64,000 nucleotides of DNA, taken from positions 13,222-77,221 of the forward strand of contig CAYUXY010000003.1 in assembly GCA_964449245.1 (NCBI GenBank), in the 5' to 3' direction. The position numbers and the translations under genes were made by a program. The stretch comes from an uncultured Candidatus Saccharibacteria bacterium. GTDB lineage: Bacteria > Patescibacteriota > Minisyncoccia > UBA6257 > GWB1-50-10. Below are positions 1-64,000 of the stretch, in pieces (positions within the stretch are counted from its first letter, which is position 1; the number at the start of each line of letters is the position of its first letter). The notes beneath the pieces are model-generated. The model worked only from the letters and a program-made list of their open reading frames with translations, made no database searches and was not told the origin of the DNA.

Positions 1-627
1 GCCGGCTTTTCCTAAAACAACAAGATTATGCTCTGAATTTGAGGATTGTCCAATTGACGCATATCCGTCCCAAAGAACTTTCCTTATTTCTCCGGATGGC
101 ATTTTAATCTGCGTGTATCCGCCATCTTGAGCAAGAATTTGCACCGAATTTCCTGCGGATCTCGCTATTTGTCCACCCTTTCCGGGCGACATTTCAATAT
201 TATAAACAAAAGAACCAACAGGAATTCTTTTAAGAATGGTCCTGTTTCCTGGTGTAAACGGAGCGCTTTCTGAATTAATTATTTTGTCTCCCGCTTTAAG
301 TCCTTGCGGAGCAAGAACGTATGCCCTTTCGCCGTCTGCATAACAAATTCTGGCTATAAACGCTGTGCGATACGGATCGTATTCAACCGCCTCAACTTTT
401 GCAGGAATTTCTTTTTTATTTTGCTTGAAATCAATAATTCTGAAAGTGTGTCTGTTTCCACCCCCCTGATGTCTTACGGTAATTCTTCCCTGATTATTTC
501 TTCCCGCATGACTCCGTAAATTTTTCGTAAGCGATTTCAACGGCTTTTTTGAGCCACTTAAAAGATTGCGATATTCAACGGCTGTATAATGTCTGCGCGA
601 TGGCGTTGTTGGTTTAAATGTTTTCAT
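1..627 (-). CDS. rplB: 50S ribosomal protein L2 (N-terminal part; 3' end runs off window start)
   Basis: Reverse-strand translation from ATG at 627 gives MKTFKPTTPSRRHYTAVEYRNLL...GQSSNSEHNLVVLGKAG, the conserved L2 N-terminal/central region; no stop before position 1. Confidence 0.9.
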   Translation of the reverse strand, partial: MKTFKPTTPSRRHYTAVEYRNLLSGSKKPLKSLTKNLRSHAGRNNQGRITVRHQGGGNRHTFRIIDFKQNKKEIPAKVEAVEYDPYRTAFIARICYADGERAYVLAPQGLKAGDKIINSESAPFTPGNRTILKRIPVGSFVYNIEMSPGKGGQIARSAGNSVQILAQDGGYTQIKMPSGEIRKVLWDGYASIGQSSNSEHNLVVLGKAG

Positions 628-634
628 AATGTAT

Positions 635-979
635 TTATGCAACGTCTATCTTGTCGCCTTTTTTTAGAGTTACAATCGCTTTTTTCACAGGCTCTTTGCG
701 TGAAATTTTATTTCTAAATCTCGTTATTTTGCCGGGATTTTTAACCGTATTTATATTTTCTATACCAACACCGTACCTGCGACGGATTTCTTCTTTTATT
801 TCATTTTTATTAGATCTCACATCAACCAAAAATACGTATTGATTATCTTTAAGAGATGCCTGCCCTTTTTCGCTTATCCATGGTTTTCTTACAACAGATT
901 TTCCCGAAGCAGAAGTTCCAACCATTTTTACGGTTTCAGTATTTTCCAATTTAGTTTTTTTATCTGTTTTTTTAGCCAT
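635..979 (-). CDS. rplW: 50S ribosomal protein L23
   Basis: 114 aa; YVFLVDVRSNKNEIKEEI...VKNP matches L23 family; sits between rplD and rplB as in S10 operon. Confidence 0.8.
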   Translation of the reverse strand: MAKKTDKKTKLENTETVKMVGTSASGKSVVRKPWISEKGQASLKDNQYVFLVDVRSNKNEIKEEIRRRYGVGIENINTVKNPGKITRFRNKISRKEPVKKAIVTLKKGDKIDVA

Positions 980-996
980 AATTAATAAATCTGATT

Positions 997-1611
997 TTAT
1001 TTTATGCCTTCTGCCGCTGATTTTTCGAAAACTATCACTTTATGCATTGAACAATCGTAAGCGTTTAAAGAATTCTCGGATATTACATCTACATTCGGAA
1101 TATTTCTTGCCGCGCGGTAGACTGTAGCATTTTTTGCATTTCTCACAATCAACGTCGCTGTCGGCTTATTGAAAAACGTGTTTAAAAATTTCGCCGCGTT
1201 TTTTGTTTTTACTTCCGGAAAATCTAAATTATCAACTATGAAAATTTCGCCATCTTCGCGTTTTTTTGATAACACCGAAAACAGGGCTTGTTTTTTAGCT
1301 TTCTGATTAATTTTTTTCGAATAATCCTTGTCGTTTCTCGGGCCGAATGTTATTCCGCCACCGATCCAAATAGGAGACCTGCGTGAACCGTGTCTTGCTC
1401 GTCCGGTATGTTTCTGCTTCCACGGCTTTTTTCCGCCTCCGCTAACTTCCGACCTGTCTTTTGTGTGGGCTATGGGATTTCTTTTATTGGCGAGATACGC
1501 GACTATAACATCGCGCACCATTTCCGGCTTCCATTCCGCAGCAAAAACGCCATCGGAAACTTCTGCCGTGTCTATCTTTTCTTTTAATTTGTTGAATACA
1601 TCGAGTTTCAT
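997..1611 (-). CDS. rplD: 50S ribosomal protein L4
   Basis: 204 aa; GGGKKPWKQKHTGRARHGSRRSPIWIGGG motif typical of L4; operon position. Confidence 0.9.
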   Translation of the reverse strand: MKLDVFNKLKEKIDTAEVSDGVFAAEWKPEMVRDVIVAYLANKRNPIAHTKDRSEVSGGGKKPWKQKHTGRARHGSRRSPIWIGGGITFGPRNDKDYSKKINQKAKKQALFSVLSKKREDGEIFIVDNLDFPEVKTKNAAKFLNTFFNKPTATLIVRNAKNATVYRAARNIPNVDVISENSLNAYDCSMHKVIVFEKSAAEGIK

Positions 1612-1614
1612 TTT

Positions 1615-2061
1615 TTATGATAATTTTGGAATTAACTCGACACGGCTCCCTCTTCTTCCCGGAACAGCGCCTTTCAAAAATATTTCTTTCTCGGCATCGT
1701 GAATTTCCACAATGCTCATATTTCTGATAGTAACCCTGTCGTTTCCCATATTACCAGCCATCTTTTTGCCTTTTATAACCCTTTGCGGAGCTGTCGGACC
1801 AATTGATCCGGGAGCTCTTAAGCGATTTTTCTGACCGTGTGATTTTGGACCTCCGTGGAAACCATGTCTTTTTACAACTCCCTGAAAACCCTTTCCCTTA
1901 CTTGTTCCGCTTACGCGAACCTTATCTCCCGCCTTTAAATCCATCGCGGCATCTCCATTAATCGCGTAATTGAGTACAGTAACAGGAACGACTTTGTCGT
2001 CCTTCCACAATTGCATCATTTTAACCTTCTCAGCAAATATTTTATTTGTTGCTGTTTTCAT
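1615..2061 (-). CDS. rplC: 50S ribosomal protein L3 (shortened, 148 aa)
   Basis: N-term MMQLWKDDKVVPVTVL and core VSGTSKGKGFQGVVKRHGF...GKKMAGNMGNDRVTIRN match L3; about 60 aa shorter than typical bacterial L3 between these blocks. Confidence 0.8.
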   Translation of the reverse strand: MKTATNKIFAEKVKMMQLWKDDKVVPVTVLNYAINGDAAMDLKAGDKVRVSGTSKGKGFQGVVKRHGFHGGPKSHGQKNRLRAPGSIGPTAPQRVIKGKKMAGNMGNDRVTIRNMSIVEIHDAEKEIFLKGAVPGRRGSRVELIPKLS

Positions 2062-2093
2062 ATTTTATGCAATAAAAATTAAAACGCAGTTAC

Positions 2094-2124
2094 GAAAACA
2101 ACAGAGGCAAGCCCTGTTGTTTTC
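2094..2124 (-). promoter_or_regulatory. stable hairpin in rpsJ-rplC spacer (possible attenuator/processing or intra-operon terminator)
   Basis: gaaaacaacag-aggcaagcc-ctgttgttttc: perfect 11-bp inverted repeat with 9-nt loop inside the 129-nt rpsJ-rplC gap. Confidence 0.3.
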
Positions 2125-2190
2125 TAAAATCTCTTCATGGCTAAACCCGATATTAATTTAACTTATACACACAAAGAAGTCAATAGTAGC

Positions 2191-2517
2191 TTATCCCATC
2201 TTCACCTCAACATCGACTCCGGCCGGAAGATTTATACCCGAGAGAGACTCAATAATCTTCTGTTCGGGATTCATAATGTCTATAAGTCGCTTATGAACCC
2301 GAATTTCGAAATGCTCTCCGGATTTTTTATGCACAAAAGTAGAGCGATTTACGGTATATCTCTTAAATTCCGTAGGCAACGGAATTGGCCCTACTATATC
2401 TCCTCCGTGGTATTGAATTGCTTCAATAATTTGTTTCACTGAAGAATCGATGAGTTTTGAATCATACGCTTTTATGCGCAGTCTAAGCCTTTCTTTTTGT
2501 TCTTCTTTTTTTGCCAT
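2191..2517 (-). CDS. rpsJ: 30S ribosomal protein S10
   Basis: 108 aa; LRIKAYDSKLIDSSVKQIIEA...FEIRVHKRLIDI conserved S10 sequence. Confidence 0.9.
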   Translation of the reverse strand: MAKKEEQKERLRLRIKAYDSKLIDSSVKQIIEAIQYHGGDIVGPIPLPTEFKRYTVNRSTFVHKKSGEHFEIRVHKRLIDIMNPEQKIIESLSGINLPAGVDVEVKMG

Positions 2518-2537
2518 TTTTTATTTAATCAAACCTG

Positions 2538-3737
2538 TTATTTTGTAATTTTTACAACCGCTCCGGCTCCTACAGTCTTTCCTCCTTCGCGGATAGCGAA
2601 ACGCTGTTTTTCTTCGAGAGCAACTGGAGAAATCAGTTTGACGTTAATGTTAATAGTGTCTCCAGGCATAACCATTTCAACTCCTTCCGGAAGAATTACT
2701 TCTCCGGTAACATCCGTTGTGCCAATGTAAAATTGCGGTTTATATCCCTTGAAAAACGGCGTATGTCGTCCGCCCTCTTCTTTCGACAAAACAACAACTT
2801 CGGCTTCAAATTCGGTATGAGGAGTTACTGATCCTGGCTTTGCGAGAACTTGTCCGCGTTCTATATCTTCTTTCTTAAGTCCGCGAAGCAAAATTCCAAC
2901 GTTATCGCCAGCCTGTCCGGAATCAAGAGTTTTTTGGAACATTTCCACTCCGGTTACAACTGTTTTTTGCGTCGGACGCAATCCGATAAGCTCGACTTCG
3001 TCGTTAATCTTAACAATTCCGCGCTCTATTCTTCCTGTGCAGACCGTTCCACGGCCTTCAATTGAGAAAATATCCTCAACGGGCATAAGAAATGGCTGGT
3101 CAATCTTTCTTACCGGTTCAGGAATATAATCATCCATAGCCTTCACGAGCTCAAGAATCGGCTTTGCAGCTTCATCATCGCCTGATGCCGCTTCAAGGGC
3201 CTTTAAGGCTGAACCCTTTACGACAGGAGCATTATCTCCGTCAAAGTTATATTTCTTAAGGAGTTCGCGAACTTCTGATTCAACGAGTTCAATGAGCTCC
3301 GGATCATCAACCATATCAACCTTGTTTAAAAACACTATGATCGCCGGTACGCCAACTTGTCGCGCAAGCAAAATATGCTCTCTTGTTTGAGGCATTGGTC
3401 CGTCTGCCGCCGAAACAACAAGCACAGCTCCGTCCATCTGAGCAGCGCCGGTAATCATGTTTTTGATGTAATCGGCGTGACCAGGGGCATCGATGTGGGC
3501 ATAATGACGCTTTTCTGATTCGTATTCGGAGTGATGCAAAGCTATAGTGATTCCGCGAACTCTCTCTTCCGGAGCGTTATCAATAACTGCGACTCCTTCT
3601 TCTTTCTTAGCAAGACCTTTCATATGAAGGACGTGAGTGATGGCCGCGGTAAGCGTAGTCTTTCCGTGGTCTACGTGTCCTATTGTTCCAATATTTACGT
3701 GCGGTTTGGAACGCTCAAACTTTTCTTTTTCTGCCAT
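2538..3737 (-). CDS. tuf: elongation factor Tu
   Basis: 399 aa; [47 protein letters not shown], full-length EF-Tu. Confidence 0.95.
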
Positions 3738-3779
3738 AATTTTTTTTATTTTTTACACACAGTTTTTCGACCTATTTTA

Positions 3780-3830
3780 GTTTATAAATAGTGCTTTTCA
3801 TTTTCAAGCATATTATCAACAATGTCAACC
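3780..3830 (-). promoter_or_regulatory. candidate promoter region for tuf-S10 transcription unit
   Basis: On minus strand TTGACA (3824-3829) and TTGAAA (3802-3807) with downstream TATAAA-like element; AT-rich 120-nt gap upstream of tuf. Confidence 0.2.
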
Positions 3831-3860
3831 CCAAAAACGCATACGCGTAAGATTAACACA

Positions 3861-5690
3861 TTATTTCTTTAAAAGCTCCTTGAAAACGTTTGGGGATATT
3901 GAGGCCTCCGATCTTTCCTTTAATCGTTTCTTACCTCTCTCCTGTTTTTTCCAGAGCTTCATTTTTCTTGTTCTGTCTCCGCCATTTTTTCCAAAATTTC
4001 CAAGCTCTTTTTTTATCGCCGAAATATCCGCTCTCGCAATAATACGTCCACTTGCACTTGCTTGTACAGGTTGCGCATATTGTTGTTTTGGCAATAAATC
4101 CTTAAGTTTATCGACTATTTTTCTTGCTTCGCGTTCAAGAGTGTCTTTTGGCAAAAAACGCGACAATCCCGGAATTTGTCCGCCGGAAACAAGTATGTCT
4201 ACCCTTTGAATATCCGCCGTTTCATATCCGATCATTTCATAACTGAACGATGCATATCCCTCGCTTACGGACTTTAAACAATCGTCAAAGTCGCTTATCA
4301 GCTCCGCGAGTGGCATTTTAGCCGAAATCCTTATGCGTTCCCCTATTGTTTCCGTGCAAACATCCGACATTCTGAATTTTTGCTGTAGAGAAAGCACGCT
4401 CGAAAGATACTTGCGCGGGAACATAATATTTAACGATATTATAGGCTCTTTTATTTCTATGTATTCGTCCGGCATTTCTTCCGGTTTTACGATGGACGTT
4501 TCGCCGTTTTTAGTTTTGATGACGTATTTTACAGACGGAAATGTATTTATAACGTCTATTTTATACTCCTTTTTTAACCTTTCAGTAGTAATTTCGAAAT
4601 GCAACCTTCCTAAACACCCGACCTTATATCCTCTTCCCAAAATTTCATTCTGATCGGGCTCAATGGTCAACGATGAATCATTTAATTTCAGTTTTTGAAG
4701 ATCGTGTCTAAGCGTATCGTATTCGCTCGGATCTTCCGGATAAAACGAAACGAATATGACCGGTTTTGGCTGTTCATATCCCTTTAACGCCTCTTCCGCC
4801 ATTTCGCTTTTTGTGTGCCCGACTCCGCTTATCGCAATGACAGTATCCCCAATCTTTATTTTTTCCGTATCTTTTATTCCGGTAGCGATATACCCAATCT
4901 CGCCTTCTCTTAATTCCTGCTTTGCCTTCATTTCTGGGAAAAATTTTCCAATTTCTTTTATTTTTGTCCTAGTTTCAGTTGCGACAAGATATACGTCATC
5001 GGTATGTTTAAAAATACCGTTGCATACGCGAATAGATGCCACCGCGCCCTTGTGATTGTCATAAAAAGAGTCAAAAACCAGCGCTCTACCGCTAAGCGAA
5101 GATTTCTCTTTTTCTTTCGGAGGAGGAATTTTTGCAACGATAGTTTCAAGGAGTTCTTTCACGCCACTCCCTGTTTTTCCGGACACTTCAAGTATTTCAT
5201 TTTTCTCCACACCTATAAGTTTCGAGAGCTCGAGCTTCATTTCATCTACCTCATAAAAATTCAACCCGCTCAACATATCAATTTTGTTTAATGCGCCTAT
5301 GAGCACAAGCCCCGCCTTTTTTGCGGATTCAAGATTTGCGAGGGTTTGCGCCTGTATTCCTTGAGTTACGTCGACGAGCAATACCGCCCCTTCTACGGCT
5401 TCGAGTGAGCGCGAAACTTCGTATGCAAAATCACTGTGACCCGGAGTGTCTATAAGATGCAAAAGATATTCATTCCCATCCGAGGATGTAAAACTCATGG
5501 TAACCGGAGTCATTTTTATAGTGATGCCTCGCTCTCTCTCCAAATCAAGCTGATCCAAATATTGAGACTTCATCTTTCTTTCTTCTATCGTATGCGTCTG
5601 CTCCAATAAACGGTCTGCGAGCGTTGATTTTCCATGATCCACATGGGCGATAATAACAAAATTTCTTATTTTATTTTTTTCCATCTTCAA
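3861..5690 (-). CDS. lepA: elongation factor 4 (LepA) with basic C-terminal extension
   Basis: 609 aa; NFVIIAHVDHGKSTLADRLL, DLERERGITIK, LepA-specific C-terminal domain; lysine/arginine-rich tail. Confidence 0.9.
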   Translation of the reverse strand: MKMEKNKIRNFVIIAHVDHGKSTLADRLLEQTHTIEERKMKSQYLDQLDLERERGITIKMTPVTMSFTSSDGNEYLLHLIDTPGHSDFAYEVSRSLEAVEGAVLLVDVTQGIQAQTLANLESAKKAGLVLIGALNKIDMLSGLNFYEVDEMKLELSKLIGVEKNEILEVSGKTGSGVKELLETIVAKIPPPKEKEKSSLSGRALVFDSFYDNHKGAVASIRVCNGIFKHTDDVYLVATETRTKIKEIGKFFPEMKAKQELREGEIGYIATGIKDTEKIKIGDTVIAISGVGHTKSEMAEEALKGYEQPKPVIFVSFYPEDPSEYDTLRHDLQKLKLNDSSLTIEPDQNEILGRGYKVGCLGRLHFEITTERLKKEYKIDVINTFPSVKYVIKTKNGETSIVKPEEMPDEYIEIKEPIISLNIMFPRKYLSSVLSLQQKFRMSDVCTETIGERIRISAKMPLAELISDFDDCLKSVSEGYASFSYEMIGYETADIQRVDILVSGGQIPGLSRFLPKDTLEREARKIVDKLKDLLPKQQYAQPVQASASGRIIARADISAIKKELGNFGKNGGDRTRKMKLWKKQERGKKRLKERSEASISPNVFKELLKK

Positions 5691-5694
5691 AAAT

Positions 5695-7791
5695 TTATTT
5701 TGACAGCGTAAGCGTTAAAACCTTCTTCAGAGCAGGCGCATCCGATTCAAACGTGAAAAACGGACTTTGCGCCTCTTCCCATATATATCCGAGTGGCGCG
5801 CTTATTACAACTTTCAGCTTGGACGCGACTCCCGATTGTGGCTCGAAAATAAATGTGAATATTTTTCCTTTTTCAACGAATGTCTTGTCTGTTGCGGGAG
5901 TCTGGTACCTGACTGACAAAGTTTTCTTATTCCCTGCCGGTACATTAAACCACGTTGCAAAAACAGACTTTCCGAAAGCCTCAAACGACCACGCATTGTA
6001 TCCGCTCAATAATATTCTTGTCTTTTCGATGATTGCAAGGTCAGGATAAACTTCGTATCCCTCTCCGTCATAATCGAATCTTGAGACGAGATTTTTTACG
6101 CTATTTCCTTGCATAGACACGAGGCTTGAACCGGGAGTTGTGTATATCTGTATAAAATTTTTATTTGTTACACGCCACCACGCATCTTTTTCTTTGTCCC
6201 CGTTGTGTTCTCTTTCTATAGACACGTCGCTAAAAATATTACCATCGGAGTCAATGTCTATGCGCGCATCTATCGACTGGGCAATAAACGCATCTGTTTT
6301 GCCTCCTGCAATATTTGCATTTACCACAGCCAAATAACTTCCCCAAAAATTATTGGGCAGAGACGATACACTGCCATCCGCTTCTGATGATGCGAGAAAC
6401 CCGCTAATTTTCTTGTCTTTTGCATACACCATTACATCTTTTTCTGAAAAATGCTCTGACACTTTTGACATTAACTCCTCCGACTGTTCCTTAGACAAAG
6501 CGCCTATTCTCTCCAAAATGATTGGAGCTAAAACTTTGAGTATCCGTTTAGGCTCGCCGGCTTTTTTATCTTCTCCGGCCTCTACTTCCCGTTGTACTTC
6601 GAATAAAAAGTTGCCTTCGTCTATCGTCACTCCGTAATCAGGAAGAGTAACCGGCCCAATAACCGACAGTACGCTCTCAATTACATTAATATTTAGTCCG
6701 ATAACCCCATCGAAAGTAATTCCTTTTTCGCTGTACATTTTTGAATTTTCAAGAAAAAACAGAATAGTTCTCGCTGATGCGGGAAAATCAAAAAACCAAT
6801 TCGCGTCTCTTGCTCCCCAATCCGTACTCATTGTTTTTATTTCTTGCGGAGGAACGATTTTCATATCAAGCTGTCCATCCGGATCATAAATATCGCGTAC
6901 ATCTATAGAATTAAGCCCCCCGTTTTTTATTGTTACGTCAGCATAACTTCCTACAAATCCCCCGCCCGGTCTTATTTCTGCCGTATTTTGAAACAAAACC
7001 AAAATATGTTTTTCATTTTCCGAATCTAAAACAGAAAGAATCCCTTCAAAAAAATCATCGATTTGATGCATATCCTTGCTATACGTAATATATCCTTCGC
7101 TTGCCATAATTTCATATTTATCGAAAAATCCGGCCATTTTTTTCAATTCCGCAAAATTATTTCTTATAAGTTCCATTCTTTCCGCTATACTGTTTATTTC
7201 AGACCTTACCGCGGATATGTTCTCTATAAATTTGTTTCCGTCGCTTTGAAAATCCTTCAATCCCGAAGATTGAACGTCTATCAAATTTCTCGTAAACGAA
7301 AGCATATCCGAATTTAATCCGTTTATCCCGTCAAAAATTTCTCCGATATTTTTAAATTGTGGCACAACCGCCCCAAGAGATTTTAGGACAACATCGCCGT
7401 AGCTTTTTTTAACTGTATTGTTAATGGAGGCAAGATGCGTTTCGTTTTTCGCGAGAAAATTTTCTGCGTCATAAAAACGAAATTCTTTTAATGCTTGGAC
7501 CGAGGAAGAAAAATTCTCCATTATTTCGCCTGTCTTTTCGGATAAAACTATCTTTAATTCTCCAGCATTCACTATTATCGTTATTGTCCAAAAAAGAAGA
7601 AGTGAACAAATAACAAATATAGCGCCAATAAAAAATCTGCAAACTTTGCCTTTTTTGTTTTTGGGTGCTTGCGGAACACGCGTTAAATTAACCGTTTTAA
7701 ACTCGTTAGTCCGACTATAGTTATAATTTGGTTTTTTTACGTCAACGAGAATCGGATCTATATTCTTTTTTGGAACGCGTTTTTTGGACAT
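5695..7791 (-). CDS. DUF4012-like membrane protein (N-terminal TM anchor, large extracytoplasmic domain)
   Basis: 698 aa; TM helix at residues 53-75; NTAEIRPGGGFVGSY motif as recalled for DUF4012; adjacent to glycosyltransferases. Confidence 0.55.
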   Translation of the reverse strand: MSKKRVPKKNIDPILVDVKKPNYNYSRTNEFKTVNLTRVPQAPKNKKGKVCRFFIGAIFVICSLLLFWTITIIVNAGELKIVLSEKTGEIMENFSSSVQALKEFRFYDAENFLAKNETHLASINNTVKKSYGDVVLKSLGAVVPQFKNIGEIFDGINGLNSDMLSFTRNLIDVQSSGLKDFQSDGNKFIENISAVRSEINSIAERMELIRNNFAELKKMAGFFDKYEIMASEGYITYSKDMHQIDDFFEGILSVLDSENEKHILVLFQNTAEIRPGGGFVGSYADVTIKNGGLNSIDVRDIYDPDGQLDMKIVPPQEIKTMSTDWGARDANWFFDFPASARTILFFLENSKMYSEKGITFDGVIGLNINVIESVLSVIGPVTLPDYGVTIDEGNFLFEVQREVEAGEDKKAGEPKRILKVLAPIILERIGALSKEQSEELMSKVSEHFSEKDVMVYAKDKKISGFLASSEADGSVSSLPNNFWGSYLAVVNANIAGGKTDAFIAQSIDARIDIDSDGNIFSDVSIEREHNGDKEKDAWWRVTNKNFIQIYTTPGSSLVSMQGNSVKNLVSRFDYDGEGYEVYPDLAIIEKTRILLSGYNAWSFEAFGKSVFATWFNVPAGNKKTLSVRYQTPATDKTFVEKGKIFTFIFEPQSGVASKLKVVISAPLGYIWEEAQSPFFTFESDAPALKKVLTLTLSK

Positions 7792-7808
7792 TTTTACTTT
7801 TTATAAAC

Positions 7809-8942
7809 TTATATATTATGAATTATCTCTAAAACTTCTTTAGCCGAATTTTTCCAAGAAAATTTTACCACGTTTTCTTTTCCTTCTTTTATCAGCCTTT
7901 TTCGCATATCACTGTCAGTTAAAATTCGCTCCACGGCGGAAGCAAATCCCGCTACATCTTCCGGATTCAACAAAATTGCCGAATTCTCTAAGGTTTCCTG
8001 AAGAGCTCCGGCGTTAGACGATATTACAGGCAAACCGCTCGCTTGAGCTTCAAGCGGAGGCATTCCAAAACCCTCGAGAAAAGACGGATATAGAAAAAGA
8101 GTTGCGGAATGATATAAATTACGCAAATCAGGAAAGGACGCGAATCCCCAAAATTTTATATCTTTTGCATATTTTGATTTTTCCGCAAACTTGAGAATGG
8201 GTCCGGATGATTTTCCACAAGATCCGGCCAATATAAGACTTAAGTCGCTAAATCTTTCTTTTAGTATTTCAAATATTTTTATTGCTCCGATTATGTTCTT
8301 GCGAGGCTCTATAGTGCCCACAAAAAGCAAAAACGGGCTCTGAATTCCATATTGAGCCTTAAATTTTGCTATTTCCAAGTCTTCCACAGATTCCGAAAAA
8401 AACGGATTGATTCCGGGATAAACGACCGATATTTTTTCCGGAAATATTCCATATCTATCAACAATATCTTTTTTCGTCGCCTCGGATACAGCAATAATTT
8501 TCTCAGCTCTTTTTGCTTGTCCTTTGGGGTCAACTATCCAATGCCACAATAAATTTTTCTTTGAAAAAAGATTGGGCATTGTTTCGAAAGAAAGGTCGTG
8601 TATAACAACAATTTCTTTATTATTTTTACTTTTTCCGAGAGGATGAAAATGTGGCCTGAAAACGACATCAAAGGGCGACAATTTACCGAAATTCGAAAAC
8701 CCTCCGAAACGCGATGAGAGTTCCATTATTCTGTTTGGAATGCGCCAATTGATAACATTCCCTATTTTTTCCACATCATCCGGAATTTTATTTTTTTTAA
8801 AAGAATTTAAAAATATAGAAAACTCATCGTTAGTATTTAAAGACGCCATATTTATAAGCAATAAACGCGTATATTCCGGAATTCCTGAAATACCGGCCAA
8901 CATTCCGCGCGCATCATAAAGTATTTTAGTTTTCTTTTGCAT
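7809..8942 (-). CDS. glycosyltransferase family 4 (GT-B, group 1)
   Basis: 377 aa; C-terminal EGFGMPPLEAQASGLPVISSNAGALQE is the canonical GT4 E-x7-E region. Confidence 0.8.
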   Translation of the reverse strand: MQKKTKILYDARGMLAGISGIPEYTRLLLINMASLNTNDEFSIFLNSFKKNKIPDDVEKIGNVINWRIPNRIMELSSRFGGFSNFGKLSPFDVVFRPHFHPLGKSKNNKEIVVIHDLSFETMPNLFSKKNLLWHWIVDPKGQAKRAEKIIAVSEATKKDIVDRYGIFPEKISVVYPGINPFFSESVEDLEIAKFKAQYGIQSPFLLFVGTIEPRKNIIGAIKIFEILKERFSDLSLILAGSCGKSSGPILKFAEKSKYAKDIKFWGFASFPDLRNLYHSATLFLYPSFLEGFGMPPLEAQASGLPVISSNAGALQETLENSAILLNPEDVAGFASAVERILTDSDMRKRLIKEGKENVVKFSWKNSAKEVLEIIHNI

Positions 8943-10046
8943 TTATATATTTGAAAAACCAATCTGTTTTATTTCTCTTAAAAATTCTCTTTTGAATCTT
9001 TCTTCCGAAAATCTTGCCGAAATATCGCTTATTTCTCTGCGATTGAATTTTTTTGATTCGAATTCTTTTACGCCGGCAATAATTGACTCGGGCGATTGTT
9101 CGCGGAAAAATATTCCGGTTTTACCTCCGATGACTATTTCACTGCCCCCTCCGATAAAAAACGATAAGACCGGCAATCCACACATCTGCGCTTCAGCAGC
9201 CACCAAACCAAAATCTTCAACTTGAGGAAACAAGAGAGCCTTTGCGGAATTGTAATATGCTCTTAAATCATCGTCGCTTACGCTGTTAATAAATTTTATA
9301 TATGAAGGATTCGCGATAGATTTCAGTTTTTTTTCTTCTGGCCCTCTGCCTATTATTATCAGCTTTTTTTTCATTCGATTAAACGCCTCTATACCCAAAT
9401 CAAAACCTTTAAAATAGAGCAATCTCCCGACCATTAAGTAAAAGTCTTCCTGTTTTCTTTCTTCAAAATGAAATATTTTTTCGTCAACGGGAGGATATAT
9501 TACATTCGCATCGCGTCCATAACAAAAACGCACTTTTTTTGCAATGAATTCCGAGTTTGCTATGAAAAGATTTACTTTTTTCGAGGCTCTCTTATCCCAC
9601 GATTTTAACATCTCGGCTATAGGCCTCAGCACACCGGTTCCCATAGGACGCGGAGAAAAAGACAGATTTTTTAAGTAATCTATTTCCCACGCGTATCTAA
9701 GCGGAGAATGACAATATGAAATATGATACGGCGCGTTTACTCCTATACCTTTTCCATATCCTGCCGTTGATGAAACAATCAAATCATATCTTTTTCCGGA
9801 GCCAAGCATTCCCGCTGCGATTGGCATAAAAGGAATAAAAGCGCGATGTCTCCTGCGTATAAATGGAATATCAAGAAAGCTCGTTTTTATATTGCGACCT
9901 TCAAAAATGCCGTTAGTTCTTTCTTTATCATAAAGAAGCGTGTATACATCAGCATCAGGAAAAATATCCAAAATTGTCTTTAACACTCTTTCAGCTCCTC
10001 CGAGCTGATTCAGATAGTCGTGAAGTACCGCTATACGCATACACAA
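8943..10046 (-). CDS. glycosyltransferase family 4
   Basis: 367 aa; EDFGLVAAEAQMCGLPVLSFFIGGGSE GT4 signature; abuts previous GT with 0-nt gap. Confidence 0.75.
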   Translation of the reverse strand: MCMRIAVLHDYLNQLGGAERVLKTILDIFPDADVYTLLYDKERTNGIFEGRNIKTSFLDIPFIRRRHRAFIPFMPIAAGMLGSGKRYDLIVSSTAGYGKGIGVNAPYHISYCHSPLRYAWEIDYLKNLSFSPRPMGTGVLRPIAEMLKSWDKRASKKVNLFIANSEFIAKKVRFCYGRDANVIYPPVDEKIFHFEERKQEDFYLMVGRLLYFKGFDLGIEAFNRMKKKLIIIGRGPEEKKLKSIANPSYIKFINSVSDDDLRAYYNSAKALLFPQVEDFGLVAAEAQMCGLPVLSFFIGGGSEIVIGGKTGIFFREQSPESIIAGVKEFESKKFNRREISDISARFSEERFKREFLREIKQIGFSNI

Positions 10047-10076
10047 ATTATACCCGTTTTCCGCAAGGATAGAAAT

Positions 10077-10679
10077 TTATTGTCCCGTGGAATCGAAAAA
10101 AAATATAAATGCGGTTTTGATTATTATTTTTACATCGGAAAAAAACGAGATGTGATTCAAATAATACGCGTCTAATTCGAGTTCCGTCTGAAAAGGCAAG
10201 AGAGACGCTCCGCTAACTTGCGAAAGTCCGGTAAGCCCTGCGCGCGCGTTTGCTATAAATTTGAATCCGTTCGGATATTTATTAATTTCCGATTCCTCGT
10301 GCGGTCGCGGACCGACTATGGACAATTTTCCGGATAACACATTAAAAGCCTGCGGAAATTCATCAATTCTGAATTTACGCAATAATTTGCCGGTTTTCGT
10401 GATTCTTGGATCATTTTTTATTTTAAATAATGGTCCATCTTTTCTTTCGTTTAATGCAAATAAATCAGCTTTACATTTGTCGGCATTTTTAATCATTGTC
10501 CTGAATTTCCAGACTTTTATTATTTTCCCCTCGCTAACTCTCGGTAATTTTACAAATATAGGAAAACCGTCTTCGAGCATTATGAATAATGCCGCAAAAG
10601 GAAAAAAAATCGCTGTTAGCACAGCTCCAAAAGCCCCGACTGCGATGTCCATCAATCTTTTCCAAAGCGGATACCCCAT
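10077..10679 (-). CDS. undecaprenyl-phosphate sugar phosphotransferase (small PglC/WbaP C-terminal type)
   Basis: 200 aa; single N-terminal TM then KFRTM...DELPQ-like (RIDEFPQAFNVLSGKLSIVGPRP) Bac_transf motifs. Confidence 0.8.
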   Translation of the reverse strand: MGYPLWKRLMDIAVGAFGAVLTAIFFPFAALFIMLEDGFPIFVKLPRVSEGKIIKVWKFRTMIKNADKCKADLFALNERKDGPLFKIKNDPRITKTGKLLRKFRIDEFPQAFNVLSGKLSIVGPRPHEESEINKYPNGFKFIANARAGLTGLSQVSGASLLPFQTELELDAYYLNHISFFSDVKIIIKTAFIFFFDSTGQ

Positions 10680-10688
10680 AATAGATGA

Positions 10689-13127
10689 TCAGGATTTTCC
10701 CGATATAGAAAGTATTGTTTTTATTACGGTATCCGGATTTAAAGAGATGCTTTCTATGCCGGCATCAATTAAAAATTTTGCGAAATCAGGATAGTCGGAC
10801 GGCGCCTGTCCGCAAATGCCCACGTATTTCCTTTTTTTCGCGCATTTCTTTATTATTTCAGCAATAAATTTCTTTACGGCCTCATTTCGTTCATTCGCAA
10901 TTCCAGCCACAGAACTGGAGTCGCGGTCAATGCCAAGCACTAACTGTGTCAAATCATTCGAACCTATGGACATTCCATCAAATATTTTTAGAAATTCATC
11001 CGCAAGCAATACATTTGACGGAATCTCACACATAACATAAATTTTTAATTTTTTATCGTGTTTTCTGTCGAGTCCTTCATTCGCCATTATTTTTATCACT
11101 TTTTCTCCCTCTTCAGGAGTTCTGCAAAAAGGAATCATAGGAACTACGTTTTTCAATCCTATCTCTTCTCTTACCTTCTTAATTGCCGCGCATTCTAACC
11201 CAAACGCTTCTTTAAAATCTTCTGAATAATATCTCGATGCGCCTCTCCAGCCCAACATAGGATTTTCTTCGATTGGCTCGTATAAGTTACCTCCGAGTAG
11301 CGTTCTGTATTCATTCGTCTTAAAGTCTGAAAATCGTATGATGACATCGTTTGGCCAAAAAGCGGTGGATATCTTTGCAATCCCTCCGGCAAGTTCATCT
11401 ATATAAAATTGCTTCTTGTCGGAATATCCTGCGGAAATTTTATCTATCTCGCTTACAATTTTAATCAATTCCGTTTTTTCTTTTATATCTTTTATATGCG
11501 CTGCTCTGTGTTTTAATTCGTCATATTTTATAAGAGCATTCGGGTGAGCCTTTATCGACGACGCAATGATAAATTCGAGTCTGCCCAATCCTACGCCTTT
11601 TACCGGAAGTCTGTGGTGCATAAAAGCCTCATCCGGAGATCCGATGTTGACCATAATCTTCGTTTTCAGATTAGGAATTCTGTTCAGTTTCTTTTCATCA
11701 ATCGAAATTTCGAGTTTACCTTCGAATATTTTCCCGACCTCACCCGAAGAGCAATCCACGGTTACATTCTCCCCATTTTTTATTTTTCTTGTCGCATCTT
11801 TCGCGCCCACAACACACGGAATACCGAGTTCGCGCGATACTATCGCCGCATGCGATGTCCGTCCTCCTTTTTCAGTAACGATTGCGGAAGCAATTTTCAT
11901 AATCGGTTCCCAATCCGGATTTGTAATCTCCGTTATCAAAACTTCTCCTTTTTTAAAACTATGTATTCCTCCAACGTCTTTTATAATTCTTGCCGGACCG
12001 GCTCCGGCTTTTGCCCCAACGGCTATTCCTCTTACTAATTCTTTTCCTCCTTTTTCCACACTATACGTTCTTAAAATATTTTTATCGGACGTCGTAAAAA
12101 CCGTCTCCGGACGAGCCTGCACTATAAAAAGTTCTCCTGTTTTCCCGTCTTTTGCCCACTCAATATCCATCGGCTGATTTCTTTTATGTTTAGCGGAAAA
12201 GTGTTTTTCTATTTCAACACACCATTTTGCAAGTTTTATAACCTCTTCTTCATTTAAAGAAAACTTTTCTTTCTCGCGTTCTGAAACATTGACTTGTTTG
12301 GTACCGCCAAATTTTCGATAAACGAGTTTTATATTTTTATGTCCGAGTTTCTTTGAAAGAATGGCATTATATCCCTCATTAAGAGACGGTTTAAAAACTA
12401 AAAATTCATCCGGAATAACCTTGCCTTGCACGATAAATTCCCCAAGGCCATATATGCTGTTTATGACGACCACATTATCAAATCCCGATTCAGTATCTAT
12501 CGTAAACGCAACTCCGCTCGAAGACGTATCAGACCTCACCATTTTTTGCACACCGACAGACAAAGCTATTTCGGTATGGGCAAACCCTTTATCAACCCTG
12601 TATGAGATTGCCCTGTCCGTGAACAATGATGCTATACACCTTCGCACGGCTTCTTTTATATATTGCGCTCCGGAAACATTCAAAAAAGTTTCCTGCTGTC
12701 CCGCGAAGGAAGCGTCCGGAAGATCTTCTGCCGTTGCGGAAGAACGTACGGCCGTATCAACTCCTTTTCCATATTTTTTCTCCATTTCCTTATACGCAGA
12801 AGATATAGCATTTTCTATTTCTTTAGGCATTCTGGTGCGCAAAATCATATGCCTGATAAGCCGGCCTCTTTTTTGCAAATCTGTAAGGTTATGTGTATCA
12901 AGCCCTTTTAAAACTTTTTTTATTTCTTTATCAAGCCCTGTTTTTTCAAAAAAATAATTATATGCGTCAGCGGTAACGGCAAATCCGCCTGGAACCTGAA
13001 TTCCTTTCGGAGTTAATTTTCTGTACATTTCGCCCAACGCAGCATTTTTGCCTCCAACAATATGAACATCTTCAATCCCTATTTCATTGAAGTCTAAAAT
13101 AAAATTTTCTTTGTTTTTTTTCTTCAT
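10689..13127 (-). CDS. ppsA: phosphoenolpyruvate synthase (pyruvate, water dikinase)
   Basis: 812 aa; N-terminal ATP-grasp PPDK_N, central phospho-His domain (GGRTSHAAIVSRELGIPCVVG), C-terminal PEP-utilising TIM barrel. Confidence 0.85.
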   Translation of the reverse strand: MKKKNKENFILDFNEIGIEDVHIVGGKNAALGEMYRKLTPKGIQVPGGFAVTADAYNYFFEKTGLDKEIKKVLKGLDTHNLTDLQKRGRLIRHMILRTRMPKEIENAISSAYKEMEKKYGKGVDTAVRSSATAEDLPDASFAGQQETFLNVSGAQYIKEAVRRCIASLFTDRAISYRVDKGFAHTEIALSVGVQKMVRSDTSSSGVAFTIDTESGFDNVVVINSIYGLGEFIVQGKVIPDEFLVFKPSLNEGYNAILSKKLGHKNIKLVYRKFGGTKQVNVSEREKEKFSLNEEEVIKLAKWCVEIEKHFSAKHKRNQPMDIEWAKDGKTGELFIVQARPETVFTTSDKNILRTYSVEKGGKELVRGIAVGAKAGAGPARIIKDVGGIHSFKKGEVLITEITNPDWEPIMKIASAIVTEKGGRTSHAAIVSRELGIPCVVGAKDATRKIKNGENVTVDCSSGEVGKIFEGKLEISIDEKKLNRIPNLKTKIMVNIGSPDEAFMHHRLPVKGVGLGRLEFIIASSIKAHPNALIKYDELKHRAAHIKDIKEKTELIKIVSEIDKISAGYSDKKQFYIDELAGGIAKISTAFWPNDVIIRFSDFKTNEYRTLLGGNLYEPIEENPMLGWRGASRYYSEDFKEAFGLECAAIKKVREEIGLKNVVPMIPFCRTPEEGEKVIKIMANEGLDRKHDKKLKIYVMCEIPSNVLLADEFLKIFDGMSIGSNDLTQLVLGIDRDSSSVAGIANERNEAVKKFIAEIIKKCAKKRKYVGICGQAPSDYPDFAKFLIDAGIESISLNPDTVIKTILSISGKS

Positions 13128-14419
13128 TTTTGAAATCGAATTCCCAAAACAATATCCGAAACATTGGATCCGGTTATTCCGGTTTTTATGTAGTCTCCTG
13201 TTTTTTGGAAAAATTCAAACGAATTATTTTCGTTTAGGTAAGTCCAGACATCGAGACCTAATTTTTCCGCGTGTTCCTTTGATATTATATCACAAATACC
13301 GCCGGCAACTTCGGAATTATCTATTCCATCTGAAGCAAGGGCTATTACCATATCATTATCTTCTGCAAATCGGAGTGACGACAAAGCTATTTCCTGATTT
13401 CTGCCTCCATTACCACCGCCTTTTACTATAACAGTGCTTTCTCCGCCATATAATAAAAATGTATTCGCATCTTCGTATTTTAACGCGCTTATTATTCCGG
13501 CGCCGACATGACGCGCGTGTCCTGAAAATTTATTTGTTTTTATTTTTGCCGAAAATCCCATCGATTCAGCCTTCGACTGCATCGCTTCAAGAGCCACTGA
13601 ATTTGAAACTATTATATTGTTCGTAACGTTTTCGAAAAACTTTTTGTCTTTTGGAGTTTCAATTAATCCTTTTTCGATAAACGGGCATTCTTTTTCTATG
13701 CAAAATTCTTTTATCACATCCATTGCGTCCGATATCGTTGTCGTATCAAGGACAGTCGGGCCTGAAGCCACAAAACCGACGTCGTATCCGGGCACATCGG
13801 AAAATATTAATGACACTACTTGCGCTGGATATGCTTGTTTTGCAAGATATCCGCCTTTTGCGAGAGAAAGATGCTTTCTGACCGTATTTACCTTATCTAT
13901 TGGCGCGCCAGCGCGGAAGAGCGCGTCAACCACCTGCTTTTCTTCGGTAAAAGACAGGGAATCAGGCTGACACAATAAAGACGACCCTCCTCCGGATATA
14001 ATTGTTATGACAATGTCACTCTCATTCATTTGAGAAAGCATATCCATCATTGACTTTGTGGCTAATATGTTTCTCTCGGAAGGAAATGGGTGGTCTCCTG
14101 TAAAAACTTTTATTTTATCGTTTTTAACGCTTCCTTCTTGCACATCTATGACAATTCCCTTAAACAGGATGTCTCCCATTATTGAATTTATTTCTTGCGC
14201 TGCTTCTAAACCGCATTTTCCCACGCTTACTAAAAATATTCGCGTATCAGGCCTAACTATCACTTCCCTTCCGGCAAGAGCCAATCTATTGCCGAATCTT
14301 TGAACTGACTTTTGTATGGCAATTTTTGTATCAATCGCTTCCAGTCCGGCATTTAAAATTTCAAGCGCTGTTTTTCTTTCTTTTGATACCGCGATTGCAT
14401 CAAAATTTTTTATTTTCAT
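13124..14419 (-). CDS. glycerate 2-kinase (MOFRL family)
   Basis: 431 aa; GAPIDKVNTVRKHLSLAKGG and GGESTVIVKGGGNGGRNQE motifs of MOFRL/DUF4147 glycerate kinases; 4-nt overlap with ppsA. Confidence 0.7.
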   Translation of the reverse strand: MKIKNFDAIAVSKERKTALEILNAGLEAIDTKIAIQKSVQRFGNRLALAGREVIVRPDTRIFLVSVGKCGLEAAQEINSIMGDILFKGIVIDVQEGSVKNDKIKVFTGDHPFPSERNILATKSMMDMLSQMNESDIVITIISGGGSSLLCQPDSLSFTEEKQVVDALFRAGAPIDKVNTVRKHLSLAKGGYLAKQAYPAQVVSLIFSDVPGYDVGFVASGPTVLDTTTISDAMDVIKEFCIEKECPFIEKGLIETPKDKKFFENVTNNIIVSNSVALEAMQSKAESMGFSAKIKTNKFSGHARHVGAGIISALKYEDANTFLLYGGESTVIVKGGGNGGRNQEIALSSLRFAEDNDMVIALASDGIDNSEVAGGICDIISKEHAEKLGLDVWTYLNENNSFEFFQKTGDYIKTGITGSNVSDIVLGIRFQK

Positions 14420-14429
14420 ATTTATATTT

Positions 14430-14813
14430 TTATTTCGGAAGAACGCATCCGGTCTCTGCGGATAGCTTTTCTAAAGGCTGTTCTCCGACAAGCTCAGTGC
14501 CGTCTGCCAAGGTCCACGTTGGATATGCATAAATATTTTTTGCAATACACGCACCAATATTTTCCGTACATTCGACGTAATTAATTTTTTTAAATGCGCC
14601 TCCAAACGCAAGTTTTTGGTTTTGACAATGCGAGCATGATTCAGTTCCATACATTACAACGCCTTTTTCAGTTAGACATGCCGCGAACGCATCTAACTCT
14701 GGACTGCTTCTTTTTATTAATGGGTAGATGAAAAGCGCCGTGAGACAAACTACTACCGCAACGATAATGATTATTGGCAAAATATTTCTCTTCATAATTA
14801 TTCTTTGCAACAA
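14430..14813 (-). CDS. membrane-anchored thioredoxin-fold protein with CxxC (CSHC)
   Basis: 127 aa; N-terminal TM helix, YGTESCSHCQNQK active-site-like motif, C-terminal AYPTW. Confidence 0.5.
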   Translation of the reverse strand: MLQRIIMKRNILPIIIIVAVVVCLTALFIYPLIKRSSPELDAFAACLTEKGVVMYGTESCSHCQNQKLAFGGAFKKINYVECTENIGACIAKNIYAYPTWTLADGTELVGEQPLEKLSAETGCVLPK

Positions 14814-15307
14814 TCAATCAGCTTTTCCATTATATCTTCCGTTGTCCATTCTTTATTGTCATTTTTTGACACGTCCTCATCCTTTATATCCGAAACATCC
14901 GCAAGCTTTAATCGGATTGCCCAAAACATAGAATAAATTTTGTAAGCCTTCTCAAACATTTCTTCGGCATCTTTTTTCTCACCGGCGGACTGGAGCTTCG
15001 TTCCAACCTCAATCATCCTCATTGACGCCGCAAGAAAGTGCTTCGAGATACACCATGTTTCTCCTTCATTTACAGGAATCATTTTCGCCAATAATTCTTT
15101 CCGCAATTCTCTCGTTTCATTCAAAATCGAAAGATACTCCTTGTCTTTTGTTTTTGATGCAGTGAAGAAAAGATGCTCTTCTATACTAATAAGATTCATA
15201 ACGGCAAGACTTAAATCCTCTTCTTTTGAAAGATCAAATGTGCCCGATTGTCTCAATTCTTCTGACTTTTTAATTAACGCCTCAAATTTATTTTTATCAA
15301 AATTCAT
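14798..15307 (-). CDS. hypothetical helical protein
   Basis: 169-aa ORF, K/E-rich, no recognisable motif; overlaps neighbour by 16 nt. Confidence 0.35.
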   Translation of the reverse strand: MNFDKNKFEALIKKSEELRQSGTFDLSKEEDLSLAVMNLISIEEHLFFTASKTKDKEYLSILNETRELRKELLAKMIPVNEGETWCISKHFLAASMRMIEVGTKLQSAGEKKDAEEMFEKAYKIYSMFWAIRLKLADVSDIKDEDVSKNDNKEWTTEDIMEKLIDCCKE

Positions 15308-15334
15308 ATTGTTATATTACATTTCATTTAAAGA

Positions 15335-16135
15335 TTATAAAAGCATTATAAGTATACCAAGAATGACCATCGCTACTCCACCAAACAATCTGCCTTGTAT
15401 ATTTTTACTCTTCCAACCCTCTACTTTTTGAAGTAAAACTTTATTGCTCACAATCGCAAGAATCGTAATGAGAGGAATTATAAACACAAAGTTATACCAC
15501 AAAAGATACCCAAATCCGCTGAAAAATGTCTTGGTGTCGTGCAACAATCCCAATATCATTAAATATGGCCCTCCGGTACACGGAAATTCCCACATTCCAA
15601 CGAGAACACCGAGCAACAATCCTGACGGAACAGAAGCTTTTTTTACAACAACGGCTATGTTTTTATGTGTCGATTGCGGAATACCGAGACGGATTGGAAA
15701 TTCCGGAAAAAAGTGATTTAAAAGACTTATTGCGCCGGAAACAATCAACACCGATCCTCCTATTTTTGCAACAAAATGAGGCACGTTGAAAAAGTGTAAA
15801 GTCTGCAAAATTCCAAGACCTATCAAAACATATACCACAAATACGCCTGCAACATACGCCCCTCCTGTTAGAATGATATTTTTTCTTGTTCGGCCAAGGC
15901 TGAAAAGAAATGCCATAGTAAGAAAAAGTATCGAAAAAGCGCACGGGTTTACGCTATCTATGAGAGCCGCCACCGTAACAAGTGGAAATAAAAAAGTGCC
16001 TTTTTGTAAATTTCTCAAGACGCCTGCGCCAATTTCTGAGTTTTTAAAAAAAACCGCAAATAGACAAAATACTATTATTGCTATAGCAATCAGGATAAAA
16101 TAAACCGCGTCTTTTGTTTTCCTATTGTCGTTCAT
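15335..16135 (-). CDS. CcdA/DsbD-family transmembrane thiol-disulfide electron transporter
   Basis: 266 aa polytopic; two conserved Cys in TM segments (VNPCAFSIL and EFPCTGGPYL) as in CcdA. Confidence 0.6.
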   Translation of the reverse strand: MNDNRKTKDAVYFILIAIAIIVFCLFAVFFKNSEIGAGVLRNLQKGTFLFPLVTVAALIDSVNPCAFSILFLTMAFLFSLGRTRKNIILTGGAYVAGVFVVYVLIGLGILQTLHFFNVPHFVAKIGGSVLIVSGAISLLNHFFPEFPIRLGIPQSTHKNIAVVVKKASVPSGLLLGVLVGMWEFPCTGGPYLMILGLLHDTKTFFSGFGYLLWYNFVFIIPLITILAIVSNKVLLQKVEGWKSKNIQGRLFGGVAMVILGILIMLL

Positions 16136-17034
16136 ATATTTATTCCTGAAATAAAAAGTTTATTAAAAACAGAGCCCACATCCTGCTTTTCATCCATTAT
16201 TTTTTCAATTGCAGATAGTATTCTAAATTTTTTTGTTTTATTTCCGAGCATAGCAAACACTGACGGAGCAGATATCACTCCCTCCGTCTGTTCATCAAAT
16301 TTTCCATCTTCGAGAACATCTTCTCCCGCCAATCTGTTTCTTGAATATTTGCTAAACCCGCACGTCGCTAAATCACCAAGTCCGGCTATTCCGAACGACG
16401 TTTCTTTTTTACCGCCGAATATTTTTACAATATTCGGAATTTCAGCCATAGATTGAGTTAAAAGCCACCCTTTTGCGTTCCCGCTCCATTGAAGACCATC
16501 TGCTATTCCGAATGCGAGAGAATAAACATTTTTTAACACACCGCTTACGGACACTCCGTGAATATCGCCGTTTAACGCGAGGCTTACCGACGTACCGGAA
16601 AATAAATCGGATATTTCGTGAAAAAACTTTTTGTCATATACTCCCAAAACTCCCGCGCCAAAAAGTCCTTGTTCAAGTTCTTCTGCAAGCATAGGGCCAC
16701 CCAGTATTCCTATGTGCTTTTTATTAAAAAATTCTTTTAATATTTCGTCCGGAAATTTCTTCGTTTCTCTTTCTATTCCCTTCGAAAGAGAAACTATTCC
16801 GGTATTTTGTCCAACATATTTTGAAATATCTTTGCAAACTTCTCTTAATGCCGATGACGGCGTACATAAAAATATAATATCAGCTGAACGCGCCAAAGTT
16901 TCAAAATTTTCCGTATTTTGGTTTTTTTTCGGATCTTTATCCCAAAGAGATACATTATATCCTTTGTTTTTTAAGACGCCGGCAATAGCGCTTCCGATTC
17001 GACCGGCTCCTATTATAGTTACTCGCTTACTCAT
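16132..17034 (-). CDS. gpsA: NAD(P)H-dependent glycerol-3-phosphate dehydrogenase
   Basis: Start taken at MSKRVTIIGAGRIGSAIAG (Rossmann GxGxxG); C-terminal GpsA domain; ORF track extends 10 codons upstream. Confidence 0.8.
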   Translation of the reverse strand: MSKRVTIIGAGRIGSAIAGVLKNKGYNVSLWDKDPKKNQNTENFETLARSADIIFLCTPSSALREVCKDISKYVGQNTGIVSLSKGIERETKKFPDEILKEFFNKKHIGILGGPMLAEELEQGLFGAGVLGVYDKKFFHEISDLFSGTSVSLALNGDIHGVSVSGVLKNVYSLAFGIADGLQWSGNAKGWLLTQSMAEIPNIVKIFGGKKETSFGIAGLGDLATCGFSKYSRNRLAGEDVLEDGKFDEQTEGVISAPSVFAMLGNKTKKFRILSAIEKIMDEKQDVGSVFNKLFISGINI

Positions 17035-17041
17035 AGAGAAA

Positions 17042-18094
17042 TTATATAACACTATCCGCCGCACGGAAAATTCTATCCATTATCGCCTCCGCAATGCCAC
17101 TCCCTGAAATGCCCTCGCAAATTATTTCATTGAGATTGAACGTATCGGCCGCACGGAAAGAGCCGAAGAGATTTTTCGCTATTTCCTTCAGATTGCTTTC
17201 TAATCCGAGTAAAATAACCGCGTCTGCGTCCACAAAAATATTTTTATTCGCGAGCGTCGTAATAACACAAACGCTTTTGTTTTTTATTTTAAACTCTTTT
17301 ATGGCTTTCTTTATTTTTTTTGCTCTAATTGCCTGCGTTTTACCAGTTACGAGAGTCATTCTCGTTTTTGGCGCGTAGTGTTTGTATTTTTGACCCGGAG
17401 ATTTAGGAACTGAATTTTTTCTTTTTTCATTAACAGCATCTTCCGGCATAGTTCCCGTAATTTTTAATATATCGAGTTTTGTAATCGCACCAAAACGCAA
17501 AACTACAGGCTTTGTTCCGGTACAATCGACTACAGTAGATTCCACTCCTATTTTTGATTTGCCTCCATCTATAATGAACGGGATTTTTCCTTCAAAATCA
17601 TTCGCGACGTGTTCTGCCGTTGTTGAGCTCGGTCTCGTAGAAATATTCGCTGACGGAGCCGCTATCGGGCTTCCTGAAGCGCGAATAAGCGCCCGCGCTA
17701 TTTGAGAATTGGGCATACGCACACCCACAGTTTCCCCTCCTGCGGTAGCCGCGTACGAAATTTTTTTACTTTTTTTCAGTACAAGCGTAAGTGGCCCGGG
17801 CCAAAACTTTTTTATAAGTAGCTTCGCGTATTCCGGAACATTTTCCGCAACTTCTTTTAAATCTTCTCTGTCTCCTATATGGACTATGAGCGGATTATCT
17901 GCCGGCCTTCCTTTTGCCTTGAAAATCTTTTTTATCGCGAGAGTATTCGTAGCGTCGGCCCCTAATCCGTAAACCGTCTCTGTCGGAAACGCGACGATCT
18001 CGCCTTTTTTAATCAAATCGGCAGCACGTTTGATTTTGTTCTTTTCCGGCTTTTTTGGATTAACCTTTTCTATTATTGTTTTGAATTTTTGCAT
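17042..18094 (-). CDS. tsaC: L-threonylcarbamoyladenylate synthase (YrdC + Sua5 C-terminal domain)
   Basis: IVAFPTETVYGLGADATN YrdC motif plus C-terminal Sua5 domain; start taken at MQKFK (18094). Confidence 0.85.
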   Translation of the reverse strand: MQKFKTIIEKVNPKKPEKNKIKRAADLIKKGEIVAFPTETVYGLGADATNTLAIKKIFKAKGRPADNPLIVHIGDREDLKEVAENVPEYAKLLIKKFWPGPLTLVLKKSKKISYAATAGGETVGVRMPNSQIARALIRASGSPIAAPSANISTRPSSTTAEHVANDFEGKIPFIIDGGKSKIGVESTVVDCTGTKPVVLRFGAITKLDILKITGTMPEDAVNEKRKNSVPKSPGQKYKHYAPKTRMTLVTGKTQAIRAKKIKKAIKEFKIKNKSVCVITTLANKNIFVDADAVILLGLESNLKEIAKNLFGSFRAADTFNLNEIICEGISGSGIAEAIMDRIFRAADSVI

Positions 18095-18104
18095 TCTTCT
18101 GTGC

Positions 18105-18168
18105 CTATATACGATATACAATATTCTATATTCCTTCTGTATTCCGCTCTAACAACTAAAAACTAATA
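18105..18168. repeat. intergenic repeat modules A (18105-18130) and B (18147-18168)
   Basis: 26-nt ctatatacgatatacaatattctata identical to 47905-47930; 22-nt ctctaacaactaaaaactaata identical to 38054-38075. Confidence 0.7.
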
Positions 18169-18181
18169 TCTAAAAACTGTA

Positions 18182-18313
18182 TCAAGCTATTTCTGCTTGG
18201 TAACACTGTTCGCAGTATACAATTTCCGGTCTCTCTGGAGCGTAGGATGTCTCTCCTCCTACGCCCCTCGATGAACTCGGAGCTACGGAAGGACTGCACA
18301 AGCGTGCTTGCGA
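18182..18313 (-). other. in-frame diverged duplicate of the 3' end of the downstream Cys-rich gene (second CxxC knuckle after TAG stop)
   Basis: Continuing the 18314..20131 frame past its TAG gives ...SYAPERPEIVYCEQCYQAEIA-TGA versus gene end SYSPERKEIIYCEECYQREIA-TAG. Confidence 0.5.
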
Positions 18314-20131
18314 CTAAGCTATCTCTCTCTGGTAACACTCTTCACAGTATATAATTTCTTTTCTCTCTGGACTATAGCTTGTTTGGAATTCATTCGGACA
18401 GGGCCCATCTCCATGAGCGTGCGTTGTCGTATTCTTGTATGTATTTTGTTGTATTTTGTTAATAGTAGTAGTGCTGTCAATAGTTAATTCGTCGTTTGTT
18501 GATGCATTACCTCCGCACTGGCAAGAACGATGCCAGAGCTTCAGAGGATTCCGCTGTTTAAGACGCGACTGATGCCGACAATTTGGACACAAATGCGGGA
18601 TTGGCAACGCCATTGCGCGATGAAATTGTAATTCTTGCGGAGTGATTCTGAAGGCGCCTGTGCATCCGTCGTTACACTTCTTATCGTGTTCACAGCCAAT
18701 TATTTCTTTACAAATATTGTCTGTAACCTCATTTATTTTATTTGGAATTTTGTCATAGCTCATTGTAACTGCATATTCCATTTTATTTTCTTCTCGCCAA
18801 GTATGCCCGCCTTTTTTGGCATCGTCGCGAGACATTGGAAAATATTCGCGCGCAATACTTTCGTTATATGCAAACGGAGATATTTCTGACGGGAAAAATT
18901 CTCCATAAGAGTATTTTCTCCCAAGAGCATCTGCATATGGCTTTGATTGCATATCATTCATAATAATTTTCGACAACTTTTCATATTCTTCTTTCGTATA
19001 TTGCTTGTTTAAAATACAATATTCCTTTTTCTTTAAACTTATGCATCCAAAACAATTTGAACAAGACAAACACAATTCGCAATATGTTATATATTTTGAA
19101 AACCAGCTGGTAATACTGAACTTTTCCATATAATTTTGCTCAATGTTTGTGCTGTCATACACCAACTCGGAATTGTCTGCGAAATTGACATCGTAGCTTT
19201 CCTTAATATTTCCGCCAAACGCTCCGTATTTCAAATTTTCACTTTCACGCATAACAAAACAATGTTTGCAATTTTTTGTTTCAATAAGATCGTTTCCAGT
19301 TGAATCTTTTGATAAAACAATATGAGCAAAGCGTCGCGGAAAGTTGAGAGATAATAATTCGGCTTCTTTTTTTAATTTTTGAATCCCATCCCATGTATCC
19401 AATAAATAGTCCTTCTTTCTTTTTTCATATTCTTCTTTTGAATATTCATTATTCAAAATGACATATTTTTTATTTTGTATGTTAGTAGACCCAATACAAT
19501 TTGAGACATTGCGACAATTGAGTATAAAAAATGAATCCATTGAATTCTCCGTATCGCGCGAGAAAAATACATTTGCACATTTTGAAACCTGCACTCCATC
19601 ATATACGTGCTCGCAATCAACCGCTCCAAAACAATCAACCGAATCCTTGGTATTAAACGTTCTATATGCATGCGCGCAGTTTTCATTATCAGAGGAACCT
19701 ACTAAAAAGTAGCAGTCCTTCAAATTAATCGAATAGTTAACATAATTTGAATTAACATTATTCGTGGCGATAAGAGCGGGCCTTGGTACTTTATTCATTA
19801 GATCCTTATACTGCACAAAAAAGTTCTGATCCGATGAATAATCTGCGGAGTAATCTTGTGGATCCCACTTGTCAGAATACCAACAATCTCTGCAATACAC
19901 CGGAAAAGGAACGTCGTGCGAATACATGGAAATAATATCTGTGTTGCACAAATTGCATTTTCTTTTATAAAAATTCCTTTCGTTTCTAAAAGAAACCCTT
20001 CTCATAAATCTGCACGTCGGGCAAAACGTCGGCGGTGGAACATCAATTTTCTGATAAAAATCAAAGTCCTCCGCGTCTATTTGAAATGAGCTTTTACAGC
20101 TTTGGCAGGTCTTTGTTTCAGACTGATTCAT
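18314..20131 (-). CDS. Cys-rich protein built from repeated zinc-knuckle/zinc-ribbon modules, function unknown
   Basis: 605 aa with >35 Cys in CxxC pairs; internal repeats (NIQNKKYVILNNEYSKEEYEKRKK / KKKEYCILNKQYTKEEYEKLSK); N- and C-terminal CPxCR...RN...Y.R.C..C modules. Confidence 0.55.
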   Translation of the reverse strand: MNQSETKTCQSCKSSFQIDAEDFDFYQKIDVPPPTFCPTCRFMRRVSFRNERNFYKRKCNLCNTDIISMYSHDVPFPVYCRDCWYSDKWDPQDYSADYSSDQNFFVQYKDLMNKVPRPALIATNNVNSNYVNYSINLKDCYFLVGSSDNENCAHAYRTFNTKDSVDCFGAVDCEHVYDGVQVSKCANVFFSRDTENSMDSFFILNCRNVSNCIGSTNIQNKKYVILNNEYSKEEYEKRKKDYLLDTWDGIQKLKKEAELLSLNFPRRFAHIVLSKDSTGNDLIETKNCKHCFVMRESENLKYGAFGGNIKESYDVNFADNSELVYDSTNIEQNYMEKFSITSWFSKYITYCELCLSCSNCFGCISLKKKEYCILNKQYTKEEYEKLSKIIMNDMQSKPYADALGRKYSYGEFFPSEISPFAYNESIAREYFPMSRDDAKKGGHTWREENKMEYAVTMSYDKIPNKINEVTDNICKEIIGCEHDKKCNDGCTGAFRITPQELQFHRAMALPIPHLCPNCRHQSRLKQRNPLKLWHRSCQCGGNASTNDELTIDSTTTINKIQQNTYKNTTTHAHGDGPCPNEFQTSYSPERKEIIYCEECYQREIA

Positions 20132-20137
20132 ATGTGT

Positions 20138-20245
20138 TTAGTATAACCAAAGCGGAGTCCCGCCCCAATGGGTGTTTTGGGGCGTGGGGTCGCTTTCAAT
20201 AGTGAAGGCTTGTTTACATGACTGACATTGTTTGGTTTCGTTCAT
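20138..20245 (-). other. in-frame upstream fragment duplicating the N-terminus of the Cys-rich gene
   Basis: ATG at 20245: MNETKQCQSCKQAFTIESDPTPQNTHWGGTPLWLY-TAA, then ACACAT, then gene start MNQSETKTCQSCKSSFQIDAED; embedded palindrome cgcccca-N10-tggggcg. Confidence 0.45.
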
Positions 20246-20249
20246 AGAC

Positions 20250-20305
20250 ATAATTTCTAATTACTTAATTTCGAATTTCGATTGAATGGATTAATGATTG
20301 AATTT
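20250..20305. repeat. intergenic repeat module C
   Basis: taatttctaattacttaattt + aatttcgattgaatggattaatgattgaattt, matching 47797-47818 and 47854-47885 (2 mismatches). Confidence 0.65.
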
Positions 20306-20348
20306 CTGAATGCGTTTGTATATATCCTTAAATTTTGATTTTTGATAT

Positions 20349-21470
20349 TTACATTTTACATTGCCCTATCGTTCCTCCCCCTATCATCTGCCTACATCCA
20401 TCCCTATCTTCAATAATATCATAAAACACTGCCGATTGGCCTATTGCTATAAATTTCTGCGGTTTTTGAAAAATCAGTCTCCAGCTCTTTTTTTCTCTGA
20501 AAATCTTCGCTTCTACGAGCTTTCCTCTATATCTCGTTCTGCAAAAAATATCCAAACCATTTTCAAAAATATCGTTTTTCATATCGCAGTTTATATTTAC
20601 TTCAGCGAGCGATATTTCTTTTGTATATACCTCCTCGTCGTTCTCGTGGGCTACCGTAATCGTATTGTCTTTTATATTTTTACTTATTACAAAATATGGC
20701 GACATTTCTTTTCCGTTAATTTCACTCTTTATCTGCGCGCCTATATGACGTTGACCTATCGTATAAAAGACTGCGCCGGAATGTTTTCCGATAATTTTTC
20801 CTTTTGTATCCAAAATATCACCTGTTTCGGATTTTATTTGCTCCTTTAAAAAATCCGGAAGGCTTATTTTGCCCAAAAAACATATTCCTTGCGAATCTTT
20901 CTTTTCCGCTACTGGGATTTTCGCTTTGCGAGCTATTTCTCGAACTTCGGATTTTAAATACCCGCCGACCGGAAACAAACTACGGCATAGTTCTTTTTGC
21001 GTAAGCGTCCATAAAAAATAAGACTGGTCTTTATTCTTGTCCCGCGACTCGTATATTCCGTTCTCCCCATTTTTTTCTTTTTTTATAACAGCGTAGTGTC
21101 CTGTTGCGACAAAATCAGCCCCTAACGCGATCGCTTTTTCAAGAAAAAATCCGAATTTTATTTTTTTGTTACACATCACATCCGGATTCGGCGTAATACC
21201 ACTTTTATATCCATTTATCATATATTCGACAACGTTGTCATAATATTCTTCTCTCGCGTCCAACACATAAAAAGGTATTTCTATATGTTCGGCGGTCTTT
21301 CTCGCATCTTCGGCGTCTTTCGCGGAACATCCGTCAAGATTATATCCATTTATAAAAACGCCGGTAACGTCGTACCCTTGTTGCTTTAAAAGAAATGCGG
21401 AAACGGACGAATCCACTCCTCCGGACATACCTACAAAGACCTTTTTATTTTTATTTATCTTCTTATCCAT
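20349..21470 (-). CDS. mnmA: tRNA-specific 2-thiouridylase
   Basis: 373 aa; PP-loop VFVGMSGGVDSSVSA, catalytic Cys region; full-length MnmA. Confidence 0.9.
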   Translation of the reverse strand: MDKKINKNKKVFVGMSGGVDSSVSAFLLKQQGYDVTGVFINGYNLDGCSAKDAEDARKTAEHIEIPFYVLDAREEYYDNVVEYMINGYKSGITPNPDVMCNKKIKFGFFLEKAIALGADFVATGHYAVIKKEKNGENGIYESRDKNKDQSYFLWTLTQKELCRSLFPVGGYLKSEVREIARKAKIPVAEKKDSQGICFLGKISLPDFLKEQIKSETGDILDTKGKIIGKHSGAVFYTIGQRHIGAQIKSEINGKEMSPYFVISKNIKDNTITVAHENDEEVYTKEISLAEVNINCDMKNDIFENGLDIFCRTRYRGKLVEAKIFREKKSWRLIFQKPQKFIAIGQSAVFYDIIEDRDGCRQMIGGGTIGQCKM

Positions 21471-21509
21471 ACTATTTCAAATTTATTACATATTAATAGC
21501 CAAAAAGTC

Positions 21510-21538
21510 TTGATTAATCCAAGAATAATCGATATAAT
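21510..21538 (+). promoter_or_regulatory. sigma70-like promoter for efp
   Basis: TTGATT (21510-21515), 17-nt spacer, TATAAT (21533-21538), 23 nt before efp ATG. Confidence 0.45.
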
Positions 21539-21561
21539 GTGCCATATATCAATACTATATT

Positions 21562-22146
21562 ATGTCACAAATAGAATACAATGAATTAAAAGTTGGAACC
21601 GTTTTTACAAAAAACGAAGATCCTGATCCGTATAGAGTTCTTGAATATGCGTTTGTGAGGATGCAACAGAGGAAACCTATCACTCAGCTGAAGATTAAAA
21701 ATCTTCTGACTGGAAAAACACAGGAATATACAGCGCATCAAAACGAAACGTTCCGTGAAGCTGAGATAGAAATAGCTCTTGTAAATTTTATTTATAAAAA
21801 CAAAGGCGAGTATTGGTTTCACGAAGTCGGTAATCCAAAAAACAGATTTTCACTCGATGAAGAGGCGGTTGGAAATGCCGGTCAATTTTTAAAGGCTAAC
21901 ACTGAAGTAAAAGCCTTTAAATTCAATGATAAGATTATAAATATAGAACTCCCTATAAAAATGGAATTTGCGGTGACGGAAGCTCCGCCGGCCGTTAAGG
22001 GAAATACCGCGCAAGGCGGGACAAAACAGGTGACAATTGAAACCGGCGCAAAAGTAAACGTCCCTCTTTTTATAAATCAGGACGACGTGATCAGAATAAA
22101 TACGGAGACCGGCCAATATGTAGAGCGCGCCGGAAAATCGTTATAA
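21562..22146 (+). CDS. efp: elongation factor P
   Basis: 194 aa; KVGTVF...DPYRVLEY...KNLLTGK, three-domain EF-P length. Confidence 0.9.
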   Translation: MSQIEYNELKVGTVFTKNEDPDPYRVLEYAFVRMQQRKPITQLKIKNLLTGKTQEYTAHQNETFREAEIEIALVNFIYKNKGEYWFHEVGNPKNRFSLDEEAVGNAGQFLKANTEVKAFKFNDKIINIELPIKMEFAVTEAPPAVKGNTAQGGTKQVTIETGAKVNVPLFINQDDVIRINTETGQYVERAGKSL

Positions 22147-22149
22147 AAA

Positions 22150-24045
22150 TTAAATTTTTGAATCTAAGTTTTTCAAGGCCTCCTCAATTTCGGACTGCAG
22201 ATCTTCAACTTTTTTACCATCTTCCTTTATGCGTGGATTTTTTTCTTTCATCTCCTGCTCCTGAAGATCGGATAATTTAATTACCGGACCCTCTTCTTTT
22301 TTTAACGCCTCTTCCGGTTCAATGGGCTCATTCTTTTTTGCGCCCTGCGGATTCGCGCGTTCAATGCGTTTTTTCTCCGGCTTTTTAGGCTCTTGTGTTT
22401 TTTGGCTATTACCTCGCTCATCTGCTTCAGAAAATTCTATGCCAAGCATAGCAAGATCTTTATGTGTTTCTTTTGGTTTGGGTTTGAAATTCGGAAGTCG
22501 TACGGGACGAATTTCGCCAGCTTTTAATTTCTTCAGACAATCCTGACAATATACGGACCTTCCCTCTTCAGGCTCAAACGGAACAGTCGTCTCATTTCCG
22601 CACGCCGAGCAAGTAACAGTCCGCGATCCTCCGCTTCCTGACATTTCTGCCATACCGCTCCATTTATTAATCTCGTCTTCCACTTGCCACCTTGGACGCG
22701 CGTATTTCTTTCTCGATATTTCAACTATTCTCTCAGAACTTCCCGCGTCCTTAGGGCCATGAAACGGCGGGAGTGTCGAGGCGGAAAATGGCCTCGATGA
22801 AATCCCATCCACCATAAGCTTTATATAAATACTTCTGTTGGGAATGTTGACCATATCTTGTATTACAAAATCCGGACCAAATTCTTTTTCAAGAAATTCC
22901 GCGTCCGACGCTCCAACGCGAAACGCAATCATAGTTCCAACGTTGCCAAAAACGGCATCGCGCACTTTTGTTGATGTATCCGATACGAGCTGGCCTATAT
23001 ACTGATGCGCAAGAATAAGATTCAATCGATATTTTCGCGCTTCAGAAAGAATGTTCGCAAAAGCATCCGTAGCAAAATTTTGAAACTCGTCTATATAAAG
23101 AAAAAAGTCGACGCGCTCATCTTCCCTAATACGCACTCTTTCCATAGCGGCGAGTTGCATCTTTGTTATAAGCATTGAGCCGAGAAGCGCGGAATTGTCC
23201 TCTCCTACCCTTCCTTTTGACAGGTTGACAAGAAATATTTTTGCCGTGTTCATTATCTCAAACACGTCAATAGTACTCTTTGATTGACCTATAATGTTTC
23301 GAATAACTGTCGTCGAAAGAAACTGCCCTACTTTGTTTTGTATAGGCGCTATCGCCTCATTTCTAAATTGATCTCTCCACTCTTCGAATTCGTGCACCCA
23401 AAAAGATTTTATAACGGGGTCTTTTACATTTGCTATAATTTTTTCTCTGTATTCCTTATCAACTAAAAGTCTCGTAACACCGAGCAAAGACGTACCCGGA
23501 GTGTCGAGTAACGCGAGTACGGTGTTATTCATTATGTATTCCATTCTCGCCGACCACACATTAGCCCATATCTTTGTGAAAATTCCCATAAGTCCGGAGG
23601 CTACAAGGTGTTTGTATTTCGGATCCGGAAGTTCAAGAACGTTGAAACCTATGTGATATTCGGTATCGGCTGGGTTAAAATATATAACATCTTCTTCTCT
23701 CTCGACTGGAATTTTTTGGAGTAAAGTTTCGACAAATTCTCCGTGCGGGTCAATTACGCAAACACCCTCCCCATTTAAAATATCCTGCACCATCATATTA
23801 TGGAGCAGGGTTGTTTTTCCTGTGCCGGTTTTTCCGACAACATACATATGTTGTCTGCGATCGGTTCGCTTTATGCCGAAAAGCCGATTTGAGTTTCTAA
23901 AATCGGTTTTAGCGAAATATACTACATCTTTCTCCGGCTCTATACTTATCATATTCTTTGCAAATCGCGATACATTGATTATATCCTTTTTGTCCACAAA
24001 AAACAGCACGCGCCGCTTTCGCGGCGAGTACAAACTTATGCCCAA
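22150..24045 (-). CDS. VirD4/TraG/TraD-like type IV coupling-protein ATPase with C-terminal zinc ribbon and K/E-rich tail
   Basis: 631 aa; Walker A YVVGKTGTGKTTLL and DPHGE; Walker B-like FLYIDEFQNF; C-terminal CSACGN...YCQDC then ~120 aa of K/E/P low complexity; the ORF-track start at 24045 is a TTG codon, so the true start is uncertain. Confidence 0.65.
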   Translation of the reverse strand: MGISLYSPRKRRVLFFVDKKDIINVSRFAKNMISIEPEKDVVYFAKTDFRNSNRLFGIKRTDRRQHMYVVGKTGTGKTTLLHNMMVQDILNGEGVCVIDPHGEFVETLLQKIPVEREEDVIYFNPADTEYHIGFNVLELPDPKYKHLVASGLMGIFTKIWANVWSARMEYIMNNTVLALLDTPGTSLLGVTRLLVDKEYREKIIANVKDPVIKSFWVHEFEEWRDQFRNEAIAPIQNKVGQFLSTTVIRNIIGQSKSTIDVFEIMNTAKIFLVNLSKGRVGEDNSALLGSMLITKMQLAAMERVRIREDERVDFFLYIDEFQNFATDAFANILSEARKYRLNLILAHQYIGQLVSDTSTKVRDAVFGNVGTMIAFRVGASDAEFLEKEFGPDFVIQDMVNIPNRSIYIKLMVDGISSRPFSASTLPPFHGPKDAGSSERIVEISRKKYARPRWQVEDEINKWSGMAEMSGSGGSRTVTCSACGNETTVPFEPEEGRSVYCQDCLKKLKAGEIRPVRLPNFKPKPKETHKDLAMLGIEFSEADERGNSQKTQEPKKPEKKRIERANPQGAKKNEPIEPEEALKKEEGPVIKLSDLQEQEMKEKNPRIKEDGKKVEDLQSEIEEALKNLDSKI

Positions 24046-24214
24046 TCGTCATTGATTTTCCCAAGCACAAATGCGAGGGGCATCAATACGATGGAACTCA
24101 AGAATTTCAGTAGGCCCATTTTTATTTTTTCTGAGCGACCGGTTTTAATTGTATCATATAGCTTTTATTTTTCACTGTGGAAATCTTTCCGCGCATAATT
24201 TACAATAAGCCCAT

Positions 24215-24484
24215 ATGGCGCTAAAGACCCTGCCGGAAGGATATTTGGAATCTTTGAAAGAAAAGGGCAAAGATAAACGAATATCCCAAGAATTTCAGTT
24301 TATAGGCCTTGAAGTGGCTGAGATGCTCGAGGACAGACCGCATAAAGCCCTGTATATCAAACTTGCAAAACAATACGGCAGTCAAAAAATTCTGTCCATA
24401 GCAAAAGATGTCGTAGACAGACGAGACATAAAAAATAGAGGGGCATATTTTATGAAAATGCTTCATATGAAAAACGATGAATAA
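24215..24484 (+). CDS. hypothetical small protein
   Basis: 89-aa ORF immediately upstream of def and overlapping it by 8 nt; no recognisable motif. Confidence 0.3.
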   Translation: MALKTLPEGYLESLKEKGKDKRISQEFQFIGLEVAEMLEDRPHKALYIKLAKQYGSQKILSIAKDVVDRRDIKNRGAYFMKMLHMKNDE

Positions 24485-24998
24485 GCTTGTAACAATAAAA
24501 AATAAAGAAGGTTCTCTGTTTATGCGCAAAAAAACGAAGCCCTTCGATATAACCCAATTGAAAGATGCGAAAAAATCTCCGGAGATACGCGCTCTCATAA
24601 AAGAAATGCGAGTGATAATGAATAAAGAAAACGGCGTAGGCTTAAGCGCAAATCAAATCGGCATACAGGAAAGGTTTTTTGTCGCACAGGTTCCTGACTT
24701 GCATGGCAGAATGAAATTCTACGCCATTTTTAATCCGGAAATAATAAAAAAGTCCAAAGATATGGAAACCATAGAGGAGGGCTGTCTTAGTGTTCCTAAT
24801 TCATATGGATTTACTCCAAGACATTATGAAGTAACTCTCGTAGGATATGACCAGCGAGGTAAGAAAATAAAAATAAAAGCTTGGGGCCTGTTGGCGCGCG
24901 TATTTCAACACGAAGTAGATCATCTTGACGGCAAATTATTTATAGACCGCGCTCATTCCGTTTTCTCTTCAGATTCAAACGAAAAAAATGAAAAGTAA
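24477..24998 (+). CDS. def: peptide deformylase
   Basis: GVGLSANQIG, EGCLSVP, HEVDHLDG metal-binding motifs; the true start may be the internal Met (MRKKTKPF, ~24522). Confidence 0.9.
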   Translation: MNKLVTIKNKEGSLFMRKKTKPFDITQLKDAKKSPEIRALIKEMRVIMNKENGVGLSANQIGIQERFFVAQVPDLHGRMKFYAIFNPEIIKKSKDMETIEEGCLSVPNSYGFTPRHYEVTLVGYDQRGKKIKIKAWGLLARVFQHEVDHLDGKLFIDRAHSVFSSDSNEKNEK

Positions 24999-25854
24999 TA
25001 AAAATCCCCGAATCGCTTTTTTTGGCACACCTAAATTTGCGTCAATCGCGCTTGAAACTCTTATTCAAAGTGGCGTTTGTCCTAATCTTGTAGTGTGTAA
25101 TCCGGACAAACCTACCGGAAGAAAAAAAATAATTACGCCGCCTCCGGCAAAAATTGTCGCCGAAAAATATTCAATTCCGGTGTTTCAACCAGAGAGACTG
25201 GACAGTTCTCAAAAAGAGTTAAATGATGATTTTGATTTTTTTGTCGTCGCTGCGTATGGAAAAATCATTCCAAAAGCAGTGCTCGACATTCCAAAATGCG
25301 GAACGATAGGAATACATCCATCTTTGCTTCCTTTATATCGCGGAGCGACGCCTTTTCAGTCGGCTATTCTTGACGGAGCTACAAAAACCGGCGTTTCGAT
25401 ATTTTTAGTAGATGCCGAAGTCGATCACGGCCCTGTTTTCGCTTCAATGGATATGCCTATTCTTGAATCAGATACATATACTTCAATGGAACAAAAGCTT
25501 GCCATTAGCGGAGCAAAACTCTTTGTAGATATTATGTCCGATATACTGAACGGCAATCTTATTCCGAAAGAGCAAAATCATTCGGAAAAAACACTTACAA
25601 GAAAATTCAAAACGGATGACGGCTTTGTCAGTGAGGAAAGTCTTATCCGCGCAGAAAATACAGGCGGAGATGATGCTTTAAAAATATATAGGATGATTAA
25701 AGCATTAAACCCTGAACCGAGTGTTTGGACGACGAAGACAACGTCCGGACAACAGCGCAGGATAAAACTTCTTTCCGCGTTACTGAAAGACGGCAAACTA
25801 ATACTCACTGAAATTCAGGAGGATGGCAAAAAGCCTCAAAGGATTTCCAAATAA
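24988..25854 (+). CDS. fmt: methionyl-tRNA formyltransferase
   Basis: 288 aa; formyl-transferase N-domain (IAFFGTPKFA...HPSLLPLYRGATP) plus C-terminal domain; def-fmt gene pair. Confidence 0.9.
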   Translation: MKSNKNPRIAFFGTPKFASIALETLIQSGVCPNLVVCNPDKPTGRKKIITPPPAKIVAEKYSIPVFQPERLDSSQKELNDDFDFFVVAAYGKIIPKAVLDIPKCGTIGIHPSLLPLYRGATPFQSAILDGATKTGVSIFLVDAEVDHGPVFASMDMPILESDTYTSMEQKLAISGAKLFVDIMSDILNGNLIPKEQNHSEKTLTRKFKTDDGFVSEESLIRAENTGGDDALKIYRMIKALNPEPSVWTTKTTSGQQRRIKLLSALLKDGKLILTEIQEDGKKPQRISK

Positions 25855-26162
25855 TCTCCTTCTTTAGCTTCTGTTCCTGCAGGAAATTCTAAAACCAATT
25901 TATATCTTGGGTTCCAGAAAAAACATCTGCGCGTGGTTAAATTCTTTTTTATCGCAACAATTTGCTTGCCCTTATTAAGCACAACTACATCTATCGCGTA
26001 TTTCATACCGAACGTATGTATCCCCCATCTCGTTTCAAAAAAAACTGCGGTGGGAGTATTGAATGCGAGCATTCCTTTCGATTTTTCGGCAAATGTTTTG
26101 AGAACAATAACTTTTTCAGATAATATTTTGTTTGTCGTCGCGTTCCTTACTTTTATCGTCAT
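25836..26162 (-). CDS. DUF192 family protein
   Basis: 108 aa; ETRWGIHTFGM...LEFPAG pattern typical of DUF192/COG1430. Confidence 0.55.
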   Translation of the reverse strand: MTIKVRNATTNKILSEKVIVLKTFAEKSKGMLAFNTPTAVFFETRWGIHTFGMKYAIDVVVLNKGKQIVAIKKNLTTRRCFFWNPRYKLVLEFPAGTEAKEGDYLEIL

Positions 26163-26380
26163 TTATCTATATCGATTATTTTTTCTCTGCCCGTTGAACC
26201 GTGAACAATCATCACTCTGCTTTTTGAGACATTAAAATATTTTGCTATTAAATCAACCGCCCTCTCGTTTGCCTTACCTTCTTTTGCCGGAACGTTTACT
26301 CTAACAATATATTTTCCGTCGGCAGACTTTTCTACTGATTCGTTTTTGCTCATAGGTTTTACCGATACATTAATTTTCAT
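26159..26380 (-). CDS. DUF167 (YggU-like) protein
   Basis: 73 aa; VRVNVPAKEGKANERAVDLIAKYFNVSKSRVMIVHGSTGREKII matches the YggU/UPF0235 pattern. Confidence 0.55.
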   Translation of the reverse strand: MKINVSVKPMSKNESVEKSADGKYIVRVNVPAKEGKANERAVDLIAKYFNVSKSRVMIVHGSTGREKIIDIDK

Positions 26381-26389
26381 ATACGAACA

Positions 26390-27244
26390 TCATTTAAAGA
26401 ATTTGTTTAATATATCAATATTCTTTTTATCAGGACCCGATCCGAGAAATCCGGGAACTTCGAGAATCCACGCCTTGTCCAAAATGCGTTTTTCCCCCGC
26501 AAGAGATTTGAATCCGCTTATACCTATATACCCTTTACCTATATTTTCGTGCCTATCGTTATGCGAGTCAGAGACGGTCTTGGAGTCATTAATATGCATA
26601 ACAACGATATTTTGGATTCCTACAGATGAATTCCATTCGTCAAAAAGTTTTTTAACCGATGCGTCTGTATATGATTTTATTTCTCCGGACTCCAAGGCGT
26701 GCGCCGTATCAAAACACACCTTAAATCGAGATGAATTTATATTTTTAAAAATATGCCCGATTGCTTCGTGTCCCGAGCCCATCTTTGCTCCGCCTCCTGC
26801 CGAGTTTTCTATTATCAACAATGATTTGCCTGAAACATTTTTTAGTACGGTTTTTATGCCGGCTATCTCTCTTTTTAAGGCCAATTTTCCATCGATTCCT
26901 TTTGCGGAGCCGGCATGAAAAATGAGCCCGTCCGCCCCCAACGTCTCCGCGATTTTCAAATGCGATGTAAGATTTTTGATTGATTTTTCATACAATTCGT
27001 CATCTCCGCTCGCAAGATTTACAAGATATGCCGCATGCAAATACACCTTTGATATACGGCTCTTCTTCAGTGCTTCCTTAAATTTCGATGCGTCTTCCGG
27101 TGATATAGGTTTTGCCTCCCACGCTCTCGGCGATGCGCCGTATATTTGTATGGCAGACGCGCCTATTCCCTCTCCATTTGCAATCGCATTCCATACACCG
27201 CCTGCTGCGGAAACATGAGCGCCTATAATAGGAATCCTTTGCAT
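26390..27244 (-). CDS. nfo: endonuclease IV (AP endonuclease family 2)
   Basis: Start taken at MQRIPIIGAHVSAAGG; TIM-barrel AP-endonuclease-2 His/Asp/Glu pattern (HAAYLVNL, IENSAGGG, HINDS). Confidence 0.8.
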   Translation of the reverse strand: MQRIPIIGAHVSAAGGVWNAIANGEGIGASAIQIYGASPRAWEAKPISPEDASKFKEALKKSRISKVYLHAAYLVNLASGDDELYEKSIKNLTSHLKIAETLGADGLIFHAGSAKGIDGKLALKREIAGIKTVLKNVSGKSLLIIENSAGGGAKMGSGHEAIGHIFKNINSSRFKVCFDTAHALESGEIKSYTDASVKKLFDEWNSSVGIQNIVVMHINDSKTVSDSHNDRHENIGKGYIGISGFKSLAGEKRILDKAWILEVPGFLGSGPDKKNIDILNKFFK

Positions 27245-27245
27245 A

Positions 27246-28229
27246 TTACGGCTGAAGAGCCTCTTCGACATTTCCCTCAACTGATATTACAACCTCTTTA
27301 ACCGAGGAAAATTGTTTGAGAGTAGATTCGATTTGTGAACGAATCATTCCCACTGCGCACGATCCTCCTGTTTTATTCAATATGTCGTTAAAATCCGCAT
27401 AAGCCACGCCATCAGTAATCGAAAGATTTAAAAGTTCCGATCCTTCGGGAATCACGGTTTTAAATCCCTCATTAATTTCCTTTTCGCTCGGACCTTTTAA
27501 TAATTCTCTTAATGCCGAGGACGCCACCGATTCTGTTTTTTCTATTTCACGCGCTACGGGCTCTACTTTTTTACACGAATAGTCCTGATCGGGCGTATTT
27601 CTGTCAGGAAAATATACATTTACTGTCATTAAATTCTCACTGAAAATAACGGGAAAATCGAAAGATAAATCGTTTTCCGGCAGTCCGCTTGGATTGTCTT
27701 TTTTAAATCGAATCCACCCGCTACCTTCTTTCTGATTTTGAAATTCCACCGATCCAGAAAATTCAATTTCCTTTTCCGTCATCCAGTCTTCTTTTGCGGT
27801 TACAAATCCGCTTCCGAGCAGACTCCATTTATTGTCGAATATTTCTACCGGAAAACTCCCTTCGAAAAACCATGTTCCGGAAGCTTTTCCTTCTATTGTT
27901 ACGGGCGAGGATATTTTACCATCCACGCTTATATTGATTATTTTAATCGGCCCGCCACTTATGGCGTTAATTCTTTTTTGCATCGTTTCATACCAATCTT
28001 TTCCTATCCCGTTTGCCTTGCAAAAATCTTCCGTCATACAAGCCACTGAACTGCATTCCGGACACGGAGGGCATATCACGCATCCAGCCGGACACGCATC
28101 AAGAGAAAAGCTTTCGCATCCCGCTTTTTTGTTTTGTTTTATATTTCCATAAACTGCCGACACTATCGCGACGATAATAATCGCGAGTCCTATAAATTCC
28201 CATACTCTTTTATTTTTTTCTTTGTTCAT
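27246..28229 (-). CDS. membrane-anchored GerMN / Gmad2-like protein with Cys-rich segment
   Basis: 327 aa; N-terminal TM; CESFSLDACPAGCVICPPCPECSSVAC cluster; C-terminal sporulation/germination-like (GerMN) region. Confidence 0.45.
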   Translation of the reverse strand: MNKEKNKRVWEFIGLAIIIVAIVSAVYGNIKQNKKAGCESFSLDACPAGCVICPPCPECSSVACMTEDFCKANGIGKDWYETMQKRINAISGGPIKIINISVDGKISSPVTIEGKASGTWFFEGSFPVEIFDNKWSLLGSGFVTAKEDWMTEKEIEFSGSVEFQNQKEGSGWIRFKKDNPSGLPENDLSFDFPVIFSENLMTVNVYFPDRNTPDQDYSCKKVEPVAREIEKTESVASSALRELLKGPSEKEINEGFKTVIPEGSELLNLSITDGVAYADFNDILNKTGGSCAVGMIRSQIESTLKQFSSVKEVVISVEGNVEEALQP

Positions 28230-29470
28230 TTTATTTTTTTACTTATAAAGTTATTATCCCTTAGCTCCTTGTGATACGCAATCGCAAATCTGTGCGATTC
28301 GTCGCGCAAACGGATTAATGTGTTTTTATCAGCCCATTTTGGCACTATGCCTACGAATTCATTGTTTTTTCTATCTGCGCCTTTTGCAATTCCCACTACC
28401 GGTATTTTTATTTCTAATTTTTTTAGAGTCATCCGAACCGCATTTACCTGCCCCGTTCCGCCGTCAACGAGTATGAGTTCCGGAAAATGCCATTCTTTGT
28501 GATTAAACCGTCTTGATATTACCTCTCTAATCATTCCGGTGTCGTCCGGACCTTTTATCGTTTTTATCTTGAATTTTCTATAATCAACCGGACTTAGCCG
28601 CCCGTCATCGAAAACCACCATAACCCCAACGGCATCCTTACCTCCTATATTCGATATATCATATCCTTCTATACGCCTATCCGTAACTTTTTTAACCCCA
28701 TCTTCGGAAATCAGCGCGACGTCTTGTATGTGAGAGAGCGCAAATATTTTTTTCTTTATTCTGCCCGCATCTTCAAATTTCTCGTTCCTTGCCGCCAATT
28801 TCATTTCTTTTTCGAGATTTTTAAACAAAACTCCCATCTTGCCCGACAACAAGAGTTCGAGCTGTTTCACTGACTTCATATAAGTTTTTTTATCAACAAT
28901 CCCTGCGCATGTTCCGGGGCAAAGTCCTATTTGAAAATTAAAACACGGCTTAGGACGCTTGCCGTTCTTTACATCGTCATTGGCTTTTTTAATTATGCCG
29001 ACTTCGTGCGTGTTCCACGGAAATATTTTCCTTACTATCTTCATAGCTTCGCGGACGCTTGAAGCCGACGTGAACGGTCCGAAATCCGAACGAAATGAAA
29101 GTTTTCCGGAAGAAATGTCTTTTCCCCTTGCAAGCAACACCCTCGGAAATTCCTCGTCGGTTATCGCGATGTGCAGAAAACTTTTTCCGTCTTTTTCGCG
29201 TATATTAAAAGGCGGTTCGTATTTTTTGATAAGTTGAGCCTCGAGTATGAGAGCCTGAAGCGCAGATGGCGTTACAAAAAAGTCCACCCTTTTTATTTTT
29301 GAAACCATAGAATCTATCCTGCTGTCGTGCGGACGTGTAAAATAGCTTGAAACTCTCCTCAATAAATTAACGGCCTTACCGACATATAAAATGCTGTTTT
29401 TTTCTCCGCGCATTAAATACACGCCGGAAGACTCCGGAATGTTTTCATAAAGATTTTTAGGAGATGTCAT
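28226..29470 (-). CDS. uvrC: excinuclease ABC subunit C, compact form lacking C-terminal (HhH)2
   Basis: 414 aa; GIY-YIG (GVYLMRGEKNSILYVGKAVNL), UVR motif region, C-terminal RNaseH-like endonuclease domain (RIEGYDISNIGGKDAVGVMVVF); ends before the usual HhH domain. Confidence 0.8.
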   Translation of the reverse strand: MTSPKNLYENIPESSGVYLMRGEKNSILYVGKAVNLLRRVSSYFTRPHDSRIDSMVSKIKRVDFFVTPSALQALILEAQLIKKYEPPFNIREKDGKSFLHIAITDEEFPRVLLARGKDISSGKLSFRSDFGPFTSASSVREAMKIVRKIFPWNTHEVGIIKKANDDVKNGKRPKPCFNFQIGLCPGTCAGIVDKKTYMKSVKQLELLLSGKMGVLFKNLEKEMKLAARNEKFEDAGRIKKKIFALSHIQDVALISEDGVKKVTDRRIEGYDISNIGGKDAVGVMVVFDDGRLSPVDYRKFKIKTIKGPDDTGMIREVISRRFNHKEWHFPELILVDGGTGQVNAVRMTLKKLEIKIPVVGIAKGADRKNNEFVGIVPKWADKNTLIRLRDESHRFAIAYHKELRDNNFISKKIK

Positions 29471-29488
29471 TTATATTCGAAAGTCTTT

Positions 29489-30352
29489 CTAATCCTGATA
29501 AAGAATGAAATCCATAACCTTATCAAACGTGCTTTTCTTCGGCGGAATATGTCCTGATGTTTTAAATATTTCGTGCATCTTGTTTCTCGCTTCGCTTGCT
29601 CCTTTTTTAATTATTTCCTCCGCATCCGCGAAATGAAAAAGCTTGTACCCTAAAACAGGTGGCGCAATTACAACATCCGCGCCGGCAAGAATTTTTCTCG
29701 ATAGCTGGTGCCCGATAATCGAGAGGGCGTAAGGCATTACCGCATAAATTTTTGTCGGACTGAAAAAATCAGTTTCTTCAAAATTAAGCCACCTTGACGA
29801 TACATCGACAGCTATCACAAAATCCGCTCCCATATCGCGCGCAACGTTCGCAGGAATCGGATTAACGAGCCCTCCGTCCATAAGCAATCTTCCTCCGGTT
29901 TTCACGGGAGGGAAAACGATCGGTATTGCAGAAGATGCGCGTATCGCTTCACTCAAATTTCCTTTTTTTATTATTACCTCATCGCCGTTTTCAACATCTG
30001 TCGCAACAGCCGAAAAAGGAATTTTACAATCGTCTATTTTTATCCCCTCTATCATCTTTTCGAGCTCCTGCATCAAATGATTTTTAAAAATCGCTCCGTC
30101 TTTTTTTCTAATCATTCTGAAAACCGGATAGATGTCCTTATGCCGTAATTTCATAAAAAATTTTTCAATGAGCGCTATGTCTTTCGTCGCCGCATAAAAT
30201 CCGCCGATCAAGGCGCCCATACTTGTACCGGATATAAAACTGATTTCGATTCCGGCGCGCTCAAGCTCTTTAATTACTCCGATATGCGCGAGCCCTTTTG
30301 CCGCTCCGCCTCCGAGAGCAAGACCTATTTTTTTCGGTTTCTTTGCTGACAT
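29489..30352 (-). CDS. patatin-like phospholipase
   Basis: 287 aa; GGGAAKGLAHIGVIKEL oxyanion hole and GTSMGALIG serine motif. Confidence 0.85.
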   Translation of the reverse strand: MSAKKPKKIGLALGGGAAKGLAHIGVIKELERAGIEISFISGTSMGALIGGFYAATKDIALIEKFFMKLRHKDIYPVFRMIRKKDGAIFKNHLMQELEKMIEGIKIDDCKIPFSAVATDVENGDEVIIKKGNLSEAIRASSAIPIVFPPVKTGGRLLMDGGLVNPIPANVARDMGADFVIAVDVSSRWLNFEETDFFSPTKIYAVMPYALSIIGHQLSRKILAGADVVIAPPVLGYKLFHFADAEEIIKKGASEARNKMHEIFKTSGHIPPKKSTFDKVMDFILYQD

Positions 30353-30354
30353 AT

Positions 30355-30392
30355 TGATTCAATAATAAAACAAATAAAGCCCGACGCAAAGT
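30355..30392 (-). terminator. rho-independent terminator after membrane-protein gene
   Basis: aaagccctctgcactttgcgtcgggcttt hairpin followed by a T-rich run on the minus strand. Confidence 0.45.
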
Positions 30393-30405
30393 GCAGAGGG
30401 CTTTA

Positions 30406-30897
30406 TTATTTATTTTTCCGGACGACAGCGAGAACGGCAATCGCCACCGAAATCACCTGTGTTCCGAAAAAGAAAAACTGCTCTTTTTCGAAGAACACAA
30501 AACCGGTTAATAGATGCACAAATGCATATATTAACCAGCCGGTTCTTTCGGTTTTGGCTTTTGACAGTAATTTTGTCCCTATCAAAAAGCCTACAGATGC
30601 CGATAACTCCGCGATAGTTAAAGCTCCGGCAAACGCCATAAAGGCAATCGCCGTCATAATAACTATCACGAGACAGTCTACCGTCCTCTCCACACTTTTC
30701 CGAGACGGGAACAAAAACTGCGCTCCCATCTGGAAAAATGTTCCTAATTCTAAAATGGAATAGATATATAATCCTATTCCAAAAAAATAGGAGACGGAAA
30801 GTGCGCCGGCTATTGCCCCCGCGAACCATCCGGAAGGTTTTCTCATAAATAAAAGAACCTTGTTTATAAGAAAAACAACGGCAACGATTATTTCCAT
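30406..30897 (-). CDS. hypothetical polytopic membrane protein
   Basis: 163 aa, 4-5 predicted TM helices; AGGAGG SD 6 nt upstream. Confidence 0.5.
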   Translation of the reverse strand: MEIIVAVVFLINKVLLFMRKPSGWFAGAIAGALSVSYFFGIGLYIYSILELGTFFQMGAQFLFPSRKSVERTVDCLVIVIMTAIAFMAFAGALTIAELSASVGFLIGTKLLSKAKTERTGWLIYAFVHLLTGFVFFEKEQFFFFGTQVISVAIAVLAVVRKNK

Positions 30898-30941
30898 TCG
30901 TTGCCTCCTTTCGTTAATTAAAGATTAAATTTTCTAAACTT

Positions 30942-30970
30942 GTTATACAATAAATACTTGATTCAGTCAA
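30942..30970 (-). promoter_or_regulatory. promoter for 30406..30897 (TTGACT-17-TATAAC)
   Basis: Minus-strand TTGACTgaat (30965-30970) and TATAAC (30942-30947); the same TTGACTgaat -35 context recurs at 31366-31371. Confidence 0.4.
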
Positions 30971-31014
30971 ATTCGATGAAATAAAAATCGAGCCGGAATT
31001 GCTTCCGGCATTTT

Positions 31015-31113
31015 CTAATGGCCGGAGTGTATTAACAACACAACAGCCAAATAGATTATTGAGGATCCAGTTACTAAACACCACGACAGGACCCTTATTT
31101 CTTTTTCTTCCAT
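31015..31113 (-). CDS. 32-aa hydrophobic micro-protein (MEEKEIRVLSWCLVTGSSIIYLAVVLLIHSGH)
   Basis: Not in ORF track (<60 aa). AGGAAAGG SD 6 nt upstream; own promoter TTGACT (31165-31170)/TATATA (31145-31150); hairpin gccggaattgcttccggc + T-run terminator downstream. Confidence 0.4.
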   Translation of the reverse strand: MEEKEIRVLSWCLVTGSSIIYLAVVLLIHSGH

Positions 31114-31144
31114 AAAAATCCTTTCCTAAAATTCTGGTTTAGGT

Positions 31145-31170
31145 ATATATTAAAAATTTGTTTTAGTCAA
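31145..31170 (-). promoter_or_regulatory. promoter for micro-ORF 31015..31113
   Basis: TTGACT then TATATA on minus strand (spacer ~15). Confidence 0.3.
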
Positions 31171-31183
31171 GCATAAAAACGCG

Positions 31184-31208
31184 CAGGGTCGGAACAATTT
31201 CGACCCTG
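31184..31208. terminator. bidirectional hairpin terminator
   Basis: cagggtcg-gaacaattt-cgaccctg 8-bp stem, flanked by attttttaa on plus strand and cgcgttttta on minus strand. Confidence 0.45.
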
Positions 31209-31213
31209 ATTTT

Positions 31214-31312
31214 TTAATGGGCCCATTGCAATAAAGATATCGCAATGGCCACTAAGAAAACGAGTTGGAAAACAGCAAATTTCCACTCATTTTCTTTTGT
31301 TATTTTTTGCAT
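31214..31312 (-). CDS. 32-aa hydrophobic micro-protein (MQKITKENEWKFAVFQLVFLVAIAISLLQWAH), paralog of 31015..31113
   Basis: Same length and architecture (charged N-term, one TM, C-terminal His); GGAGGG SD; promoter TTGACT-17-TATATA (31343-31371); terminator hairpin at 31184-31208. Confidence 0.4.
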   Translation of the reverse strand: MQKITKENEWKFAVFQLVFLVAIAISLLQWAH

Positions 31313-31342
31313 AATACCCTCCAATTTAAAAATCCTAATTTA

Positions 31343-31371
31343 TATATAAAATTATTTACGAATTCAGTCAA
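31343..31371 (-). promoter_or_regulatory. promoter for micro-ORF 31214..31312 (TTGACT-17-TATATA)
   Basis: Minus-strand TTGACT at 31366-31371, 17-nt spacer, TATATA at 31343-31348. Confidence 0.4.
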
Positions 31372-31418
31372 ATGTAAAAACAATTAGAGCCGGGGATTTA
31401 TTTCCGGCTCTAAAATTT

Positions 31419-31592
31419 TCACTGCGCCATGAGCCTCAATACCTCCTCCCGCAACTGCGGCGGAATCATGAAATATGTAGCGATGGCGGTTATCAAAAAC
31501 CCCAAAACCATTCCTGCCAACAACATCAGCAATAAATCTGAAATTCCCCATTCTTTGGCAGGAGGTTCCTGCCATTTTTTATTGTTTCTCAT
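31419..31592 (-). CDS. 57-aa single-TM micro-protein (MRNNKKWQEPPAKEWGISDLLLMLLAGMVLGFLITAIATYFMIPPQLREEVLRLMAQ)
   Basis: Frame differs from the ORF-track 63-aa call 31384..31575; preferred because of GGAGTAGGAGA SD, a consensus promoter and a clear TM helix; terminator hairpin agagccgg...ccggctct + T-run downstream (31385-31412). Confidence 0.35.
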   Translation of the reverse strand: MRNNKKWQEPPAKEWGISDLLLMLLAGMVLGFLITAIATYFMIPPQLREEVLRLMAQ

Positions 31593-31634
31593 TCTCCTAC
31601 TCCATATTTAAATGATTAATAAGTTCTGTTTGCA

Positions 31635-31662
31635 ATTATACCACAAAATACCGATTTGTCAA
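31635..31662 (-). promoter_or_regulatory. consensus sigma70 promoter TTGACA-16-TATAAT for micro-ORF 31419..31592
   Basis: Minus-strand TTGACA (31657-31662) inside palindrome ccgatTTGTCAatcgg; TATAAT at 31635-31640. Confidence 0.45.
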
Positions 31663-31762
31663 TCGGCTGTGGGTGAATTCTCATGCTCATTACACTTTTA
31701 TCTTTCTACTTTAATCTTTTCTGCCTACGGCAGATCTCCCGTAGGGAGACATCTCTCTACTT

Positions 31763-34294
31763 CTATTTCTTAAGCACCTTCCTCAAATACTCTCCCGTAA
31801 AGCTTCCCGCGAGGCGAGAAATATGCTCCGGAGTTCCCTCGCCTACGATATACCCGCCCTTGTCTCCCCCTTCAGGGCCGAGATCTATCACCCAGTCCGC
31901 CGTTTTAATTACATCAAGATTGTGCTCGATTACGACTACTGTATTTCCCCTATCCACGAGCTTATGCAAAACCTCAAGAAGCTTTTTAACATCATGAAAA
32001 TGAAGCCCCGTTGTCGGCTCGTCCAAAAGATAAATGGTATTCCTTGTATCGCGTTTCCCGAGTTCCGCACCGAGCTTTACTCTCTGCGCTTCTCCGCCTG
32101 ATAAGGTCGTAGCTGATTGCCCGAGTTTTAAGTATCCAAGCCCAACATCGTTTAATACTTTCAATCTGTCTTCAAGCCAAGGTATGTCGTTAAAGAAACG
32201 CGTAGCTTCTTCTATCGTCATTTCGAGCACTTCGTATATATTTTTCTTCCTGTATTTTACCTCGAGCGTTTCCCTGTCGAATCTCTTTCCTTTGCATACG
32301 TCGCATTCGACATACACGGTAGGCAAAAAGTGCATTTCAATAGCAATCACTCCGTGACCTTCGCAGTTTTCGCATCTTCCTCCTTTAACATTAAAGCTGA
32401 ATCTTCCGGGCTTATACCCTCTTACCCGCGCATCTTCGCTTCCCGCGAAAAGATCGCGTATATGCGTCCACGCGCCAACATAAGTTGCGGGATTCGAGCG
32501 CGGAGTTCTTCCTATCGGCGACTGATCTATATTTATAACGCGCGTAATATGTTCGAGCCCAGTCATTCCTTTATGCACCCCCGGAACAAAACTTGAGCCG
32601 TTCAATTTATTTGCGAGCGTTTTCCAAAGCACATCATAAACGAGAGTGCTTTTCCCCGAACCGGAAACTCCTGTAACGGCTACAAATCTACGAAGCGGAA
32701 TTTTTACATTTATATTTTGCAGATTGTTTTCGCTTATCCCTTTTATTTCAAGAAAATCATTTCTCCCGTCTTTGTCTATATTTACTATCCTTCTCTTTTC
32801 CGGCAACGGAACAAACTCTTCCCCGCGAAGATACTGAAGCGTAAGAGAATTTTTGCTCTTATCTTTCAAAATTTCAGGAATTTTACCTTCAGCGACCACA
32901 TTCCCTCCGTGTATTCCCGCGGCCGGACCTATATCAACGAGATAGTCCGACGAGCGGATTGTATCTTCATCGTGCTCGACGACTATTACGGTATTCCCTA
33001 AATCGCGTAATTCTATAAGCGTACCTATCAACTTTTCGTTATCTTTTTGATGCAAGCCTATTGTCGGCTCATCAAGAATATAAAGCGTTCCGGTAAGTCG
33101 CGACCCTATTTGCGAAGCGAGCCTTATTCTCTGCGCTTCACCGCCCGACAAAGTTCCTGCTTTTCGCTCCAGCGTAAGATATTCGAGCCCCACGTCAATC
33201 ATAAATTTCAAACGGTTTTTGATTTCTCTTAACGGGACTTCGGCAACATCCGAAAACTTTTTATTTTTTGTTTTTTCCACTTCTTCGAAAAATGCGTAGG
33301 CTTCTTTGATAGACATAGCCGACACGTTTGCAATGTTTTTTCCTTTTATTAACACGTTTAAGGCTTCTTCTTTAAGCCTTTTGCCGGCGCATACTTCGCA
33401 GACTTTCTCCGACCAAACATTTTCAACTCCAAGCCCGTGACAAGCTTCGCACGCTCCATACGGGCTATTAAACGAGAAAAGCCTCGGCTCTATTTCTGGA
33501 AATGAAAATCCGTCCTCGGGGCAGGTAAATTTTGCCGAAAGAGACACTTCGTTTTCCGTAATAACAGTAATCACGCCATTGCCGTATTTTAGCGCAGACT
33601 CAATAGCTTCAGACAAACGTAAACGCGTATCTTTATCTTTAAAGTCGAGCCCATAAGGCATCCTGTCTATGAGCAGGTCTATGGAGTGTTTTTTATTTCT
33701 ATCAAGCTCTATCCTATCGCGTAAAGAACAAAATTTCCCGTCTATCTTCGCTTCCGAATATCCGGCGTTTAAAAAATCATAAAGCATCTGATAATATTCC
33801 CCTTTCCTGCCTCTCACAACGGGAGCGAGAATAAGCATATTTCTTTTATTTACATTTTCTGCGGATATTTGAACCGCAACGTCCACTATCTCTTCATTCG
33901 TCAGTTTTTTAATTTCCTTCCCGCAGTTCGGGCAATGCGGAGTGCCGACACGGGCGAATAAAACACGGAGATAATCATAAATCTCCGTTATCGTTGCAAC
34001 GGTTGAGCGCGGGTTCGCGGAATGGCTTTTCTGGTCTATCGATATTGCCGGAGAAAGCCCTTCTATTTCGTCTACATCTGGCTTGCTTAATCTTCCCAAA
34101 AACTGCCGAGCGTATGCGGAAAGAGATTCTATGTATCTCCTCTGCCCTTCGGCAAAAATAGTATCAAATGCGAGAGAAGACTTGCCAGAACCCGAAAGTC
34201 CGGTAAACACTATCATTTTGTTTCGAGGAATTTCGAGATTAATGTTCTTTAAATTATGCTCGCGAGCACCTCGTATTATTATTTTATCGTTCAT
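31763..34294 (-). CDS. uvrA: excinuclease ABC subunit A
   Basis: 843 aa; two ABC ATPase modules ([14 protein letters not shown] and [11 protein letters not shown]), zinc-finger Cys clusters, LSGGEAQR signature x2. Confidence 0.9.
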
Positions 34295-34387
34295 ATTTTA
34301 TTGCCTATATGCCGAACAAACCCGCACTCGGGTTTATATGGGTTATATAAGAGAAGATTACATTCGAGAGAGATGAATGTCAAAGTG

Positions 34388-35155
34388 TTAAAAGAAAAGT
34401 AATATAACAAGCACTAATACTATCCTGTATATTCCGAAAGGAACAAACGTATGTGTTTTAATGAAAGACAAAACAAATTTAACCGCTAAAAACGCCACAA
34501 TAAAGGACGTGACAAATCCTACGACCAAAAACAAAAACTCATTCATATTAAAAGACACGGCGTTTTTTATTAAATCGAGTCCTGTGGCCGCGCCCATTGT
34601 AGGAACCGCGAGCAAAAAAGAAAATTGTACGATTGCCCTGCGAGAAACGCCCATATGAAGCCCGCCTAATATTGTCGCGGCCGCCCGCGAGACACCGGGG
34701 ATAATAGCGAGCGACTGGAAAACTCCTATTGAAATAGCTTGCCTGTACGTCAATAATCCCAAATCATCCGTCACCTCTTTTTTCCCATCATAAAACCGCT
34801 CAAAAAGAATTATGCCTATTCCTCCTAAGAGAAGCGCCCATAAAACAATATTAGTGTCTGCGAGCAAATACGTTTTTACTGTTTTGTAAAAAATAAGTCC
34901 GATAATAGCCGTTGGAATAAACGCCGCGATAATGCGCTTCATTATTCTTCTGTTCACAAATAGCTCTTTCCAATAAATCGCGACTATCGCGAGAATGGCT
35001 CCGAGCTGGATCGATATTTCAAACGTTTTTAAGAACTCGGTTTGCGAGTCTCCTAATATGCGCGTAACGAGCATCAAGTGCCCCGTCGAAGAAACCGGAA
35101 GAAATTCCGTTAAACCTTCTACTATGCCGTAGATAATCGCGTCGAATAAATTCAT
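34388..35155 (-). CDS. uppP: undecaprenyl-diphosphatase
   Basis: MNLFDAIIYGIVEGLTEFLPVSSTGHL BacA/UppP N-terminal signature; 7-8 TM helices. Confidence 0.85.
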   Translation of the reverse strand: MNLFDAIIYGIVEGLTEFLPVSSTGHLMLVTRILGDSQTEFLKTFEISIQLGAILAIVAIYWKELFVNRRIMKRIIAAFIPTAIIGLIFYKTVKTYLLADTNIVLWALLLGGIGIILFERFYDGKKEVTDDLGLLTYRQAISIGVFQSLAIIPGVSRAAATILGGLHMGVSRRAIVQFSFLLAVPTMGAATGLDLIKNAVSFNMNEFLFLVVGFVTSFIVAFLAVKFVLSFIKTHTFVPFGIYRIVLVLVILLFF

Positions 35156-35229
35156 ATCCCCCAAATAATAACACACCCCGTCTGTTTATATCCAAACGGG
35201 GTGTGTATATTCCTAAATTATTTTTTTAA

Positions 35230-37125
35230 TTAGGCAAGTTTTCTCTTTCTCCCAAAGATTGCATATCCGGCATATACGATTCCGAAAAATACGAATACGG
35301 CTATGAAAGATGCAAAGTTTCCCGCTTTTCCAAAAGATAACAAATTGGCAAGCTGAAAAATACCTTTTGGAGTTTTGGTAATTGAATTCATATTCGCAAG
35401 AGCAAACAAATTCGTTCCGGTAAGCGTATCAAAGTTGTCATCGTTTAAAACGAACGAAGAATCTCCGAATGATATGAACCCTGACCCTGATTTTTTCGCA
35501 GTAAACTTTACAAGCGCAAAAATTGTTTTTTCATTGAATCCCTTCGGCATTCCTGCTGTTTTAATAATCATTCCGTTTTCTTCGTCGACAACATCATAAT
35601 CGTCGCGCACAACAGGCACCCATCCGGACCAATAAGTAGTAGAGTCATACTTGAAAATGTCGGACGGATAATGCATCTCCATACGCGCCGTATAATTCAA
35701 TGCATCCTTTTCAGGCGTCGCTATAACTATTATTGAAATTTCCTGACCTTCTATAGCCGTAACGGTGTCCGGAAGCGCAGAGAATTTAGAGGCTATTTTG
35801 GATGGAATATATGCATCATCAACTCTTATATCAACCCAACCGTCCATTAATTCGCTTACATCGCGCGAATTTACTTTTCCATCGTAATTAAGGTCAGCGT
35901 AGTTGCCTGCTCTATTTTCGCCCCAATTTACCATAAGCGTATTGAAATCGAGAATTGATTCTTTTACACCGCTCACAACAGTCGTCTGCGGAACAGGTAC
36001 ATATATGATGGTCGGCTCCGGAGTTACCGGCGTTTCCGGTTCAGGAGTCACCGGCGCATCTCCGTATCTTATTTCATCCGAAACAATCTCTGATTCTTCC
36101 TGATTAGAATTCCTATATTTTACATATACGGTTTTCATTCCCCATCCTTCCGTGAGCGTCCATGATTTTGAATCCGTATACGCCTCCCAATTGGCATCCT
36201 TTAAGTTTGCCGAATTGGCAATCTTCATTTGCGCCGCGCTTTTTGCCACTAAAGACAACTTAACGTCAACGGTGTCGGTTTGTTCCGCTCCATCGTTAAT
36301 AATAACCCGTGCATTTGAAATAGCCGTAATCGGAGTATTTGATCCACCCCCTCCTCCGCCACCCCCACCACCGCCATTATTTCCGCCGGCAAGAGTTTTT
36401 GCTGAAGTAATAACGAGCGGAGATGAAATCGCGCATATATTAGTAAGTTTAATTGCAAAATAATAAGTCGTGTCTTTATTAAGCCCGCCTACATTTATAG
36501 TTTGCGTAGTCCCCGGGATAGGCTGAGGAACGTTCATGAGCTGTGGCGAGATATAGAAATTGCCTTCCGTTATTTGAGAAGTCGAAAAATGTATTTCAAT
36601 TTGAGAAAGATCCCCTTGTGAAGGCGTGGCCCAAGAGAGGGCTATTTCCGAATTGGAATTCGCAGTCCCCAAAAAGTTAGCAACGGGAAACGGGCTATTG
36701 CACCCATCACCGCCTCCGCCACCTCCTCCGCCACCGTTTCCGGTATTAACGGATGTAATAACAATAGGAGAATATTCCGCCATTATATTGCTTGCGCGAA
36801 TACCAAAATTATACGTAGTGTCCGCAGAAAATCCCGAAATCTGCATTGATTGCGTCGCTCCGGGGATAGGCTGAGGAACGTTCATGAGCTGTGGCGAGAT
36901 ATAGAAATTGCCTTCCGTTATTTGAGAGGTCGAAAAATGTATTTCAAGCTGATTAATTGTTCCATCGTTCGGCACAGTCCACGAAAGAGTGATATTCCCG
37001 CCGGAGAACGAGGCCGAAAATCCGCTAACGGGAGCTACCGAAGCGTTCGCTACAGGCATCGCGGACAAAAGAAGTCCTATAATAGATGCTGTAACTGCAA
37101 TATTTCTGAAGATTTTGTTTTTCAT
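35230..37125 (-). CDS. secreted/cell-surface protein with two tandem FN3-like repeats, poly-Gly linkers, dockerin-like motif and C-terminal TM anchor
   Basis: 631 aa; signal peptide; a 116-codon unit duplicated (85 nt nearly identical at 36515-36599 and 36863-36947); G9-G13 runs; DLNYDGKVNSRD dockerin-like; C-terminal hydrophobic helix + GRKRKLA. Confidence 0.5.
   Translation of the reverse strand: MKNKIFRNIAVTASIIGLLLSAMPVANASVAPVSGFSASFSGGNITLSWTVPNDGTINQLEIHFSTSQITEGNFYISPQLMNVPQPIPGATQSMQISGFSADTTYNFGIRASNIMAEYSPIVITSVNTGNGGGGGGGGGDGCNSPFPVANFLGTANSNSEIALSWATPSQGDLSQIEIHFSTSQITEGNFYISPQLMNVPQPIPGTTQTINVGGLNKDTTYYFAIKLTNICAISSPLVITSAKTLAGGNNGGGGGGGGGGGSNTPITAISNARVIINDGAEQTDTVDVKLSLVAKSAAQMKIANSANLKDANWEAYTDSKSWTLTEGWGMKTVYVKYRNSNQEESEIVSDEIRYGDAPVTPEPETPVTPEPTIIYVPVPQTTVVSGVKESILDFNTLMVNWGENRAGNYADLNYDGKVNSRDVSELMDGWVDIRVDDAYIPSKIASKFSALPDTVTAIEGQEISIIVIATPEKDALNYTARMEMHYPSDIFKYDSTTYWSGWVPVVRDDYDVVDEENGMIIKTAGMPKGFNEKTIFALVKFTAKKSGSGFISFGDSSFVLNDDNFDTLTGTNLFALANMNSITKTPKGIFQLANLLSFGKAGNFASFIAVFVFFGIVYAGYAIFGRKRKLA
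36515..36947. repeat. intragenic direct repeats (85 nt, 1 mismatch) 348 nt apart
   Basis: gggataggctgaggaacgttcatgagctgtggcgagatatagaaattgccttccgttatttgaga[a/g]gtcgaaaaatgtatttcaa at 36515-36599 and 36863-36947. Confidence 0.8.
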
Positions 37126-37224
37126 ACTGTCTGATTTTACTGGTAAATATTAGCATAGAACGGCAGAAATGTCAACACTACCGCTTATGGCGATATTATG
37201 TCGTAATATTTTTCCTGATTAGGC

Positions 37225-37881
37225 TTAAAACTTCGGTTTTTTGATGACCTGCACAACCTTCCCGTTTATCATAAAATCATCGTTTTCGTGGATATAAATA
37301 GGAGGGAAATTTTTAGTAGATTCCGACATTAATACAACTTGCCTGTTTTCTTTATCCAAAAAGAACTTTTTGATATTAGCCATTCCGTCGATAATAGAAA
37401 GCACAATATCACCGTTTCTCGGATGTTTTTCATTTAAATCTATAATCACATAATCCCCGTCTTCTATTCTCTTGCCATTGATTTTCGCTCGGTTCATACT
37501 CGGCCCATTTACCTGTAGCGCAAAGAAACGATGCTCGCCTTTTATTGATCTATCGAGTAGCGTGCTCGATATCCGCAAGAATCCCTCGACATTCGTTTCT
37601 GCAAAAATTTGCGCCGGACCGGCATTCACGGATCCTAATATAGGCACGGACAAAATTTTCCCCATTCCCATAATTCCCTTCTGCCACTCTTGTTCGTTCT
37701 TTTTTATCATTCCTTTTACCTTGTCAATTCTTAAAAGTCCCTTCTTTTCAAGCTCGCCTAAATGATGCTTTATCTTCTGTGGCGACTCTTCTCCTATAAA
37801 CGAGCCGATTTCTCTAAGAGAAAACTGCCCTAAATTTTTTTCCCGCGCGAGTTTTAATAATTGTTCTTGTATTTTGTGCAT
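37225..37881 (-). CDS. lexA: LexA repressor
   Basis: 218 aa; N-terminal winged HTH, GPSM serine and K in S24 peptidase domain (VNGPSMNRAKI...IKKFF). Confidence 0.85.
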   Translation of the reverse strand: MHKIQEQLLKLAREKNLGQFSLREIGSFIGEESPQKIKHHLGELEKKGLLRIDKVKGMIKKNEQEWQKGIMGMGKILSVPILGSVNAGPAQIFAETNVEGFLRISSTLLDRSIKGEHRFFALQVNGPSMNRAKINGKRIEDGDYVIIDLNEKHPRNGDIVLSIIDGMANIKKFFLDKENRQVVLMSESTKNFPPIYIHENDDFMINGKVVQVIKKPKF

Positions 37882-37892
37882 ACCGTTATTGT

Positions 37893-37930
37893 AGCATATT
37901 TTTACGGAAATGGGTCAATATGCCGTAAAA
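37893..37930 (-). promoter_or_regulatory. lexA promoter elements overlapped by an inverted repeat (candidate SOS operator)
   Basis: TTTTACGG (37900-37907) - N15 - CCGTAAAA (37923-37930) overlaps -35-like TTGACC (37913-37918) and -10-like TATGCT/TACAAT just upstream of the lexA ATG. Confidence 0.3.
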
Positions 37931-37944
37931 ATTGACGGATGATA

Positions 37945-38086
37945 GAAAGTTAAAAGACGAAAGTTGAAAGATAAAAGTATGAATGCGGGTATTTTTCTTT
38001 CTTTTCTTTCAACTTTTTACTTGTCCCTTTTGTCTAATTACTTTTGCTTTCTTCTCTAACAACTAAAAACTAATAACTACAAACTG
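37945..38086. repeat. repeat module D (37945-37985), long AAAG/CTTT hairpin (37961-38025) and repeat module B (38054-38086)
   Basis: aaagttgaaagataaaagta matches 47770-47789 (18/20); the hairpin arms aaagttgaaagataaaag / cttttctttcaacttt likely terminate the MFS gene; ctctaacaactaaaaactaata identical to 18147-18168. Confidence 0.55.
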
Positions 38087-39285
38087 CGCTTTCGCCACTT
38101 TATAAGTATGACAAATCCGACAACAATAAAAATGGTCATCGCTCCTACGGCTATCCTATATGACAACGCCTCTGTTCCTAAAAATAATATTATACCTCCC
38201 CACGTTAGCGGACCGAACATCGTAGCAAATCTTTCCGCTAATGTATAAAAAGAAAATCCATATCCAATTTCCTCACTTTTAAGCGTATTACTTAAATAAG
38301 CGCGCGTAACAGTCATAACAGAACCCAGTAAAAGTCCCATCATAACAGTGATACACATTAGTACAGCAAAATTAGGCGCTAAAGCAACGATTGGAAGCGT
38401 AATTATCCATCCAATTAATATAATCTTAAGTGTTTTTAAATTTCCAAATTTATCTCCAATATAACCTGAGAGTAGCCCTCCCAATGCCGACATAATTAAA
38501 ATAGAAAGCAAAAGCATTGACTTCACCATATCAGAAATACCAAAAACCCTTTCTAAATAAATCGAATAATTATTAGTTAATGTAACTAAGGCATCGTTGA
38601 AAAAGAAAAACGACACAATGATTGGTGCACACACAGATAAACCGAAAAAACTACGTGTTTTTGACCAAAAGTTTTTGACATCTTCTTTTGATTCCGCAAT
38701 ATTTATTTCGTTTTTTTGCGCTTTGTTATCTTTGAAAAAAATCAACATCGGAAGAGCCAAAATAAAAAATAAAATGACCGATACAAGTGGCGAAGCGACT
38801 CGCGAACCAACAAACGGCAATGCAATTAAAACTCCGGATACTTGCCCGAGCGAATTTGCAAATTGGCCAATACCGGATGCTCTTGCTCTATGATCTGGTT
38901 CTGCAATGCTTTCTATCATCGGATGATAAAATACGAATGCGAGTTGATAAAAATATTGCCCAATTAAGAAAAATATTGTCGCTGGAACAATATAAGATGT
39001 TCCAAAATACGCCAAAGAAGCTGCTGTGCCATAACCGACAAATGTACCGACAGTTGCGATATTTAGAAAAAATTTTCTTTTTCCCCTCTTATCTGTAAAT
39101 GCGGCCAAGACAGGGGCGGAGAAAAGCAAAATTAGCGTTGTAACTGCAAAAATCACATTGTACCAGATATCCGCGAGTCCGCCGTCGATAACTAGCCACT
39201 GCGAAAAATATAAAAGGAAGTTTATAAAAACTATTGAATTTGCAAAGTCATATAACGACCAAAGAAAAAGCTGTTTCTTCTGCAT
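38077..39285 (-). CDS. MFS transporter
   Basis: 402 aa, ~12 TM helices, D-K/R-x-G-K/R-K/R loop (DKRGKRK) between TM2 and TM3. Confidence 0.8.
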   Translation of the reverse strand: MQKKQLFLWSLYDFANSIVFINFLLYFSQWLVIDGGLADIWYNVIFAVTTLILLFSAPVLAAFTDKRGKRKFFLNIATVGTFVGYGTAASLAYFGTSYIVPATIFFLIGQYFYQLAFVFYHPMIESIAEPDHRARASGIGQFANSLGQVSGVLIALPFVGSRVASPLVSVILFFILALPMLIFFKDNKAQKNEINIAESKEDVKNFWSKTRSFFGLSVCAPIIVSFFFFNDALVTLTNNYSIYLERVFGISDMVKSMLLLSILIMSALGGLLSGYIGDKFGNLKTLKIILIGWIITLPIVALAPNFAVLMCITVMMGLLLGSVMTVTRAYLSNTLKSEEIGYGFSFYTLAERFATMFGPLTWGGIILFLGTEALSYRIAVGAMTIFIVVGFVILIKWRKRSL

Positions 39286-39385
39286 TTTTATTTTGTATTA
39301 TTACCATTTACCTTAGCCTCTCGCTCTTTTTACTTTCATCTTTCAAATATCTTTACTCCTTTACAAACTTTATGAACTTTAAAAA

Positions 39386-39421
39386 CTTTTAACTTTCGTC
39401 TTTTTACTTTTATCTTTTAAC
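39386..39421. repeat. inverted, rearranged copy of repeat module D
   Basis: cttttaactttcgtctttttacttttatcttttaac = reverse complement of the k-mers gttaaaagataaaagta / aaagacgaaagtt seen at 37945-37985. Confidence 0.5.
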
Positions 39422-40322
39422 TATTTTCCCTCATCTCCTTTATACTCCTCCTTAATCCATCATCCAATCCTACGGTCGGTCTCCAATTTAAATGTTTCTC
39501 TGCCTTTGCATATTTCCCCCAAAATCCGGCTACATCGTAAGATCGCTCTGGAACATTGATTATTTTTGAATTACTTCCCGTAAGCTCAATTATTTTTTCT
39601 GCCAAACTAAAAAGCGAAATCGGGTTGTTTGCGCTTAATGTAAAATCATCACAAAAGCCTTTAGGCTTTTTTTGAATAAACCCAATTGATTTTTTAATAC
39701 CGGACAAGACATCATCTATATAGACAAAATCAAACAACTTCTTCTTCCCGTTTCCCTCAAGCGTTATTGGCTTATTTTGGAGCGCAAGAATTATAAAGCG
39801 TGGCACGACCCTATCCAAAATATCGTTAGTTCCGGTATAAACCCCGCAAAACCTTAATATCATTGTTTTCAATCCATAGTTTTGCGAATATTGTCTCATC
39901 AAATCTTCTCCCGAAACTTTCGAAACCGCGTAAGAATTCAAAGGTAATCGCGGACTCATTTCATCCACCGGAAACTTTTTATTTCCTCCATACACTTCCC
40001 TGCTTGATGAAAATATAGTCCACGCTTTCGGATTTTTCTTCCTTAGAGCCTCAAGTATGTTTACAGTTCCGTCTATATTTGTTGTTAAACAAGTATACGG
40101 ATCTAAAAACGCGTCTTTTGGGCGCGATATTGCCGCGAGATGAATAACTCCGGCAACGCCATCTACAACTTTTTCCAAACGGGCAAAATCGCGAATATCG
40201 TTTCTCTTATCATCTTTTATATCGTAGTTTTTAAACGAATATATCCGGCCTAATTGTTTCCGCAAAGAAGTTCCTATATATCCGGATCCTCCGGTAATTA
40301 ATATTTTCATTTGTTTAGCCAC
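39417..40322 (-). CDS. NAD-dependent epimerase/dehydratase (extended SDR)
   Basis: 301 aa; ILITGGSGYIG Rossmann motif, YxxxK. Confidence 0.8.
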   Translation of the reverse strand: MAKQMKILITGGSGYIGTSLRKQLGRIYSFKNYDIKDDKRNDIRDFARLEKVVDGVAGVIHLAAISRPKDAFLDPYTCLTTNIDGTVNILEALRKKNPKAWTIFSSSREVYGGNKKFPVDEMSPRLPLNSYAVSKVSGEDLMRQYSQNYGLKTMILRFCGVYTGTNDILDRVVPRFIILALQNKPITLEGNGKKKLFDFVYIDDVLSGIKKSIGFIQKKPKGFCDDFTLSANNPISLFSLAEKIIELTGSNSKIINVPERSYDVAGFWGKYAKAEKHLNWRPTVGLDDGLRRSIKEMRENS

Positions 40323-41173
40323 TCTACAATCTTTTTTGCCATTACACCTTCGCGTTCAAAATAGCTATGCGTCGCCCCTTCAATGACATCCGTATCAAAT
40401 TTTGAAACATTTTTTGTCTTGCTTTTTATAATTTGCAAAGCTTCTTCCGGCGGATATATAAGCGCGTCGTCCTTTTCTCCCAAAAATGCAAACGTAGGAA
40501 TTTTTATATTGCCTAAAACCGACGAGGCTGTTTCGTCATAAACATTAAAAACATCAATCGGATTTCCACGCATACCGAAATCTATGCATGTATTTGCAGA
40601 CAAACGGTATCCGTCCCAAATTTCTACTGGCAGAAAAACTTCTCCGTGACCTTCGCTTATCATTTTTTTAGCCTCAGCGATCAACACGCTAAAATTCTCT
40701 TCGGCTTCCGCAAGTCCTATCATATCGGGCGGAGACATTAGAATAAGTTTTCCTATTCTTTTATCCTGTGTTTTTGCAATATAGTACGCGACTTTGACGG
40801 ATCCCAAACTATGCCCGCAAAGCACGATATTTTTGTATCCGCGCTTTTCAAGGAAATCTATTCCAGCCTTTATATCGAAAATACATTCTTCAAATTTCTC
40901 ATAAGCATTGCCGATTCTTTTAAACTTTTCGTCATTTCCAGCTATCGGAATATCTGCTATATAATCATGCCCGCGATTGTTTGCGCCAAAGAAAGCGTAC
41001 CCATTATCAGTGATTTCTTTTGCCATTACATCAAGAAACCTGTTTTCATAAAAATTCCCCGCCATTCCGTGTATATGCAAATATGCCTTGTCTGTATAAA
41101 TATCAGGCGTATGAATAAGCCCCTGCAAAATGAGCCCGTCATCCGTATTAAATCTCACTAATTCTGTTTTCAT
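40307..41173 (-). CDS. alpha/beta hydrolase
   Basis: 288 aa; GHSLG nucleophile elbow, HGMAGN oxyanion region. Confidence 0.65.
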   Translation of the reverse strand: MKTELVRFNTDDGLILQGLIHTPDIYTDKAYLHIHGMAGNFYENRFLDVMAKEITDNGYAFFGANNRGHDYIADIPIAGNDEKFKRIGNAYEKFEECIFDIKAGIDFLEKRGYKNIVLCGHSLGSVKVAYYIAKTQDKRIGKLILMSPPDMIGLAEAEENFSVLIAEAKKMISEGHGEVFLPVEIWDGYRLSANTCIDFGMRGNPIDVFNVYDETASSVLGNIKIPTFAFLGEKDDALIYPPEEALQIIKSKTKNVSKFDTDVIEGATHSYFEREGVMAKKIVEWLNK

Positions 41174-41183
41174 AGTTCCTATT

Positions 41184-41792
41184 TTACACGATTTTCTTCG
41201 AAATGAAATTTAGATACTTTTTTGTTTTTGGTTTAAATTCTTCAAAATACTCGATTTTAAATCCATATTTTTGGAGCAAATCTTCTATTTCGTCTTTTTT
41301 AAAGAAACTAAACCATCTAAGCTGTTCTACTCCGGAACTTTTCCTATATAATTCTCCATCGCCCTCAATAAGCCCAAGATCAAAAATGCCATCTGCTTTT
41401 AATACACGTTTTATTTCCAAAATCGATTTTTCAATTTCTGATTTTGGGACGTGTAATAATGAAGTATACGCCCATACGCCATCGAATGAGCCATCTTCGA
41501 ATGGTAGATTATTAAAATCGCCTACAACTGATTCGAGATTTAACACGCGCGACATTTTTACCATCTCTTCAGACGCATCTAGACAAACGACATCTAATCC
41601 CGCGTTTTTTAAAATAAGCCCGTCTCTTCCCGGACCACTACCGATATTTAAAATCCTTCCACCCATTCCAACTGATGTTACGAATGCGTCAATAATGGTT
41701 CGTGGAAATTGGCTCCAAAATTCCTCTGTTTCGGAATCATATTCTTTAGCTAAATTATTATATGTATCTATTGTTTGCTTATCCATATTCAC
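41184..41792 (-). CDS. class I SAM-dependent methyltransferase
   Basis: 202 aa; ILNIGSGPGRD motif I, DVVCLDASEEM motif II. Confidence 0.75.
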   Translation of the reverse strand: MNMDKQTIDTYNNLAKEYDSETEEFWSQFPRTIIDAFVTSVGMGGRILNIGSGPGRDGLILKNAGLDVVCLDASEEMVKMSRVLNLESVVGDFNNLPFEDGSFDGVWAYTSLLHVPKSEIEKSILEIKRVLKADGIFDLGLIEGDGELYRKSSGVEQLRWFSFFKKDEIEDLLQKYGFKIEYFEEFKPKTKKYLNFISKKIV

Positions 41793-41795
41793 TAT

Positions 41796-42401
41796 TCATT
41801 CAATCACGCGCTCGACTAAATCATCAATAAAAATCGCTTGATTGTCGGTCAATTCCATTACTCTATATTTCACTTTTTTTCTGAACTCTTCCACTTCCGA
41901 ACGCAACTCCTCGTGAAAATGAGGGAAAACAACGATGCCTGTAAAATTAAATCCACTCAAATCTTCGAGGCCAATTTCATTTTTATCGCCCTCCGTACCC
42001 CATCCCGATATTTCAATATTTGGTCCCGCAATAATACTTCCTGCAGAAACTCCGATGTAGAAAGCTCCTAAATTTACTTGATTTATAATAAGCTTATCAA
42101 GCTTCGTTTCTCTCAACTTATTTAATATTGCAAACGTATTTCCACCGCACACATAAATTGCATCACAATTAATGATTGAATTTACATCTATCGGATAATG
42201 CATATTTAGAACTATCACATCTTTAAATCCGATCTCCTTAATTTCCTGTACTGATTCATCAACATAAAACTGTTCTTGGCTATTTATCGCATAAGCTACG
42301 ATTAAAACCCTGCATTTTTCTACCGGCTTGGCAAGCTGTTTAAGAAACACATCGGCAATTTTTTTATTTACAAATCCAGTGGACGTGAGAAGTAGCCTCA
42401 T
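41796..42401 (-). CDS. peptidase S51 / dipeptidase E-like (type 1 glutamine amidotransferase fold)
   Basis: 201 aa; LLLTSTGF N-terminus, YVCGGNTF, GVSAGS nucleophile motif. Confidence 0.6.
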   Translation of the reverse strand: MRLLLTSTGFVNKKIADVFLKQLAKPVEKCRVLIVAYAINSQEQFYVDESVQEIKEIGFKDVIVLNMHYPIDVNSIINCDAIYVCGGNTFAILNKLRETKLDKLIINQVNLGAFYIGVSAGSIIAGPNIEISGWGTEGDKNEIGLEDLSGFNFTGIVVFPHFHEELRSEVEEFRKKVKYRVMELTDNQAIFIDDLVERVIE

Positions 42402-42536
42402 AAGATTAACAATAACAAAATTATACTATAACTCCGATAACTTTTTAAAATTGTTTGAAAAATAAGCCGTTTTTTGTCACTTTACGCCTACAGTCATAAA
42501 ATAGCGGTTTATGTGAGTATCAAGTACAATGAATGG

Positions 42537-42995
42537 ATGAACTCCCCATACGAAGATCGCGGAGCAAACATTGAAGATATCATTACCCAGCTATCTCTCC
42601 TTTCCATCAAACAGAAAGAGCTTGTTTTGGAATATCTAAAAGATACGCTAAAAACAGATAAAGAAAATGAACCTAAACAAATCAAATCAATTCGTACAAC
42701 GACATCGTCTTTGGAAGAGATGGTGCAGTTATATCCAAATGTGGATTTTGCGGGCTTCATTTCCAGAAACAATGATAAAGAACAGTATCAGTTATGGAAA
42801 CTCATTGATGCCTTTGGCGATGTTGTTAAAAAAATAGGAAATGACAATTTCAAAAAACTGCAAATCACATTGATTGTCTTCGGAGATAAAATTACGTATG
42901 TAAGTAACGGCAGTATCGCCATAAATTATGAGCGTTTTTCAAAAAACGATTTAGTGGCTCAACTCGTCGGTATGTTCCGCAGTCAGGAAGGATAG
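42537..42995 (+). CDS. hypothetical protein (lone plus-strand gene)
   Basis: ORF 42474..42995; start taken at internal Met (MNSPYEDRG); no recognisable motif. Confidence 0.3.
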   Translation: MNSPYEDRGANIEDIITQLSLLSIKQKELVLEYLKDTLKTDKENEPKQIKSIRTTTSSLEEMVQLYPNVDFAGFISRNNDKEQYQLWKLIDAFGDVVKKIGNDNFKKLQITLIVFGDKITYVSNGSIAINYERFSKNDLVAQLVGMFRSQEG

Positions 42996-43002
42996 TATAT
43001 TT

Positions 43003-44334
43003 TTATAAACTCATAACTTTCTCAACATTGCTTCCTTCTTCGTAAATTACCAAATCGTCGGACGACATATTCCAAGCTTTTTGAATCACATCCACAATGC
43101 GCCACATTTCCAATATTTCATCACTCGACGAAAATAATGTGTGATCTGAATTTATTGCATCAAAAAAGACTTGCTCGTATGCCTCAGGAAACACTTTATA
43201 GTGATCGCGGAAAGCAAACTCGAGCTTGTGGCACTCTGTCTGATGATCGTATCCGGGCTTCTTTGCCCAAATAGAAAGCTCAACTCCTTCGTTCGGTTGC
43301 AAACGCAAAGTAAGTTTATTTGCCTCGTGCCCATTGCTTTTTTTATAAAAAATAGTAATTCCGGTAAATTGGCTGTCGAGAGATTTTCCTGTCGTAAGCG
43401 TAATCGGGACGCCTCGCCATTGCTCTTCGTCGGATTCCAAAATAAGAGACACGAATGTTTCAACCGTACTATTCAAATTACCGGTTTCTTTCCTGTAATT
43501 TTCGTATTGTCCGCGTTTTACGAAATCTTTGATTGGCTTTCCTTCCGGTAGATGTAGATATTGCAAAGCATCGAGCCTTTCTTTTGGAACATCTTTTATA
43601 TCATCTGATAAATCCATGAGTACAAGCGCGGCTAATTGGAATAAGTGGCTTTGAAAATCTCTAAGAGCGCCCGTCTGCTCGTAAAAAACGGTTCTGCCAT
43701 TTATACCTTCCTTTTCAATCGCTGTTATTTCGATACGTTCTATAAAATCTTTATTCCATGTTCGCTTAAAAAGCGTATTGTCGTGGCGAAATGTGATTAT
43801 ATTCCGTACGCTTTCTTTAGCTAAATAGTGATCAATTCTGTAGACACTTTCCTCTTTAAAATACTTGCCTATGTGTCCGATCAATTCTTTTGCGCTTTCC
43901 AAATCAACTCCAAAAGGTTTTTCGAGCAAAAGTTTCGTTCTCGGCTCATCAGACAATTTCGTTTCGCCTAAGAGCTTTACTATCGGCGAAGACACTTGTG
44001 GTGGAACGGAGAGATAAAACAATCTCTGAGTTTCTTCTCCAAATTCTTTTTCTATTTCTTTCAAACGAACATTCAATCGTTCGTAATCTTTTGCATCTAA
44101 AAGATCCATAGAAAAAAGCTCTAAATGCTCGAATAAATAATCTCCGGTCATATTTTTGTCGCCAAGCAAGGTTTCTTTTGTAATTGTCGTTTGTCTTGTA
44201 ATGCCCACTATGCGGAATTTATCCGATAGCTCCCCCGCTTCCGACATTTTTCTAATCGCCGGCAGAAGTTTTCTGCGTGATAAGTCTCCGGAAATGCCGA
44301 TAATAATTAATATTGTTGGCTGTTTACTATTCAT
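43003..44334 (-). CDS. zwf: glucose-6-phosphate 1-dehydrogenase
   Basis: 443 aa; IIGISGDLSRRKLLPAI NADP motif, RIDHYLAKE active-site motif. Confidence 0.9.
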   Translation of the reverse strand: MNSKQPTILIIIGISGDLSRRKLLPAIRKMSEAGELSDKFRIVGITRQTTITKETLLGDKNMTGDYLFEHLELFSMDLLDAKDYERLNVRLKEIEKEFGEETQRLFYLSVPPQVSSPIVKLLGETKLSDEPRTKLLLEKPFGVDLESAKELIGHIGKYFKEESVYRIDHYLAKESVRNIITFRHDNTLFKRTWNKDFIERIEITAIEKEGINGRTVFYEQTGALRDFQSHLFQLAALVLMDLSDDIKDVPKERLDALQYLHLPEGKPIKDFVKRGQYENYRKETGNLNSTVETFVSLILESDEEQWRGVPITLTTGKSLDSQFTGITIFYKKSNGHEANKLTLRLQPNEGVELSIWAKKPGYDHQTECHKLEFAFRDHYKVFPEAYEQVFFDAINSDHTLFSSSDEILEMWRIVDVIQKAWNMSSDDLVIYEEGSNVEKVMSL

Positions 44335-44345
44335 ATATCAAAAAG

Positions 44346-45248
44346 TTATTTATTCAGTTTATGCCCTCCGAAAGCGTTCCGCATTGCGGCCAAAAGCTTT
44401 GTTGCAAAATTCACATTTCCTTTTTGCGATTCAAGGCGTACATCGAATGCGGCCTGAATCGATGGCGTTTCAATATTATATTCCTTTGCAGACTCGAGCG
44501 CCCAGCGCGCTTCGCCCGACTCCGCAACAAACCCGTCTATACCTTCGAGCTCCGGATTTTCTTTAAGGGCGTCCCGACTAAGCTCGTTTAGCCAAGATGT
44601 AATAACGCTGTGATGTTGCCAAACTTCTCCTGCAGAAGATAGATCAATATTTTTATACGGCCCTTCGTGCAATAAACGATACCCTTCCGCCAAACTCTCC
44701 ATCATTCCGTATTCAATCGCGTTATGCGTCATTTTTACGAAATGCCCTGAACCAGACTCCCCGAAAAAGTGGTACGCTCCTGATGGTGCGGATAAAGATA
44801 CAAGCGCTGGCTCGATAATTTTGAAAGCATTCTCGTCTCCGCCAACCATCATTGAAAATCCGTTTTTGTATCCCCATATTCCTCCGCTTGTTCCGATATC
44901 AAGTAGAACCGAACCTTTTTCTTCAACAAGTTTTGCCCGTTTTTTCGTCAGTCGAAAATCAGAATTACCGCCATCGATTAAGATGCTCCCTTTTGGAATA
45001 ATTTCGAGCCATACGCTTAATTCGTCATCAACAACTTCGGCCGGAATCATAAGCCAAAGAACGAGCCTCTCGCCTGAAAAGTTTTTTACCGTTTCTTCTT
45101 TTGAGTATGCCGGAATTAATCCGAGTTTCGCCATTTCTTCTATCGGTTCACGGCTTCTGTTATTCGCAATAACAATATGCCCGTCTTCGTGAAATTTACG
45201 GGCGATTTGTTTTCCCATCCTCCCTAATCCTGATATTGCTATTTTCAT
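44346..45248 (-). CDS. gnd: 6-phosphogluconate dehydrogenase, decarboxylating (short-chain form)
   Basis: 300 aa; MKIAISGLGRMGKQIA Rossmann, short YqeC-like Gnd. Confidence 0.85.
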   Translation of the reverse strand: MKIAISGLGRMGKQIARKFHEDGHIVIANNRSREPIEEMAKLGLIPAYSKEETVKNFSGERLVLWLMIPAEVVDDELSVWLEIIPKGSILIDGGNSDFRLTKKRAKLVEEKGSVLLDIGTSGGIWGYKNGFSMMVGGDENAFKIIEPALVSLSAPSGAYHFFGESGSGHFVKMTHNAIEYGMMESLAEGYRLLHEGPYKNIDLSSAGEVWQHHSVITSWLNELSRDALKENPELEGIDGFVAESGEARWALESAKEYNIETPSIQAAFDVRLESQKGNVNFATKLLAAMRNAFGGHKLNK

Positions 45249-45913
45249 ATGTTTTTATAATCGGTAAATATGGTTAATTTTGACGCCTTTTTTATAGCTT
45301 GAGCCGGCATATCGCTTACTGAAATTTCACTTCTTAACTTACCTAAAGCATGCCACTTTGCATCTCCGACTGCAAAAGCAATCGCTTCATCGAGCTTTGA
45401 TATGGCGTGAGCTGTCATAGTGATTCTTGTATAATCTCCCGCAACATATCCTACAGCAAATTCTGGAGAATTAATGTCGGGGCTATTCGGCAATATCCCT
45501 GCAGTATGCCCGTCTTCTCCAATTCCGAAAAGGCCTATTTTATAATCTGCGCCGGATAATTTTTCCATCAATAGATTGTTATATGTTTTTATCGTCGATT
45601 CAAAATCATCGCCATTCAAAACCGGATAAACCCGCAACGCTTCTAAATCAAGCCCTGCATTTTTCAGCTTAAGCCAATTTGAATTTTCGTGCCGAACGGG
45701 GCCGAAACGCTCGTCTGTAAGCGAAATAGACAATCGACCCAATAATTCGTGTGGAATAAGTTTTGACGCCAAAACTGCGATTATGCTTGCTGACCCTCCG
45801 GGCATAAGCCAAAAAACGCTTCTTCCATTTTTAAGAGCGTTTATAATCGGCTCGGCAACATACACGGCAACGAGTTTCGGATCAACAATATTTTGAAAAT
45901 TTACCTTCGGCAT
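45245..45913 (-). CDS. pgl: 6-phosphogluconolactonase
   Basis: 222 aa; GlcN6P-isomerase/6PGL fold (WLMPGGSAS...FGIGEDGHTAGI); 4-nt overlap with gnd. Confidence 0.7.
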   Translation of the reverse strand: MPKVNFQNIVDPKLVAVYVAEPIINALKNGRSVFWLMPGGSASIIAVLASKLIPHELLGRLSISLTDERFGPVRHENSNWLKLKNAGLDLEALRVYPVLNGDDFESTIKTYNNLLMEKLSGADYKIGLFGIGEDGHTAGILPNSPDINSPEFAVGYVAGDYTRITMTAHAISKLDEAIAFAVGDAKWHALGKLRSEISVSDMPAQAIKKASKLTIFTDYKNI

Positions 45914-47741
45914 TTCGAGTATAACTCTTTAGCCTCTTCAATCATATTGCCCAGTCCGATATTTATTCCGTCGGCCCAAAAACTCGGGTGAGTCGGGTCG
46001 AGACTAAAAGGCTTTAAAAGTTGAGTCACATTTTTAGTCATTCCGGACTTCAACATATCAAGATACAGCGGTTCAAATTTATCTCCAAAATCATCCTGTC
46101 TCGCATAGATACTTTGAGTTAAAAGCTCTCCGAAAGCATAGCCGTAATTATAAAAAGGTCTATGAAAGTGCCCGATATAAGCCCAGAGATGCTCAATGTT
46201 TTTATACGAAAACACTTCTCCGTCTTCGCCATAAAGCTCTTTTATTGTTTCAATCCATATTTTATCCAGCTCCTTAACTGAAAGTTTTTTAGGCGAGCTC
46301 CAATGTTTATAATTTTCATCCATACCGTGAATTCTGCGTTCAAAATTGGAAAATCCGATTTGCCTAACTGTTGTATTTATCGTGTCATCTATTTTTCCCA
46401 TAAGGAGCGCGAGTAATGATTTTATATCCCCTTTTTCTATAAGTTTCTTTTTCAAAAAATTGAAAGTTGTCACTTCGCCGAAAACCGAAGCTGTTTCGCA
46501 ATACGCGATTGGCGCGTGAAACATAAGCGGACCCTGTGCTACGCCAGAAATAATTCCGTGAACGCCGTGTCCAAACTCGTGTGCCAGTGTCATGACATCG
46601 CGATTTGAACCCATATAATTAATTAGCGTAAAAGATGCCGGAGTATATTTCGGTAAAACAACCGAGTAATTAAACCCTCCGCTTATCTTCCCTTTTACCG
46701 CCGGAGCGTCGATTTTCTTTGTTTCTATAAACCTTTTTACCATCCCCGCAAGAGTCGGGCTAAAGCTTTCGTATGCCTCGGTAACGATTTTCATCGCGTC
46801 GTTAAATGGAATGCGAGTCGTGTCCGAGAAAGGCAGTGGCGCGTTTCTATCACTCCATTTTAATTTTTTAAGTCCAAGTACCGATGCCTTTAATTTGTAA
46901 TAATCCTTGACTAATGGCGTGGCATTTTTCTTAATTGCCAAATGGAGCGCGTTTACGACTTCGTCCGATACTTGATTTGATTTATTACGCGGAACCATCG
47001 GATTTTTATAATTCCGTTCTTTCAATTCAACAGCGTTCTCTCCTGTAATCATATACAGAGTTTGAGCGGAATATTTTGCAAACGTCCCGCCTAACCCGCT
47101 GTTAATAATAGACATAACTTCGCTTCTTTCGTCTGAATTTTTCGATTCCGAAAGTAAATGAGTCATTTCGGTAAGCGTTTTTTTCTTGCCTTTAAATTCA
47201 AACTCGAGATCTGCCTCAACCTCGTCAAAAAACTCGCTCCATGCGCCCGCGCTAAATGGGGCTCTTTTTATGATGGCCGACTCGACTTCTTCGCTTAATA
47301 TATGAGACTTAAAAATCCGTATGTGTTCTATCCACGGACGATGTTTATTAACTAATTTGTCTTTTTTATAAAACGCCGATAGCTCTTTCTCTGTAAACTT
47401 AACAATCTCGATTTCTAAGAATGTCAGATATGCTCCGTGCAAATGGCTCAAAACCCTATTTACTTCCGCTACTTTTGAATTTACATCCGAATTCCTCACG
47501 TTCTCGCTTTGCTTTAGATACAGATAAAGCGTTATTTTGTTTTCAAGCATAGCAATTTCAGAATAATCATTTATCGCTATTCTTAGCGTTCTTTTCAGAT
47601 TTCCTTTATGCGTGGAATAAAACTTTTTCGCCTTCGCGGTTAATTTTTTAATGTCGGCATCAATCTGCGGGTCTTTAATGCCGGAGTATAAACCGCTTAA
47701 ATCCCATCTGTATTTTTCCGCACCTACTTTTTTGTTTGACA
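45901..47741 (-). CDS. pepF: oligoendopeptidase F (M3B)
   Basis: HEFGHGVH zinc motif; ~610 aa; start taken at MSNKKVG (47741) rather than the track start 47769. Confidence 0.85.
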
Positions 47742-47760
47742 TGATTGAATAATATAAGTT

Positions 47761-47930
47761 GAAAGGCAAAAGTTACAAGATAAAAGTAAAAATACAAATT
47801 TCTAATTATTTAATTTTGCCTGCCCGATTGAATGAATCGGTCGTTCGGGCGGGAATTTCGATTGAATGTGTTAATGATTGAATTTATTAATAAATTTATC
47901 TGCGCTATATACGATATACAATATTCTATA
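47761..47930. repeat. composite of repeat modules D (47761-47808), C (47797-47885, with a ~35-nt palindromic insert) and A (47905-47930)
   Basis: aaagttacaagataaaagta; aaatttctaattatttaatttt ... aatttcgattgaatgtgttaatgattgaattt; ctatatacgatatacaatattctata identical to 18105-18130. Confidence 0.7.
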
Positions 47931-47968
47931 TACTTCTCTGCTTTCCTTTTTTATCTTATATCGTCAAT

Positions 47969-48520
47969 TTATTTTTCCATCTCTTGCAGTTTCCCGTCTT
48001 TAATAATCAAATATTTTGATATCCCGATTGATGGTTGTGTTGTCATAGGCTCATCTGGTTTCCTATCGGCATAGTTTGCAATGACCACACTATAGAGATC
48101 ATCCGACTGTTCTTTCGAAATATTGATATTTTGTGGCGCGATTCTGTCTCCCAAAAATATGGCGTTTGTTCCTATATGTTCTCCGTTTTCGTTTAACGCT
48201 ACCGCTACATAATAAAATATTCCGCTCCCGCCTAAATCCTGCGTTATAAACATAGCTGAATCTTCATCTCCGTCATTATCAAGATCGGCATAAACCGGCT
48301 CGCCGAAAATTGTTGTTGTGATTTTTGTTGCTGAATCCGGAGCTATTTCAATTTCCGATTTCCCGTCCACCATCGCTATGCCCTTGCCGTCAATAACATA
48401 TGTAGCGTTTAACGGGCTTGAAATTGATGTGCTTGAAATAGGAGCGTTATATTCTTTCCACATGACCCAAACACCATAAATAATGGCTATTAATACAATA
48501 AAAATTATGAGCCTTTTCAT
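47969..48520 (-). CDS. hypothetical membrane-anchored protein
   Basis: 183 aa; N-terminal TM helix; DLDNDGDEDS acidic loop. Confidence 0.4.
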   Translation of the reverse strand: MKRLIIFIVLIAIIYGVWVMWKEYNAPISSTSISSPLNATYVIDGKGIAMVDGKSEIEIAPDSATKITTTIFGEPVYADLDNDGDEDSAMFITQDLGGSGIFYYVAVALNENGEHIGTNAIFLGDRIAPQNINISKEQSDDLYSVVIANYADRKPDEPMTTQPSIGISKYLIIKDGKLQEMEK

Positions 48521-48639
48521 ATATATAGATTAACATAAAAAATCACTTGTTACATAAAATTTTTAAGGTTTACAAAATCAGTGTTTTGTGGCATTTTTTA
48601 GACAGAATAACTAACAATTTAGAAAGGCGGGTGAAAAAA

Positions 48640-48912
48640 ATGAGAACAGTCCACAGTGATTCTTTGGGGGTTTGTGAGCATTGCGGGCATATTTTTCCGG
48701 CCCGCGATGTCGTTAAAGAAGGAGAAGATGGGAAATGTCCAAAGTGTAATAAAGAAATTTCCGCAGCAACCTTTGGGTATAGGAAGTTTAGAAAAAAATG
48801 GAGAAAAAATCGGTGGCTCGGCCCAGATGGAAAATGGATCGATACGGAACCATCCGAAAACTTCTCAATTGGAGAATTGTACATAATAGTTTCCAAACGA
48901 GAATATCATTAA
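48640..48912 (+). CDS. small zinc-ribbon protein
   Basis: Start at MRTVH after AGGCGGGTG SD; CEHCGH...CPKCNK double CxxC; track ORF begins 31 codons upstream. Confidence 0.45.
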   Translation: MRTVHSDSLGVCEHCGHIFPARDVVKEGEDGKCPKCNKEISAATFGYRKFRKKWRKNRWLGPDGKWIDTEPSENFSIGELYIIVSKREYH

Positions 48913-48914
48913 AA

Positions 48915-48952
48915 AGCAGATGGAGAAACTCCATCTGCTTTCACGTTATTTT
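48915..48952. terminator. bidirectional rho-independent terminator
   Basis: agcagatggag-aaa-ctccatctgct 11-bp stem with T-run after it on plus strand and A-run (T on minus) before it; sits between convergent genes. Confidence 0.55.
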
Positions 48953-48961
48953 GGAATAAAT

Positions 48962-49813
48962 TTATACTTTATCTGAATAAAATTTCTGGTTATAAATCTC
49001 TAATATTAGCCTGCCTTTTTCTCCTTGATCGGGACATCCTTTGTATATAGTTACGCCACAATTTATTGGCTTATCGGTATTGTCTATTTCTATAAATTTT
49101 TCACGATCCCATCTTTCGAGATTCGCCCTTAGGCTCAACAACGTCAAATGATGCGAGATGACGAGTACATTCTGATTAGAGTTTTCCCTAATAAGTGTTG
49201 AAATAAAACTACGCATTCTGTCGCGAACGTCCGCCTTGTTCTCTCCGTTCAAATAGCGATATTCATAATCCCCCTCCAGCTTGAATAAAAGTCCTTGAAG
49301 AGGATTGAACACGTAGTATATTTTCCAGTCGTTAAATAGCGTCCCTATGCCGTGCTCCTGTTCACGAACCCTTTCGTCATAAATCGTTTTTACGTTCGCT
49401 AAATCCGGCCAACTCTTCTTTATCGCGTCAAAAGTCTGGCGAGTTCGAAGATAAGTTGAAACATAAACAACGTCCGGCAGATATATTTTATTTTTCAGTA
49501 TTAATCCGGTTTCTTCGGCCTGCAAAAATCCGGATTCCGTAAGAGGCGTATTATAATCGCTAACATTAAGCTTCGTTTTTTCCCATATCTGCGTTGCCAT
49601 TGATTTAAGACTATCACTCGGCCAGTTATCTGACTTAGCGTTTTTGAATTCATCGTCGAACAGTTCGCAAAATTTTTTATATTCTGGATCCTGTTTCTTT
49701 GCTATCTTAAGCTGATTATATAATGACTCTCCGTGCCTTATAAATACGAGCGACGATGGCCATTTCATATTTGCATCGTATTCATTTGCACTATTTTCTT
49801 CTGAATAATTCAT
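48962..49813 (-). CDS. histidine phosphatase family protein (PGAM-like)
   Basis: 283 aa; LVFIRHGESLYN catalytic RHG motif. Confidence 0.75.
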   Translation of the reverse strand: MNYSEENSANEYDANMKWPSSLVFIRHGESLYNQLKIAKKQDPEYKKFCELFDDEFKNAKSDNWPSDSLKSMATQIWEKTKLNVSDYNTPLTESGFLQAEETGLILKNKIYLPDVVYVSTYLRTRQTFDAIKKSWPDLANVKTIYDERVREQEHGIGTLFNDWKIYYVFNPLQGLLFKLEGDYEYRYLNGENKADVRDRMRSFISTLIRENSNQNVLVISHHLTLLSLRANLERWDREKFIEIDNTDKPINCGVTIYKGCPDQGEKGRLILEIYNQKFYSDKV

Positions 49814-49818
49814 CGCTT

Positions 49819-51027
49819 TTAATTTTTGATTGATTCGATAAGAATTTCTAATCCTCTTTCTAAAATCTCTTGCGGAATCGTGAGTGGGGGCATTATTTGC
49901 ATATTTTCTTGACTGCCAACCACCACATTAAGTCCGGCATCAAAAGCCTTTAGTTGTGTAGTCTTACAAGTTTCGACATCTTTGAACCGCACGCCGATTT
50001 CCATACCCATACCATCAACAGAAATAATTTTATCACCGACAAGATTCGCGAGACGCTCTTGAATATACTTTCCTTTTTTCTCTGCCACTTCCCACATTTT
50101 ATCGCGCTTATGTATCTGAAGCGTCTTTAATGCGGCCGCACAGGCAATCGGCGTCCAGCCAAAGGTTGAAATTAACATAGCTTCGTCAAAGGCGGGTTCA
50201 AAAATATTTGATTTCCCCACTACCGTTCCTATTCCAGCCGTACCATTTGAAATTCCTTTCGCAAGACAAACCATATCTGGCACAATATTTTCGTGTTCAA
50301 TTCCAAAAAGCTTTCCGGTACGAGAAAAGCCCGTTCCTACCTCGTCTATAATAAGTAGCGTGCCATATTTTGCAGTAATCTCCCTTATCTTTGTAAGACT
50401 GCCGACATAGGCTACCAAAGTCGAACCCCAGCCGGTAATAATGCTCGGCTCTGTCACAACCGCAGCCACGTCTTCTTTGGAAATAATCTTTTCAAATTCA
50501 ATGAGAAACTTTCGAAAACCATCTTCACCAATATCCTTGTGCGGAAAATCAATAGGTATAATATCCGGAACTAACGGATTTAATTTACCGCGCGATGACG
50601 CCGGAGCTCCGAGCGCGAGCGAGGCAAATAATTGCCCGTGATAAAGGCCGTTAAAGCCGATTATCTTTTTGCGATTCGTGTATACGCGAGCAACTTTGAT
50701 TGCTACTTCTACAGATTCGGTACCGCCGGTTTCCTTAACACACGCGTCAAGCTCTTTTGGGAAAACGGCGGTTAATGCTGTTGCGTATTCTTCCTGAACA
50801 GGATCGGAACCCCAAAGAAGCCCCTGCGCGTTCTTTTTAGCCTGCGCAATAATCGCATCTCTTATTTCAGGATGATTCCAACCCAAATTGGTAACGTTCC
50901 ATCCGGAGCTAAAATCAATATATTCCTTGCCACTCCTATCCCAAATAAGCGAGCCCTCTGCCTTAGAAAGAGGAAAATATTCATATTTACCCTTGAAATT
51001 CCGATAAACAATTGAGTTCTCAATCAT
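49819..51027 (-). CDS. class III PLP-dependent aminotransferase
   Basis: 402 aa; LLIIDEVGTGFSRTG and PDMVCLAKGISNG (PLP lysine) motifs. Confidence 0.8.
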   Translation of the reverse strand: MIENSIVYRNFKGKYEYFPLSKAEGSLIWDRSGKEYIDFSSGWNVTNLGWNHPEIRDAIIAQAKKNAQGLLWGSDPVQEEYATALTAVFPKELDACVKETGGTESVEVAIKVARVYTNRKKIIGFNGLYHGQLFASLALGAPASSRGKLNPLVPDIIPIDFPHKDIGEDGFRKFLIEFEKIISKEDVAAVVTEPSIITGWGSTLVAYVGSLTKIREITAKYGTLLIIDEVGTGFSRTGKLFGIEHENIVPDMVCLAKGISNGTAGIGTVVGKSNIFEPAFDEAMLISTFGWTPIACAAALKTLQIHKRDKMWEVAEKKGKYIQERLANLVGDKIISVDGMGMEIGVRFKDVETCKTTQLKAFDAGLNVVVGSQENMQIMPPLTIPQEILERGLEILIESIKN

Positions 51028-51061
51028 TTTAAAATTTTCGATTTGATTTTATATAAAAATA

Positions 51062-51787
51062 TTATTTTTTCGTAACCACGATTGTTTCCATCATTACATC
51101 CGTTGGACGAGTAAGCGCAAACAATACCACATCAGCAACATCTTCGACTTTCATCATCCACGGTTGATTATGAGCATCGGTATTGCCTGCAGTTTCAAAA
51201 ATATCACTATCAAATCCTCCCGGGTAAAAACCTGTCACTTTTACTTTTGTGTCTTTCAGTGCCGAGAGTAATGCATTAGTATACCCGCGCATAGCCCACT
51301 TACTCGCGCCATACGTTCTCCATAGACTGTTGTCCCCCGAAGGACTATCGCTCGTCCCAGAGGTCGAAATAACATTGAAAATATAACCGGCATTTTTATT
51401 TTTAAAATAAGGCAAAAATGCTTCTGTAAATTCAATATGACCAAGTGTGTTTGTTTCAATGGCTGTCTGACGTAGTTCAGGATGAGTTTGTTCAAGTTCC
51501 TCTTCCGTCCAAATACCTGCATTATTAATCAAAACATCAATAGTGTGGTCTTTTATAATTTTTGAAACCGTCATACGCACATCAGACGCATTTCTGATAT
51601 CACAACTGAATGTAAACGCATGGCTACCGATATCTTCAATAAGTTTTTTAGTTTCCGCGAGTTTAGTTTCGTCACGCGCAATAAGTACCAACGTTGCCCC
51701 CAGTTTGGCGGCTTTTTGCGCAATCATCTTGCCCAAACCATGGCTTGCTCCAGTAATAAGTATAGTTTTCCCGTTAAGTTCTTCCAT
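51062..51787 (-). CDS. SDR family oxidoreductase
   Basis: 241 aa; TILITGASHGLG, NNAG, YGASK catalytic triad. Confidence 0.8.
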   Translation of the reverse strand: MEELNGKTILITGASHGLGKMIAQKAAKLGATLVLIARDETKLAETKKLIEDIGSHAFTFSCDIRNASDVRMTVSKIIKDHTIDVLINNAGIWTEEELEQTHPELRQTAIETNTLGHIEFTEAFLPYFKNKNAGYIFNVISTSGTSDSPSGDNSLWRTYGASKWAMRGYTNALLSALKDTKVKVTGFYPGGFDSDIFETAGNTDAHNQPWMMKVEDVADVVLFALTRPTDVMMETIVVTKK

Positions 51788-51840
51788 AGCTTCAGTTTAA
51801 CCTAAATTTAACAGCAGTTCCAAATAAAGGAAGCTAACAA

Positions 51841-52929
51841 TCAAAAATCTTTATGTCCGAATTTTTTTAGCTCATCCTTCGCTTTCTTTATAAATTTGCC
51901 AAATTTGCGCTCTTTTTCTCTTCTCTCGAGGTCGTTCATTTCATAAAACTCCGCTTCTTTCTTCAAATTAATGTAATTTGAATATTTTCCCCTATCCAAT
52001 GTTCCGGATTTTAATGCCGAAAGCACTGCACACCCGGGTTCGTTCGTATGCGTACAGTCGGTAAACTTGCATCCATGAGATAAAGACGTTATTTCATCAA
52101 AAATATCATTTATACCGGCATCCGAATCTGTCATTCCCACTTCCCTCATTCCCGGATTATCTACAACGATTCCCCCGTTTTCCAAAAAATATATTTCCCT
52201 GTTTGTTGTGGCATGTTTCCCCCTGCCCGTGCCAAATCCTATATCTTCTGTTTTTATCACATTTTCTCCAAGTAATTTATTGATTAAAGAAGATTTTCCA
52301 ACGCCGGACGAACCTAAGAAACAATAAGTTTTCCCGCTTAAAATATATTTCCTAATCTCATCTAACCCGTCATCCGTTACTATACTCGTTAAGATAATGT
52401 CCGTATCATTAAATCTATTTTTCAGCTCATTCAATTTCAATTTTAGTTCTTCTTTGCTTATTAAATCTAATTTGTTAATTATAATAGCGGATTTTACGCC
52501 ACCGTCCTCGGCTATCGAAAGATATCTTTCAATACGATTCAAGTTATAATCTCTGCCAATAGATTCCACAATGAACGCGACGTCTATGTTTGTAGCTATA
52601 ATTTGAGATCCGGTTTTATTGTTATATTTCCTTTTTATTATCGTCTTTCTGGGCAATACGGATTCAATTACGGCATGGCCTGCTTCAAGCTCGGTAATTG
52701 CCACCCAGTCTCCAACTGCCGGATAGTCCTCTCTTGATGATGCATCAAACATCCGCTTTCCGGTTATTTTAGCGAAATATTCGCCGTTTGAATTTTTAAT
52801 CTTATAAGACCCCCTGTGCTCCACCACAACACGCGCAACAGAAAACTTATCTAACCCTAATTTATTACGGTTAGATTCAAAAAAATCATCATATCCCAAA
52901 TCTTCGTTTTTCATTTTGTTATTTAACAA
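51841..52929 (-). CDS. rsgA: ribosome small-subunit-dependent GTPase A
   Basis: 362 aa; circularly permuted GTPase (NKLDL..., GSSGVGKSSLIN), C-terminal zinc finger CKFTDCTHTNEPGCAV. Confidence 0.85.
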   Translation of the reverse strand: MLNNKMKNEDLGYDDFFESNRNKLGLDKFSVARVVVEHRGSYKIKNSNGEYFAKITGKRMFDASSREDYPAVGDWVAITELEAGHAVIESVLPRKTIIKRKYNNKTGSQIIATNIDVAFIVESIGRDYNLNRIERYLSIAEDGGVKSAIIINKLDLISKEELKLKLNELKNRFNDTDIILTSIVTDDGLDEIRKYILSGKTYCFLGSSGVGKSSLINKLLGENVIKTEDIGFGTGRGKHATTNREIYFLENGGIVVDNPGMREVGMTDSDAGINDIFDEITSLSHGCKFTDCTHTNEPGCAVLSALKSGTLDRGKYSNYINLKKEAEFYEMNDLERREKERKFGKFIKKAKDELKKFGHKDF

Positions 52930-52986
52930 TACAAAATAAGCATATCACAAGCGATTTACAAAGCCTCGCCCAATAAATCGGAATGA

Positions 52987-53511
52987 CTATATTTCTATAT
53001 CCTCCAAATCAAACGCGTGAAGAGGGCTCCCTGCGATAATAGCCTGCGCTTCTTCATATCCAATACTATAATCAAAATCCCATCGTGGAGGAAGAGCAAA
53101 GACATACATATTATTGCGTGCCAATTCGCTCGCTGGTATTGGCGCCGCCGATACGGAAAAATCTTCTGTAAGATACGCGTTCCATTGTGGAATGGTAAAT
53201 ATTAATACGGGCAAATCTTCGTATGGCGCCGTTACTGTCCAGTTTGGATTCCTTATAATGATTTCCGACCCAGTTGGCGCAACCCCATTTGTGAGCGAAT
53301 TTCCTTTCCATGCGTCTTTGATAATTGAATACCCTTCCCAATCATCAGGCAAAGAAAATGTGAACCCATAATCAGTATTATTGTATATAACCGACACATC
53401 GTTCGGATTGTTTATGACCAATTCATTATCAATACGAGCGGAATAGACATAATACAGCCCTACACCGAGAGCGACGATAATTACTACCGCAATTAATGTT
53501 TTTTTGTTCAT
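52987..53511 (-). CDS. hypothetical membrane-anchored protein
   Basis: Start taken at MNKKTL preceding a TM helix; no motif. Confidence 0.35.
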   Translation of the reverse strand: MNKKTLIAVVIIVALGVGLYYVYSARIDNELVINNPNDVSVIYNNTDYGFTFSLPDDWEGYSIIKDAWKGNSLTNGVAPTGSEIIIRNPNWTVTAPYEDLPVLIFTIPQWNAYLTEDFSVSAAPIPASELARNNMYVFALPPRWDFDYSIGYEEAQAIIAGSPLHAFDLEDIEI

Positions 53512-53590
53512 ATCTATAAGCCGTCTAAATGCTTGAAATATTTCAGGGGGGGCTGGCTCAAATTCTGAAATGCTCATTTTACATCTGAAA

Positions 53591-54484
53591 TTATCCGCGA
53601 TCTTGGCAATTGTCTCGCTTACTCTCGTCCCATGCCCTTAATAAAACCCGATGATCTTTCGCAATCTGGTCACATAATTGACTAAATTTATTATTATAAG
53701 ATGAAGCAAAAACCATTTTGTTGCAAAGCTCGACCATAAGTTGACCAATAATATATAAAAATTGCGTTATCCAAAATTTTTCGGTTTTTGTATAACCGGC
53801 CGTTTGGTTAGTAAATCCAATGTGAGTGTAGTCAGAATATATTCGATAATATTTGTTATAAAAATTCTCCGCACCATCCTTTTCCCACCACCGAAAAGTC
53901 TCTACGGAAAGCTCCTCAAAATATTTTTGCTGAAAAATAAAATCAAACTTAGGAAAATCAAAACCGATGTCTTTAATACAGCGTTTAGAGAATAGGATTA
54001 TATCTGATGGAAATAATATATTTTGATCGGTCAATATAGAACCGAGAATGTTAAGAAATCTATCGTATTCTTTTTTTATATCCTTAGATTGCGGAGTAAT
54101 AAATCTATAATAATCGCTATGGCGCAATAAATATTTACCAGTGAATATACCTATTTTTGTTCTTTCGTCCTGATTCAAAAAATAAAGGAATTCTCCATAT
54201 ATTTCCATAAGGATGCGACATAATGGCAAGAAGAAATGGAAATCAGTTTCTTTTTCCGTTTCCAATTTACAAAACAAAAACTCATATTGATCCCAAAAGT
54301 TTTTTATATATAAATATTCGGCCTCTCGCTGAATAGATTCTTTTTGTTCTGCAAGAGGAATGTTCCGTATGTCTGGCTTGATCTTTGTGGGAAATTCATC
54401 AATCTGTTCCTGAGCTATCTTTAACGCAATTTTTATTGCTGTCATATAATTATTATCGTTCATGCATTTATACATCAACTTCAA
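53591..54484 (-). CDS. hypothetical protein (Tyr/Phe-rich, cytoplasmic), divergent from R-M module
   Basis: 297-aa ORF; no recognisable motif. Confidence 0.4.
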   Translation of the reverse strand: MKLMYKCMNDNNYMTAIKIALKIAQEQIDEFPTKIKPDIRNIPLAEQKESIQREAEYLYIKNFWDQYEFLFCKLETEKETDFHFFLPLCRILMEIYGEFLYFLNQDERTKIGIFTGKYLLRHSDYYRFITPQSKDIKKEYDRFLNILGSILTDQNILFPSDIILFSKRCIKDIGFDFPKFDFIFQQKYFEELSVETFRWWEKDGAENFYNKYYRIYSDYTHIGFTNQTAGYTKTEKFWITQFLYIIGQLMVELCNKMVFASSYNNKFSQLCDQIAKDHRVLLRAWDESKRDNCQDRG

Positions 54485-54554
54485 TAAGTAAACGCGACGT
54501 TCTTGTTTTTATACTCAATAAATTTTCTTTCCTTTTGTGTGGATAACCGTGCTT

Positions 54555-54582
54555 TGCTTTTCGGTTTTTGTTCGGTTATATT
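54555..54582 (+). promoter_or_regulatory. candidate promoter of the LexA-methyltransferase gene with TTCGGTT direct repeats
   Basis: TTGCTT (54555-54560) -16- TATATT (54577-54582); TTCGGTT at 54560-54566 and 54571-54577 (11-bp spacing) lie in the spacer. Confidence 0.25.
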
Positions 54583-54615
54583 GGAATTGTAGCACAAATA
54601 GACCTTAAAAACGCC

Positions 54616-56193
54616 ATGCCGAACCTCACAAAAAAGCAAAAGCAAGTCCTTGATCTAATAGACACCTACCTTGATGAAAATGGGATATCTCCAACTATTG
54701 AAGAACTACGAAAAAAACTAAACTTAAAAGCGGTTTCTACTGTTCACGAACATATCGATTCCTTAAAAAGGAAAGGTTACCTCGCTAAAACTGAGAATTC
54801 TATTAGAAGTTTGACGCCAAAAAATAAAATGCGGTCAGTAATTGAGATCCCAATACTTGGGAGTATTAAGGCTGGATATCCTCTACCGGCAATAGAAGAG
54901 AGAGACGGCTCTGTTTCTGTAATAAATCCGCAAATCAGATCATCGGAAGGTTATTACGCACTTCGTGTTGTAGGCGATTCAATGATAGATGATGGTATTT
55001 TTGATGGCGACATCGTTGTTATTAAACATCAGACTGTCGCGGAAAATGGACAAACTGTCGTAGCAATAATTGACGATAACGAAGCAACACTGAAAAGACT
55101 TTATAGAAAAGGGAAAGGGTTTAATCTCGAACCAAGGAATCCTAACATGCAAACTTTATTTAGAACCGACGTTGAGGTGCGAGGTGTCGTCGTTCAAATC
55201 ATAAGCAATATAACCAACCGCCCGGAAAAAAACGTTTTAAAAAAAGCAAAACACGAGCTCAGGACGATTGATCTTTTTGCTGGAGTTGGTGGAATACGCT
55301 TAGGATTTGAAAACGCTGGATTTAAGACAGTCTTCGCAAATGATTTTGAGCCTCAATGCAAAAATACATACGACATAAACTTCAGAGATTCTAAATTGGT
55401 TGTCGAAGATATTAGAAAAATTGGCATTGATGATTTACCCAAATTTGACTTTCTTTTGGGTGGCTTCCCCTGTCAGGCTTTTTCTATTGCAGGATATAGA
55501 CAAGGATTTGATGATAAAAAAGGCAGAGGAAATTTATTTTTTGATATTACTCGAATTTTAGAAGCCAGAAAGCCGGAGGGTTTCCTTTTGGAAAATGTTA
55601 AAAATTTAAAAAGCCACGATGGTGGCAAAACTTTCAAAATTATTGAAGAGGCATTAAAAGACCTTGGCTACCATGTAAAAATTAAAGTCTTAAATACCAT
55701 GGAATACGGGAATATTCCCCAAAACCGAGAAAGGATATATATTGTGGGTTTTAAAAACAAATTATATTCAGATAGATTTGAATTTCCTAGTCCAGTCAAA
55801 TTAACTACAAAAATTACTGATTTGATAGAAACAGATGTTCCGGAGAAATACTACTACAATAGCAAGCCTTTGTTTGAAAAATTAAAAAATTCGATAAAAG
55901 AAGAGGGAAAAATTTATCAATGGCGTAGGCAATATGTCAGAGAAAATAAAAGTGGAGTGTGCCCAACCTTAACTGCAAATATGGGAACTGGAGGACACAA
56001 TGTACCAATCATTAAGGACAAAAAAGGTATAAGAAAACTAACTCCTTTAGAATGTTTCCGAATTCAAGGGTTTCCAAAGAACTATAATTTGCCAAAAATT
56101 TCTGACTCAGCTTTATATAAACAAGCTGGTAATTCTGTTAGTGTTCCGGTTGTTGAGTCCGTGGCAAGACAAATGATGAAAGCGATGGAGTAA
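54616..56193 (+). CDS. fusion protein: full-length LexA-like repressor (winged HTH + S24 autopeptidase) joined to a C5-cytosine DNA methyltransferase
   Basis: N-terminal LTKKQKQVLDLI...GISPTIEEL...KRKGYL (LexA DNA-binding); IPILGSIKAGYP (Ala-Gly site); VVGDSM (Ser); TLKRLYRKG (Lys); then DLFAGVGG (motif I), GFPCQAFSIAG (IV), ENV (VI), QNRER (VIII), AGNSV (X); single uninterrupted frame. Confidence 0.8.
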   Translation: MPNLTKKQKQVLDLIDTYLDENGISPTIEELRKKLNLKAVSTVHEHIDSLKRKGYLAKTENSIRSLTPKNKMRSVIEIPILGSIKAGYPLPAIEERDGSVSVINPQIRSSEGYYALRVVGDSMIDDGIFDGDIVVIKHQTVAENGQTVVAIIDDNEATLKRLYRKGKGFNLEPRNPNMQTLFRTDVEVRGVVVQIISNITNRPEKNVLKKAKHELRTIDLFAGVGGIRLGFENAGFKTVFANDFEPQCKNTYDINFRDSKLVVEDIRKIGIDDLPKFDFLLGGFPCQAFSIAGYRQGFDDKKGRGNLFFDITRILEARKPEGFLLENVKNLKSHDGGKTFKIIEEALKDLGYHVKIKVLNTMEYGNIPQNRERIYIVGFKNKLYSDRFEFPSPVKLTTKITDLIETDVPEKYYYNSKPLFEKLKNSIKEEGKIYQWRRQYVRENKSGVCPTLTANMGTGGHNVPIIKDKKGIRKLTPLECFRIQGFPKNYNLPKISDSALYKQAGNSVSVPVVESVARQMMKAME

Positions 56194-56772
56194 TTACCAA
56201 ACTTTTACTTTTGTTGCGATTGGTTTTATTTTATTCTTTGCAAGAACATCTTTTTTGATACAAAAGCGAGGCCTGCGTTTTTCTTCTTGTTGATCTTTTA
56301 ATGTCTGATTTTTATTTACCTTGTTTTCATAAATTAACTTGCTTGATATCTGATAAATATCAAACTTTCCATCAACTTTTCCTTCGCTATAAAAATCAAG
56401 AAAATACAAATCGTCCCATCTTGATCTTGGCCCAAAAGAAGTCAAATCATTTTCTACACTACAAGCTTTAATTTGTTCTGCCCTCCCTGTTTTTGTGTTG
56501 AAAGTATCAAATGAAGTATTTGATAATCCATATGCCGATATAAAACGAGATGAGCCAGACCAAAGACAGAATGCGACTTCAGAAAGTCCTTCAGGGAAAT
56601 TTGGTTCACGTGATTTATACTCTCGCATACCCATTTTCAAGCCTCTCCATAAATCAAAAGTGGACTTCCATTTCTTTCCGTCTGATTTTGTGAAATCCAT
56701 TATTTCTAACAAACATTCTTCACCAAAGACTTTAGTTTTGATTTTCCGAATGTGCATATAATTACTTAACAA
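56194..56772 (-). CDS. putative small Type II restriction endonuclease (R gene of C-controlled operon)
   Basis: 192-aa ORF convergent with and abutting the methyltransferase (0-nt gap); overlapped at its 5' end by an upstream HTH C-protein gene, the classic C-R arrangement; no family assigned from sequence alone. Confidence 0.4.
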   Translation of the reverse strand: MLSNYMHIRKIKTKVFGEECLLEIMDFTKSDGKKWKSTFDLWRGLKMGMREYKSREPNFPEGLSEVAFCLWSGSSRFISAYGLSNTSFDTFNTKTGRAEQIKACSVENDLTSFGPRSRWDDLYFLDFYSEGKVDGKFDIYQISSKLIYENKVNKNQTLKDQQEEKRRPRFCIKKDVLAKNKIKPIATKVKVW

Positions 56773-56983
56773 AAAAATCCAGCGATTTCTTGTATATTTT
56801 TGCGAACTCTTTCAACTGCAAAACATCAAATCGTCTTTGGCCAGATTCTATTTTTGAAAGATAAGACTGAGTTTTGCCAAGTTTGTTTGCAACTTCTGTC
56901 TGACCAAGCCCAGACTCAATACGCGCCACCTTCAGGCGTTCAACAATTTTTTTATGGTCATCTTGATAAATCGCTCTCGGCAT
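56762..56983 (-). CDS. controller (C) protein, XRE-family HTH
   Basis: 73 aa; GLGQTEVANKLGKTQSYLSKIESGQRR HTH_3; overlaps the downstream ORF by 11 nt. Confidence 0.7.
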   Translation of the reverse strand: MPRAIYQDDHKKIVERLKVARIESGLGQTEVANKLGKTQSYLSKIESGQRRFDVLQLKEFAKIYKKSLDFFVK

Positions 56984-56998
56984 ACATTTATATGATAG

Positions 56999-57020
56999 TA
57001 TTCCATTGTGGATTATTCCA
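56999..57020 (-). promoter_or_regulatory. direct repeats TATTCCA x2 upstream of C gene (candidate C-box/operator)
   Basis: tattcca at 56999-57005 and 57014-57020, i.e. 16-37 nt upstream of the C-protein start. Confidence 0.2.
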
Positions 57021-57097
57021 AATTGCCATATCTTGCTACTCCAACAAAAAAACTCCTATAAATAGGCCTTTTTCAATAACTTTTTAGATGTTATTTA

Positions 57098-57559
57098 TTA
57101 TCTTTGCAGTCCAGCAATTCCAATAAATATCTGATATGACCCGAGTAAAACGGCAATCATTATAGACAATATAGCGATCCACATAGCTCTACGAGACGAT
57201 TTCATAGCCTCTTTGATTTCTAAGTATTGCATAAGGCGAAATTTATCCTTAAATGTCATCAACAATTTTTCTTTCAAAACATCCTTACCATTTTCTGTTT
57301 TTGTATATTCTACACTTTTAAATACTTCGCCAATTTTTATTAAACCTCGCAAATATTCTGCTTGATTATCATCTAGCCACAAACATTGCTTCATTTCATT
57401 AAAAGTAAAACCTTCTCGATGATCATCGCCGTATTTTAACACTCTAATACAAAGATCTTTGTCTAATCTGTAAATCCTATTATAATCTAATATCCTGCCT
57501 TTAATATCCTTTTTTATTCCTGCAAAAATCATTTTTGCAATAAACCAAGTTTTTTTCAT
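57098..57559 (-). CDS. hypothetical protein with C-terminal TM helix
   Basis: 153-aa ORF; no motif. Confidence 0.35.
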   Translation of the reverse strand: MKKTWFIAKMIFAGIKKDIKGRILDYNRIYRLDKDLCIRVLKYGDDHREGFTFNEMKQCLWLDDNQAEYLRGLIKIGEVFKSVEYTKTENGKDVLKEKLLMTFKDKFRLMQYLEIKEAMKSSRRAMWIAILSIMIAVLLGSYQIFIGIAGLQR

Positions 57560-57599
57560 AAATACTTTTTATTTTTCTGCTTTAAAAACACAATTTTAT

Positions 57600-57985
57600 C
57601 ATTTTTGCCTCGATGCTTGCAATCGGAGAACTTAAAAACCTAAGCTTTAAAATCTCGGTTTTCGGTGGTTTTGCTACTAAATCCGGACAAAGGTCTACCT
57701 GCGGTAGACAGGATTCGCCTACAAATCTCTCCTCGTCGTCACTCGTCGAGTTCGCAGGCCGCCCCTCGCGATTCCGCCTACTGGCGAAATATCGCTGCGG
57801 TCTTCGAATCCCTGTCGCACGCAAAGCAGTTTGCGTGCTTCCGGCACAATTTGTCCCTCGATGTTGCTCGGGACACTTCACCTCGCTTGATAATGTGCTG
57901 AAAGCACTGAGCGAGCGAAGCGAGTCGAAGTGCTGTGTTGTGTGGTCTAGTAACCGCACCTTTCAATCAGTATAAGGCTTTTTTG
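57600..57985. other. G/C-richer segment with no credible ORF; candidate structured ncRNA or decayed foreign gene
   Basis: Composition visibly shifts from the surrounding AT-rich DNA; ORFs open on both strands give non-protein-like translations; palindrome gtctacc-gca-ggtagac (57697-57713); ends with weak hairpin + TTTTTT (57975-57982). Confidence 0.3.
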
Positions 57986-58045
57986 TGTTCCTGTTTAGGA
58001 TTTTACTGACGCCTCTAGGTCTATCTAAGTTTTCTTACTTTACAT

Positions 58046-58085
58046 GCCACTTCACTACCCTGGAAACTACAACGCCCCTTATTAA
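58046..58085. terminator. long imperfect hairpin downstream of the terminase-like gene
   Basis: aactacaacgcccctt-attaa-gggacgttgtagtt (~15 bp stem). Confidence 0.3.
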
Positions 58086-58116
58086 GGGACGTTGTAGTTG
58101 TCTAGAGAAGAAGCAT

Positions 58117-58638
58117 CTAATCCTCTTCGGCTTCTGACGCACAGGATATCCTTCCACCCTTGACCTGATCACGGAGTTCTCGAAGATCCAAAATCAGCGT
58201 ATCTGGGATGTCTCCTTCCATGTTGTGAGCTTCGATATAGGCGGCAGAACACACCTTATCTTCGAACGTGGGAAGGCGTTGTTCTTCTACTTGCTTCATG
58301 GATGATCGCTCCGCCTCTTCACGTATCAGAATTGGTAGGATGCGTGGATCATTCCATCGTCTCCCGCCATGATGCGTGAGATAGAATTTGATTGCATTGA
58401 AGTCTTTTTCACCAATCAAGCTATGAAGCATATCTTCCGCGAACGGTCTTCGAATGCGGTCTTTGATTATCTCAAGTTTGTCTGCAAACTTTGGATCTCG
58501 CGCACACTGGTTATAGACCGAATGTGGTGTGATATCGAGAATGCGACACGCGCCGGCGATCGAAGATGCTTGTTCGCTGAACACTTGGAGAAACCTCCTC
58601 CAAAAGTTAGGTGGAAGTTTTCTACCTTGAATAGCCAT
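58117..58638 (-). CDS. phage terminase small-subunit-like HTH protein
   Basis: 173 aa; N-terminal WRRFLQVFSEQASSIAGACRILDITPHSVYNQCARDPKFADKL HTH pattern common in TerS/phage DNA-packaging proteins; G/C-richer coding sequence than host genes. Confidence 0.4.
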   Translation of the reverse strand: MAIQGRKLPPNFWRRFLQVFSEQASSIAGACRILDITPHSVYNQCARDPKFADKLEIIKDRIRRPFAEDMLHSLIGEKDFNAIKFYLTHHGGRRWNDPRILPILIREEAERSSMKQVEEQRLPTFEDKVCSAAYIEAHNMEGDIPDTLILDLRELRDQVKGGRISCASEAEED

Positions 58639-58957
58639 ATTCAGTTATTGGAGTTGCCGTAGAGCTTAGCTATCGGCGTACGACTATGGACTCGTAGCTA
58701 AACCCATAGGGCTCTCGTGGCTCGTTGAGCGAGATGAGAGTTCTCCTATATTCTCTCTTTTCGCCTGAAGAATTCATTTAAGGAATTCCCGGGTCCGGGC
58801 TGCAGGATTATCCTTTTGGCTATCCTGGAACGATGTGCGGTCTCCGAAGAGATTATCGCCTCACGCCGGGGCCTCGATAGTTCTAGGTTCTCCCTTGTGT
58901 TTGTATTATATGAAATTCAAAACCCAAAGTTTATGGATGCCTGTGGACAAATTTTTA

Positions 58958-59818
58958 TCATCGCTGAATACCATCTTTTTCCTGGATTTTGCATTCTGTA
59001 ATTTTTAGAGTGGGAGGGGTCTGCTGCGATATTTTTTCATTAAATCCAACATGCAAGAAAGTTTCTTTATCCTGAAAACGATTAATACCAAAATCTTTCA
59101 AATAAATGGGTGGGGCCTGAAAGTCCTTACCTTTCGGTGTGTAAATTAGAAAAGCAGACGCAACCAAATGATCTGGTTTTTCAATAGTTTCGATCCGGAG
59201 CTTCACATCAGTGTTGGGCTTAACTGATCCTTGAAGATTTTTTCTTTCTTCATAGATTGGGGTACCTTTGTCTTTATAATTCCAATAAAGTGTTTGATTA
59301 TCTTGAGAACCAATCGCAAGACTCACTTCACTCCCCTCGACGTCCTTAAAAGCAACGATTGTGTTAAGCGGGACATCATTGTTTTGCTTGAAAATAAAAT
59401 CAAAAACAAAAAGATCTTTCACTGGTCGCTTAAACCTAATTAGTCCATCCTCACCCAGAATTTTGATATCCGAGTTATTAAAAACTAGGACATCTTTCAT
59501 ATCCCAAAGATGTTCTGATATCTCGTAACAATCCACTGTGTTTTCGCTACGAAGATTATCCAATTTAGAATTTATAGTATAAACTTCACCAAAAATCGAT
59601 TCTGAGATAGACGCTAGAAAATTAATTCTAGAGTCGGGATGAAAATGATCCCATACACTCAAAAACCCTGAGAATGCGCCAAAGGTCACCAAAAGGAGGG
59701 TGATAAAAAATATGTATCGAATTGTAAATGAAACGAATTTTGCCGTTTTCTTCCAACCCCTTTCTTCAAAAAAAGTCTGTAGGCGCCCCAATTGTTTTTT
59801 GAAGAAATTTTGAATCAT
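58958..59818 (-). CDS. hypothetical membrane-anchored protein
   Basis: 286 aa; TM helix at residues 36-58. Confidence 0.35.
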   Translation of the reverse strand: MIQNFFKKQLGRLQTFFEERGWKKTAKFVSFTIRYIFFITLLLVTFGAFSGFLSVWDHFHPDSRINFLASISESIFGEVYTINSKLDNLRSENTVDCYEISEHLWDMKDVLVFNNSDIKILGEDGLIRFKRPVKDLFVFDFIFKQNNDVPLNTIVAFKDVEGSEVSLAIGSQDNQTLYWNYKDKGTPIYEERKNLQGSVKPNTDVKLRIETIEKPDHLVASAFLIYTPKGKDFQAPPIYLKDFGINRFQDKETFLHVGFNEKISQQTPPTLKITECKIQEKDGIQR

Positions 59819-60813
59819 TGGTTAATAAATCCACCAGATGAAACGGTAAGATTGTCGATCTCAAAACTGGAACTCCCTGGCCACACAGCAAAACCCAAGG
59901 AGTCTTCCTTTCCCGAGATATATTCCGAATCAACAAATTTTAAAGTAGGCTCAGTATTAGAGATTTTCTTCGCATTTTCCTCGGTGCCCCCTTCAAAGAT
60001 GTAAACTGCATAACTATTGTTCTTCCTAGAGATGAAAACCGAATAAACTGAGCCGGCTTTCATCTTCGGACCAATGTTGCTCACCGGCTCGCCTGGACGG
60101 GGTGGTCCCTGAAGAAGCGTCACTCTTGAATTATTCCCATTACCAATAACTATACTGCGGCCACTTTCTAGAAAGTAGAAAACGAGATTGATAACATCTC
60201 CTTTAGGAATTAGATCGAAGGATGCAAAAACATCTGAGAATCGATAAAAGAAAGCCAACGAGGGATGCCCCTCTTTTGGGGAATTAGCAGATAACTTTCC
60301 ATTAGATACGTACCAAATATCTCGAGGTGTACCATCAGGTATCAAAAAGAATTGGGATTCTGATAGATTTCCATCAAAGGTATTTCTTATTCCTAAAGAA
60401 AATGCGTATGTATAAATTCTTTCTTTGCTATCATCGGTAACTGCTGTGACCGAGATATTATGAGGCCCAGGATCAAGTAAAAAAGGTAGAGTAACTTTTA
60501 AATTCCCTTTGGTATCTTTAATAGTTATTCCATCTAAAAGTGGAGTGCGTGTAAGAACGTCTAATTTTTGATCAATAACAACTTTTTGTATTTTCCATTT
60601 ATCTAGATAGGCAATTTCTATATCTGGCCGTAATGTATTTTCGATTATTAACGTACTCTGATTTTCCATCAGTGGTCTTTTTGCAATATATACGGAGACT
60701 TCGCTGTTTTGGATAAGAGGTAGTTTAGTTTCTGATTTTTGAACAATAAAAAACCACGCTACCAAAACGATAAAAATTACCCCGCCAATTATTACAAAAA
60801 GACTTTTGCGCAT
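59815..60813 (-). CDS. hypothetical membrane-anchored protein
   Basis: Start taken at MRKSLFVIIGG preceding a TM helix; track ORF extends 33 codons further upstream. Confidence 0.35.
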   Translation of the reverse strand: MRKSLFVIIGGVIFIVLVAWFFIVQKSETKLPLIQNSEVSVYIAKRPLMENQSTLIIENTLRPDIEIAYLDKWKIQKVVIDQKLDVLTRTPLLDGITIKDTKGNLKVTLPFLLDPGPHNISVTAVTDDSKERIYTYAFSLGIRNTFDGNLSESQFFLIPDGTPRDIWYVSNGKLSANSPKEGHPSLAFFYRFSDVFASFDLIPKGDVINLVFYFLESGRSIVIGNGNNSRVTLLQGPPRPGEPVSNIGPKMKAGSVYSVFISRKNNSYAVYIFEGGTEENAKKISNTEPTLKFVDSEYISGKEDSLGFAVWPGSSSFEIDNLTVSSGGFINQ

Positions 60814-60814
60814 A

Positions 60815-61270
60815 CTATTTCTTAAATAACTTCCGCACCCAAACAACTTCCGCCCACGCGAGAGAAATCGAGATGAGAAGGAAAGTTGCAATAGGCATCC
60901 AGATACTGCCATTGAATGAAATTATGAACGGCCACTTATAATATCCAGGAACCGGATTCTTCACGATTAAGGCGAAGAGAAGTATTGGAGTTATAAACAA
61001 TCCGATATTCAAAGAAATCGAATTTCGAATCCAGCGCAATGCCTTTTCAGCAACTTCTTCCCCTCGACCAATTGTGAGGTAGTTTATCAAGCAGAAAGCA
61101 ACGCCAATACCCCAAAAAAGCATATTGTTATTCGCTAGAGCCTCTTCGCTGCCAATGCTTTTGTAGAAGGCGTAGGTCATCGTCGCAAAGAAAATCTGAA
61201 CAGTAATAAGGAACTGAATCCGGTCCCGAATTTCCTTGATTAATTCGTTGCTGCCAACAGTGCTATCCAT
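60815..61270 (-). CDS. hypothetical polytopic membrane protein
   Basis: 151 aa; 4 predicted TM helices. Confidence 0.4.
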   Translation of the reverse strand: MDSTVGSNELIKEIRDRIQFLITVQIFFATMTYAFYKSIGSEEALANNNMLFWGIGVAFCLINYLTIGRGEEVAEKALRWIRNSISLNIGLFITPILLFALIVKNPVPGYYKWPFIISFNGSIWMPIATFLLISISLAWAEVVWVRKLFKK

Positions 61271-61308
61271 AACAAAAGAATAGCCACATTACACTTGGTT
61301 TGTCTATA

Positions 61309-61824
61309 TCACTCACACTTAGTGATATAGCTTTCGTAAAGCGGTTTTGCTTCGTCAAATACCGCCCGCACAAGCTTCATATTTATCTCCGAATCTGGCG
61401 CCGGGTTTTGTCCGAGTAAGAACTCGGCGCGTTTGTAGAGACTGACAATATCATTCGTCACGCCCCAATTGTCATATCCTCGTTTATCCGGAATCGTTTT
61501 GAAAAGTTTGTCGCATTCCTGCTTACTCGCGAGATCGGAGGTCTGAGCTTTAATATCCTCATTCTGAAGTTTTAGGTTTTCGTTTTCTAATCGGAGTCGT
61601 TCTATCTCAAGCTGTGCAGTGGTCACATCCTCGCTGGTTTGCGCTTGCTGCGTTTCGAGATTCTCTACGCGGCCGAGAAGCGAGTCGATTTGTTCGGCTA
61701 AGATCTGGACTGCTTCCGTTGGCGTCTTGCCCTGAATAAGAGAAACTGTGAATGAACTACCCAGTGCTACCACCGGAAGTCCTACAATCACCGCTAGGGT
61801 GATAACAAATATTTTCAATTTCAT
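61309..61824 (-). CDS. secreted coiled-coil protein
   Basis: Start at MKLKIFVITLAVIV (signal peptide); LETQQAQTSEDVTTAQLEIERLRLENENLKLQNEDIKAQ coiled coil. Confidence 0.35.
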   Translation of the reverse strand: MKLKIFVITLAVIVGLPVVALGSSFTVSLIQGKTPTEAVQILAEQIDSLLGRVENLETQQAQTSEDVTTAQLEIERLRLENENLKLQNEDIKAQTSDLASKQECDKLFKTIPDKRGYDNWGVTNDIVSLYKRAEFLLGQNPAPDSEINMKLVRAVFDEAKPLYESYITKCE

Positions 61825-61829
61825 AATAG

Positions 61830-62084
61830 TTATTGAAATTGCTGATCTATGCCATATCTCTCTCTGAGACACTGGTCATAGATCCGATCACTTGCGACCT
61901 TTCGCGCTGATTCGCTTATATAATTTCCACCACTCGTTTCACTCTTGGCACGCTGAGCACAATCAGAAATTGCATCCTTCGTATCCAGCATGTTCTTGGT
62001 TGCGATGATAAGAAAGACATTCAACACAAGTGAAATGCCAAGCAACGAGAAAAAGATTATTTTGGCTGTTTTAGTTTTGAACAT
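61830..62084 (-). CDS. small membrane protein
   Basis: 84 aa; N-terminal TM helix. Confidence 0.3.
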   Translation of the reverse strand: MFKTKTAKIIFFSLLGISLVLNVFLIIATKNMLDTKDAISDCAQRAKSETSGGNYISESARKVASDRIYDQCLRERYGIDQQFQ

Positions 62085-62103
62085 GGCTTTTAATTTGTAA
62101 GGT

Positions 62104-62213
62104 GCTGGCTAGAAACAAAAATCTGCTAGCCAGCGATCTCTTGCGAGACCCATACGAGTTTCCCCGTATGACGCTCAAACGTGCTCTGACTAGCAGATTT
62201 CTACGTTTGAGCG
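62104..62213. repeat. cluster of inverted repeats upstream of serine recombinase (candidate attachment/recombination site)
   Basis: gctggctag-N13-ctagccagc (62104-62134); catacg-N8-cgtatg (62151-62170); cgctcaaacgt-N20-acgtttgagcg (62172-62213); atctgctag / ctagcagat inverted pair. Confidence 0.3.
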
Positions 62214-62415
62214 TTTTAAGACCATGCCGCCAGACGAATCCGAGGGTTTAGGTCCCGCCTTACCGCTAAGTAAGGCTATTCAGTTGTTAATCCAATTTTA
62301 CCGCAATTCGACCTTTGAATCCATTACTCGCTTACTTCGGGATTTAAGTAAAGTAAGTTATCCACTTAGGACGTATGGACTTATCCGGTGGGTTCCGGCT
62401 TTGTTGTGTTGTATG

Positions 62416-63702
62416 GAAAATACCACAACAGAGCCAGTCCGTTACTGCCTATATGCCCGCAAATCAAGTGAAGCCGAGGAAAGACAAGCCCTTTCCATAG
62501 ACTCTCAGCTTAAGGAGATGCTTATCATAGCCCAACGCGATGGGCTGAATGTGGTCGATATATACAAAGAATCCCACTCGGCAAAAGAATGCGGCCAACG
62601 CCCAGTTTTCAACAAGCTCCTGATCGATATTCGAGAAGGAAAATTTAATGGAATTCTCGTATGGCACCCGGACAGACTCAGTAGAAATGCCGGCGACCTA
62701 GGAACGATTGTTGATCTACTTGATCAGAAAAAACTAGTGGAAATCAGAACATACAGTCAACGATTCACTAATAATCCAAACGAAAAGTTTCTACTGATGA
62801 TTCTTGGTTCTCAAGCGAAACTTGAGAACGACAACAAGAGCATAAATGTAAAACGTGGTCTCAAAACGAAATGCGAGCTTGGCCTATGGCCCAGTGTCGC
62901 TCCTACAGGATATCTAAATTCAAAAAATAAAGACCAGCCAGGGGTCGTCTTTGTGGACCCGGATCGAGCATCAACCATTAAAGAAGTTTTTAGCAAAGTA
63001 GCCTATGAGGGCTGGAGCGGCCGGAAAGTATATAGGTGGTTAAAAGACATCAAGTTTGTCTCTCGCAACGGAAAACCTCTTACACTTAGTAACATCTATG
63101 TGATTTTAAATAATCACTTCTACCATGGAACGTTTGAGTATCCACGCGGAAGCGGACGCTGGTTTCAAGGAAAACACATTCCACTTATTTCAAGAGATTT
63201 GTTTGATCAAGTGCAAAAGCAGTTACATCTACAGATAAAGGCAAAAAATCGAAATAAAGAATTTGCATTTACAAGACTTCTCTCCTGTGGAGCTTGCGGT
63301 TCTGGCATAACAGCACAGGAAAAATTTAAAACACTAAAAGATGGTTCGGTGGCTAAGTATATTTATTATGGATGTACCCGCTCAAGGGATATCAACTGCA
63401 AGGAAGGGTATGTTGAGGAACGGATACTTATCTCCCAACTTCTGGAGCTTATAGACCAGATCGACCTGGATAAATTAGGAGTGAGGCAAAAACTTGAGAA
63501 AGAAATTGAACGACACAAAAAATTTCACTCTCAGATCATGGGTATAAAAGAACAGAACTACGAAGCAAAAGATATAGATATAAGAAATTACGCAAAGTAC
63601 ATGCTCAACGAAGGTTCTATTTTTGAAAAGCGGGATTTATTAATGTGTCTTAAAACAAAATTGCTTTTGAAAGAGAAAAGGCTGCTTATATCCTTCGATT
63701 AG
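62416..63702 (+). CDS. large serine recombinase (resolvase catalytic domain + recombinase domain + zinc ribbon)
   Basis: Start taken at MENTTTEPVRYCLYARKSSEAEERQ (catalytic Ser in YARKSS); LVWHPDRLSRN; C-terminal CGACGS...YYGC zinc ribbon and coiled-coil region; track ORF starts at 62224. Confidence 0.85.
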   Translation, partial: ENTTTEPVRYCLYARKSSEAEERQALSIDSQLKEMLIIAQRDGLNVVDIYKESHSAKECGQRPVFNKLLIDIREGKFNGILVWHPDRLSRNAGDLGTIVDLLDQKKLVEIRTYSQRFTNNPNEKFLLMILGSQAKLENDNKSINVKRGLKTKCELGLWPSVAPTGYLNSKNKDQPGVVFVDPDRASTIKEVFSKVAYEGWSGRKVYRWLKDIKFVSRNGKPLTLSNIYVILNNHFYHGTFEYPRGSGRWFQGKHIPLISRDLFDQVQKQLHLQIKAKNRNKEFAFTRLLSCGACGSGITAQEKFKTLKDGSVAKYIYYGCTRSRDINCKEGYVEERILISQLLELIDQIDLDKLGVRQKLEKEIERHKKFHSQIMGIKEQNYEAKDIDIRNYAKYMLNEGSIFEKRDLLMCLKTKLLLKEKRLLISFD

Positions 63703-63938
63703 AGAGGATATTTGTAGATTTGTTTATAAATGTTTCGATAATTTTGGGTTATCTCCGCGTGTTCTGGACGATGAATCTCATTGAGATTTTCGGGCCAATA
63801 TTGTCTTTCACCCCAGGTTACAACTAGCAGTTTCTTTTTAGATTTCTTGAGAATCTCCTCTACAAAATTTTTCTTTAAATAAAGAACGTTCTCATGCGTG
63901 CCGTACTGATTCCCAGAGGTTACAGGCTTGCCGACCAC
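63699..63938 (-). CDS. hypothetical small protein
   Basis: 79-aa ORF overlapping the recombinase stop by 4 nt. Confidence 0.3.
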   Translation of the reverse strand: MVGKPVTSGNQYGTHENVLYLKKNFVEEILKKSKKKLLVVTWGERQYWPENLNEIHRPEHAEITQNYRNIYKQIYKYPL

Positions 63939-64000
63939 TTCTCCTTTTTCGGTGACGAGGTCAAAGGTCCCAGAAGCACAATGTAACTTGTGACGCTTCA

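Follow-up and report, generated by a model that had tools for sequence, protein, structure and literature searches.

The window analysed here is a stretch of 64,000 nucleotides from an uncultured Candidatus Saccharibacteria bacterium. It contains an ORF encoding a protein of 605 aa (18314..20131), and two short stretches that resemble the ends of this ORF lie next to it, one upstream and one downstream (called below the N-stub and the C-stub); every feature of the locus is on the minus strand. The 605-aa protein matched end to end a family profile of 591 positions, built from 120 family proteins (867 bits, profile positions 2-590), and it has kept all the invariant Cys/His columns of the family (C9, C12, C37, C40, C480, C515, C518, C537, C578, C596 and C599), which makes it a member of this family. 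As the first-pass annotation stated, it is built of CxxC modules: CxxC pairs are present at 9, 37, 59 and 80 in the N-terminal zinc module, and at 515 and 596 in the C-terminal one. The interior is made of two repeats of ~148 aa (repeat D1), and the protein totals 34 Cys and 13 His. Structure prediction, which had been proposed as a check, gave an AF2 model with a pLDDT of 81.9 and a pTM of 0.82. Members of the family have treble-clef-like zinc modules at either end and a repeat or solenoid-like middle.

No match to the 605-aa protein was found in Pfam, NCBIfam, PDB or PADLOC, and no Pfam or NCBIfam family matched it at E<=1. The terminal modules share paired CxxC knuckles and a ..PxxxRPxxVYCxxCY motif with the treble-clef families PF13451 (zf_Tbcl), PF23477 (zf_Tbcl_2) and TIGR04272 (CxxC-x17-CxxC); a motif of this type is also present in the C-stub and in the adjoining VirD4-like protein. 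However, the window protein does not reach the curated gathering thresholds of these families, and the C-stub scored 15.6 bits with PF23477 (cutoff 27) and 13.9 with TIGR04272 (cutoff 36). Family relatives gave weak matches to the treble-clef families in 17/40 and 9/40 cases (best E about 1e-4), and the 590-aa architecture as a whole matches no described family. A literature search found no description of either the family or its architecture. The first-pass annotation regarded the protein as unusual and uncharacterised; it is uncharacterised, but it is not unusual for its lineage, since it has more than 7,465 relatives, the closest of which is 51% identical. The resident ORF is intact and is a normal representative of a very large family of Cys-rich proteins, typically ~590 aa in length, specific to Patescibacteria (range Patescibacteria/Paceibacterota).

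Downstream of the gene, the C-stub (18182..18253) corresponds to the 23 codons with which a family gene ends. It reads ETSYAPERPEIVYCEQCYQAEIA-TGA, and the resident gene end reads QTSYSPERKEIIYCEECYQREIA-TAG. When the profile was searched against all 3,625 pieces of the six-frame translation of the window, the C-stub matched positions 569-591 of its 591 positions with E=2.5e-11; the sequence of the C-stub follows the family consensus almost perfectly. It differs from the resident gene end at 17 positions, where all bases are affected and in both directions; the template/variable repeat pair of a diversity-generating retroelement (DGR) was considered and rejected, as the substitutions are not confined to adenines, and no relevant match to a reverse transcriptase was found in the region or next to it. 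Directly after the TAG lies a GC-rich (about 59%) scrambled junction (18254..18313), which holds an inverted copy GGGGCGTAGGA (18257-18267) of the first codons of the C-stub, TCCTACGCTCC (18237-18247). This junction has no similarity to the family in forward orientation; its reverse complement resembles the 'TSYAP' coding DNA of the family (score 14, z 5.2). Between the C-stub and the start of a Sua5/TsaC-like gene (18121), an intergenic module (18147..18179) confirms that the repeat modules reported beyond the 3' flank are real: positions 18147-18166 recur exactly (20 nt) at 38054-38073, within a copy (38054-38086, 33 nt, 94%) located upstream of a LexA-like gene.

On the upstream side, the N-stub is a mini-ORF (20138..20251) that reads MSMNETKQCQSCKQAFTIESD|PTPQNTHWGGTPLWLY*, with 37 aa from the ATG at 20251 or 35 aa from the ATG at 20245. 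Homology to family residues 1-21 covers its codons as far as ..FTIESD (20189-20245), which matched positions 3-20 of the profile (E=2.7e-4, same 3,625 pieces); beyond them, the reading continues through a GC-rich stem-loop (20141..20200). The stem-loop was detected as an inverted repeat (I6) and by RNA folding (-24.4 kcal/mol, z -4.4); it starts in the final N-stub codons (AAAGCGACCCCACGCCCCAA / TTGGGGCGGGACTCCGCTTT), so that its 5' arm is made of N-stub codons 19-21. A search of Rfam with 17900-20600 returned no relevant family. The junction with the gene (20132..20140) consists of the N-stub stop TAA (20138-20140) and 6 nt (ACACAT), immediately followed by the main ATG. On its other side, the mini-ORF start adjoins an AT-rich module that resembles a promoter or 5'-UTR (20252..20310; AAATTCAATCATTAATCCATTCAATCGAAATTC|GAAATTAAGTAATTAGAAATT-ATG). 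We regard this module as a putative promoter; a second copy is found upstream of a PepF-like gene (47797-47885), where a GC-rich palindrome of 35 nt (47818-47852) interrupts it. The distance of 6 nt between the N-stub stop and the resident ATG leaves no space for a further promoter, therefore the resident gene probably uses that of the stub. Most likely, it is transcribed from the N-stub promoter and translated after the mini-ORF, or coupled to it. The lack of a Shine-Dalgarno motif before the main ATG is unremarkable because such motifs are rare in this genome (4/50). Neither the mini-ORF peptide nor the C-stub peptide had an exact counterpart among the called proteins of public collections.

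A unit of the same order, in which codons 1-21 are followed by a GC-rich stem-loop that shows compensatory changes, then by about 18 nt and the ATG of a full gene, is present at eight other loci (L011, L084, L087, L103, L108, L131, L164 and L168), of which L164 and L168 came from an independent prediction. A covariance model gave 58.6 bits for the stem-loop of the window, and 50.5 and 40.7 bits for the L164 and L168 units, on which it had not been trained. The nine loci, window included, share the break at codon 21|22 that is found in type-1 units, as well as related stem sequences. Neither this recurrence of N-stub plus stem-loop nor the GC-rich stem-loops at both junctions appeared in the first-pass annotation. 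Any such stub unit precedes only about 3% of the family genes, and the genes located downstream are neither a clade nor mutual closest relatives; in 7/9 of them the N-terminus is of the minority form F-x-IDA-x-D (Fisher p=8e-8). We rejected a recent transfer of a common N-terminal module among the stub-associated genes, since their nucleotide identity does not exceed background and they do not form a clade. Also rejected were the spacer after the hairpin as a relic of family codons 25-31 (summed p=0.15) and the DNA that follows type-1 stubs as a relic of a C-terminal coding end (not significant). Viral contigs scanned with a conserved 15-mer and 18-mer gave chance matches only, and no family genes.

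That the flanks are truly homologous to the N-terminal and C-terminal coding ends, as proposed, is borne out by the profile matches, and the similarity persists under nucleotide comparison: the C-stub and the resident gene end are identical at 52/69 nt (67 nt at 78% with the repeat finder, D2), and the N-stub and the resident gene start at 42 of 71 aligned columns. Besides the gene and the two stubs, nothing in the six-frame pieces of the window matched the family profile better than E=1.4. Both flanks are also in frame with the gene, as reported (coordinate differences 114/120 nt for the N-stub and 132 nt for the C-stub). The claim that they are duplicates of its own termini did not hold: the C-stub is up to 86% identical at the nucleotide level to C-termini of genes from other genomes, against 78% for the resident end, and the N-stub, which blastn did not match to the resident start, is 80% identical over 50 nt to genes of other genomes. 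Both stubs resemble the family consensus, and genes of other genomes, no less than they resemble the resident ends. As judged from these comparisons, both stubs appear to be remnants of other family copies and not slippage copies of the resident termini.

These results make it very improbable that the flanks arose by slippage among the zinc-knuckle repeats of the gene, ranked first in the first-pass annotation, or that stop-codon readthrough adds a knuckle to the protein. The internal repetition of the protein (D1) and the in-frame position of both flanks would fit such events, as would one relative, P0062, annotated as a 633-aa in-frame fusion of stub and gene. Slippage is at odds with the stubs being less similar to the resident ends than to genes of other genomes. 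Furthermore, the frame varies among related units (stub-to-gene offsets of 0, 1, 0, 1, 2, 2, 1 and 1 in eight of them), therefore the double in-frame layout of the window is best read as chance. As for readthrough, TAG and TAA are normal stops among the window genes (7/50 and 32/50, respectively), a doubled C-terminal motif is present in 0/120 relatives, and the 20 codons that separate the TAG from the conserved 23 codons of the stub are, in the forward orientation, non-family sequence containing an inverted repeat. Neither the conserved extension nor the avoided or reassigned stop of programmed readthrough or recoding was found.

Family genes commonly form tight arrays on one strand. Among 162 loci, 75 contain at least two family copies, and the 106 adjacent pairs all lie on one strand, with a median spacing of 64 nt (37 pairs at <=30 nt); the usual layout is head to tail, with up to six copies in a row. 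Comparable relics accompany full genes elsewhere: C-terminal fragments in L065, L066 and L080, two mini-genes composed of N(1-34) and C(572-591) in L092, and N-stubs with hairpins in L014, L021 and L146. P0062 and P0122 are mosaic alleles. The window itself is not an array of same-strand paralogues, as it carries one full copy and two stubs; it has the features of pseudogene relics, with terminal fragments limited to positions 3-20 and 569-591, interiors absent, and an intact paralogue next to them. We therefore consider it fairly probable that the flanking stubs are the truncated ends of other family copies, left by recombination or deletion in an array.

Illegitimate recombination or deletion during birth-and-death turnover of a family array would have produced both truncated ends. 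The N-stub would have retained the promoter-like module, the start codon and codons 1-21, up to the point where the GC-rich stem-loop interrupts it, and would now act as a promoter-bearing leader or uORF of the resident gene, in agreement with the position of the promoter-like module next to it. The C-stub would be the end of a family copy that lay downstream and was mostly deleted; a fold-back (inverted-repeat) junction would link it to the resident stop codon, as the inverted copy found there suggests, and the C-stub is most likely inert. The stubs would remain consensus-like because the 5' end of one array member is copied onto another by segmental duplication or gene conversion. At one other locus, L293, a filled and an empty version can be compared (1286-1444 versus 3372-3530, 89% identical): the codon 21|22 site is filled at 1444 and empty at 3530, and identity ends exactly at codon 21, where the hairpin starts. 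The stem-loop is therefore the boundary of a copied tract at that locus, and we infer that it may be so in the window. Decay is visible in the L168 stub, which is interrupted by a stop codon. Over their homologous codons, the stubs of the window are clean of stops and frameshifts, the C junction is scrambled, and one of the nine related N-stubs contains a stop; this cleanness may reflect copying from paralogues. Against array decay, no other full family copy, hence no gene-conversion donor, is present within the 64-kb window. The orthologous mnmA-sua5 locus was sought from a close relative and none was found.

Both stubs could instead be the two ends of a single old family gene, the interior of which was replaced by a whole family gene flanked by short GC-rich stretches. 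The N-stub lies right behind the promoter-like module and the C-stub right before the next intergenic module, as the ends of one gene would; the junctions adjoin the resident ORF, 6 nt before its ATG and 0 nt after its TAG; and the stubs are consensus-like, whereas both resident ends are atypical. However, other N-stub loci for which downstream DNA is available lack a C-stub, which was seen in 1/238 family genes examined, therefore the two stubs need not share one event. Nothing of the old interior is left, and the GC content of the resident gene (36.4%, compared with 39.3 ± 3.3) is within the genome range, with no sign of recent import or horizontal transfer. Tandem arrays are also a simpler source of neighbouring ends. 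The older paralogue with terminal stubs was the option of the first-pass annotation closest to the evidence, but in this single-insertion form it is unlikely.

The recurrence of the N-stub unit at eight other loci is consistent with array decay, but some of its properties are not those expected from random deletions. The break, related stems and spacer length are common to nine independent loci, the F-x-IDA-x-D enrichment in genes that do not form a clade is not predicted by pure decay, and 8/9 N-stubs are still intact ORFs. Whatever its origin, the N-stub with its stem-loop could be a functional cis-regulatory leader of the Cys-rich main gene: the progress of ribosomes on a mini-ORF with two Cys codons would control the hairpin, and hence transcription read-through or translational coupling. 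The stem-loop structure is conserved across seven loci (19 pairs, 83% of cells paired), with changes on both sides in six pairs and G-U pairs tolerated on the sense strand only. Folding z-scores range from -3.5 to -6.4 in five units. The mini-ORF is intact in 8/9 cases while the spacer between hairpin and ATG, kept at 17-19 nt in six units, is not conserved in sequence, and the stub ORF ends at most ~12 nt from the main start in 8/10 related units, with ATGA/GTGA overlaps of stub and main gene in three of them.

Leader-peptide and stem-loop control regions are found in transcription attenuators of the trp/his type, in translational attenuation of the ermC/cat type and in coupled uORFs. Like these, the N-stub units have a short ORF that runs into the 5' arm of a stable stem-loop upstream of a gene, and a uORF stop that adjoins or overlaps the main start. 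A terminator scan flagged the tail of the window hairpin, CTTTGGTTAT, but this tail is weakly T-rich, and U-tracts are weak and inconsistent among units. Unlike in attenuators, no anti-terminator or anti-sequestor pairing was found: neither an exclusive alternative structure nor sequestration of the main start was consistent in eight folded leaders. A further difference is that the leader ORF, the N-stub, can be recognised as a piece of the family to which the regulated gene itself belongs. Considering also that the L168 stub is already broken, that copying from paralogues can explain stub conservation, that few family genes have the unit and that Rfam has no match, we find a regulatory leader rather unlikely as the explanation of the locus.

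Alternatively, the stem-loops could be small mobile palindromes of the MITE/REP type that hit the quasi-palindromic site GAACCGGA|GACTTCGC in family coding sequences; stubs would then be what is left of inactivated copies, and neighbours of the IDA type, with an altered site, the survivors. The association with IDA-type genes fits such target-site immunity. Filled and empty sites are observed, as expected for MITEs: the promoter-like module is empty at 20252-20310 and filled with the palindrome at 47818-47852, and the codon 21|22 site of L293 exists with and without a hairpin. A second hairpin family, CCCGCCCGAACG...CGGGCGGG, is present in three genomes (the window, L108 and L146), and an in-frame 60-nt GC-rich insertion is found within an otherwise intact gene in L124/L147. 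In type-2 units, which break after CQNC and have two hairpins, tandem amplification has occurred (period 98 nt, 95% identity). Intragenic and pseudogene insertions of prokaryotic MITEs are documented (PMC10969869). Similarly to MITE/REP-like elements, among them the Rickettsia palindromic elements that lie within coding sequence, these are short GC-rich palindromes in an AT-rich genome (PMC10969869), with filled and empty sites, intragenic in-frame cases and clustering in pseudogene-like DNA.

Nevertheless, the type-1 hairpin was seen by the covariance model in N-stubs only, with no dispersed copies in the window and 1.2 Mb of loci, and a scan of the whole window for GC-rich hairpins (perfect stem >=8 bp) found only seven; all lie outside genes, one of them in contact with a gene end, and none resembles the stub hairpin. 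A target-site duplication could not be shown and terminal inverted repeats are not defined, in contrast with MITE/REP elements. The inserts measure only 19-47 nt, and the palindromes overall 19-60 nt, compared with ~150 bp for Rickettsia palindromic elements (PMC10969869). Finally, the stub hairpin is always followed by the restart of a full gene, and mobility leaves unexplained why a new complete gene start lies about 27 nt after every insertion. A mobile palindrome is therefore possible, if doubtful.

We return to array decay, the reading that we favour. The locus resembles the relics left in tandem gene families by birth and death, with head-to-tail paralogues, fragments limited to gene ends, a disabling stop, mosaic alleles and segmental copying between array members. 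It differs from them in that the breakpoint, the structured insert and the fixed spacer of the N-stub recur in nine distant genomes, and in that the N-stub is associated with downstream genes that have a particular variant of the N-terminus. Most of the locus is probably ordinary gene-array decay; the exception is the upstream stub with its stem-loop, which is found again in unrelated genomes and may work as a leader. A regulatory or self-propagating role of the N-stub unit is possible. The stronger proposal, that units of stub, stem-loop and restart are not passive debris and constitute either a self-propagating 5' module or a new class of leader, receives little credence from us. A self-propagating module may move from one paralogue or genome to another when recombination occurs in the conserved first ~20 codons, and may cap a family gene with a promoter-proximal mini-ORF and a hairpin while regenerating an intact start; a new leader class may couple expression of a Cys-rich protein to translation of a Cys-containing mini-ORF.

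Stubs of this kind can be mis-called as small zinc-ribbon proteins or wrongly extend gene models, as in P0062, and the pattern, once known, guards against over-reading such loci as readthrough or recoding. The family is among the most abundant uncharacterised protein families of Patescibacteria, with thousands of members. The 5' and 3' ends of its genes appear to be recombination hot spots, therefore the family may be under rapid turnover. If functional, the unit of stub and stem-loop would be a new cis-regulatory leader in organisms with almost no known gene regulation, and a leader ORF born from the start of the very gene that it regulates.

Every feature of the locus lies on the minus strand, as do nearly all genes of the window (GC content 39%). 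In the order of transcription, the gene for MnmA (tRNA 2-thiouridine synthase; 20349-21470) is followed by an AT-rich module (20252-20310), the 35/37-codon mini-ORF (N-stub, 20138-20251), the resident 605-aa ORF ending in TAG (18314-20131), a GC-rich stretch of 60 nt, the C-stub (23 codons and TGA; 18182-18253), a second AT-rich module (18147-18179) and a Sua5/TsaC-like gene (17042-18121). The mini-ORF encodes M(SM)NETKQCQSCKQAFTIESD and 16 unrelated residues, and its TAA is 6 nt 5' of the main ATG; the C-stub encodes ETSYAPERPEIVYCEQCYQAEIA. The first-pass annotation had described these as flanking copies of the ends of the gene, and this description was accurate: both are confirmed by sequence, and each shares the frame of the resident gene, as had been claimed. 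The C-stub and the resident end are identical at 52 of 69 nt (78% over 67 nt in another comparison), and the N-stub and the resident start at 42 of 71 aligned nucleotide columns. When a profile built from 120 relatives was run against all six-frame pieces of the 64 kb, it matched the C-stub at positions 569-591 of 591 (E=2.5e-11) and the N-stub at positions 3-20 (E=2.7e-4), and no family match was found besides the gene and the two stubs; therefore, the similarity is far beyond chance and restricted to the two extreme ends of the family gene.

The resident protein is no oddity peculiar to its source genome. Searches recovered more than 7,465 relatives, about 565-615 aa long and, with few exceptions, annotated as unnamed 'hypothetical proteins' in Parcubacteria/Paceibacterota MAGs; the closest is only 51% identical. 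The protein matches the family profile end-to-end (867 bits). No Pfam or NCBIfam model reached threshold, PADLOC gave no match, and no sequence relative was found in the PDB; weak treble-clef zinc-finger matches were obtained among relatives (PF13451, 17/40; PF23477, 9/40). The N-terminal ~85 and C-terminal ~90 residues of the family have in common the motif series F.I...FY...P.P..CP.CR...RN..L..R.C...YC..CY and appear, from these motifs, to be homologous zinc modules; the middle of the protein includes two repeats of ~148 aa each. The AlphaFold model is confident (pLDDT 81.9, pTM 0.82) and had no significant structural neighbours in the PDB, only weak left-handed beta-helix look-alikes. The zinc module is common to other protein architectures, as at L039, a related locus in another genome, a different upstream gene (1-300) ends in the family's N-terminal module (..FYKKHSIPLP..CAFCQKNIVSYYP..KIVCEECYLREVV, then stop). 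A VirD4/TraD-like coupling ATPase encoded in the window (22150-24045, minus strand; TrwB_AAD_bind, E=4e-17) carries around residues 476-507 a CxxC-x17-CxxC treble-clef domain (PF23477/TIGR04272), the motif type of the family C-terminus, followed by an A-rich, K/E-rich tail.

The C-stub is nearly identical to the family consensus (..ETSYAPERPEIVYCEQCYQAEV.), from which the resident C-terminus departs (S, K, II, EE, R). In nucleotide comparisons, C-termini from other genomes match the C-stub (up to 86%, over 57 nt at L018) no worse than the resident gene does. For the N-stub, blastn gave 80% identity over 50 nt with sequences from other genomes but no match to the resident start. These comparisons indicate that the stubs are the ends of other family copies. 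Had they decayed from copies of the resident ends, they would be expected to be the less consensus-like partner, and the opposite was observed. Slippage among the gene's own knuckles, one of the origins first proposed, is rejected because other genes resemble the stubs more closely than the resident ends do. Stop-codon readthrough, another, fails as well: TAG and TAA are ordinary stops in the window genes (TAA 32, TGA 11, TAG 7), the codons between TAG and the C-stub are junk, and a doubled C-terminal motif was absent from all 120 relatives examined. Three other readings were discarded: a DGR, as the substitutions between the C-stub and the gene end are not adenine-specific; recent import of the resident gene, as its composition is ordinary; and an assembly artefact, as the architecture is also present in independent JGI, ENA and NCBI assemblies.

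The source of neighbouring family ends is explained by the usual tandem context of the family. At least two copies occur in 75 of 162 related loci, all on one strand within an array, with a median spacing of 64 nt (30 nt or less in 37 of 106 pairs), and partial copies beside full ones are common (L065, L066, L080 and the mini-genes of L092). The two L092 mini-genes (35-186 and 715-872) join family residues 1-34 out of frame to residues 572-591 at an identical junction; their C-terminal parts differ mostly synonymously in the C-terminal frame, and a RelE/ParE-like toxin-antitoxin pair comes after each mini-gene. In other genomes (L087, L092, L164), toxin-antitoxin genes (HicB, PIN, RelE-like) lie scattered among the family copies of the arrays.

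A C-terminal fragment 3' of the gene was found only in the window, among 238 family genes with downstream DNA. No forward family similarity was detected between the resident TAG and the C-stub. This stretch contains an inverted copy of the first codons of the C-stub (GGGGCGTAGGA at 18257-18267, against TCCTACGCTCC at 18237-18247), and its reverse complement matches family DNA (score 14, z 5.2). It may be a fold-back junction left by a rearrangement that deleted the first ~565 codons of a downstream family copy, the deletion ending at the resident stop codon because of selection for an intact resident gene. The C-stub has no evident role.

The N-stub, in contrast to this single case, is a recurrent unit. 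In a scan of 264 family genes with upstream DNA, the architecture of the window was found in six more loci (L011, L084, L087, L103, L108, L131). First, the unit comprises a start codon and family residues 1-21, ending in IE(P/S/A)(E/D). Second, it has a GC-rich stem-loop, the outer 5' arm of which is formed by the last stub codons and the 3' arm of which ends in ..GGACTTCGCT. Third, a spacer of 12-19 nt (17-19 nt in 6/9 units) leads to the ATG of a full-length gene. The window stem-loop folds with -24.4 kcal/mol (z -4.4; other units, z down to -6.4), and pairing is kept despite sequence change (19 pairs, 83% of cells paired, double-sided changes at 6 pairs, in 7 sequences). The genes 3' of units are not mutual closest relatives, and their nearest neighbours (55-60% identity) lack the unit. 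It was observed that 5/7 unit-associated genes have the minority N-terminus F-x-IDA-x-D, present in about 9/257 genes, and not the consensus F-x-IEPED (Fisher p=8e-8). This association was turned into a prediction by looking up four more IDA-type proteins; two of the four loci, L164 and L168, contained the unit, and scored 50.5 and 40.7 bits with a covariance model from whose training they were absent. Breakpoint and spacer length are common to nine loci. N-stubs with a different break still have GC-rich hairpins there: after CQN in L146, after CQNC in L021 and upstream in L164 (type 2, two hairpins), and after residue 37 in L014. As explanations of the common breakpoint and spacer, an origin of the spacer from codons 25-31 was unsupported (p=0.15), and tests for a C-terminus relic in post-stub DNA, for a recently shared N-terminal module among unit-associated genes and for alternative RNA structures were negative.

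One locus (L164, L293-L296), present in five samples that differ there by only 4-5 SNPs, carries 3' of an IDA-type gene two tandem 98-nt type-2 units (L293 3276-3475; period 98, 95% identity in Tandem Repeats Finder), and then another full family gene. Each L293 unit is made up of 11 codons of a gene start (M..E..CQ.C), a pair of hairpins and AAAAACTT, and reads as an open ORF of 33 aa that overlaps the next one at ATGA; the linker peptide PVKSRA(F/I)AS is also found in the family protein P0062. A third type-2 copy lies upstream of a type-1 stub (break at codon 21|22), and the segment formed by the two (1286-1444) shares 89% identity with 3372-3530, which comprises a type-2 unit and the first 21 codons of the next gene. 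The identity ends exactly at codon 21, where the hairpin begins in one copy and the gene continues in the other. This segment pair shows that 5' ends are copied from one array member to another, by segmental duplication or gene conversion, and that the hairpin delimits the copied tract. Such copying offers an explanation for the fresh, consensus-like stubs and for the unconserved spacer behind the hairpin. Decay occurs too, since the L168 stub has already acquired a stop codon. Two family proteins of the same 90% cluster, P0062 and P0122, appear to point the same way for 3' ends: they are identical over the first ~530 residues, fused stub and linker included, and differ throughout the last ~100 residues (C-terminal module). 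The difference would stem from recombination at the conserved LPLPRLCPNCRHYQRLKQRNPLKLWHR block or from tandem paralogues having been joined into a chimera during assembly.

The GC-rich hairpins may be small mobile palindromes. The AT-rich promoter/5'-UTR-like module (~55 nt) occurs on the minus strand at 20252-20310 and at 47797-47885, where it precedes a PepF-like oligopeptidase gene (45901-47769) and is interrupted by a GC-rich palindrome of 35 nt, CCGCCCGAACGACCGATTCATTCAATCGGGCAGGC (47818-47852); the two copies are a filled/empty pair in one genome. The first 12-14 nt of this palindrome are found again in hairpins of two other genomes, L108 (1700) and L146 (1258). However, no extra copy of the type-1 hairpin was detected in the window and 1.2 Mb of loci with a covariance model built from five units, and the locus, which resembles MITE-type palindromic insertions, thus fails their defining test, dispersed copies. 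In L124 (2387-2540) and L147 (1482-1630), an in-frame ~60-nt GC-rich insertion, SFARGSGPLRQSSSEASEAM, lies between KVP and PPPTW in the N-terminal zinc module of an otherwise intact family gene, and is reminiscent of palindromic elements that are translated as part of a protein. The 20 nt TTAGTTTTTAGTTGTTAGAG are repeated exactly on the minus strand (18147-18166 and 38054-38073; 33 nt at 94%), just 5' of the Sua5/TsaC-like gene in one case and just 5' of a LexA-like repressor gene (37225-37881) in the other; the two genes may share an operator or promoter element here.

The mini-ORF stop and the main ATG are only 6 nt apart, and the AT-rich module upstream of the N-stub is also found before another gene; transcription of the resident gene therefore probably starts from the stub's promoter and runs through the stem-loop. 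Shine-Dalgarno-like motifs accompany only 4 of 50 long ORFs of the window; as this genome rarely uses them, the main ATG would be initiated without a special signal. The mini-ORF end adjoins the main start in the window and in 8/10 related units, and the mini-ORF may supply ribosomes to the main start by termination-reinitiation. The locus resembles leader-peptide/stem-loop regulators but fails their defining test, as no consistent alternative RNA structure was found in 8 folded leaders. In conclusion, the locus most likely works as a relic of a gene array in which the surviving gene has taken over the upstream fragment, at least passively, as its 5' leader/uORF. What is ordinary about the locus is the presence of pseudogene stubs in a tandem family; what is noteworthy is the unit of stub, stem-loop and restart, which recurs, is structurally conserved and belongs to an abundant but uncharacterised family of CPR bacteria.

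Follow-up and report, generated by a model that had tools for sequence, protein, structure and literature searches.

Bacterial small membrane proteins such as KdpF, CydX, AcrZ and MgtS bind larger membrane proteins. They are 30-60 aa long, possess one hydrophobic helix and their own SD, are missed by annotation and sometimes lie beside the gene of their partner, and the array of micro-ORFs described here resembles them in these features. However, the array peptides have no sequence similarity to these proteins, are known here from sequence alone, and are encoded by three monocistronic units with their own promoter and terminator, which are lineage-specific orphans. Small membrane proteins are systematically overlooked and, to our knowledge, are almost unexplored in candidate-phyla-radiation (CPR) bacteria, whose lifestyle centres on the membrane interface with a host; a literature search on SD usage and small proteins in CPR bacteria returned no directly relevant paper. 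The present locus offers three concrete, strongly signalled small membrane-protein candidates.

The type I toxin arrays ldr/rdl, ibs/sib, aapA/isoA and tisB/istR, of which some families are SOS-linked, share with this locus small hydrophobic peptides, tandem units and a structured mRNA (here that of unit 2). They differ in that at this locus no antisense RNA gene is discernible from the sequence, no family match was obtained, the toxin-side promoters look strong and constitutive, and p1-p3 end without the basic tail that is frequent at the C-terminus of such toxins. The locus is also similar to cases of de novo or proto-gene emergence, as evident from orphan ORFs absent in close relatives, control regions resembling that of a neighbour gene, and hydrophobic T-rich peptides typical of young ORFs. 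In contrast to that model, the duplication here is indicated by a weak similarity (z 3-5) and a 200-nt spacing, and no intermediates were observed.

The micro-ORFs lie on the minus strand in an 865-nt gap (positions 30898-31762) between uvrA and a PnuC-like gene, which resembles vitamin-transporter genes. In the ORF-based gene map, this gap is the widest intergenic space of the window (the whole 64-kb stretch of DNA analysed), which is densely packed. The neighbours of the array are uvrA, the PnuC-like gene, patatin and uvrC, and lexA is also nearby. The coordinates and translations given in the earlier note for the three minus-strand ORFs, i.e. p1 (31015..31113, 32 aa), p2 (31214..31312, 32 aa) and p3 (31419..31592, 57 aa), were verified. 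The canonical order of promoter, SD, ORF and terminator is found in all three units, which counts for the coding reading. In dinucleotide shuffles of the 865-nt gap, used for the chance estimate, an SD followed by ATG and an ORF of at least 30 aa averaged 0.18 per strand, and the probability of three or more was 4e-4; when a hydrophobic 19-mer (KD >= 2.0) was also required, the mean was 0.002 per shuffle versus three observed. The array of micro-ORFs with its signals is genuine and well above chance expectation. The earlier description of three micro-genes, each with a separate promoter and terminator and a hydrophobic single-helix product, is upheld, the expression signals being statistically overwhelming.

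All three predicted products are small (<60 aa), hydrophobic and of the predicted membrane-inserting type. The p3 ORF, in the frame annotated by NCBI, would yield a peptide with a basic N-terminus, one TM helix (KD 2.65) and a short amphipathic C-terminal helix, while p2 and p1, both unannotated, have one predicted TM helix each (KD 2.21 and 2.10, respectively); the KD values are maximum 19-aa Kyte-Doolittle scores. Using the positive-inside rule, we infer a cytoplasmic location of the charged N-terminus, with a helix that nearly reaches the C-terminus. In the predicted folds, the start regions of p1 and p2 are free of base pairs. By codon score, p1, p2 and p3 are positive and the six other ORFs scored in the gap (four on the plus and two on the minus strand) are all negative; the rival frame of unit 3 is positive as well. 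The log-odds of p1 (3.7) and p2 (3.2) fall between those of real genes (8.0±4.3) and stop-free off-frames (-3.2±5.3). Genes on the plus strand of the gap were rejected on account of their negative codon scores and lack of SD.

The frame conflict reported earlier for unit 3 is genuine, as Logan calls the other frame (55 aa) and NCBI the 57-aa frame. Codon usage gives no basis for choosing between them (9.4 vs 11.5 bits), the rival scoring as well as p3. The earlier choice of the 57-aa frame is nevertheless the better one, in view of its SD, its TM helix and a stop codon 6 nt ahead of the terminator; the rival 63/55-aa frame is not preceded by an SD and runs on into the terminator stem, ending inside T3.

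Four minus-strand promoters could be located. P3 (TTGACA-16-TATAAT with an upstream TG, 31635..31662) matches the consensus at 12/12 positions and is the sole exact consensus in the window. P2 (TTGACT-17-TATATA, 31343..31371) and P1 (TTGACT-17-TATACC or 15-TATATA, 31142..31170) match at about 9/12, so the term 'near-consensus' used earlier is too strong for P2 and P1. P0 (TTGACT-17-TATAAC, 30942..30970) belongs to the PnuC-like gene and is orthologous to the promoter located directly after uvrA in two related loci, L003 and L015. The pattern TTGAC-N17-19-TATA occurs four times in the window as compared to 1.62 expected, and all four sites are on the minus strand at 30944-31662, one ahead of each micro-ORF and one ahead of the 163-aa PnuC-like gene. 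The -35 boxes of P2, P1 and P0 are spaced 200-201 nt apart. Reuse of the -35 context, as noticed earlier, is confirmed by TTGACTGAAT, of which the window has exactly two copies, one in P2 and the other in the promoter of the 163-aa gene. A perfect palindrome, CCGATTtgtcAATCGG (31651-31666), unique in the window, overlaps the -35 box of P3 and could be a candidate operator. The earlier note had placed the array next to SOS genes; the adjacency is correct, whereas no operator common with lexA or uvrA was found, nor any LexA-type box common to the array promoters and lexA/uvrA.

An SD precedes each micro-ORF about 4-7 nt upstream of the ATG, as the earlier note had proposed. The SD region of p3, GGAGTAGGAGA (31593..31603), carries GGAG (TAGGAGA), the first GGAG being 7 nt upstream of the ATG; p2 has GGAGGG (31317..31322), 4 nt ahead of the ATG, and p1 has the sequence AGGAAAGGA (31119..31127), all on the minus strand. 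Among 39 ATG-start genes, positions -15 to -1 contain only 3-15% G and about 50% A, and SD cores are no commoner at gene starts than at internal start codons. Genuine starts behind a strong SD are limited to the PnuC-like gene, p1 and p2, with p3 having GGAG, and the PnuC-like gene is the only ordinary-sized gene of the window that starts in this way. Apart from the micro-ORFs and the PnuC-like gene, this Patescibacteria genome does not use SD sequences. That an SD functions in a genome which otherwise ignores it is an assumption, for which the conserved SD of the PnuC-like gene is the sole ground. The oddity of the locus is that it gathers all the canonical promoter/SD/terminator modules of the 64 kb, in a genome that otherwise initiates without SD, and that these modules were apparently copied from the adjacent transporter gene. 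If the peptides are made, the locus would be a compact system for the coexistence of SD-led and SD-independent initiation and for the origin of micro-genes; if they are not, it would be a cautionary case of perfect-looking gene signals without conservation.

Each micro-gene ends in a terminator hairpin on the minus strand, in agreement with the earlier assignment. T3 (31384..31413) consists of a hairpin and TTGTTTTT, with T-runs on both strands and a minus-strand loop of 10 nt; in T2 (31184..31208), the minus-strand T-run lies 4 nt past the stem, after CGCG; and T1 (30992..31009) consists of a hairpin and TCGATTTTTA, its arms resembling those of T3. A fourth terminator-like hairpin is present within the p3 ORF (31556-31574). 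Of the six top-ranking terminator-like hairpins in a 13-kb scan, four fall in the gap; the scan lists only T1 on the minus strand, and T3 and T2 on the plus strand, where G-T pairs lengthen the stems.

The transcript of unit 2 is predicted to fold with -53.9 kcal/mol (z=-5.1). Its ORF forms two long hairpins from codon 6 onwards (-38.4 kcal/mol, z=-6.8), as compared to -27.6 kcal/mol for the antisense strand. This degree of structure is extreme for a coding region. G-U pairs make the fold stronger in the transcribed strand than in its complement, which points to selection on RNA and counts against the coding reading. The first hairpin of p2 has a purine-rich 5' arm and a pyrimidine-rich 3' arm, which alone would give a 'charged then hydrophobic' peptide. 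Overlapping palindromes and a 14-nt 5'-3' complementarity are also present. The ORF structure of units 1 and 3 is unexceptional (z=-1.8 and -1.4). Rfam 15 gave no family at gathering score, and the best permissive matches (E<=10) did not exceed 24 bits, far under the cut-offs.

The gene adjacent to the array encodes a 163-aa membrane protein (30406..30910, minus strand, including the SD AAGGAGG at 30904-30910). It matches the Pfam profile PF04973 (PnuC/NMN_transporter) over profile positions 3-171 of 175 with 21.7 bits, under the gathering score of 27.3, and the homologues L003 and P0006 score 17.9 and 17.5 bits; it is named 'PnuC-like' because these matches are consistent yet sub-threshold. 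The gene carries a like promoter and SD directly after uvrA in L003 and L015, and in the closest relatives (84% and 81% uvrA identity) its promoter begins 5-110 nt past the uvrA stop. The search of the PnuC-like protein against the metagenome_contigs collection returned no match. One JGI relative with 66% identity was found, on a 1.46-kb contig that starts inside the PnuC-like gene and does not cover the array region.

In units 3 and 2, the promoter/leader region matches the PnuC-like leaders no less well than the orthologous leaders match one another, while that of unit 1 gives a significant alignment with unit 2 only; a YAGRA motif past the -10 is common to all six promoter/leader regions compared. 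This likeness to the PnuC-like gene suggests a local duplication of the expression module. The DNA units are weakly alike (57-61% identity, z 3.2-4.8), and the alignment gaps break the frame. For units 1 and 2, z is 4.8 overall and 3.2-3.7 per segment; common functional signals could mimic such homology. The two ORFs have the same length with short matches in register, and the units resemble each other in their regulatory and flanking DNA just as much as within the ORFs. Tandem Repeats Finder detected no array. The two 32-mers, earlier called clear paralogs, are not supported as such, as their Smith-Waterman score is 19 vs 17.7±3.5 for shuffled sequences (p=0.35), and their ungapped nucleotide identity is 41/99 without a codon-position pattern. 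The ancestral module would most likely be the promoter/leader of the adjacent PnuC-like transporter gene, duplicated locally and repeatedly. The micro-ORFs show no similarity by eye to the N-terminus of the PnuC-like protein, and their origin as truncated fragments of it was rejected.

The array was absent in all 80 related uvrA loci. In relatives, the stretch from uvrA to uvrC forms an islet whose small accessory genes vary. The only other copies of the array are in two Logan contigs, both 100% identical. For p3, a word-indexed search and an exhaustive phmmer search of 1.84 billion representatives returned only p3 itself and P0004, a low-complexity repeat protein with no TM helix that was judged spurious as a homologue; the rival 63-aa frame recovered only the identical Logan call. 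The peptides p1 and p2, being too short for protein-search tools, were searched as degenerate DNA patterns against metagenome and viral contigs, with no match, and had no match in Pfam or NCBIfam. Comparison of p1, p2 and p3 by tblastn gave only chance-level matches, both in the 80 uvrA loci of relatives and elsewhere in the window, and the array had no blastn match among phages or plasmids. No PHROGs match had E<0.07, and PADLOC and PDB gave nothing useful. The best Pfam match of p3 is PF03672 (UPF0154/YneF), with E=0.005 over residues 21-56 and 17.1 bits vs a gathering score of 27.1, and the NCBIfam YneF model PRK01844 gives 13.2 bits vs a cut-off of 135. Both p3 and UPF0154/YneF are small proteins in which a single TM helix leads into a turn with Pro and then a short helix; the assignment was rejected, the scores being sub-threshold in both collections and the exhaustive phmmer search having recovered no YneF-like protein. 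Probably the TM helix accounts for the similarity. The lack of a homologue of any peptide in the collections searched counts against the coding reading.

The explanation modestly favoured by these observations is that the gap holds three autonomous micro-transcription units, each probably translated to a single-pass membrane micro-protein, which form a lineage-specific tandem set of duplication origin. Each unit would run from a sigma-70-type promoter through a 20-35-nt SD leader and a short ORF to an intrinsic terminator, and would most likely be translated, giving single-pass membrane micro-proteins of 57, 32 and 32 aa. The analysis shows the sequence signals, their statistical excess and the absence of the array from relatives, while transcription, translation, topology, duplication origin and function are what we infer. 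Co-production with the PnuC-like transporter would be expected because the units reuse the unusual expression signals of that gene. As a working guess, the micro-proteins may be small accessory or modulator subunits in the membrane, a membrane-perturbing (toxin-like) role being the main alternative within the coding reading; a functional tie to the PnuC-like protein is a guess drawn solely from adjacency and common signals. The best reading of the units is that of young, lineage-specific genes for putative small membrane proteins. A tentative and rather doubtful proposition is that, in this reduced genome with its SD-independent initiation, the SD/promoter/terminator module was copied three times beside its parent gene, with de novo birth of putative membrane micro-proteins. 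If true, the locus would represent gene birth via regulatory-module duplication, caught in the act, and the products could be membrane-active and serve, together with the PnuC-like transporter and the patatin-like phospholipase, in host scavenging.

The strong structure of unit 2 and the overlapping palindromes would also be in accordance with small non-coding or dual-function RNAs (at least in unit 2), i.e. transcripts of about 160-250 nt that act via their stem-loops, the ORFs being incidental or secondary. The equal likeness of ORF and flanking DNA in units 1 and 2, the frame-breaking gaps and the peptides that cannot be aligned agree with this. However, it appears unlikely, as the folds of units 1 and 3 are unremarkable, no Rfam family or target complementarity was identified, and an SD, an ATG and a TM-grade ORF stopping just ahead of the terminator in all three units are very improbable by chance, SD-like G-rich motifs being otherwise avoided in the leaders of this genome. 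It is quite unlikely, too, that the units are proto-genes or neutral DNA of recent origin, left behind when the promoter module was duplicated, and maybe transcribed and even translated, with no selected function. Such an origin would suit the absence of the array from every related locus, the closest included, the variable interval with its small accessory genes, the orphan peptides (p3 among 1.84 billion representative proteins), the intermediate codon scores and the abundant inverted repeats, typical of recently generated sequence. Against it, the 865 nt form the biggest gap in a tightly packed 64 kb, in which four promoters, three SDs and three terminators are intact and three frames are open despite a stop-codon density of about 7%; moreover, useless hydrophobic peptides strongly expressed without regulation would be costly.

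The earlier note had also suggested type I toxin, holin and bacteriocin/immunity functions, for which no positive evidence was obtained, Pfam, NCBIfam, PHROGs, PADLOC and Rfam having given no family match. Type I toxin-antitoxin modules, with membrane-depolarising peptides held by antisense RNAs and a possible SOS link, are very unlikely. The size of 32-57 aa, the single TM helix and the tandem layout are as in the ldr, ibs and aapA arrays, and the structured unit 2 mRNA, the 14-nt complementarity, the terminator T-runs on both strands, the plus-strand terminator-like hairpin at the p3 5' end (31556-31574) and the proximity of lexA, uvrA and uvrC fit as well. But the promoter scan found no good antisense promoter in the array; the plus-strand promoter-like sites (31032-31059 and 31325-31352) reach just 9/12, and the scan total of 35 vs 28.6±5.3 expected over the 13-kb region is at chance level. 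Furthermore, none of the toxin-side promoters, which are strong or consensus, has a LexA-type box in common with lexA/uvrA, no toxin family was found in Pfam/NCBIfam (p3 giving sub-threshold, TM-driven matches only), and a second gene would hardly fit into units of 200 nt. The short ORFs stand one after another ahead of a transporter-like gene and in its orientation, which would suit leader peptides or attenuators that serve the PnuC-like gene or export, or else secreted peptides such as precursors of bacteriocins or RiPPs. These are nonetheless exceedingly improbable, as each micro-ORF is separately promoted and terminated, the PnuC-like gene is driven from P0, the folds revealed no antiterminator alternative, the sequences contain neither a double-glycine motif nor any other leader motif, and the Pfam-scanned neighbours contain no modification enzyme, ABC exporter or immunity gene. 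A bacteriocin/RiPP cassette was rejected on the same lack of a leader motif and of modification, export or immunity domains, and a holin or phage lysis peptide on the lack of a PHROG or Pfam holin match, of a phage or viral-contig match and of phage genes among the neighbours.

A mobile element was likewise rejected, the sole listed terminal inverted repeat being a 10-nt AT-rich pair estimated to be at chance level. Two abutting 15-nt palindromes, TCTCCCtacGGGAGA and TCTGCCgtaGGCAGA (31720..31749, minus strand), which include TACGG-N8-CCGTA, lie just past the uvrA stop and are possibly a 3' hairpin of uvrA or the upstream border of an inserted block. TACGG/CCGTA palindromes occur both at lexA and after uvrA, with a spacing that differs between the two.

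The 865-nt gap between uvrA (31763-34294, minus strand) and the gene of a 163-aa membrane protein (30406-30897, minus strand) contains three short minus-strand ORFs with ATG starts, namely p3 of 57 aa (31419-31592), p2 of 32 aa (31214-31312) and p1 of 32 aa (31015-31113), exactly at the coordinates assigned to them in the earlier note, whose core description of the feature is right; the feature is real. Each ORF is preceded by a -35/-10 promoter (P1, P2 and P3 of units 1, 2 and 3, respectively) and by an SD-like motif, GGAG(TAGGAGA) for p3, GGAGGG for p2 and AGGAAAGGA for p1, and is followed after 6-10 nt by a G+C-rich hairpin with a T-run (T1, T2 and T3). The 163-aa gene also has its own promoter, P0 (TTGACT-17-TATAAC), and its own SD (AAGGAGG). 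Its product matches the Pfam family NMN_transporter (PnuC) over the whole length with 21.7 bits, and homologues of the protein score 17.9 and 17.5 bits; the gene is termed PnuC-like because this full-length match stays below the cut-off of 27.3 bits.

Several independent measures place the signals of the array above chance. The 64-kb window contains a single exact consensus promoter, P3 (TTGACA-16-TATAAT, with a TG upstream). The relaxed pattern TTGAC-N17-19-TATA has four sites when both strands of the window are counted, as compared to 1.62 expected; all four are minus-strand sites between 30944 and 31662, one for each of p1, p2, p3 and the PnuC-like gene. Separate promoters for the ORFs, as claimed previously, are present, but the term 'near-consensus' does not suit P1 and P2, both of which have about 9 of 12 matches. 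If a hairpin inside the p3 ORF (31556-31574) is counted, the gap accounts for four of the top six terminator-like hairpins of a 13-kb scan. The T-run of T2 begins 4 nt past the stem; T2 and T3 are listed by the scan on the plus strand only, where G-T pairs lengthen the stems, and T3 on the minus strand has a 10-nt loop, beyond the loop limit of the scan. When the gap was shuffled 5000 times with dinucleotides preserved, the combination of an SD, an ATG and an ORF of at least 30 aa was recorded 0.18 times per strand on average (P(>=3) = 4e-4); with a TM-grade hydrophobic 19-mer added to the criterion, the mean is 0.002 as compared to 3 observed. A perfect 6+6 palindrome, CCGATTtgtcAATCGG (31651-31666), overlaps the -35 box of P3 and hints at a repressor site or operator, but the window holds no second copy of it and near-matches are at chance level.

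The window comes from a CPR bacterium of the Patescibacteria/Paceibacteria type; its uvrA is best matched, at 84% identity or less, by MAGs with labels such as Jorgensenbacteria, Paceibacterota and Liptonbacteria. The leaders of 39 ATG-start genes are A-rich and G-poor (about 50% A and 3-15% G at -15 to -1), and about 10 of them carry a -10-like hexamer 4-12 nt upstream of the ATG, suggesting that these mRNAs may be leaderless; lexA (37225-37881) has TACAAT 6 nt upstream of its ATG. SD cores near starts, any candidate start being counted, were recorded for 12 of 58 genes and are no commoner than ahead of in-frame start codons inside genes (13.7%), so the genome appears SD-independent. Strong SDs at genuine gene starts in the 64 kb are confined to the PnuC-like gene, p1 and p2, with p3 having GGAG at 7 nt. 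These four genes thus stand apart in their transcription signals as well as in their translation signals, and the contrast with an SD-independent genome adds to the interest of the locus.

In favour of coding, the geometry of SD, ATG, stop and terminator is canonical in the units, every peptide has a TM-grade helix, and the N-termini bear K/R. The three ORFs have positive codon log-odds (p1 3.7, p2 3.2, p3 9.4), as does a rival frame of unit 3, whereas six further ORFs of the gap, four of them on the plus strand and two on the minus, score negative. Predicted folds leave the initiation regions of p1 and p2 unpaired. Against coding, the p1 and p2 codon scores are intermediate between stop-free off-frames (-3.2+-5.3) and real genes (8.0+-4.3). 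The two 32-mers, described earlier as clear paralogs, are not similar as peptides (p=0.35), and alignment of their ORF DNA requires frame-breaking gaps. For unit 3, codon usage does not separate p3 (9.4 bits) from the rival frame of 63 aa (11.5 bits). The 57-aa frame proposed in the earlier note is nevertheless favoured in view of an SD at the right distance, a clear TM helix (KD 2.65 as compared to 0.72 for the rival) and a stop 6 nt before the terminator, whereas the rival frame lacks an SD and crosses the terminator stem. NCBI also annotates the 57-aa frame.

Protein p3 is known only as an NCBI-annotated protein of a 94-kb contig. When 1.84 billion representatives were searched exhaustively with phmmer, p3 itself and a spurious repeat protein (P0004) were the only returns; the search with the rival-frame protein returned only an identical Logan call. 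Degenerate-pattern scans for p1 and p2, the scan of viral contigs for p3, and blastn of the array against phages and plasmids gave no matches, nor was there a significant match for the array or its peptides in Pfam, NCBIfam, PHROGs, PADLOC, PDB or Rfam. The array genes are new orphan members of a kind already known, that of unannotated small membrane-protein genes.

The gene order uvrA-(PnuC-like)-patatin-uvrC is repeated among 80 related uvrA loci, none of which holds sequence resembling p1, p2, p3 or the array DNA. The PnuC-like gene is retained in two relatives, L003 (uvrA 84%) and L015 (uvrA 81%), where its promoter (TTGACA...TATAAC/T) starts 5 and about 110 nt past the uvrA stop, respectively, and leads into 35-40 nt of leader with GAGGT or GGAGG at the end. 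The canonical module is therefore an ancestral feature of the PnuC-like gene, whereas the 865-nt block is a lineage-specific addition. Past the PnuC-like gene, the uvrA-uvrC intervals of L003 (9128-9709) and L015 (about 3150-3700), the closest relatives, hold differing small accessory genes, namely a membrane ORF of 85-95 aa and an ORF of 63 aa that has a TTGACA promoter and a terminator of its own, so that the interval looks like a variable islet. Two Logan contigs carrying the array (SRR8925737, SRR8925738) are 100% identical to the window and end at about 31688 and 31745, the array's upstream edge and a double palindrome; this could reflect an assembly break at a hairpin or strain-level structural polymorphism. 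A closer relative with a 66% identical PnuC-like protein (JGI 3300035208, Ga0376279_0148306) is represented by a 1.46-kb contig that begins inside the PnuC-like gene and is hence silent on the array; by eye, its PnuC-like/patatin spacer looks nearly identical to that of the window.

For the promoter/leader of unit 3, alignment with the PnuC-like leaders of the relatives gives z=3.6 and 5.2 and alignment with that of P0 gives z=4.8, and the orthologous leaders align no better with each other. Unit 2 can be aligned with P0 (z=3.1) and unit 1 (z=3.8); alignments of unit 1 with P0, with unit 3 and with the leaders of the relatives are not significant (z=1.2-1.7). All six leaders have YAGRA in common, 6-7 nt past the -10 box, the -35 boxes of P2, P1 and P0 are spaced by 200-201 nt, units 1 and 2 have equal ORF lengths and short matches in register, and the T1 and T3 hairpins are alike. 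TRF detected no tandem repeat array. The array thus has the appearance of repeated local duplication of the PnuC-like expression module, although the similarities are weak and shared function could mimic homology. Such apparent birth of units by duplication of a neighbour's expression module is of further interest.

The most likely reading, with moderate confidence, is that the three units are monocistronic genes which encode small membrane proteins of the single-pass type and would be driven by copies of the PnuC-like module. In the membrane, the peptides would serve as small accessory or modulator subunits, a membrane-perturbing role being less likely; we infer their function and even their translation. 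An sRNA or dual-function RNA is an unlikely alternative, raised especially for unit 2, the ORF of which is predicted to fold almost entirely into two long hairpins (-38.4 kcal/mol, z=-6.8). The fold is weaker on the antisense strand (-27.6 kcal/mol), G-U pairs favouring the transcribed one, as expected of a structured RNA, and a hairpin with purines prevailing in its 5' arm and pyrimidines in its 3' arm would by its nature encode a 'charged then hydrophobic' peptide.

Slightly more doubtful is that the units are young, non-functional proto-genes. A type I toxin-antitoxin system, among the specific functional guesses made earlier, is improbable: neither a credible antisense promoter nor a family match of the peptides was found, nor a shared LexA-type operator, though lexA is 5.5 kb away, and those guesses are unsupported. 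Leader peptides or bacteriocin-type precursors are least probable.

Palindromes of the type TACGG-N15-CCGTA occur at 37903-37927, across the lexA promoter, and at 2350-2374, and a TACGG-N8-CCGTA palindrome lies just past the uvrA stop (31726-31743); these three matches in the window, as compared to 0.26 expected, may be boxes of a regulator (LexA?) or RNA hairpins. The cluster adjoins a patatin-like phospholipase gene (29489-30352, minus strand), which is in addition matched by the 'phospholipase effector' models of PADLOC (46 bits), and a coupling protein of the VirD4/TrwB type that bears a treble-clef zinc finger is encoded 7 kb off (22150-24045, minus strand). The only Rfam match in the window is a full-length LOOT RNA (RF03000) at 62135-62254 on the minus strand, with 87.3 bits as compared to a gathering score of 46.4.

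Follow-up and report, generated by a model that had tools for sequence, protein, structure and literature searches.

A complete LexA repressor joined to a C5-cytosine methyltransferase in a predicted Type II restriction-modification cassette of Patescibacteria

The 64-kb window, by which we mean the whole stretch of DNA analyzed here, contains a gene in which a complete LexA, with both its DNA-binding domain and its S24 autoprotease, is joined to a C5-cytosine methyltransferase. The open reading frame is single and unbroken, as the original prediction had held, and its parts were placed using the ORF list, Pfam, NCBIfam, and alignments.

54616..56193, + strand: LexA-S24-C5 methyltransferase fusion gene, 525 aa
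54616-54807, + strand: LexA DNA-binding domain
54850-55194, + strand: S24 domain
54871-54876, + strand: predicted Ala86-Gly87 cleavage site, from alignment to E. coli LexA
54979-54981, + strand: Ser122 of the Ser/Lys dyad
55093-55095, + strand: Lys160 of the Ser/Lys dyad
aa 197-215: variable linker
55261-56178, + strand: methyltransferase part
55471-55473, + strand: Cys286, catalytic residue of the methyltransferase part

Pfam profiles match along the length of the protein: LexA_DNA_bind (PF01726) at aa 1-64 (5e-16; 58.7 bits against a cut-off of 23.7), Peptidase_S24 (PF00717) at aa 79-193 (9.5e-28; 96.7 bits), and DNA_methylase (PF00145) at aa 216-521 (3e-92; 309.9 bits). The proposal that the N-terminus is a full LexA is borne out by the NCBIfam lexA equivalog TIGR00498, which aa 1-199 pass with 169.6 bits (cut-off 110.95), and dcm (TIGR00675) scores 341 bits. 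Residues A84-G85, S119, and K156 of E. coli LexA align with A86-G87, S122, and K160 of the fusion, confirming the self-cleavage site and catalytic residues picked out earlier, and the PDB LexA structures 3k2z and 7b5g align with the DNA-binding region from residue 2. M.HhaI matches the methyltransferase (E 2.5e-58), in which the C5 motifs I (FxGxG), IV (PCQ), VI (ENV), VIII (QxRxR), and X (GNSV) occur in order, as predicted. An AlphaFold model of the full fusion, built with 25 close homologues, has a mean pLDDT of 55, with the S24 region below 35, and is unusable.

The metagenomic source of the DNA, and nothing more, favors an assembly or annotation artefact joining two genes, and we regard this as having a negligible probability: the same 525-aa frame recurs in >120 clusters that are independent of one another and come from a variety of samples and assemblers, and its carriers include one complete chromosome. 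The fusion is present in these >120 protein clusters and in ~50 species genomes at 60-87% identity, almost all of them Patescibacteria. Literature searches found no described LexA-methyltransferase fusion, in agreement with the earlier statement that no characterized example was known, but the architecture is not rare. This spread in Patescibacteria was absent from the original prediction, which also mentioned neither the exchange of endonuclease partners nor the conserved 9-mer resembling a DnaA box, both described below.

In 50/50 fusion copies there is no change at the Ala-Gly site, in the Ser/Lys dyad, or in motifs I, IV, VI, VIII, and X, and dN/dS is 0.058 for the DNA-binding domain, 0.078 for S24, and 0.037 for the methyltransferase (dS 1.2-1.7); judged by these comparisons, every catalytic residue is under purifying selection. 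A search at 50% clustering returned one fusion representative and two fragments, suggesting a single origin, and the heads of the remaining long relatives are RadC, Bsp6I-R, or unknown. A phage origin is not supported, as a scan of IMG/VR viral contigs found unfused methyltransferase relatives only (68% identity) and no LexA-fused copy.

The region upstream of the fusion gene contains the following predicted elements.

54538..54546, + strand: perfect DnaA-box 9-mer, lying 7 bp before the -35 hexamer; written TGTGGATAA here, with TTATCCACA as its complement
54554..54559, + strand: predicted -35 hexamer TTGCTT, 17 bp from the -10 and supported by relatives
54560..54575, + strand: predicted operator of the LexA domain, TTCGG-N6-TTCGG as a direct repeat of period 11 bp, from repeat search and conservation
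54577..54582, + strand: predicted -10 hexamer TATATT, which is TATAAT in relatives

The -35 of relatives is TTGCCT or TTGTCT within a conserved GCTTTG block; a generic promoter scan made no call for the methyltransferase promoter at the TTGCTT -35. The two TTCGGTT copies noted originally are present (54560-66 and 54571-77) and conserved in relatives, and the TTCGG repeat fills the 17-bp promoter spacer. TTCGG-N6-TTCGG is exact in 42/50 distinct upstream regions and has no more than two mismatches in 48/50. Within 450 kb of flanks it is found at 43 promoters and at zero other sites, and the window has a single copy. The repeat is retained though synonymous change is saturated, and relatives that are unfused or RadC-fused lack it upstream. 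Where the recognition helix of a fusion copy has changed, the half-sites have changed as well. The direct repeat of alphaproteobacterial LexA is GTTC-N7-GTTC, which the nTTC-N7-GTTC of the fusion promoter resembles (PMC4951493). The idea that the methyltransferase is autoregulated thus gains support from a conserved spacer repeat found with LexA-fused copies only, and we infer that the LexA domain of the fusion would bind it; however, because all fusion copies belong to one clade, the co-occurrence of operator and LexA domain is partly a matter of shared descent. Neither a terminator-like hairpin at 54537-54552 nor a 7-nt inverted repeat (ATAACCG/CGGTTAT) is conserved in relatives, and both were rejected as elements.

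The window has no exact copy of the 9-mer TTATCCACA other than the one at 54538-54546, which forms the left edge of between-locus conservation. Among 48 aligned promoters the 9-mer is exact in 31 and within one mismatch in 40, lying 9-14 bp before the TTCGG repeat, and in 450 kb there are 32 promoter copies as against 11 elsewhere (5.6 expected). DnaA may bind at this site and provide an input to the promoter. We rejected TGTGGATAA at the methyltransferase promoter as a controller-protein site because it also occurs in loci without a controller gene; moreover, the similar TGTGGATTA near the controller promoter is not conserved, which counts against such a reading. A cluster of three DnaA boxes in one other locus, considered as an origin, lies inside a coding ORF and is uninformative.

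A point of comparison within the same methyltransferase family is a set of RadC-fused sister methyltransferases (L060-L063), which are 60-63% identical to the fusion, have the junction at the same position, and likewise have an NgoFVII-type endonuclease partner. They differ in their N-terminal RadC (UPF0758_N plus JAB), in a co-directional operon that includes Vsr, and in a promoter that lacks both the DnaA box and the TTCGG repeat.

Convergent with the fusion gene are the remaining genes of the cassette.

56194..56757, - strand: restriction endonuclease gene R, Bsp6I family, 187 aa from ATG 56757 (RE_Bsp6I profile; start from homologues)
56762..56983, - strand: controller (C) protein gene, 73-aa XRE helix-turn-helix, upstream of R on the same strand (HTH_3)
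56992..57033, - strand: C/R promoter, in which TGGAATA occurs twice, at 57020-57014 and 57005-56999 (repeat and promoter scans, relatives)
57021-57016, - strand: -35 TTGGAA of the C/R promoter
56997-56992, - strand: -10 TATCAT of the C/R promoter

The tail-to-tail 192-aa ORF had been put forward as the endonuclease, and RE_Bsp6I (PF09504) matches it (5.4e-11; 42.9 bits, cut-off 25). This longest R ORF extends to TTG 56772, but R homologues are 187 aa long, with a start that corresponds to ATG 56757, so that R probably begins 4 nt after the C stop. The proposed controller-plus-endonuclease layout stands in that a gene matching HTH_3 (2.5e-12) lies upstream of R, but the 11-nt overlap between them probably does not. 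The R stop adjoins the convergent methyltransferase stop with zero gap, and a terminator scan found no terminator between the two genes. Across loci the fusion gene always adjoins a convergent restriction gene, which is Bsp6I-like (GCNGC) here; other loci include 24 neighbors related to this R and at least five other families, among them the NgoFVII_C type.

In 17 other loci there is a C gene with 51-89% identity to this one, every time upstream of R and with three R families; about two thirds of fusion carriers have no C gene. The best characterized controller match of the C protein here, C.BclI, is weak (E 0.0014), and generic XRE proteins score higher. There is hardly any leader between the C/R promoter and the C ATG at 56983. 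The TATTCCA pair noted earlier (+ strand view, 56999-57005 and 57014-20) is present; as TGGAATA-N8-TGGAATA it is kept in 18 loci, overlaps the -35 and spacer, and consists of direct, not inverted, repeats.

The C/R promoter (56992..57033) forms the right edge of between-locus conservation, and the genes flanking the fusion vary between genomes, which suggests that it moves with its restriction-modification partners. By these comparisons the ~2.5 kb cassette, about 54538-57033, is a mobile Type II restriction-modification unit that is common in Patescibacteria. The window has fewer GCNGC sites (70) than the 178 +/- 14 expected, with none between 53.5 and 57.7 kb, and CCNGG is likewise depleted. 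Taking the R family names and site depletion only, the cassette probably acts on GCNGC.

In Esp1396I the C-R operon is convergent with the M gene, and repeated C boxes lie at a near-leaderless promoter. The cassette here is similar on both counts, its C-R operon converging on M and repeated boxes lying at a near-leaderless C promoter. It departs from Esp1396I, a listed restriction-modification system (PMC3874152), in that the methylase promoter is without a visible C-box and has a LexA-type repeat and a DnaA-box-like site.

A second LexA-like gene in the window, 37225..37881, had been taken for the canonical host lexA. We find that it encodes a conserved Paceibacterota protein that scores 100.8 bits on the lexA equivalog, under the cut-off of 110.95, with the DNA-binding profile matched in part; by these profile scores, it is the fused copy that comes closer to a canonical LexA. 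One reading would make the fusion the SOS repressor of the cell, controlling a regulon and methylating DNA as a secondary role. Its higher equivalog score is in favor, as is the NCBI name 'transcriptional repressor LexA' given to relatives. In common with SOS LexA it has every domain, the Ser/Lys dyad, the Ala-Gly site, and a half-site of the GTTC type. However, its LexA part is joined to an enzyme and lies on a mobile cassette with variable flanks, traveling with restriction-modification partners, while its host has the separate conserved LexA-like gene, which has its own palindrome. No damage regulon with a shared operator was seen in the 64-kb window or the 450 kb of flanks, the repeat being at the fusion's own promoter only, and we think a global role very improbable. 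The 64-kb window has no recA, and among related loci the gene was seen in one only.

Another parallel is with methyltransferases of the SsoII/Ecl18kI/EcoRII type, in which the N-terminal region of a C5 methyltransferase binds and represses its own promoter (PMC3978073, PMC6100179, PMC3695355). The fusion would be a so far undescribed variant of this self-regulating type, likewise having an N-terminal DNA-binding part (here with predicted binding), a flexible linker, and a C5 methyltransferase. The head differs: where SsoII has a helix-turn-helix of ~70 aa, the fusion has a whole LexA of ~200 aa, including an S24 domain predicted to self-cleave. The predicted operator is the direct repeat that occupies the promoter spacer. 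Here the R gene converges on the methyltransferase gene and lies behind a C gene, whereas that of SsoII is divergent and methylase-activated, and proteolysis could relieve repression irreversibly.

We propose, with a probability of roughly 55%, that the fusion represses its own promoter, that RecA-stimulated self-cleavage lifts this repression, and that the system is a Type II counterpart of restriction alleviation. Dimerized through its S24 domain, the protein would occupy the two TTCGG half-sites in its own promoter spacer and keep methylase synthesis low, following the logic of SsoII and EcoRII. Filaments of RecA on single-stranded DNA, arising from self-restriction at unmodified sites or from repair synthesis, would cause the S24 domain to cut Ala86-Gly87; the released DNA-binding head would leave the promoter open and more methylase would be made. 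Transcriptional read-through into the adjoining convergent R gene may also dampen R, and the chromosome would be protected during damage. Cleavage, its RecA dependence, and the activity of the cleaved methylase are all predicted from sequence, and damage-induced cleavage that derepresses the methylase would fit the invariance of the cleavage site and of the catalytic dyad.

A simpler arrangement would be a constitutive autorepressor, in which the LexA module serves for DNA binding and dimerization, any cleavage is slow and RecA-independent, and there is no link to damage. The restriction of the operator to the fusion gene's own promoter in the window and 450 kb would fit, a short helix-turn-helix head is enough for SsoII autoregulation (PMC3978073), and some LexA-like proteins are cleaved independently of RecA (PMC7101444). 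Dimerization alone, however, needs neither the cleavage site nor the Ser/Lys dyad, both invariant in 50/50 copies within an S24 domain at dN/dS 0.078, and by score the LexA part belongs with the true lexA equivalogs; we consider this arrangement unlikely.

Cleavage could also have the opposite consequence, destabilizing or inactivating the methylase so that a stable endonuclease cuts DNA that has newly become unmodified and kills the damaged or phage-infected cell. In E. coli the fragments left by LexA cleavage are degraded by proteases, and the predicted released head would end Ile-Ala-Ala in 31/50 copies. Methylase loss causes post-segregational killing in restriction-modification systems (PMC3874152). 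Removal of a repressor head should nonetheless raise transcription, not lower methylase, and the new N-terminus after the cut would be that of the S24 domain and not of the methylase. A chromosome-killing loop would also be costly for the tiny-genome symbionts that widely carry the cassette, and such a suicide function seems to us unlikely, and less likely than constitutive autorepression.

The derepression that we favor could be part of a wider circuit, in which the restriction-modification system has its own damage and replication sensor: RecA would trigger cleavage of the LexA-methylase, the DnaA box would tie the promoter to replication initiation, and newly made unmodified DNA would set the methylase/endonuclease balance. 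We put this forward tentatively, at somewhat less than even odds. RecA filaments may, in addition, dock the S24-methylase at repair sites.

After DNA damage, Type I restriction alleviation, as with EcoKI in E. coli, reduces the restriction pressure on host DNA with unmodified sites, and does so by ClpXP degradation of the restriction subunit. To our knowledge such damage-induced relief is known for Type I enzymes only, and how Type II systems avoid killing the host at unmodified sites made by repair and replication is poorly understood. The proposed outcome here is the same, but it would be reached in a Type II system by induction of the methylase through self-cleavage of its repressor. If this is correct, a self-cleaving repressor on a methylase would link the SOS signal directly to modification, and nature would offer a case of LexA serving an enzyme as a regulatory head that can be removed. 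The wider circuit, with its damage and replication sensing, would be the first case of restriction alleviation built into a Type II system, spread horizontally through the Patescibacteria, a group in which few regulatory circuits are known.

The 54616..56193 (+) reading frame is open throughout in ORF analysis, as the original prediction had it, and the expected Pfam profiles follow one another along its product: LexA_DNA_bind at aa 1-64 (58.7 bits), Peptidase_S24 at aa 79-193 (96.7 bits) and DNA_methylase at aa 216-521 (309.9 bits). Residues 1-199 score 169.6 bits on the NCBIfam lexA equivalog model, whose cut-off is 110.95 bits, and the NCBIfam dcm model gives 341 bits for the C-terminal part; in searches of solved structures, Thermotoga LexA is matched over aa 3-195 (E 2e-28) and M.HhaI over aa 213-519 (E 2.5e-58). 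The LexA cleavage site and Ser/Lys pair are also where they had been placed, with A86-G87, S122 and K160 aligning with E. coli LexA A84-G85, S119 and K156. The linker (aa 197-215) is lysine-rich and weakly conserved, with a mean column identity of 0.51 versus 0.79-0.88 in the domains.

An assembly chimera at the LexA/methyltransferase junction can be set aside because the same fusion recurs widely. At least 120 clusters in a large protein collection have the same three Pfam domains (76-100% identity), and full-length copies (60-87% identity) are present in about 50 genomes when each species is represented by one genome. The clusters are 525-529 aa long, with a few longer calls; their Patescibacteria or Parcubacteria source entries call them 'transcriptional repressor LexA' or 'DNA (cytosine-5)-methyltransferase 1'. 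The architecture is present, unremarked, in public annotation, and the literature searched contains no description of a LexA-methyltransferase fusion. Carriers include Paceibacteria, Nomura-, Vogel-, Giovannoni-, Morani-, Zambryskii-, Uhr- and Magasanikbacteria, Ca. Microsyncoccus archaeolyticus, and one complete 743-kb chromosome. Clustering at 50% identity collapses the fusion to one representative and two fragments, suggesting that it arose once.

Because all copies would stem from one fusion event, the comparative case rests on conservation against saturated synonymous change (dS of 1.2-1.7 among copies) and not on independent origins. Among 50 distinct full-length copies, I84, A86, G87 and P89 near the cleavage site and G120, S122, M123, T158, L159 and K160 in the S24 domain are invariant, as are the predicted C5 motifs I, IV (PCQ), VI (ENV), VIII (QNRER) and X (GNSV). 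The three domains have pairwise dN/dS values of 0.058 (DNA-binding), 0.078 (S24) and 0.037 (methyltransferase). These data speak against the alternative that the fusion is an autorepressor blind to damage: the invariant catalytic residues and low dN/dS argue that S24 is maintained as a protease and not just as a dimerisation scaffold.

The same methyltransferase family also occurs with other N-termini. In four loci of other Patescibacteria (L060:3305-6561, L061:3227-6482, L062:3230-6482 and L063:3227-6480) a RadC head (UPF0758_N + JAB) replaces LexA, a second DNA-repair-related head; these proteins are 60-63% identical to the LexA-fused ones and are followed 3' by a co-directional NgoFVII_C-type endonuclease gene and a Vsr gene. 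A methyltransferase at L053:1606-2577, sharing 74% identity with the fused proteins, has neither the LexA part nor the operator and still has a PDDEXK_5 endonuclease next to it; it resembles a natural case of head loss.

Conservation between loci has a sharp left edge at TGTGGATAA, and the promoters share the consensus TGTGGATAAc-N4-GCTTTG..tTTCGG-N6-TTCGGTTATAAT. The elements in the window, leading to the methylase (+), are:

54538-54546, DnaA-box-like 9-mer TGTGGATAA
54554-54559, predicted -35, TTGCTT
54560-54564, half-site 1, TTCGG
54571-54575, half-site 2, TTCGG
54577-54582, predicted -10, TATATT
54616, methylase start codon, ATG

The repeat predicted in the promoter spacer has an 11-bp period and fills the spacer's 17 bp; of 50 distinct upstream regions, 42 carry it without a mismatch and 48 with no more than two. 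Chance would give 0.35 copies of TTCGG-N6-TTCGG in the 450 kb of carrier loci; the repeat is found there in 43 promoters and nowhere outside them. It is single-copy in the 64-kb window, with one-mismatch matches at chance level, and is absent upstream of the unfused and RadC-fused relatives. The recognition helix STV/IHEHI is nearly invariant, and deviating half-sites are found in the same four copies whose helix is altered. Read as nTTC-N7-GTTC, the site is similar both to GTTC-N7-GTTC, the direct repeat of alphaproteobacterial LexA, and to the half-site (GTTC) of LexA boxes in Gram-positive bacteria (PMC4951493). We infer that the LexA head binds the repeat, blocking RNA polymerase. In the leader (54583-54615), the block aaTTGTAGCgcAAAtagaTTTTtaA is kept in copies at least 75% identical, and neither this leader nor its equivalent in relatives has a Shine-Dalgarno sequence.

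The 9-mer is the exact DnaA-box consensus TTATCCACA read on the opposite strand and is unique within the window. It is exact in 31 of 48 promoters, with at most one mismatch in 40, and lies 9-14 bp 5' of the repeat; DnaA is its predicted ligand. A role as C-box was rejected because it is present with and without a C gene.

The single-copy operator and a second LexA-like gene both speak against the alternative that the fusion is a global SOS repressor. The gene at 37225..37881 (-), originally taken for a canonical host lexA, encodes an S24 protein of 218 aa whose LexA DNA-binding match is partial, and at 100.8 bits falls under the lexA cut-off of 110.95. Its identity to the fused LexA is 27%, and its family (57-76% identity) spans more than 120 Paceibacterota clusters. 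A unique palindrome, TTACGG-N15-CCGTAA (37902-37928), overlaps the gene's promoter, with arms farther apart than is usual in a LexA box. The conserved stand-alone gene and distinct palindrome therefore give the host a LexA-like repressor of its own, whose predicted site is different, and the cassette adds a second, private one. No recA was found in the 64-kb window; in one divergent carrier recA (L047:1006-2040) is co-oriented with the LexA-methyltransferase gene and about 1.9 kb upstream of it.

The methylase stop (56193) abuts the convergent stop (56194) with zero gap, as predicted, and a terminator scan of the junction found none. The convergent gene is an endonuclease by its RE_Bsp6I match (42.9 bits); Bsp6I cleaves GCNGC. 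The 11-nt overlap with C does not hold: R homologues, 187 aa long, use an ATG equivalent to 56757 as their start, so R probably starts there, 4 nt past the C stop, and not at TTG 56772. Abutting convergent genes are of the Bsp6I family in 24 loci, PDDEXK_5 in four and NgoFVII_C type in two, with at least four unannotated families in the remainder; thus the methylase is the constant part of the cassette and the endonuclease is swappable. The 73-aa HTH gene (C) stands upstream of R in 18 loci, and the repeat noted in its promoter is kept as TGGAATA-N8-TGGAATA, with the -10 just a few bases before the ATG.

GCNGC is strongly depleted in the window (70 versus 178 +/- 14 expected) and absent from 53.5-57.7 kb, consistent with prolonged exposure to this specificity; the depletion is supportive only, because CCNGG is also under-represented (54 versus 115 +/- 12). 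So is GGNCC (67 versus 96 +/- 9), whereas CGNCG is not, a pattern hinting that other restriction specificities were encountered earlier.

Flanking genes vary from genome to genome, and in the window the cassette sits in a tract of lower G+C (0.31-0.36 versus 0.39-0.50); the module therefore behaves as a mobile cassette. A weak DUF5677-like gene (53591-54484, -) adjoins it, and in another carrier a clear DUF5677 gene (L001:16676-17488) is some 7 kb away from the cassette, which may reflect chance or loose linkage within an island. Elsewhere in the window, 57570-57990 has a G+C of 0.50 versus about 0.33 alongside and a folding z of -4.05 on both strands, lacks any domain-bearing ORF or Rfam match at E <= 1, and may be an unannotated structured RNA; a LOOT RNA (RF03000; 87.3 bits, far over the gathering score) lies at 62135-62254 (-).

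The observed architecture, recurrence, selection and conserved promoter-element positions, together with what is known of LexA and self-regulating SsoII-type methyltransferases (PMC3978073, PMC6100179, PMC3695355), suggest a mechanism. In a naive cell the unrepressed promoter would give a methylase burst while C delays R; later, the fusion dimer would repress its own synthesis. RecA filaments, of which self-restriction is a possible source (R-M imbalance induces SOS; PMC3874152), would trigger self-cleavage at A86-G87. The head would then lose its dimerisation partner, the promoter would open and methylase would rise, and read-through into the convergent gene may reduce R. A less probable alternative is a suicide switch, in which cleavage would destabilise the methylase. 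The fusion belongs with the self-regulating methyltransferases, from which it would differ by a proteolytic, damage-responsive release that, to our knowledge, has no precedent among Type II systems.
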